Shown piece after piece: positions 1 to 20,000 of a stretch of 20,000 bases of DNA (its first letter is position 1; each line of letters begins with the position of its first letter). Both the position numbers and the translations under genes were made by a program. Location: IMG/VR virus record IMGVR_UViG_3300042309_000903. One strand, given 5' to 3'. Origin of the DNA: an uncultured virus (IMG/VR IMGVR_UViG_3300042309_000903). Lineage: Duplodnaviria; Heunggongvirae; Uroviricota; Caudoviricetes. The notes beneath the pieces were generated by a model that saw nothing but the letters and a program-made list of their open reading frames with translations, was not told the DNA's origin and ran no database searches.

Positions 1-923
1 ATCGTCAAACGAATACGGCCGTTAGCCGCGTCAACTTTATCAATCGTAAATGTGGCGTAAAGTGCAGGGGCGTTTGGATAAGTTCTAACTTGAGCTTTAA
101 AAGTAAGCGCTGTGACATCAAAGGGGAAGTCAAATTCGCCAGACCATGAGTCGCCCTGATAAAGCGCAATATCGTAAACACCCGCGTAAGTAGGCATTGG
201 CTTACGTCCCTTGAGGTCGTTCTGAATAAAGACGCGCTCTGGTCTACGGGAGTCATCAATCTCTTGAGCCAAGTACATAGGTACGAGCTTGTTAGTAAGG
301 CGAGAAACACGGCGAAGTGTTCCCATCTCAATACGCCAAATTCCAATGTTAAGCGCAGAGGAAAGCTGCTTGTACTGGTCAGTTCTAGATTGAATCATCT
401 GAGTAAGCTGTCGGTATCTATCGGAGCGAGGAATCATAACCCCGTCTGGTGAAGATATATTAATATCAAATGCAGAGTCTGTAGCAAGCGCCCATAGAGC
501 TTCAATTGTTGACAGAATTGCAAGTGGGTACTCTTCAACTGGCGGAAGCATGGCAATCGTCATCTGGCTTCCGTAGCCGTCTGTTCTTTCAAAGGTATGC
601 TGTTCAACCGCAGTATTAACGAACCGTGTGATATCTGAGTCTGTAAAGTATCGGTAATGGGTTCCAACTACCGAGATTGCAGCGTTAAGGGCTGGGGCAG
701 TTACAAAAGTAATAATGCCTAAATCTTGCTGAACTGTGTACCCGGCAGGGGTAGCTACTGGGCTACCAGCTACTGTAACTAAAAGAGTTGTGTTTTCAAC
801 AGGCTTCTTTTTTAAGTCAAAAACTTTAGTAGTTCCGTCGCCTGTTGCGGTGTAGGTAAACTGAGTTGGCAGGTCGCCTAGCTCAAGCCTTACTCTAGAC
901 ACTAGGTCTGCTAATACAGCCAC
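1..923 (-). CDS. Virion structural protein, probable head-completion/head-tail adaptor with Ig-like domains (partial, runs off the window start)
   Basis: Not in the ORF track. Manual translation from GTG at 923 (AGGAG RBS at 930-934) is open for 307 codons to the window edge: MAVLADLVSRVRLELGDLPTQFTYTATGDGTTKVFDL...SPDGVMIPRSDRYRQLTQMI...YDIALYQGDSWSGEFDF. It lies downstream of the capsid genes. Confidence 0.75.
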   Translation of the reverse strand, partial: MAVLADLVSRVRLELGDLPTQFTYTATGDGTTKVFDLKKKPVENTTLLVTVAGSPVATPAGYTVQQDLGIITFVTAPALNAAISVVGTHYRYFTDSDITRFVNTAVEQHTFERTDGYGSQMTIAMLPPVEEYPLAILSTIEALWALATDSAFDINISSPDGVMIPRSDRYRQLTQMIQSRTDQYKQLSSALNIGIWRIEMGTLRRVSRLTNKLVPMYLAQEIDDSRRPERVFIQNDLKGRKPMPTYAGVYDIALYQGDSWSGEFDFPFDVTALTFKAQVRTYPNAPALYATFTIDKVDAANGRIRLT

Positions 924-967
924 TAACCACTCCTAACGTAACTAATCTAATGGTAGCGGTTACGGCC

Positions 968-1015
968 AAAAAAACTTGATAAACGAAACAGCGGGGGGAA
1001 GACCGCTGCTTCGTT
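968..1015 (-). terminator. Intrinsic terminator after the capsid-associated gene
   Basis: Minus strand reads AACGAAGCAGCGG-TCTTCCCC-CCGCTGTTTCGTT, then TATCAAGTTTTTTT. Confidence 0.7.
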
Positions 1016-1021
1016 AACCAA

Positions 1022-1387
1022 TTAAATATTGGCTGCTAAGTAGCCTTTTTCTTTTAAATGTTCAGCTACTGAACGTGTAACTTCGTACTTCTGACCTGGC
1101 TTAAAGCTAAAGTTGTTTCCAGCTCCAAGAGTCATGTTTTCAATGTTTTCTACAACACGGATAATTACTGTGTCGTCTTGCTTACCTACCCGGTCTACTG
1201 TGTCAACGATAACTGTTTGACGGTCAGGCTTGGTAGCGTCAATAACTTGTGTTTCTGCTTGAATAGCAGCAGTTGCTGTTGCTAGTGACATTTCTTCGGC
1301 TCTCTTAGCTGTTTCATCTGAGAACTGGTCTGCTAGCTCATCACGGCTACGGCCTGTGACGTCTGTTGGTGATTTCTTTGTTGCCAT
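1022..1387 (-). CDS. Small capsid-associated hypothetical protein (121 aa)
   Basis: Likely start is ATG 1387 (MATKKSPT), preceded by GGAGG, rather than TTG 1459. It follows the major capsid gene directly. Confidence 0.75.
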   Translation of the reverse strand: MATKKSPTDVTGRSRDELADQFSDETAKRAEEMSLATATAAIQAETQVIDATKPDRQTVIVDTVDRVGKQDDTVIIRVVENIENMTLGAGNNFSFKPGQKYEVTRSVAEHLKEKGYLAANI

Positions 1388-1418
1388 TTGTATCCTCCGG
1401 TTTAGTAAATGAGTTTGT

Positions 1419-1453
1419 GTTGGAGCGGGGAGTTTTAAGGCTCCCCGCCCAAC
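1419..1453 (-). terminator. GC-rich stem-loop after the major capsid gene (mRNA stabiliser or weak terminator)
   Basis: GTTGG-GCGGGGAG/CTCCCCGC-T-CCAAC inverted repeat with no U-tract. Confidence 0.55.
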
Positions 1454-1474
1454 CTTCAAGATATTAAGTTGTGA

Positions 1475-2545
1475 TTAGTTGGTTTCTGCAATAACTACAG
1501 CCTGGTCAGTGATTAGACCAAGTCCGAAGATTGAGTACCAAGCAAGTGCATGCTCACGACCGAAGTCAAGAATACCGCCATCGCGGAGTTCGACTGGAAG
1601 AGAGATTGCGTGACCGAATGCGTTATCTCCAATGAAGATAGATGCATAGCGGTCTGAACCACCGTTACCTGTCTTTGTAGCAGGTGTGATGTATCCACCA
1701 CCAGCAGCAACTGTTGGGTTAGCAACTGTTGTGTCTGTTGTGTAAGAAGTACCAGCACCACCAGCGACCTTTAGGACCTGTGTGGTTTCGATGAATACGC
1801 AGTCGTACAAACGACCGATTTCACCGAGCATGAAGTTACCAGGTGCTGCGTACTTGGTTACTTCGATGAACTCTGGATTGTCGCGTAGCTTACGTGACTG
1901 GTGTGGGTGAACGAATGCAACATATGTCTCACCAAGGCGAGGAATATTCTTTGTTGCAAGGCTCTCTACTGCGTCCTTCACAGTGTGAGGTGTCATGAAG
2001 TATGAACCTGTCATTGCAGCACGGTTTGCTGCGGTTGTTCCGTCTGCGTACCAGCTGTTAACAGCTGTTAGTGCTGAGCGGTCTTCACCGTAGATTACTG
2101 ATGTTGCTGCATAGAGTGTGTCGCGTGACAACTGGTCAAGATAGATTGCCATGTTACGACCAAGAAGGCGTGAGGCTGAAGCCATTACGTCATCGAATGA
2201 AGCATTGAGCAATAGCTCAGATACAGCAAGAGCATAACCATGCTCAGTTACTGTGATTGAGAACTGCTGTGCTGTAAGTGCGTTTGTCTGCATACGTACA
2301 CCTTCGACAAGTGCTGAAGCAAAGCCGAGGTTGTTGTAACGCATGAAGTTGATTTGAAGACCTGGTGCAACACCAAGTTCTGTCTTCTTTACTGCAAACT
2401 GCTCAAAGCGCAAGATTGGCATGGCCTGGAAAAGAATTTCCTTTGACCAAATAGTCTGAATTGCTTGAGTCAGCTGTGTATTAGTACCTGAATAGGCGGT
2501 TGGGGACGCAGCGAGATTGCCGGTACCCGTAATACCAGATGCCAT
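1475..2545 (-). CDS. Major capsid protein, N4-gp56-like family
   Basis: 356 aa. Motifs LRFEQFA..K, EGV, YVAFVHPHQ..LRDNPEF...KYA, GEIGRLYDCVFIET and DFGREHALAWY. Strong AAGGAG RBS; lies downstream of scaffold and portal. Confidence 0.9.
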   Translation of the reverse strand: MASGITGTGNLAASPTAYSGTNTQLTQAIQTIWSKEILFQAMPILRFEQFAVKKTELGVAPGLQINFMRYNNLGFASALVEGVRMQTNALTAQQFSITVTEHGYALAVSELLLNASFDDVMASASRLLGRNMAIYLDQLSRDTLYAATSVIYGEDRSALTAVNSWYADGTTAANRAAMTGSYFMTPHTVKDAVESLATKNIPRLGETYVAFVHPHQSRKLRDNPEFIEVTKYAAPGNFMLGEIGRLYDCVFIETTQVLKVAGGAGTSYTTDTTVANPTVAAGGGYITPATKTGNGGSDRYASIFIGDNAFGHAISLPVELRDGGILDFGREHALAWYSIFGLGLITDQAVVIAETN

Positions 2546-2579
2546 TTATTTAACTCCTTAGTTGGATTTGGATTTGGGG

Positions 2580-3371
2580 TTACCCGAACAGTCCCTTTGT
2601 CTTCCCTTGTGCACTTGGGCTCAAGAGTCGACCACGATATTTAGCGTATTCATCCATTGACATTGACGCAATATCTTGCGCCGTTAAGTTTTTTTGCTCC
2701 GAATTGGTGTCCAAAGGTCCGGCTCCAGGAGGCAAGGTTGCCCTTGTTCCTGTCATTTCCCGGCGTGCATTCTGCATTGCAGACTGCGCCGACTCGAGAA
2801 TTCTAGTTGAGCGCTCTTTCAAGCTCTCTATGCTTGCATCAACTTCTTCAATAGTGTTTCCACTAATCAAGTCAACAAGCTCTGGCATGATGTTGTCACG
2901 CTCAGCTTCGAGCTTCTGTGCTCGGTAGTTCTGAAGTTCTGCGTATGTGCGTTCACGTTCTAGAAGTGCAAAAGCAGTTTCGCGTTCTTGACGCTCATGC
3001 TCTAGCTGTTCTTGCCATTCTTTTTCTTTCTTAGCTAGTAGGTCACGAACTTCTAGTTCGGACTCTTCCTTAGCTTTTTGCTCCTGAGCAATACGAGCTT
3101 GACGCTCTGCTTCTTCATTTGCAATTCGATTGGCTTCTTCTTCTCGACTGCGCTTCAATACATCAACTTCTTCCTTAAGCTTTTCAATCTGAGGATAAAG
3201 TTTTTCTTTTTCCTGAGAGCGAACCTTAGCAAGGTCGTCTTCTGTATAAAATTTTGTAGTTTGCGTGTTAACAACTGATGCGTCAGCATCAGAGATATTC
3301 ATAACTGGGGTTACTCCTGCTTCGGCCGCGAAAGCCTCTGCGTTTACTTCTGCAGTATCCATTCCATACAT
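2580..3371 (-). CDS. Capsid scaffolding protein
   Basis: Glu/Lys/Arg-rich coiled coil between portal and capsid genes, with a C-terminal 'DIASMSMDEYAKYR' motif typical of scaffolds. Confidence 0.8.
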   Translation of the reverse strand: MYGMDTAEVNAEAFAAEAGVTPVMNISDADASVVNTQTTKFYTEDDLAKVRSQEKEKLYPQIEKLKEEVDVLKRSREEEANRIANEEAERQARIAQEQKAKEESELEVRDLLAKKEKEWQEQLEHERQERETAFALLERERTYAELQNYRAQKLEAERDNIMPELVDLISGNTIEEVDASIESLKERSTRILESAQSAMQNARREMTGTRATLPPGAGPLDTNSEQKNLTAQDIASMSMDEYAKYRGRLLSPSAQGKTKGLFG

Positions 3372-3438
3372 CCTTTTATCCTAGGGGTCGTTGTCCGATT
3401 TAAATCACATATGACCAAACGTTGTCTTTCAGTAAACA

Positions 3439-3473
3439 ATTTTTGCTTGTTTAGCCAGACTTGTCAGCCTAAA
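3439..3473 (-). promoter_or_regulatory. Putative phage-specific promoter (copy 1 of 4), before scaffold/capsid genes
   Basis: TTTAGGCTGAC-N18-AAAAAT on the minus strand. Confidence 0.55.
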
Positions 3474-3477
3474 CTGT

Positions 3478-5199
3478 TTACTTTTCATACTCTTCCGGCA
3501 CTCTCCGTTGTGGAATTTTTGTACCGTAAGCTTCTGTTACAAGGCGCTGTCTTATTCCTTGCTCACCCATTTGTGCAAACATTTGAGCTTCATCAAGGAT
3601 AGGGCTAGCCGCTCCAGGATTTCCTGGCATAGGTTGACCTTCTGGACCCTGCATTGGTTGAGGCGGCGCTCCGTCTGGGCCTGGAAGCATTCCAGTTAAC
3701 TGAGCAATTTCTTGTTGAATCTGACCCTTAACAAGGTTAAGAGCACCGTCGGCCTTAGCGTCATCAATAAGCTCTTGACGAATTTCCATAAGTTTTTCAT
3801 CAGGGAATTCTTCGCCTAGTGAACGAAGTGCGCCTTCCTTAGACTCTAGGCCAAGAGAAAGCATTGTTTGAACTTCGTTAAGAGCGATTAGCTTGTCAAG
3901 GGGTAGCGGAGGCGGGAAGTGTACGTATGAACGGAAGCTGATTGGGTCGTTCAAATCTAAAACTTCAACTTGCCCTTCTTTAAGGGGAGCAAAACGTGTG
4001 CCTGGGTTAGCCCGCATACTGTCAGGCTCTTTAACCGCAAGGCTGATAAGGATAAGCTCGTTGACGCGCTCTAGCCCGTGTGCGTATTGAATGATTTTTT
4101 GATGGTAACGATTCATCAAAGGCTGGAACATAATTGCTAGTGCTACACCTGAGGTATTAGATACAGGCATTGCTTGACCAAGCGCAGTCTCAGGAACACC
4201 AACCATTTCGTGCATTGACTTCTTCATCATTGCAAGGAAATCCATAGCGCCCTTAAGTCCCTGTGCTCCACCTTCAAGGTTTTCTACACGAGCATCTTTA
4301 GGTAATCCACCCCATACTTTATTAGCGCCTTTTTCTAACTGCGACGCTTTAGCACCGATAATAACCGTAACTGGCGCTGCGTGGTAGTTAACGATGTCGG
4401 CAATATCTGTAGCCGTTTCATTATACGTACGGTTAATTGGAATGATGTCGTTGCAATCAGATAAGCCCCAAGGGCTACCAGAAATACGAACATTAGGAAT
4501 ATGAATAATGGGAATGACGCCAAGCGGGTTAGGGCGAGAGTCAATGAGTTCATCGTTAATGTACTCCTCAATAGAGTCATCAGTTAAAATTTCTGTGTAG
4601 GTAAACACTTGACGTGTTCCTTCAAGCGATGTGCCCCAGAAACGATACTTAAGCTTAAAACGAATTAAACGTTCACGGTCGTGAGGGTGAAATTCTGGAA
4701 ACGCAAATGATGAGTTAAGAGGCAAGATACGAACACGGCCTGGGTGAACTCGACCAGCTGGGTCTTGATAAGCCTCTTCGTAAGCAACTTTAATAAAACA
4801 ATCGCCTGAGACTCCGCCTTGCTGTCCCATTTCCCAAAGTACTGTTGCTTTGTTGTTATCTACTTCCCAAACTCTTTCTAGCAAGTCGGGAACAATAGCT
4901 TCTGTCTGCTTAGGGCTACGGAACTGAACGCCCTTACCAAATGTAAAGTTAAGAATAAAATCTGTAAACGCACGGTAGTAGTTAAGAACCATCTGTGATT
5001 CGCCTACTTGACGACGGTATGAATAGTGATGGCCAAGATACATGGCCCAGTTAAGGGAATAACGGTTTAGTCGTGGACCGTGTACTTCAAACTCTTCGTC
5101 CGCTAGTTCTACAAGACCTAGTGGAGAAATAGAGATAGTTAAATCAGAAGACGCAGCTCTATACGATGGAGGTGAGAAATCTAGACCGCTACCACTCAC
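3478..5199 (-). CDS. Portal protein (SPP1 gp6-like)
   Basis: 573 aa between terminase and scaffold. Motifs NPLGVIPIIHIPN, WGLSD..DIIPIN..YN and SNTSGVAL, plus a Pro/Gln-rich C-terminal tail. Confidence 0.88.
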   Translation of the reverse strand: MSGSGLDFSPPSYRAASSDLTISISPLGLVELADEEFEVHGPRLNRYSLNWAMYLGHHYSYRRQVGESQMVLNYYRAFTDFILNFTFGKGVQFRSPKQTEAIVPDLLERVWEVDNNKATVLWEMGQQGGVSGDCFIKVAYEEAYQDPAGRVHPGRVRILPLNSSFAFPEFHPHDRERLIRFKLKYRFWGTSLEGTRQVFTYTEILTDDSIEEYINDELIDSRPNPLGVIPIIHIPNVRISGSPWGLSDCNDIIPINRTYNETATDIADIVNYHAAPVTVIIGAKASQLEKGANKVWGGLPKDARVENLEGGAQGLKGAMDFLAMMKKSMHEMVGVPETALGQAMPVSNTSGVALAIMFQPLMNRYHQKIIQYAHGLERVNELILISLAVKEPDSMRANPGTRFAPLKEGQVEVLDLNDPISFRSYVHFPPPLPLDKLIALNEVQTMLSLGLESKEGALRSLGEEFPDEKLMEIRQELIDDAKADGALNLVKGQIQQEIAQLTGMLPGPDGAPPQPMQGPEGQPMPGNPGAASPILDEAQMFAQMGEQGIRQRLVTEAYGTKIPQRRVPEEYEK

Positions 5200-5230
5200 C
5201 GATAAATCCTTTCGTTAAACTCACAACTAA

Positions 5231-5261
5231 ATACTAGCACTAATATCGACATGTCGCTTTA
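5231..5261 (-). promoter_or_regulatory. Promoter/operator with palindrome CGACATGTCG, before the portal gene
   Basis: TAAAGCGACATGTCGATATTAGTGCTAGTAT; a near-identical copy lies at 7781-7811. Confidence 0.6.
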
Positions 5262-5570
5262 ACGCTTAAAAGATTCGCCCTTAATAACGCCATGACCAAC
5301 AGGTTTTGTAACCTTCTTCTTTTGGTCTTTTTCTTCTTTGTCTCTTTTTTCTTGTACGTAATCTCGGTTACGTGGGTCAATATCTTTTTTAGAATCTACA
5401 AATTTTCCGCCCATTTGCACATATTTAGTGTGCACCCAGTGAGCGGCTGCTGGTGAAGGATACTTAGGAAAACGTGACTTAGCCTGAACAGTAACTGTAT
5501 TCCAGAGGCGTGGATTAGCAGGTAACTGCTTTGGAGCATTAGTTACGGAACGACCAGAAATGAGTGCCAT
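5259..5570 (-). CDS. Small basic hypothetical protein, DUF5872-like
   Basis: PANPRLW...AKSRFPKYPSPAAAHWVHTKY..MGGKF resembles the DUF5872-type small phage/giant-virus domain (recognised by eye). AAGGA RBS. Confidence 0.6.
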   Translation of the reverse strand: MALISGRSVTNAPKQLPANPRLWNTVTVQAKSRFPKYPSPAAAHWVHTKYVQMGGKFVDSKKDIDPRNRDYVQEKRDKEEKDQKKKVTKPVGHGVIKGESFKR

Positions 5571-5583
5571 AGTTAATCCTTAG

Positions 5584-5620
5584 AAAAGCCCCACCAGTCC
5601 CGTTGCCAGGACGGTGGGGA
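5584..5620 (-). terminator. Intrinsic terminator with GNRA-capped stem
   Basis: CCCCACC-GTCCTG-GCAA-CGGGAC-T-GGTGGGG followed by CTTTT. Confidence 0.65.
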
Positions 5621-5633
5621 GCTACTTCTTCTA

Positions 5634-6032
5634 TTAGTCCTGCACTACTGCAGGGTTAAGGCGCTGTTGGTGTGAGCCATTGCGGAATGTTTCTTCAATG
5701 ACGTTTGAACCATAATCGCCAAAGCCAGCAGAAGCAAACTCTTGAAGAGTGTTTGGTGCTTCTACCCATGCTGCAGAACCTACGTGAGCACGCTCACGCA
5801 TTGTTTCTTCAGCTGGCTTAGTGTGAACTGCTGCATTTCGGTTTGTACGGCCTGCTGCAGGGATATAGCCCTGTGCAGCTCCGTTTGAAAATTCTTGCGG
5901 AACATCTGTATCAGTTGCAATTCCCTCTTCAAAGCGAAGTGGTCCGCGCTGTCCTGGCACTGCGCCAGCCATCTTGCGGTCGTAAACTGAACCCGGACGT
6001 TCTGGGAAACTTGGTGCTGGTGAGATTGTCAT
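5634..6032 (-). CDS. Hypothetical protein, possibly virion-associated
   Basis: 132 aa with a strong AAGGAG RBS, flanked by its own promoter motif and terminator. Confidence 0.8.
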   Translation of the reverse strand: MTISPAPSFPERPGSVYDRKMAGAVPGQRGPLRFEEGIATDTDVPQEFSNGAAQGYIPAAGRTNRNAAVHTKPAEETMRERAHVGSAAWVEAPNTLQEFASAGFGDYGSNVIEETFRNGSHQQRLNPAVVQD

Positions 6033-6070
6033 AGTTATAACTCCTTGTAAAGGTTGAGGCCTCAGGTAAA

Positions 6071-6105
6071 AGTGTGCTACTTATTTAAGGTAAATACTGC
6101 CTAAA
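6071..6105 (-). promoter_or_regulatory. Putative phage-specific promoter (copy 2 of 4)
   Basis: TTTAGGCAGTA-N18-CACACT. Confidence 0.5.
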
Positions 6106-6112
6106 GTAATAA

Positions 6113-7687
6113 TTATCTATAAAAAGGTGAAGAAGATACTTCTACCGAAGGCATAGTTAAATCCATAGTTAAACAGACAGCGATGGCCAAGCTATCCGCG
6201 TAGTCGTCGTGGGCGTGAGCTTCAGCGGGGGCGTGGGCTAAGAAATTTGGGCCTTGAAACTTTGTCTCAAGGTCGGTCATTTGTTGGTAAAAACGCTTCC
6301 AAGTTCTAAGGCGTCTGGTCTTAGCGTGTGCAGGCCAACCAACCATCCGTCGGTCAATCAAAGCCTTAAGGTGCTTCCAGCGCTTTGACTGCTCTTGTTG
6401 GCTACTGCCAATTGAGTGAACTTCTGCCCCTGGAAGTAGAAGTTTAAGGCGCTGGGCTACTGCATCACCAACTCCGTTAGCATCTACACCTACCGCTAAA
6501 ACATCGTAAGAGCCAAGAAAGTTTACAATTTGAAAATATTGGTCTTCCCAATCGTCGCCTTGAATTTCTAACCAATTAAGTACTCGGTGGTCGTAATAGC
6601 CAAACTCATCTGGTCTATCCCAGTCAACCCAAACTACAGTGACGACAGTTGAGTCCATTTTACGTGCAGGGTCAATTCCAACTACAACTGGAGTACGGTG
6701 CCAAGCCTTGACAACCTCTTGAGATGTATCTCCAAGCTCATCCATAATTGTGGACGTAACGAACATCCCGCGTTCTAGTAGCCACTTACAGTTGTACGAC
6801 ATTTGGAACTCATCAGAGTCCTCGCCAACACGAAGCATTTCTTTTTTGATGAACTTGCCGTAATTAAGGTTTACTTTTGATACGTCTTTATAATCCCATT
6901 GAAAGTGGTTCTGCCTAGATGCTCTACCTGTTTGTCTACGCTTGTTTAATTGAATAGAGCGATAAAAGTTATTCTTGTGGGTAGTCGGAGTGCCGGTCTT
7001 AACCATAGTCCCTGAGTAGTACGCAAGCATCGGAGAAATTGATTTAGATACTACGAAGTCATCTGCCTCTTGACACTCGTCAATAACAATAAGATGAAAC
7101 GACTTAGATTCAATCTTTGCGCGAGGGTTAGCTGTCATCATCATTAGGCTACTGCCTGAGTTTTTAAGTTTAATTTGTCGTGTTACTCCTGGCACTTTAC
7201 CGAGAGAGTCATCAATCTCTGGGTCACCTAAAATTTCTAATGCACGCTCAGAAGTTAGACGATTTACTGTGCGACCAAAGAGCGTTTCAACCTGCCCCTC
7301 TACTGGAGCAAACATTCCAATCCAGATGCCGTCTTTAAACTGACCAAGTAAATCTGGGTACATTTTTGCAAGTCTAGGCAACAACACCATTAACGTAGCT
7401 ACTGTATTAGCAATTGTTTCTGACTTACCAGACTGGCGTGCAGCAAGTGCAGTGATTTCTTCGCCGTCGTTAATGACCACAGACTCAATGATGCGACGAG
7501 CAAGGGGTAGTTGATACGCGTGTAACTCGTGCCCAACTAGCGCGTTCATAAACTGAATTGTTTTGTCTACAATTTTACGAACAAATTCTTTAGAGAGCTC
7601 GTCTAGCTCTTCTTCCTCTTCTTCAATGAGTTCTTCTTCATCGTCTAAGAGTTCTTCGTCTTCTTCTAAAAATTCTAACTCGCTCAT
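6113..7687 (-). CDS. terL: Terminase large subunit
   Basis: Walker A AARQSGKSE, Walker B LIVIDECQ, motif III TGTP, and RNase H-like nuclease residues VGIDPA and HDDYADSLA. Confidence 0.93.
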   Translation of the reverse strand: MSELEFLEEDEELLDDEEELIEEEEEELDELSKEFVRKIVDKTIQFMNALVGHELHAYQLPLARRIIESVVINDGEEITALAARQSGKSETIANTVATLMVLLPRLAKMYPDLLGQFKDGIWIGMFAPVEGQVETLFGRTVNRLTSERALEILGDPEIDDSLGKVPGVTRQIKLKNSGSSLMMMTANPRAKIESKSFHLIVIDECQEADDFVVSKSISPMLAYYSGTMVKTGTPTTHKNNFYRSIQLNKRRQTGRASRQNHFQWDYKDVSKVNLNYGKFIKKEMLRVGEDSDEFQMSYNCKWLLERGMFVTSTIMDELGDTSQEVVKAWHRTPVVVGIDPARKMDSTVVTVVWVDWDRPDEFGYYDHRVLNWLEIQGDDWEDQYFQIVNFLGSYDVLAVGVDANGVGDAVAQRLKLLLPGAEVHSIGSSQQEQSKRWKHLKALIDRRMVGWPAHAKTRRLRTWKRFYQQMTDLETKFQGPNFLAHAPAEAHAHDDYADSLAIAVCLTMDLTMPSVEVSSSPFYR

Positions 7688-7704
7688 ATGTTCCTTAGTC
7701 TAGT

Positions 7705-7777
7705 AAAAAACATGAAACCCTGGTAGGTATACCAGGGTTCACGCTGCCACACACGGGAGAGAAGGAAGAGAGGCAAG
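7705..7777 (-). ncRNA. Candidate small RNA or attenuating leader with a pyrimidine-rich (anti-SD-like) loop and terminator
   Basis: Follows TACAAT at 7781-7786. TGCC-[TCTCTTCCTTCTCTCCCGTGTGT]-GGCA, then terminator stem GAACCCTGGT/ACCAGGGTTT and CATGTTTTTT. Confidence 0.5.
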
Positions 7778-7780
7778 ATA

Positions 7781-7811
7781 ATTGTAGCGCAAATGTCGAC
7801 ATGTCGTTTTA
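7781..7811 (-). promoter_or_regulatory. Promoter/operator with palindrome CGACATGTCG, before the sRNA candidate and terL
   Basis: TAAAACGACATGTCGACATTTGCGCTACAAT, ending in a near-consensus -10 (TACAAT). Confidence 0.6.
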
Positions 7812-8066
7812 TCCGAGTTTTGCGGTAGTTCTGGTGTGCAACTCGTGCACAACAGCATGAAGGGCCTCTGCCCCGGTTAAAGCCTCTTCTAGAACTGCGA
7901 CATCACGGGTCCTAGAGTAAACGCTCATACAGCGACCTATTTCGTACGTAGCCTGTTCAATCCACATTTCAAGTTCTGTTGTGTGGATTCTTCTTACGCG
8001 TTTTAAAACTTTTTCTGAGAAAGGCTTATCCCAAGGACTTTTCTTTTTAAACACGCCAGTCACCAA
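7809..8066 (-). CDS. Hypothetical protein
   Basis: About 85 aa, helical. Overlaps the upstream gene; start uncertain (GTG 8054 is possible). Confidence 0.65.
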   Translation of the reverse strand: MVTGVFKKKSPWDKPFSEKVLKRVRRIHTTELEMWIEQATYEIGRCMSVYSRTRDVAVLEEALTGAEALHAVVHELHTRTTAKLG

Positions 8067-8334
8067 TTTCTTCCGTATTAAGTTCCATATCTCTGAGGCC
8101 TAACGCCTTAGCAATCATATCATCGGCATCTTCATCAAAAACAAAGCCTTCAGAACGCTTCCATAGCCCCAACACAAACCCAGGCTTAGTAAAGGGAAAA
8201 CGAAATACTAGGCATATTTTGCTTTGTCTAAAAGGGTGCTCTGTCTCTTGAGTCCAGCCTTTTTCTACCACAGGTAACAAATTACGGTGGTAGTACTGAA
8301 GTACGTCTACGTATAGTGGTCCAATTGATTTCAT
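8047..8334 (-). CDS. Hypothetical protein
   Basis: Likely start is ATG 8334 (MKSIGPLY), just after the KTSC gene stop. Confidence 0.7.
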   Translation of the reverse strand: MKSIGPLYVDVLQYYHRNLLPVVEKGWTQETEHPFRQSKICLVFRFPFTKPGFVLGLWKRSEGFVFDEDADDMIAKALGLRDMELNTEEIGDWRV

Positions 8335-8335
8335 A

Positions 8336-8836
8336 TCAGTTTGCTGCGAAGCCTCCGCCATCTCCGTACATATAACTAGCAAATGTTTTAATGTCGTTAA
8401 GCTGAACTCTCTGGTCTCTTGGCATTCCAGCTGGGTCAGCTAATCCCATTTTAGGCCATCTATTGAGGCCAGAACTTTCTAAGTATTGACCCTTTGACTC
8501 TGAAAGAACAAAACCATCCCACAGGTACTGTGGAACATCGTAGTAGTTCCACCAAGTGCCATCCCTAAAAACTACAGTTAAAGTTTGAGTATTTGCGTCG
8601 TATCCAGCTTTTAGTGTTCTTGGTTTTTTAGGGTTCGAGGTTGTTGTTGCCCTTAAGTTATACGCAGATATAACTTGATACTTTGAAGTTATTTCTGCTT
8701 TTTTTACTTTTGATGACGGGTTAAATAGATACTCATCAAGGGTTGGAAGGTTAGAGGCTCCAGAAGGTTGACCTATTTGATATCCGCCAAGTAGCACGTC
8801 AATACTAGGTACTTGGGCTCTTTTTCTTGGGGTCAT
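8336..8836 (-). CDS. KTSC domain-containing protein
   Basis: AGYDANTQTLTVVFRDGTWWNYYDVPQYLWDGFVLSESKGQYL matches the KTSC pattern (GYD....L.V.F..G..Y.Y..VP...W..F..A.SKG.Y). Confidence 0.8.
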   Translation of the reverse strand: MTPRKRAQVPSIDVLLGGYQIGQPSGASNLPTLDEYLFNPSSKVKKAEITSKYQVISAYNLRATTTSNPKKPRTLKAGYDANTQTLTVVFRDGTWWNYYDVPQYLWDGFVLSESKGQYLESSGLNRWPKMGLADPAGMPRDQRVQLNDIKTFASYMYGDGGGFAAN

Positions 8837-9102
8837 TAATCTTCCTTACAGGTATGGTCGCCTGTCTTATGCTCTAGAACTCGCTCGTTACACTCTGAGC
8901 ATGTTAGAACGCGGGCGCCCTTGAAGTTATTTTGAGCCGTTGACCCAATAGGAAAGTTACTTCCGTCTTCAGGTATCTCTGACTCATACTCAGTATTAAT
9001 TTTAGACTCTCTAAATAACTCTTGTGGAAACGGTCCAGAAGGGCTTGTAACCCTAGAAGGTATTGGGTGAGCCTGGGCCGCTTTCACGCGGGTTACTTTC
9101 AT
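8836..9102 (-). CDS. Hypothetical protein with a C-terminal Zn-finger-like motif
   Basis: CSEC...HTC motif; start/stop overlaps with both neighbours. Confidence 0.7.
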   Translation of the reverse strand: MKVTRVKAAQAHPIPSRVTSPSGPFPQELFRESKINTEYESEIPEDGSNFPIGSTAQNNFKGARVLTCSECNERVLEHKTGDHTCKED

Positions 9103-9329
9103 TCTGTTGGTTCTTCAGTAACTTCTTCTACAACTGGGTCTTCAGTTTTTTTCTTAGAAGACTTCTTAGGTGTTGTCTCTTCTGCTGAAACAAAAGCTAA
9201 TGGAAAGTGACCAGCAGTCGCACGTTCACGAAGGTGCTTTGGTAGGCACTGGGTGCAATAGTCGACAGGGTTTACCCCAGCATCGGCTACTGTATAGATT
9301 GCATGGTTGTCGCAGTTAACGCATTTCAT
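9099..9329 (-). CDS. Small Zn-binding protein (CxxC...CxxC) with a charged tail
   Basis: Start ATG 9329 after GGAGG; MKCVNCD...YCTQCL. A -10-like TACACT lies at 9349-9354. Confidence 0.75.
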   Translation of the reverse strand: MKCVNCDNHAIYTVADAGVNPVDYCTQCLPKHLRERATAGHFPLAFVSAEETTPKKSSKKKTEDPVVEEVTEEPTE

Positions 9330-9358
9330 AGTAATTCCTCCTTCTTTAAGTGTACAAC

Positions 9359-9390
9359 AAAAAAGGGAGCAGCACATAGCTGCTCCCTTA
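9359..9390 (-). terminator. Intrinsic terminator after the holin
   Basis: AAGGGAGCAGC-TATGT-GCTGCTCCCTT followed by TTTT. Confidence 0.85.
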
Positions 9391-9401
9391 GTTGTAGGTA
9401 T

Positions 9402-9692
9402 TTATTTCTTTTTTGGAGCCTTTTTAGCCACAGAGGCTTCTACTGCAAGTTTCTTAGTAATTTCCGCAAGGCCAATTGCTGCTACTCGGCCAAACGCTGG
9501 GTCCTTCTTATTGATATAGCGAAGGGCTGTTGGGACCAAAGATGCCCACAGAGCGTTAGCTACTAGTAGCCACTCACCTGAACCGAAATCCAAAGGTGTT
9601 GCTGCTCCGCTTGTTTGCATGACAATCATTACTGCGCCAATAACCTGACCAAGCAAGTTACGTGCGTAGGATTCAATCATTGCTTTATTCAT
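9402..9692 (-). CDS. Putative holin
   Basis: 96 aa with two hydrophobic segments, a 'LRYINKKDPAFGR' motif and a basic C-terminus. Confidence 0.65.
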   Translation of the reverse strand: MNKAMIESYARNLLGQVIGAVMIVMQTSGAATPLDFGSGEWLLVANALWASLVPTALRYINKKDPAFGRVAAIGLAEITKKLAVEASVAKKAPKKK

Positions 9693-9937
9693 TTTTCTCC
9701 TTCTTCTACGTGCTGGTCGAAACGACCCTCAAGTCTTGCTAATGATACACGAACCTCTGTCATGTCCGTAGCAATTCGATTAATCGCATCTTTTAGCGAT
9801 GAGCCCCCATTAGGCTTAAGCTCTGACAGGTAGTGTTTAATTGTCCAACGGATACCTACAATTACCGCGGCGCCTACGCCTAATACAGTAGAAGATAAAG
9901 CCGCCCAGTCTTGTACGCTCAAGGTGTATCCGTTCAA
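9689..9937 (-). CDS. Single-TM membrane protein with coiled coil (lysis-cassette type)
   Basis: N-terminal TM, then 'LSELKPNGGSSLKDAINRI' and a heptad-rich tail. ATGA overlap with the holin; start may be TTG 9922. Confidence 0.7.
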   Translation of the reverse strand: MNGYTLSVQDWAALSSTVLGVGAAVIVGIRWTIKHYLSELKPNGGSSLKDAINRIATDMTEVRVSLARLEGRFDQHVEEGEK

Positions 9938-10060
9938 TAGGTGTGACGTATATCATAGAACGGTAACAATAATAATACCGCTTTTAATTAAAATATTATT
10001 AAATATTTGTGCTTAAACTTGCATTTAAATGTATTTATGAATAAAAATTATTGGTTCAAC

Positions 10061-10096
10061 TTGACACAGCATGTAACTCTGGTGTTTCCTAGAACA
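10061..10096 (+). promoter_or_regulatory. Putative promoter of the transglycosylase gene
   Basis: Perfect TTGACA at 10061 downstream of a very AT-rich tract; the -10 is poorly defined. Confidence 0.4.
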
Positions 10097-10144
10097 TGAC
10101 AGGGCCACTCACAAGGTGGCCTTTGCCTACTGAGAGGAGCAGAA

Positions 10145-10687
10145 ATGCTTAATATCAGAAAAGATAAGCTAGACAAGATAGCGGTACTTGCAATTTACGG
10201 ATTGCTGATTGGAGGGTTTCCCTACGCGATTGCTAAAGCAAACGCTGAGGAGCCAGTCCAGCCGGTAGTTCAGCAAGTTCCTGTGGACCCGCTAGAGAAG
10301 TACAAAGGAGTAACAAAGTTGTCGGACACTGATTTAGTAGGACTGCTTAGCGCGGTTGGTTTTGAGGGAAAAGCTCTCAAGGTCGCCTATGCAGTAGCTA
10401 AAAAAGAGTCTAACGGCCGCCCCTTAGCCCACAATGGAAACCAAAATACAGGTGACAATTCTTACGGCATATTCCAAATCAACATGATTGCTGACCTTGG
10501 AGTGGCTCGTCGAGATAAGTTTAACCTCAAATCAAACACTCAACTCTTCGACCCAGTTGTTAACGCAAAAATTGCGTTCTTTATGACTGGAGGAGGCGAA
10601 GACTGGTCCTCTTGGAAAATCGTTCCAGGCCAGAACAACGGAGAAAGATACCAGCAGTACCTAAAGGAGTTTGCTGGACTACACTAA
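10145..10687 (+). CDS. Exported or membrane-anchored lytic transglycosylase (SLT/lysozyme-like)
   Basis: N-terminal hydrophobic signal; catalytic AVAKKES, SYGIFQINM, LFDPVVNAKIA and DWSSW. GAGGAG RBS. Confidence 0.85.
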   Translation: MLNIRKDKLDKIAVLAIYGLLIGGFPYAIAKANAEEPVQPVVQQVPVDPLEKYKGVTKLSDTDLVGLLSAVGFEGKALKVAYAVAKKESNGRPLAHNGNQNTGDNSYGIFQINMIADLGVARRDKFNLKSNTQLFDPVVNAKIAFFMTGGGEDWSSWKIVPGQNNGERYQQYLKEFAGLH

Positions 10688-10698
10688 CCATTTAAACT

Positions 10699-10731
10699 AA
10701 AAAGCCCCCAGCCAATGGCTGGGGGCTTTTT
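10699..10731. terminator. Bidirectional intrinsic terminator between convergent genes
   Basis: Perfect inverted repeat AAAAAGCCCCCAGCC-AAT-GGCTGGGGGCTTTTT. Confidence 0.9.
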
Positions 10732-10741
10732 GCTTGGGTGC

Positions 10742-11803
10742 TTATGAAGCTGTTGCCCAAGGTGTGATTGTAATTGTTGCTGTTGTTGAGATTGATGAAG
10801 CGTTTGCAGCTGTTGACTGAGACTTGATTGTTCCAGCAACGCCCACGACTGTTCCAGCAGACAAGCCTGTGAGGGCAAGTACGGTTGAAGCAGAAGATAC
10901 GAATGAAACTGTGTTAGTTGCATTAGCTGTAACTGTGTATGTTCCGTTAAGAGCCGCTCCATCACCGGTTAGTGATGCAACTGTAATCTTTGTACCCACT
11001 GGGAAGGCAGCGCCTGCTCCGGTTGCTGTAAGAGTTGCAGTTGTTGAACCAGCTGTGCGAGCTGCTGCAGTTACTGAAATAGCTGCGTTAGTTGCTGCTG
11101 TAGCTGTAGTGATGTTAGCTGTCTCGTAACCAGCATCCTTAAGAGCGTCAAGCGCAAGAGCTGTTGTCTTACCAAGTACTGAAGGTACTACGATGTAAGC
11201 AATTCCAGCGCCATCAGCTGCTGAAGCAGCAGTTGTTGATTCAACCTTGCCGTACCACTGACCTGTAATTTCCCCAGCGTTTGCTGAGTTTGTTACTGTA
11301 AATGAAAGCGCATTTGCTGAAGCAACTGTTGCTGAGCTTAGGTTATACGCTGAAGCTGTTAGGCCTGTGATGTTTACGACATCTCCAGCCTGAAGATTGT
11401 TCTGCGCTGTGTATGTAACAGTTGTACCGTTACCTGTAGCAGCTGTAACCATGTACTTGCCAGCAGCTGGGTAGAACGATGGGTAATTAGCCCACTCTGC
11501 TTCTGCCACTGCGTGGTTTGAAAGTGCTGGGTCTAAGCGGTCTGCTGCAACACGTGTGGTTGCTCCCCAAGCGTAGTCTCCTGAGGAGTTAGCTGAGAAG
11601 TTTGCAGGAGTTACTGCTGCAGCACGCTCATCGTTTGGCTGCATTGGAAAGTTGCCCCATACAAAATCAGGAGCTACGTTGCCTGCAGAATCAGTACGGT
11701 TACCATTGTTAGTGTCTACTCCGACGTTGTTACCAACAGCAATGGCGTAAGCGCCCGTTGCTTGGTCTGAACCCACCGGTAGTGGTGAATTGTAACTTGA
11801 CAT
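10742..11803 (-). CDS. Ala/Thr-rich probable virion protein with two beta-rich repeats and a split PASTA-like domain
   Basis: VPSVLGKTTALALDALKDAGY ... GTIKSQS resembles PASTA halves. Two repeats of the form 'VTAA...TT.T.TA......G..I.V..LT.....N.T.TV' are present. Confidence 0.7.
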   Translation of the reverse strand: MSSYNSPLPVGSDQATGAYAIAVGNNVGVDTNNGNRTDSAGNVAPDFVWGNFPMQPNDERAAAVTPANFSANSSGDYAWGATTRVAADRLDPALSNHAVAEAEWANYPSFYPAAGKYMVTAATGNGTTVTYTAQNNLQAGDVVNITGLTASAYNLSSATVASANALSFTVTNSANAGEITGQWYGKVESTTAASAADGAGIAYIVVPSVLGKTTALALDALKDAGYETANITTATAATNAAISVTAAARTAGSTTATLTATGAGAAFPVGTKITVASLTGDGAALNGTYTVTANATNTVSFVSSASTVLALTGLSAGTVVGVAGTIKSQSTAANASSISTTATITITPWATAS

Positions 11804-11861
11804 TATTTACCTTTTTTTCTCTAGAGTGGTATTAACGCCTGATATCAGAGGCGCAAAGGCT

Positions 11862-11897
11862 ATTGTCTAATGGAAATACAGAGGTTGTCAGGCTTAA
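11862..11897 (-). promoter_or_regulatory. Putative phage-specific promoter (copy 3 of 4)
   Basis: TTAAGCCTGAC-N19-GACAAT. Confidence 0.5.
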
Positions 11898-12055
11898 TTC
11901 GAAGACTCTCCATTAGGGCCTTTACCAGGACGACTGTAGGTTCCAATACTAGGTGTTTCGTTTTTAGTTAAATATATTTTGCGTATGCCAAATCTACTGT
12001 CTCTAATTGTGGCAGGTTTAAACTTTGCATCATTTTCAAATGTTTTTTTTCTCAA
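11894..12055 (-). CDS. Small basic hypothetical protein (about 53 aa)
   Basis: Below the ORF-track cut-off: LRKKTFENDAKFKPATIRDSRFGIRKIYLTKNETPSIGTYSRPGKGPNGESSN. The TTG start overlaps the upstream TGA; alternative ATG at 12073. Confidence 0.5.
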   Translation of the reverse strand: MRKKTFENDAKFKPATIRDSRFGIRKIYLTKNETPSIGTYSRPGKGPNGESSN

Positions 12056-12204
12056 GGCGACCACCGATTCCATTGAAGGGCCTCTGTGTCTTTACCTTTA
12101 ATAGCGCCATCAGCTCTGGTAAGCGCGTCCCGAAAATCTCGGTCGCTAGGCTTGTCTAGTAAAGGTTTTTCTTTGTCAGTAGACTGGCTTAGGCGCGGCA
12201 TCAT
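12052..12204 (-). CDS. Small hypothetical protein (50 aa)
   Basis: MMPRLSQSTDKEKPLLDKPSDRDFRDALTRADGAIKGKDTEALQWNRWSP; fills the gap and overlaps both neighbours. Confidence 0.5.
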   Translation of the reverse strand: MMPRLSQSTDKEKPLLDKPSDRDFRDALTRADGAIKGKDTEALQWNRWSP

Positions 12205-12889
12205 AATTAGGTGCAGGTGAACCCGCTGGAGTTCCGCCCTTAACTGGGCCTTGGAATTGTCGACCTCTAGCTGTTTTATCTGGAGATGACGAAGCAGCTC
12301 TTGCGTAAGACCTTGTATAAGCAGCGTTCATCAACTTACCGTCTTCACCTGGCTCGTTAGCTTCTTCTGCAGTTATAAACCCTTTTCTAATTGCAGTTTC
12401 GACGTCGTTCTTTGTTGCTTTGCCCTTTTTAACTGGTGGAGTGCCAGTGTTTTCAGGTGGTGGAGGAGGAGGAGGAGTACCCGTATCAGTAGGCTTACTC
12501 TCTGGAGCAAACGCTGGGTTCCACCCAAATTTTTTGCCTATTAGGTCAGCGCTAGTTGCGTGTGGGTTAGCCTTACCGTATCTAGTTCCTTGGTCAATTG
12601 AACGCTCAGCAGTCCAGTCTTGCTGTTGCACATTAGCGTCAATACGACTTGACTCACGGTTAAATTTATCTACTTCAGCAGACTGATTACGTCCGTGCTC
12701 TAAAGCTGAATTTTGATTTGAAAGAAAAGCACCGTGAGACATTTCATCACGACGCATTTGCATGTATTGACGCATTTGACGGCTACTCATGCCGCTACCG
12801 CGTCTGCCCATACCGCCAAAGTATCTTCCAGCAGCGTTATCGCCTACACCTGAATTAAGGTTCATGCTTCCCTCCGGCATTGATGGCAT
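12176..12889 (-). CDS. Low-complexity Gly/Pro/Met-rich hypothetical protein
   Basis: 237 aa with a poly-Pro tract. No SD; the ATG lies 6 nt after a putative -10, suggesting a leaderless transcript. Confidence 0.75.
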   Translation of the reverse strand: MPSMPEGSMNLNSGVGDNAAGRYFGGMGRRGSGMSSRQMRQYMQMRRDEMSHGAFLSNQNSALEHGRNQSAEVDKFNRESSRIDANVQQQDWTAERSIDQGTRYGKANPHATSADLIGKKFGWNPAFAPESKPTDTGTPPPPPPPENTGTPPVKKGKATKNDVETAIRKGFITAEEANEPGEDGKLMNAAYTRSYARAASSSPDKTARGRQFQGPVKGGTPAGSPAPNYDAAPKPVY

Positions 12890-12895
12890 ATTAAT

Positions 12896-12930
12896 ATTGT
12901 TCCTGTTCTACTTAGGAAAGTCTGGCTAAA
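12896..12930 (-). promoter_or_regulatory. Putative phage-specific promoter (copy 4 of 4)
   Basis: TTTAGCCAGAC-N18-AACAAT. Confidence 0.55.
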
Positions 12931-13019
12931 CTAGGACGAAAATCTCCGCTAATCGGGTCAACAAAATCTTCCCAGCTAAACACTGGTTCTTTGTCGCATT
13001 GTCCGTCAGCGTACGCCAT
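12912..13019 (-). CDS. Possible microprotein (35 aa)
   Basis: MAYADGQCDKEPVFSWEDFVDPISGDFRPSLARLS; overlaps the end of the Zn-finger ORF. Confidence 0.35.
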   Translation of the reverse strand: MAYADGQCDKEPVFSWEDFVDPISGDFRPSLARLS

Positions 13020-13128
13020 AGTCTGATTCTAGATGCTTTTCTTCGCACATACGTGCTAAATCAGGAACAACGTAACGCTTATCGCATAAAGCGCAGGTAT
13101 AGCGCTTTATGCGTTCAGCATCGTCCAC
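13006..13128 (-). CDS. Zn-finger microprotein (40 aa)
   Basis: VDDAERIKRYTCALCDKRYVVPDLARMCEEKHLESDYGVR (C-x2-C-x12-C-x3-H). The GTG start overlaps the TAG of the CHAP gene. Confidence 0.65.
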   Translation of the reverse strand: MDDAERIKRYTCALCDKRYVVPDLARMCEEKHLESDYGVR

Positions 13129-13685
13129 TACTTACCGCAGGTTGGGCACTTAGCTGCTGCTGTAGCAGGTTTAGCTGCCCCCGCTGCTTTAAACTTTGGG
13201 CGACCAAAGCCGACGATTGAAATTTGCTCGCCAGCCTTGTTCTTCTTAAACGCACGAAGCTTCTTGGAAACTTGTCCGCCATTTCTCTGGCTTCCCTTTT
13301 TATCTGGGCTAGTGTTTCCTTCGATACACCAGACAGTTCCATCTTCGTTATCTTTGATAACAATTCCTACGTGAGAAATTCTATCGACGCCATCTGATGG
13401 GAAATCAAAATACGCAATATCGCCTGGTTCTGGGTCTGCGATGTCTCCATCAATCCAAGCACCAGCCTTCTTAAACGCTTGTGCACCACCAGGTGTGTAA
13501 ACGGTATTAGGGATTTTTACCCCAGCCTCATTACCGCACCAGTTGACGAAACTTCCGCACCATGGTTGGAAGTTAGCCTTTGTGTAAGCGCCGTACTTTG
13601 TTTCATTGTCCTTAGGACCTTCAATGGTTCCTAGTTCTGCTGTTGCAACTTCAATAAGACGAGCTGCTGTTCCTTGGTCTGCCAT
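13128..13685 (-). CDS. CHAP-domain peptidoglycan hydrolase (endolysin candidate)
   Basis: ELGTIEG..NETKYG, PWCGSFVNWC (catalytic Cys), PGDIAYFDF, SHVGIV (His) and IEGNT; C-terminal CPTCGK. Confidence 0.88.
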   Translation of the reverse strand: MADQGTAARLIEVATAELGTIEGPKDNETKYGAYTKANFQPWCGSFVNWCGNEAGVKIPNTVYTPGGAQAFKKAGAWIDGDIADPEPGDIAYFDFPSDGVDRISHVGIVIKDNEDGTVWCIEGNTSPDKKGSQRNGGQVSKKLRAFKKNKAGEQISIVGFGRPKFKAAGAAKPATAAAKCPTCGK

Positions 13686-14095
13686 TATTCTTTATCCCAA
13701 TCTGTATCAACTGGTTGCGCCTCTGGCATTGCGCCGTCTGGCTTTGCTGCTAAACGAGCAGCGGTTGCATCAATTTCTGCTTCAAGCTTCTTGTCAGCTT
13801 GGGTGTTCTTAGCATCCATCTCTTTGTTTTGAAGCTGAGCTGCCATAATGTCTTTAGCTCCAGAGTTTCCAATAAGGATGCCCGCAAGAGTTCCTGTAAT
13901 AAATGTAGCAATACTTCCCAAAACGTTGAAGAACATCTTGTCATTTTCTGACTGTGCTCCGATAGGTTGTGTTACGAACAACAAGCCATAAATAATTCCA
14001 ATTGCTGTTAGGAACAAAATGCTTCCTAAGGTAATACCTAGGATGAACTTTAAGCGTGCATCTAAATCTGCCGGTGTTAATTTTTCTTTACTCAT
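13685..14095 (-). CDS. Two-TM membrane protein with a coiled-coil tail
   Basis: Hydrophobic segments FILGITLGSILFLTAIGIIYGLLFV and VLGSIATFITGTLAGILIG. Likely start ATG 14095; TAATG overlap with the CHAP gene. Confidence 0.8.
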   Translation of the reverse strand: MSKEKLTPADLDARLKFILGITLGSILFLTAIGIIYGLLFVTQPIGAQSENDKMFFNVLGSIATFITGTLAGILIGNSGAKDIMAAQLQNKEMDAKNTQADKKLEAEIDATAARLAAKPDGAMPEAQPVDTDWDKE

Positions 14096-14327
14096 TTGGT
14101 GTGCCACTTTCTACGGTAGTTCCGTCGGTTGTTTTACCTAGTAGGTCTTTCGTGCATAGCCCGCTTGCTTCACAAACAGGTGGATTACATTCTGCTTTTT
14201 CCCAGTTTACAGGGTCTTGGCATGGATAACGGTATCTATTCAAACCTTCTGGGTTACTGCATGCCGTAAGGGACATTGCCAGTAGCACAGCAGATACTGC
14301 TGCCAAACTTACCTTAACTTTTCTCAT
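14088..14327 (-). CDS. Small Cys-rich lipoprotein
   Basis: Basic N-terminus, hydrophobic core and lipobox L-T-A-C. The mature part has four further Cys (YRYPCQDP..W..AECNPPVCEASGLCTKDL). Confidence 0.78.
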   Translation of the reverse strand: MRKVKVSLAAVSAVLLAMSLTACSNPEGLNRYRYPCQDPVNWEKAECNPPVCEASGLCTKDLLGKTTDGTTVESGTPNE

Positions 14328-14494
14328 TCTTCGTCCTTTGGGTTACGGAGTGGGTAGGTGACTGCCCACGCAAATAATGTTCCCATAATTGCGTACCCCA
14401 CAACTGTCTTAGCTGAACCGTCTAGTACAACCCAGGCGATAAACATTCCTAGTAGCGTCCATAGTTGGTCAACCATATCTCTTAGTACTCTCAC
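14324..14494 (-). CDS. Two-TM microprotein (56 aa)
   Basis: Missed by the ORF track: [60 protein letters not shown] overlap upstream and ATGA overlap downstream. Confidence 0.78.
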
Positions 14495-16164
14495 GGTTTT
14501 CTCCTATATCCTGATTGTCCAGAGGCGCCTCCGCCCCCAGTACTTCCTCCCGTTGAACCGCTTGCAGCACCTGCAGCAGCACCAACAGCATTTATCGCAG
14601 CACCTGCCGCAATAACTGTTGCAACAACAGCTTTTGTTGATTCTTCGCGCTCTTCGGTGGACATGTCCGCACCAATACTTGCAAATGCTTGCAGTGCCTC
14701 ACCTGGGTCGCTAAATATTGCGCCAATTAATTCTGATGGGTTCTCTAGTAAAACTAGAGCCGCAGCTACATCTGCTGTAATTATAACTTCGTTACCGTCC
14801 TCATCCTGCCTAACCTCAACAGGAGTCTCGGCTGGAAGGTCCTTATACTCAATACCAGCATCTTGAATCTGCTCTTTTGTAAGAGCTTCTCCAGGGGCTA
14901 GTGATTCAATAAGCGCGTCAGCAATAACCTCTTTTTCAGCGGTAGTTAATTTTCCATCAGCAAGCGCGTCCTCGACAGCATCCTCTACAGATGGTGTACT
15001 ATTTGAGGATGATTCTTCTGACGGATTTTCTGGCTCTGGCTCTGGTAACACTGGTTGTTCTCCTTCTTCCACGGGTGGTTCGACTTCCGAAGGAGTCTCC
15101 TCGTCTACTACGGGCGGCTCTTCGGGCTCTACCACTACTGGTGGGACTTCTATGGGTTCTGATGGCGTTTCTGTATCAATGGCAGGGTCGGTAGATGGCT
15201 CTGGACCAGGCTCAGGCGAAGGCTCTGGAGTTGGTTCTGGAACAGGCTCGGGCTCAGGTCCGGGCTCTGGAGAAGGCTCAGGACTTGGTTCAGGAACAGG
15301 CTCGGGAACAGGTTCAGGCTCTGGGATTGGCTGTGGTGAAGGCTCAGGCTGTGGTGAAGGCTCTGGCTGAGGTTCGGGTGTTGGCTCAGGTGACGGAGTT
15401 GGATTTGTGGGGGCCGGGTCCACTGGTGGAGTTGTAGGTGTTGGAGTTGGTATTGGTTCTGGTTCCACTGCTGGTGGGATTGTTGGTATGGGTGTTGGTT
15501 CGACAGGAACAGGAGTAGGCGATGGCTCAGGATTTGGGGATGGCTCAGGAGACGGCTGAGGCGTTGGACTCGGCTGCACAGAAGGCTCTGGGGAAGGTTC
15601 AGGAGTTGCAGAAGGCGTTGGAGAAGGTGAAGGCTCTGGAGCTACGGGTGTCGGAGTTGGAGATGGCGTTGGACTCGGCTCGGGCGAAACTGATGGTTCG
15701 GGAGTAGGTGATGGGCTAGGTGTGGGTTCAGGGGTTGAAGTTTGTGTTGGGGTTGGCTCTACTGTTGCTGTTGGCGTATCTGATGGCGAAGGGCTTGGAG
15801 TCGGAGTTGTTGCAGTAGATGTATCAGAAGTTGTAGGTGTTGGGCTTGGTTCAATTGGTGTTGGCACTACTCCGTTGTAATAGCGAAGAGGCCCATCAGG
15901 AACAGTTGTTGAAACAAAAATTGGAAACCCGTTAGAAAATCCGCCTGTGCAGAAAAGCGCAGCAATATCACCTTTACCATTAAAAAAGGCTTGTGAATTA
16001 TCCCAACCAACATTAGAAACTTTTTGAGTGCCATCATCTTTGGCGCAGGTAATTGTTGTTCCTGCAGGGGTCATCTCTGCGTAAGCTGGGTTTGGGAATA
16101 ATAAAGGAAAGAAGGCTGCGGATGTTAAAACAGATAGTGCTGCGAATAAGCGCAAGCGTTTCAT
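14491..16164 (-). CDS. Exported Pro/Thr/Ser/Glu-rich cell-surface stalk protein with a C-terminal membrane anchor
   Basis: Sec signal (MKRLR...PAYA|E), a ~70-aa domain with two Cys, ~280 aa of PT/PS/PE repeats, an acidic helical domain and a hydrophobic tail ending YRRKP. Confidence 0.85.
15030..15865 (-). repeat. Degenerate tandem repeats encoding PEPS/PTPT/PEPV
   Basis: Recurring GGCTC(A/T/G)GG and GGTTC units; protein-level 2-6 aa periodicity. Confidence 0.85.
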
Positions 16165-16180
16165 TATTACATAAAGTGTA

Positions 16181-16381
16181 CTAAATTAAAGTAGATTCAG
16201 GGTCCCAAACAGATAGTGACTTTGATGTTAAAGCTGTTTGTTTATCTTTTGCGTGGTGTCCACAAAACATTAGCTCACCATTAAGAAGTGTAAAGACTAC
16301 TTTTGCGGCGGCACTACAGGAATCGCAACGGTCATTCAAAGTAAGTGGTTCTCGCGCAGTTACTTCTTGTGTCTCTGTCAT
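16181..16381 (-). CDS. DUF7455-like actinobacterial Zn-ribbon protein
   Basis: [16 protein letters not shown]...[21 protein letters not shown]. Confidence 0.75.
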
Positions 16382-16399
16382 TGCCGCTCCTTTGTTTGG

Positions 16400-16427
16400 T
16401 GAGCAGTTTTAGAACATGCTCAGGTTC
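16400..16427 (-). other. Structured RNA element (H-type pseudoknot or bulged hairpin)
   Basis: GAAC-C-TGAGCA-T-GTTC-TAAAAC-TGCTCA. Confidence 0.5.
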
Positions 16428-16436
16428 ATAAGCTTA

Positions 16437-16931
16437 CTACAGGATTGCGATTTTCTTAGGTTTTAACTCCTCAGGAAGTTCACGCTCAACTGTAATTACA
16501 AGCAAACCATCCTTTAACGATGCTTTTGCAATTTTCATGTACTCGCCAAGAACAAACTGCTGTTCCCAGGTGCGTTCAGCGATACCTTGATGGACAAACT
16601 CTTCTTTGCCCTTTTCAACTTTATTGCTCTTTACAATTAACAAGTCGTTGTCAACAGTGATGTCAATGTCGTCCTTTGAATATCCAGCTACAGCTAGCTC
16701 AACACTGTAGTTGTCATCATCAACCTTAATAATATTATAAGGAGGGAAAGACGTTGTTTTCTTTACATCAGTTAGATGCTTCCAACGTGTAATTTGGTCG
16801 TGAAATCCCAAGAAAAATTGGTCAGCAAAAATTTGTTCCAAAGATGGGATAACTGTTTTGATTGTTGCTATTTGAGGTTGCTTTGGGAAAGACTCTTCCC
16901 ATTTCATTGAATGTGGGTGGCCTGATGCCAT
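16437..16931 (-). CDS. hsp20: Small heat-shock protein, Hsp20/IbpA family
   Basis: FPPYNIIK.DDDNY.VELAVAGYSKDDI, FVHQGIAER and ASLKDGLLVI..ERELPEELKPKKI. Start ATG 16931 after AAGGAG. Confidence 0.93.
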   Translation of the reverse strand: MASGHPHSMKWEESFPKQPQIATIKTVIPSLEQIFADQFFLGFHDQITRWKHLTDVKKTTSFPPYNIIKVDDDNYSVELAVAGYSKDDIDITVDNDLLIVKSNKVEKGKEEFVHQGIAERTWEQQFVLGEYMKIAKASLKDGLLVITVERELPEELKPKKIAIL

Positions 16932-16996
16932 AATATATCTCCTTAGACGATATAAGTTAGTTGAGCCCCAATCGGCGGCTCTATCCAATTATAACA
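16932..16996 (-). promoter_or_regulatory. hsp20 extended -10 promoter and structured 5' UTR
   Basis: TGTTATAAT at 16988-16996, followed by two hairpins; the second covers the SD. Confidence 0.65.
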
Positions 16997-17011
16997 TCAA
17001 AAAGATAAAAA

Positions 17012-17215
17012 TTATTTCTTCCAACCCTTTGGTCGCTTACCGTATTGATAAGGGCCTGGGTCGTGGTATGGGTCGTAGGGCGCACTTGTTGCTTGCTGGT
17101 TACGGCGCCTTAAATGAACAGTCTCGTCAGGATGCTCGCGTTCCCACTTAGGTTCTTTTGGCTTTTCATCTCCAGGAAGTCTGTACTCATCAAACTGGTC
17201 AGACGAAGAAATCAC
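17012..17215 (-). CDS. Hypothetical protein
   Basis: 67 aa, GTGA overlap with the HNH gene. Confidence 0.7.
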   Translation of the reverse strand: MISSSDQFDEYRLPGDEKPKEPKWEREHPDETVHLRRRNQQATSAPYDPYHDPGPYQYGKRPKGWKK

Positions 17216-17508
17216 TTCTCGTTTTCTTTCTTTCCTGCGCGACGCTTGTTCTCTTTAGCAGTGTTCTTACTACGAGAGATAGCACGAAGGTTTCCCTTTG
17301 AGTCATTGTTATGGTTGTTGTCCTTGTGGTCTACGGTTGTGTCCTTAGACTTAATCTTGCCGTTCTTAGACTCGTAATCGGCGCGGGCCTTATTCTTAGA
17401 AGTAGTGTGCCACTTACCGTCTTTACCCTTGGTCTTGTAAACGTAAATAGGGCGTCCACCATTAGCGTCAGAGCCTTTGTAAGGGCCAAACTTCTTGGTC
17501 TCAGCCAT
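17212..17508 (-). CDS. HNH endonuclease-like protein
   Basis: TVDHKDNNHNNDSKGNLRAISRSKNT (DH..N..N...NL......N). Start ATG 17508 with TAATG overlap. Confidence 0.75.
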   Translation of the reverse strand: MAETKKFGPYKGSDANGGRPIYVYKTKGKDGKWHTTSKNKARADYESKNGKIKSKDTTVDHKDNNHNNDSKGNLRAISRSKNTAKENKRRAGKKENEK

Positions 17509-17777
17509 TAACAGTCCCACGCCCTTCTTGCCTTGTTTAGGCGGCTGTCTGGGTCTTTAGCTGCCTTTGGAAACTTCTTTGCTTGACCGGCAGAACGTGC
17601 ACAATAAGATTTACGACGAGCAGCAGATTTTTCAGACTTTGCTGCTTGTTCCTTCTTTACAGGTGGCTTTAGGTCTGAACCAGGGTTAGCACGCTCATAA
17701 GACTTGCGGCCCTTTTCATTAAGGCCACCCTTAGCGTTCTTACCTTCTTTGCGTTGCCATGCTTCTGACTTAGCCAT
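17508..17777 (-). CDS. Small basic protein, DUF6321-like
   Basis: AWQRKEGKN.KGGLNEKGRKSYER.NPGSDLK.PV...RRKSYCAR...DPDSRLNKARRAWDC, recognised by eye as a widespread aquatic-phage domain. Confidence 0.7.
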   Translation of the reverse strand: MAKSEAWQRKEGKNAKGGLNEKGRKSYERANPGSDLKPPVKKEQAAKSEKSAARRKSYCARSAGQAKKFPKAAKDPDSRLNKARRAWDC

Positions 17778-17958
17778 TTTTCTTATGCCAATCCTTAGTA
17801 GCTTTTACACCTTGCTTAATTGTCTTAGACCCTGCTTTTTTTGTCAGGTTAATCTTATCGTACTTGCCTTTATTACCTGCGTGGTCGACGATAACTTCGC
17901 CCTTTTTGTTTTTCTTAATAGTGTGCTTTTCGCCAGAAACTTTAATAGTTTTAGCCAT
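17770..17958 (-). CDS. Small Lys-rich hypothetical protein
   Basis: Likely start is ATG 17958 (MAKTIKVSGEKH), with TAATG overlap. Confidence 0.72.
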   Translation of the reverse strand: MAKTIKVSGEKHTIKKNKKGEVIVDHAGNKGKYDKINLTKKAGSKTIKQGVKATKDWHKKNG

Positions 17959-18059
17959 TATGCAGGTCCAGAGATAGTACAGATACATTTGCAAGTGTCA
18001 TCCACGCAAACAGTGTAATCCATCTCGTGCGTGCACTTTTTACAGTGAAGTGTTTTCAT
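17958..18059 (-). CDS. Cys-rich microprotein (33 aa)
   Basis: MKTLHCKKCTHEMDYTVCVDDTCKCICTISGPA; its stop overlaps the next ATG. Confidence 0.55.
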   Translation of the reverse strand: MKTLHCKKCTHEMDYTVCVDDTCKCICTISGPA

Positions 18060-18088
18060 AGTTAACGTCTCGCAAAAAAGAGTCATTA

Positions 18089-18373
18089 TTAGCTCTCACT
18101 AATATTTGTCATTGCTCCTGGATTTGAGGTCGTAGTAGGAGTTGACCTTGGATTTGTTTGAGGCATAGCTCCTGAAATGTTTGATGCGGTGTTAAGACCA
18201 CGCATAAACGAGGTTCCGCGACTAGTAGCAGTACTTGCAGGGTTTACCGCAGCCTTTGTTACTCCAGAGGCAGCAGAACGTGCCACTCCACCTTCTACAG
18301 CACTAGCTGCGCCTCCACGAATAGCGGCGCTTCCAGCAATACGTGCAACCGCACCAATAATCAGAGGAATCAT
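18089..18373 (-). CDS. Ala/Gly/Ser/Thr-rich hypothetical protein
   Basis: 94 aa, TAATG overlap, AAAGGAG RBS, hydrophobic N-terminus. Confidence 0.72.
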   Translation of the reverse strand: MIPLIIGAVARIAGSAAIRGGAASAVEGGVARSAASGVTKAAVNPASTATSRGTSFMRGLNTASNISGAMPQTNPRSTPTTTSNPGAMTNISES

Positions 18374-18582
18374 TAGCGTTCTCCTTTGTTTCTCTTTGAC
18401 TTGTTAAGCACATCAGATGCGTTAGGTGAAACAGAATACTGTCCATACGATGGTCGTGGCCCACTAAACTGTCCTACATTTGTCATACGAAATTCTTTCA
18501 AACGGGCCGATTCTGTACGTACACCGTCTTTGCCTAAAGCATTCTCTGCGCGAGTAGGTCCTAGTGCTGGGTCTTTAATCAT
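18373..18582 (-). CDS. Hypothetical protein
   Basis: Likely start is ATG 18582 (MIKDPALG) after GAGGA. Confidence 0.68.
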   Translation of the reverse strand: MIKDPALGPTRAENALGKDGVRTESARLKEFRMTNVGQFSGPRPSYGQYSVSPNASDVLNKSKRNKGER

Positions 18583-18814
18583 AGATTTTATCCTCTGGTT
18601 CGGAGTCTTTAACACCAGTAATTTTATTTGCTAGTGGGTTTCCTTTTGGACGTCGACGGTCAGTTGGTGCTGGATTTGCAGCCGCACATTCTTCAGGTGT
18701 GCTGTGGAAGACATTGCTTCCTCTTGCACCTCTAGTCTTTACTTCGTTTACTTTTCCTGCAATTGGTTTTCCGCAAGAATCACAACTTGGAAACTGTCCT
18801 TTATCTGGATTCAT
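18575..18814 (-). CDS. Hypothetical protein with a CxxC...H...C motif
   Basis: CDSCGKPI...FHSTPEEC; ATGA overlap. Confidence 0.7.
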   Translation of the reverse strand: MNPDKGQFPSCDSCGKPIAGKVNEVKTRGARGSNVFHSTPEECAAANPAPTDRRRPKGNPLANKITGVKDSEPEDKIYD

Positions 18815-19158
18815 TTTCTGAGCGGTCCTCTTGCTGCTGGTCCTTCAGCTTGTGATTCAGCAACAGCCATTCCTTCATTACCGACGTTAGCCTCTATGTA
18901 CTCAAACTGCGGAGTACGCTTACTAGGGATACCCGCGTTTAATGGTGGCTCTTGCATGATGGCTTCAGCACTCTGTTCGTTAACTCGACCCTGACCGCGG
19001 ACAAACTCTTTAGTACGATTAGCGGCCCACTCTTGGTCGGCTGCTTCTGCTTGTTCTTTGGTAATGCCTGCACCATGCTTTTCAATCATAAATTTAACAG
19101 CATCTGGATGGTAGTTATCTTCCAGCGTTTTATACTTGCGAACCGGTGGTTTAGCCAT
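18811..19158 (-). CDS. Hypothetical protein
   Basis: 115 aa, coupled to both neighbours by start/stop overlaps. Confidence 0.75.
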   Translation of the reverse strand: MAKPPVRKYKTLEDNYHPDAVKFMIEKHGAGITKEQAEAADQEWAANRTKEFVRGQGRVNEQSAEAIMQEPPLNAGIPSKRTPQFEYIEANVGNEGMAVAESQAEGPAARGPLRK

Positions 19159-19454
19159 TACTCAGTCAAACCTAAGAATCGTGAGGCTTTTGCAATGCTG
19201 TTATGAAAAGTTTGTAGACGGCTTCCTGAATCTTCTGCAGATGTGGCAGGAGCCTTCTTTGCATCCATACGACGGTCCACTTCTTGATGAAGTGACTTAG
19301 GGTCATATGAAACAGCGAAATCAATAGGGTCGGTAGAGTTGACTATCTTTGCGCGTTCTTCTCGCCACTCTTTACCAGGGAATGCAACAACACGACGGTC
19401 GCTGGTTTCTCTACGAACTATGCCTGCAGCAATAGGTCCAAACTTCTCGGCCAT
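19158..19454 (-). CDS. Hypothetical protein
   Basis: 98 aa, TAATG overlaps on both sides. Confidence 0.75.
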   Translation of the reverse strand: MAEKFGPIAAGIVRRETSDRRVVAFPGKEWREERAKIVNSTDPIDFAVSYDPKSLHQEVDRRMDAKKAPATSAEDSGSRLQTFHNSIAKASRFLGLTE

Positions 19455-20000
19455 TAGTTGCCCTTCAGTGGTCGTGGTTGAGTGTAACCTTCGCGGGCGG
19501 CAGTTCCTGTTGCATCACGATGCAAACGGTCTTCCATGCCAATACCTACGTGAGCTGGGTGAATATCAAATTCAAAGACACCAGAACGTGGATGCCATTC
19601 CATGCTACTTGTATTACCTTCGTGTGTTTGTTCAACACGGTGACGTCCGCCGCCTGCTTTACCAATTTTAGTTTTTGTAACTTTTGTACCTTGTGCAGCA
19701 TCAGTTGTTCGTACAGCTCCGCCTCTTACTTTTCCACCCTTAGTTAAGCAAGATGCACCTGTGCACTGAACCATAACTGCTTGTCGTGAACCTCCACGAC
19801 GCTTTGTCTCTGGCACATGCTCTGTTGGAACAATTTCACCTTTACCTGGGCCAATTGATTTTGAGCAGTGCAAACACTTTCCTGGATAACGATTAACAGG
19901 AACACCAGCTTCACGTGCGCCTTTAGCAGTAGCAAAATCAATAGTGGTGCCGTACTCTTCTACATCACGAGATGGGTCGTAACCTTCTCCGTTTGGTCCA
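19454..20000 (-). CDS. Hypothetical protein with a Zn-finger motif and possible GNAT-like C-terminus (partial, start outside the window)
   Basis: The frame stays open from 19873 to the window end (GPNGEGYDPSRDVEEYG...NRYPGKCLHCSKSIGPGKG). The C-terminus reads FDIHPAHVGIGMEDRL. Confidence 0.65.
   Translation of the reverse strand, partial: GPNGEGYDPSRDVEEYGTTIDFATAKGAREAGVPVNRYPGKCLHCSKSIGPGKGEIVPTEHVPETKRRGGSRQAVMVQCTGASCLTKGGKVRGGAVRTTDAAQGTKVTKTKIGKAGGGRHRVEQTHEGNTSSMEWHPRSGVFEFDIHPAHVGIGMEDRLHRDATGTAAREGYTQPRPLKGN

What the first reader, a model, noticed from the sequence alone, without database searches (positions are those of the whole stretch)
7688..7811. Candidate phage sRNA with an anti-Shine-Dalgarno loop, whose terminator also gates terminase expression
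Seen on the minus strand: a -10 (TACAAT, 7781-7786) inside a palindromic operator. Next is a short stem TGCC/GGCA enclosing an uninterrupted pyrimidine tract (CUCUCUUCCUUCUCUCCC), then a strong hairpin with U-tract (7705-7742) only ~10 nt before the terL RBS. Established: bacterial sRNAs often use exposed CU-rich seeds to pair with AG-rich ribosome-binding sites. Inferred: this is a ~70-nt trans-acting RNA that could silence SD-led host or phage mRNAs while sparing leaderless transcripts, which this phage seems to use. Alternatively or additionally, it is an attenuator that keeps TerL low unless read through.
Basis: partly seen in the sequence, partly recalled or inferred. Interest (0 to 1): 0.8.

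Follow-up and report, generated by a model that had tools for sequence, protein, structure and literature searches.

The report
Phage small RNA beside terminase gene
A group of uncultured freshwater phages of Actinobacteria keeps a small, uncatalogued RNA gene in front of the terminase gene; its exposed pyrimidine loop probably pairs with messenger RNAs, and its best-conserved match is a signal just ahead of an apparent reading-frame shift in a tail-assembly gene, but neither the RNA nor the pairing has been shown by experiment.

Summary
The element is real. A -10 box, a CU-rich loop in a weak 3-bp stem and a long covarying terminator hairpin sit before terL in 113 of 140 distinct terL-upstream regions of BRock-like freshwater actinophages; hairpin 2 covaries at 14 of 14 pairs; no Rfam match. 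It is best read as a stand-alone RNA gene of about 70 nt. The attenuator idea is not supported: terL mostly has a second -10 after the terminator, other genes are sometimes inserted between, and the element was lost repeatedly. General SD silencing is unlikely, because the phage's own genes are mostly SD-led. New lead: the only orthologous site that ranks in the top 40 duplex sites in all 12 genomes tested is a conserved internal SD in the tail-chaperone gene, 20 codons before an apparent +1 frameshift. Against: no own-versus-swapped covariation, weak pairing in this window's own phage (rank 35), no transcript data. The scan noted anti-SD-loop phage RNAs on other DNA before; none matched this sequence.

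The parts
7793..7806 (-). Palindromic upstream promoter motif (TGTCGA core at 7801-7796), 9 nt before the -10
   Evidence: Sequence; TGTCGAC in 25 of 82 distinct elements; the same motif and spacing recur before the portal gene
7781..7786 (-). P1 -10 hexamer TACAAT of the RNA gene
   Evidence: A and last T invariant in 47 of 47 aligned relatives; 6-7 nt before the stem in 75 of 82 (5-8 nt was allowed by the rule)
7746..7774 (-). Hairpin 1: GCC/GGC stem closing the CU-rich loop; predicted +1 at G 7774
   Evidence: 92% of cells paired, 1 of 3 pairs with a two-sided change, 10 mismatches at the first pair; not predicted by RNAalifold; tract unpaired in the 72-nt RNA
7755..7773 (-). 19-nt pyrimidine tract, the presumed pairing seed
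   Evidence: Longest such run in the window; UCUCC in 72 of 82 elements
7705..7744 (-). Hairpin 2 (about 14 bp) and U-tract: intrinsic terminator
   Evidence: z -6.2; 14 of 14 pairs with two-sided changes in 67 sequences, 0 of 500 shuffles as high
7697..7702 (-). P2 -10-like hexamer TAGACT, probably terL's own promoter
   Evidence: Consensus hexamer 6-10 nt before the ATG in 57 of 82 elements, peak at 9 nt; kept in L014, L016, L020, L031, L055, L236 where the SD is gone
7691..7696 (-). AAGGAA, SD-like sequence before terL
   Evidence: Sequence; pairing with the RNA's own loop is not conserved: 1 of 82 at -8 kcal/mol or better
6113..7687 (-). Terminase large subunit gene
   Evidence: phrog_2, E 7e-31; 54.7% identical to Streptomyces phage BRock TerL
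7809..8066 (-). Conserved small gene of unknown function upstream of the element (start uncertain)
   Evidence: No PHROG or Pfam hit; present upstream of terL in relatives with and without the RNA
5231..5256 (-). Portal-gene promoter of the same class as P1 (palindrome, TGTCGA, 9 nt, TAGTAT)
   Evidence: 2 matches in the window against 0.23 expected, 5 of 200 shuffles reach 2 (pattern written after seeing both sites); also before the portal gene of G002

Best explanation
The element is a stand-alone, probably late-expressed small RNA gene of about 70 nt (7774 to about 7705), inserted between a conserved small gene and terL in BRock-like freshwater actinophages. Shown by comparison: its own promoter, an open CU-rich loop, a covarying terminator, and a separate -10 for terL behind it. 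Inferred: it works without a chaperone, like 6C and cuckoo RNAs, by pairing its loop with purine-rich SD-type sites of selected mRNAs, not with all SDs. The best candidate target is in the phage's own tail module: an invariant internal SD (GGAGGUG) in the T4 gp26-like gene between tail tube and tape measure, 20 codons before an apparent +1 shift site (UUU-C) that would join a ~50-residue extension. Pairing there could change ribosome traffic, mRNA stability or the ratio of short to long chaperone. My odds by step: RNA gene 0.85; acts by loop pairing 0.65; tail-chaperone site is a real target 0.3; it alters frameshifting 0.2.
For: Conservation and anatomy. One copy per genome; 86 of 94 exact loop-pattern hits in IMG/VR lie at this site. 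Independence from terL. Late promoter class shared with the portal gene. Anti-SD loops. Target: rank among all duplex sites of the own genome 1, 1, 1, 2, 4, 6, 6, 13, 23, 33, 34, 35 in 12 of 12 genomes; the only orthologous position in the top 40 of all 12; codons CGC, GAG, GTG, GCA and the shift-site TTT identical in 24 of 24 non-redundant genes, synonymous conservation 0.6-0.9 against 0.07 +/- 0.07 elsewhere; for 5 of 8 RNA variants at most 1 of 1055 host start regions pairs better; G002 forms a perfect 14-bp helix.
Against: No transcript ends: RNA-library contigs of three runs run through the element into terL and may be DNA. Stem 1 is weak and hardly covaries. Own RNA-target pairs are no better than swapped pairs (p 0.21 for 21 genomes, 0.80 for 16). 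In the window's own phage (G130, identical to the window over 10,053 bases) the site ranks 35, its helix is at background, net binding is -5.8 kcal/mol and 52 host start regions pair better. Block-shuffled RNAs do as well as the real one in 2, 10 and 0 of 25 trials, so much of the signal is composition: any CU-rich loop likes a perfect SD. The target's invariance can be explained in cis (it can fold on itself, without covariation). G125 lacks the RNA at terL yet keeps the SD. RNA and target co-occur by clade, which gives one or two independent contrasts only. The RNA is dispensable (none found in complete genome G010).
Confidence: 0.5

Rival explanations
1. Broad anti-SD silencer: the RNA masks many SD-led host or early phage mRNAs and spares leaderless ones.
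For: UCUCC in 72 of 82 loops; L275/L283 and L214/L273 show 9-10 nt of the 16S tail in loop 2; 53-143 of 1055 host start regions reach -20 kcal/mol; the start region of the gene after the DNA polymerase-like gene ranks 2, 2, 2, 5, 12, 16, 55 in seven genomes.
Against: The phage's own genes are mostly SD-led, capsid gene included. The commonest longest match to the 16S tail is only 4-6 nt. No conserved host site: the perfect loop complement occurs 8 times in 41 genomes against 9 for the control, and a top host candidate, rodA/ftsW, is strong in 1 of 30 orthologues for three RNAs, 2 of 30 for a fourth.
Confidence: 0.13
2. Protein-binding RNA (decoy or scaffold): the pyrimidine loop and the partly conserved U/A-rich loop of hairpin 2 bind a host or phage protein such as S1, a cold-shock protein or a packaging factor.
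For: Loop 1 varies in register but stays pyrimidine-rich; no covariation with any target; two positions at the tip of hairpin 2 are invariant in 47 main-clade sequences.
Against: Some lineages use exact 16S-tail copies in their loops, which fits base pairing better; loop 2 is freely replaced in the wider family. No protein partner was tested.
Confidence: 0.14
3. No RNA function: a leftover promoter and a terminator that insulate terL from upstream transcription, with hairpin 1 kept by descent.
For: Repeated losses; L260 lacks hairpin 1 but keeps P1, hairpin 2 and P2 (its TerL is identical to that of L259, so the loss is recent or an assembly error).
Against: Hairpin 1 sequence is kept across TerL identities down to about 80% while flanking DNA diverges; a promoter firing into a terminator 40 nt later makes sense only if the short RNA is wanted.
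Confidence: 0.1
4. Cis-acting leader or attenuator that keeps TerL low unless read through.
For: Fixed position before terL; in the minimal forms (L292, L294, L317, L318) and in L302/L322 no clear P2 follows and the U-tract is short, so there it may be a terL leader; in the window the loop can pair with the terL SD in a read-through transcript.
Against: P2 in 66 of 82; loop-SD pairing in 1 of 82; tRNAs or another gene inserted between; no conserved antiterminator seen; terL follows P1 directly and leaderless where the element is missing (L299, L301, L303).
Confidence: 0.08
5. DNA-level packaging signal (pac) or packaging RNA used by the terminase.
For: One copy per genome, next to terL.
Against: Absent from a complete genome and from many close relatives with the same TerL; promoter-terminator frame; no genome-end data point here.
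Confidence: 0.05

Closest known systems
6C (B11) sRNA of Actinobacteria, Rfam RF01066 (PMC6486639, abstract and outline seen)
   Same: Same host phylum; pyrimidine loops that pair with purine-rich mRNA stretches, reported to need no RNA chaperone.
   Different: 6C has two C-rich loops on firm stems and is chromosomal; this RNA has one CU loop on a 3-bp stem plus a terminator and is phage-borne. No Rfam match; RF01066 was not found in 61 host-family genomes searched.
Cuckoo / alpha-r14 RNAs (RSs0680/CcsR) of Alphaproteobacteria (PMC4615179, passages seen)
   Same: Hairpin loops with an anti-SD-like motif, stems free to covary; two-loop versions occur here too (L214, L264, L275).
   Different: Cuckoo loops hold the fixed motif CCUCCUCCC in modular hairpins; here the loop is a longer, variable CU tract, usually single, in an actinophage.
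Programmed frameshift of phage tail assembly chaperones, lambda G/GT type (PMC5009743, passages seen)
   Same: Gene between tail tube and tape measure with an overlapping second frame; UUU-Y is described there as +1 shift-prone.
   Different: Lambda shifts -1 at a set ratio; here the apparent shift is +1, in a T4 gp26-like gene (PF12322), with a conserved internal SD 60 nt upstream. The passages seen list proteins, polyamines and miRNA as trans factors, no bacterial or phage sRNA.
Candidate structured RNAs upstream of phage terminases (PMC10690425, passages and part of supplements seen)
   Same: 14 candidates there lie upstream of a large terminase gene.
   Different: Different terminase domain labels in the two rows seen; loop motifs not found in the three files searched, but the files most likely to hold sequences could not be read, so overlap is not excluded.

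Membership tests
6C RNA (RF01066) | Match to the Rfam model | tested here: not met
   No hit at E up to 1 in the window or up to 10 in 7660-7840
6C RNA (RF01066) | Two stem-loops with C-rich loops | tested here: not met
   One CU-rich loop; loop 2 is U/A-rich in most copies
Cuckoo / alpha-r14 RNA | Loop motif CCUCCUCCC in modular hairpins | tested here: not met
   Motif absent from the window's loop; family core is UCUCC; no Rfam hit
Trans-acting base-pairing sRNA | Own promoter and intrinsic terminator | tested here: met
   By conservation only:
Trans-acting base-pairing sRNA | Conserved single-stranded seed | tested here: met
   Tract unpaired in six variants folded, with partial pairing in G007; conserved composition and core
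Trans-acting base-pairing sRNA | Discrete transcript | tested here: inconclusive
   Only assembled contigs of relatives were available; they bridge the element and cannot show ends or strand
Trans-acting base-pairing sRNA | Conserved, co-varying target | tested here: inconclusive
   One conserved top-ranking site but no covariation
Trans-acting base-pairing sRNA | Non-coding; not the SD of an opposite-strand gene | tested here: met
   An antisense ORF of 20 aa or more starts near the tract in 2 of 82; indels of 1-2 nt in the loop
Transcription attenuator | Downstream gene depends on read-through (no promoter after the terminator) | tested here: not met
   -10-like hexamer after the terminator in 66 of 82; not clear for the minimal forms
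Transcription attenuator | Conserved alternative (antiterminator) fold | tested here: inconclusive
   Consensus fold shows only the terminator hairpin; some single folds extend hairpin 2 with GUGG; no dedicated test
Tail chaperone programmed frameshift | Conserved slippery site and open second frame between tube and tape measure genes | tested here: met
   TTT in 24 of 24; TTT-C just before the stop and an open +1 frame of about 45-70 residues in the genes printed
Tail chaperone programmed frameshift | Fusion product made | not testable with these tools
   Needs proteomics or a reporter

The most novel reading that the evidence does not exclude
A phage-encoded small RNA pairs in trans with an internal SD hairpin in the tail-chaperone mRNA, two ribosome lengths ahead of a +1 shift site, and so tunes the ratio of short to frameshifted chaperone; placed at the head of the packaging operon under a late promoter, it would couple head and tail output. 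No bacterial or phage sRNA acting on a programmed frameshift turned up in the searches run.
Probability: 0.2. Interest if true: 0.9.

Novelty: new variant of a known kind. Interest (0 to 1): 0.62.

Why it matters
These phages probably infect the most abundant freshwater bacteria (Nanopelagicales), and almost nothing is known of their RNA regulators. The family is well defined, comes with natural deletions, insertions and two-loop forms, and is short enough to test in a mycobacterial or Streptomyces reporter. If the tail-chaperone site is the target, a frameshift usually taken as a fixed ratio would be adjustable by an RNA. Even if it is not, the conserved internal SD element and the apparent +1 shift in a gp26-like gene are themselves unannotated in the cultured relatives looked at.

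Tried and rejected
Rfam: nothing near a gathering score. tRNA/tmRNA in the window: none. Operator around the -10: not conserved. SD of an opposite-strand gene, as in BRock and GiJojo: 2 of 82. Cis pairing with the terL SD: 1 of 82. Second copies: none in the genomes searched; host-family genomes gave only 29-33-bit hits in 6 of 101, not inspected. The model R1 does not detect the minimal forms (L292, L294, L317, L318, L650), so their kinship rests on position and layout. Host targets: perfect complement not enriched; rodA/ftsW start not conserved; best 16S sites differ between variants; only 1.2 of 1.49 Mb of one host-family genome, not known to be the true host, was scanned. RNA runs: four found, shares 0.05-0.09; contigs only, no ends or strand; X4 shows no listed piece over the element. 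Co-occurrence of a GAG-GTA motif with the minimal RNA (6 of 6 against 2 of 8) collapses to one clade contrast on the tree (quick tree, no bootstrap). Consensus fold of the chaperone element: pairs nearly invariant, covariation term -0.07. Literature searches without a description of this RNA; subscription journals are mostly not covered.

Full report
Setting. The window is the head module of a myovirus: terL (6113-7687), portal, scaffold and major capsid genes on the minus strand. The nearest cultured TerL is that of Streptomyces phage BRock at 54.7%. Relatives carry WhiB (5 of 5 near-complete records; also G004), and one terL relative lies in a Nanopelagicaceae bin (that locus lacks the element). 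WhiB is described as a marker of actinophages (PMC10202952, passages seen). An actinobacterial host, probably of the freshwater acI group, is an inference from these.

Observation. The terminator hairpin folds far better than shuffles (z -6.2); stem 1 alone does not (z -0.8). The -10 is not inside the perfect palindromes, which end 6 nt upstream. Their TGTCGA core recurs with the same 9-nt spacing before the portal gene (2 matches, 0.23 expected, pattern chosen afterwards) and before the portal gene of G002, which suggests a late promoter class rather than an operator.

Conservation. Of 80 closest terL loci, 77 showed the motif by pattern; two lacked upstream DNA and one had a mis-picked start. 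With more distant relatives, 113 of 140 distinct upstream regions were called positive; the 27 others are 3 BRock-like, 19 with no intergenic room, 2 with a 30-nt gap, 1 lacking hairpin 1, 1 minimal form missed by the rule and 1 mis-picked start. Eleven of the 113 are minimal forms that the covariance model does not detect (those tested). A pattern for the loop gave 94 stretches in IMG/VR, 86 of them at this site and 8 unrelated. The -10 A and T are invariant in 47 aligned sequences. Hairpin 2 has two-sided changes at 14 of 14 pairs in 67 sequences; stem 1 is 92% paired but changes on both sides at one pair only, with 10 mismatches there, and RNAalifold does not predict it. The model finds one strong hit per genome and none in complete genome G010. 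Rfam has no match.

Independence from terL. A second -10-like hexamer lies 3-13 nt before the terL start in 66 of 82 distinct elements, mostly at 9 nt, and persists in six where the SD is gone. It overlaps a context (ACTAAGG) that also precedes other phage genes, so promoter status is inferred. In L077 and kin tRNA-like genes, and in L291 another gene with its own -10, separate the RNA from terL. Where the element is missing, terL follows the first -10 directly (L299, L301, L303) or overlaps the upstream stop. The loop pairs well with the own terL SD in 1 of 82. The tree implies several separate losses (quick tree). Attenuation may still apply to the minimal forms, which lack a clear second promoter.

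The loop. It is unpaired in the folded RNA, has the core UCUCC in 72 of 82, and usually matches the host 16S tail (read) over only 4-6 nt; a few lineages add a near-exact copy of the tail in loop 2. It is not the SD of an opposite-strand gene (2 of 82). Broad silencing fits poorly with phage genomes whose called genes are mostly SD-led, for example 32 of 48 in G130 and 97 of 137 in G002, against 3 and 15 with a leaderless signature (the SD counts are inflated by how starts were picked).

Target search. Scanning each genome with its own hairpin 1 pointed to one orthologous site, first in G002, G004 and G007: the codons for PGPRLGEV near the end of a T4 gp26-like gene (PF12322; phrog_150) between tail tube and tape measure. 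The gene ends in TTT-C, two codons and a stop, with an open +1 frame behind it; UUU-Y is described as +1 shift-prone and tail chaperones as frameshifting genes (PMC5009743, passages seen). In 24 non-redundant genes CGC, GAG, GTG, GCA and TTT never vary and synonymous conservation reaches 0.6-0.9 against 0.07. GGAGGTG survives changes of the preceding codon and lies 20 codons before TTT. Ranks in the own genome were 1 (G002, G007, G123), 2 (G004), 4 (G005), 6 (G003, G149), 13 (G133), 23 (G006), 33 (G009), 34 (G114) and 35 (G130); no other orthologous position is in the top 40 of all 12. Against 1055 start regions of one host-family genome, 0, 0, 0, 1, 1, 10, 16 and 52 paired better for eight RNA variants (the phage site was the best of ten windows, which favours it).

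Results against that target. Own pairs are no better than swapped pairs. The window's own phage, G130, is the weakest case: rank 35, helix at background, -5.8 kcal/mol net. Shuffling within blocks matches the real RNA in 2, 10 and 0 of 25 trials. The element can fold in cis, hiding the SD, with no covariation either way. G125 keeps the SD although the RNA is gone from its terL site. The deeper clade lacks this SD and has GAG-GTA nine codons before the shift site in all six genomes with the minimal RNA and in two of eight without, but these are two clades. Energies are plain duplex energies, without kissing-loop geometry.

Expression. Four RNA runs held small shares of the region. Contigs of three span the element (X1 7064-7958, X2 7565-8022, X3 7512-7794); contigs show neither ends nor strand and may be DNA.

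Mechanism, marked by basis. Shown by sequence comparison: promoter, open loop, terminator, second promoter, single copy, repeated loss; a conserved internal SD and shift-site pattern in the chaperone gene. Inferred: transcription, late timing, chaperone-free pairing as for 6C (PMC6486639, abstract seen), and the target. Speculative: that a ribosome held at the internal SD queues behind one at the shift site and that the RNA changes this; a link between collisions and +1 shifting is reported in yeast (PMC6701860, search listing and start of abstract only).

Novelty. It works like 6C and cuckoo RNAs but fails their membership tests. Ten literature searches found no description; PMC5737381 (passages seen) has no mention of terminase; PMC10690425 lists 14 candidates upstream of terminases whose sequences could not be read, which may bear on this claim. 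Earlier notes of this scan describe other phage RNAs with anti-SD loops; none resembles this sequence or the chaperone element. Verdict: a real, probably undescribed phage sRNA family, new variant of a known kind, with a testable but unproven link to a tail-gene frameshift. Interest 0.62.

Noticed in passing
L409:1495-1599 (minus; G130:C1, the window's own phage) and L370:1291-1540: Apparent +1 programmed frameshift (TTT-C) at the end of the gp26-like tail gene, conserved out to BRock-like phages, where GiJojo's record shows two separate hypothetical genes; a conserved internal SD element lies 20 codons upstream in the main clade.
   Followed up: partly
L357:3431-3540 (minus; G009): A second, unrelated RNA-like unit: -10-like hexamer, two hairpins with CU-rich loops of 12 and 16 nt, then a terminator (-56.8 kcal/mol for the region); cuckoo-like layout.
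   Followed up: no
L343:6300-6370 (minus; G007): Another small hairpin with a CU-rich loop resembling loop 1 of that clade, followed by U-run and two terminators.
   Followed up: no
L178:1105-1174 (plus; G002): Hairpin with loop UCCUAUC before a terminator, complementary to the GATAGGA motif seen before several plus-strand genes of G002.
   Followed up: no
window 5231-5256 (minus): Portal promoter with the same palindrome and spacing as the RNA's promoter; a possible binding site for a phage regulator such as WhiB (guess).
   Followed up: partly
L260:1340-1430: Clean loss of hairpin 1 with promoter, terminator and second -10 kept; TerL identical to that of L259, which has the full RNA.
   Followed up: partly
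L077:2700-2850; L089; L131: tRNA-like genes directly behind hairpin 2, before terL (by eye; ARAGORN not run on them).
   Followed up: no
L291:749-1440: A gene that looks like a glycosyltransferase (by eye, not searched) with a leaderless start sits between the RNA and terL.
   Followed up: no
G002:C1 about 41960-41990 and orthologues: The end of the DNA polymerase-like gene forms a GGGGAGA start region for the next gene that pairs well with the loop in most of seven genomes; may be forced by the protein sequence.
   Followed up: partly
window 9940-10145: AT-rich divergent intergenic region before a plus-strand SLT/lysozyme-like gene (PF18896), the only long plus-strand gene with a family hit in this part.
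   Followed up: no
window 8336-8836; 13128-13685; 16437-16988: KTSC-domain gene, CHAP endolysin and Hsp20 gene.
   Followed up: no
L274:1733 onward: The terL match spans 1725 bases for 508 residues, so this terL may carry an insertion.
   Followed up: no
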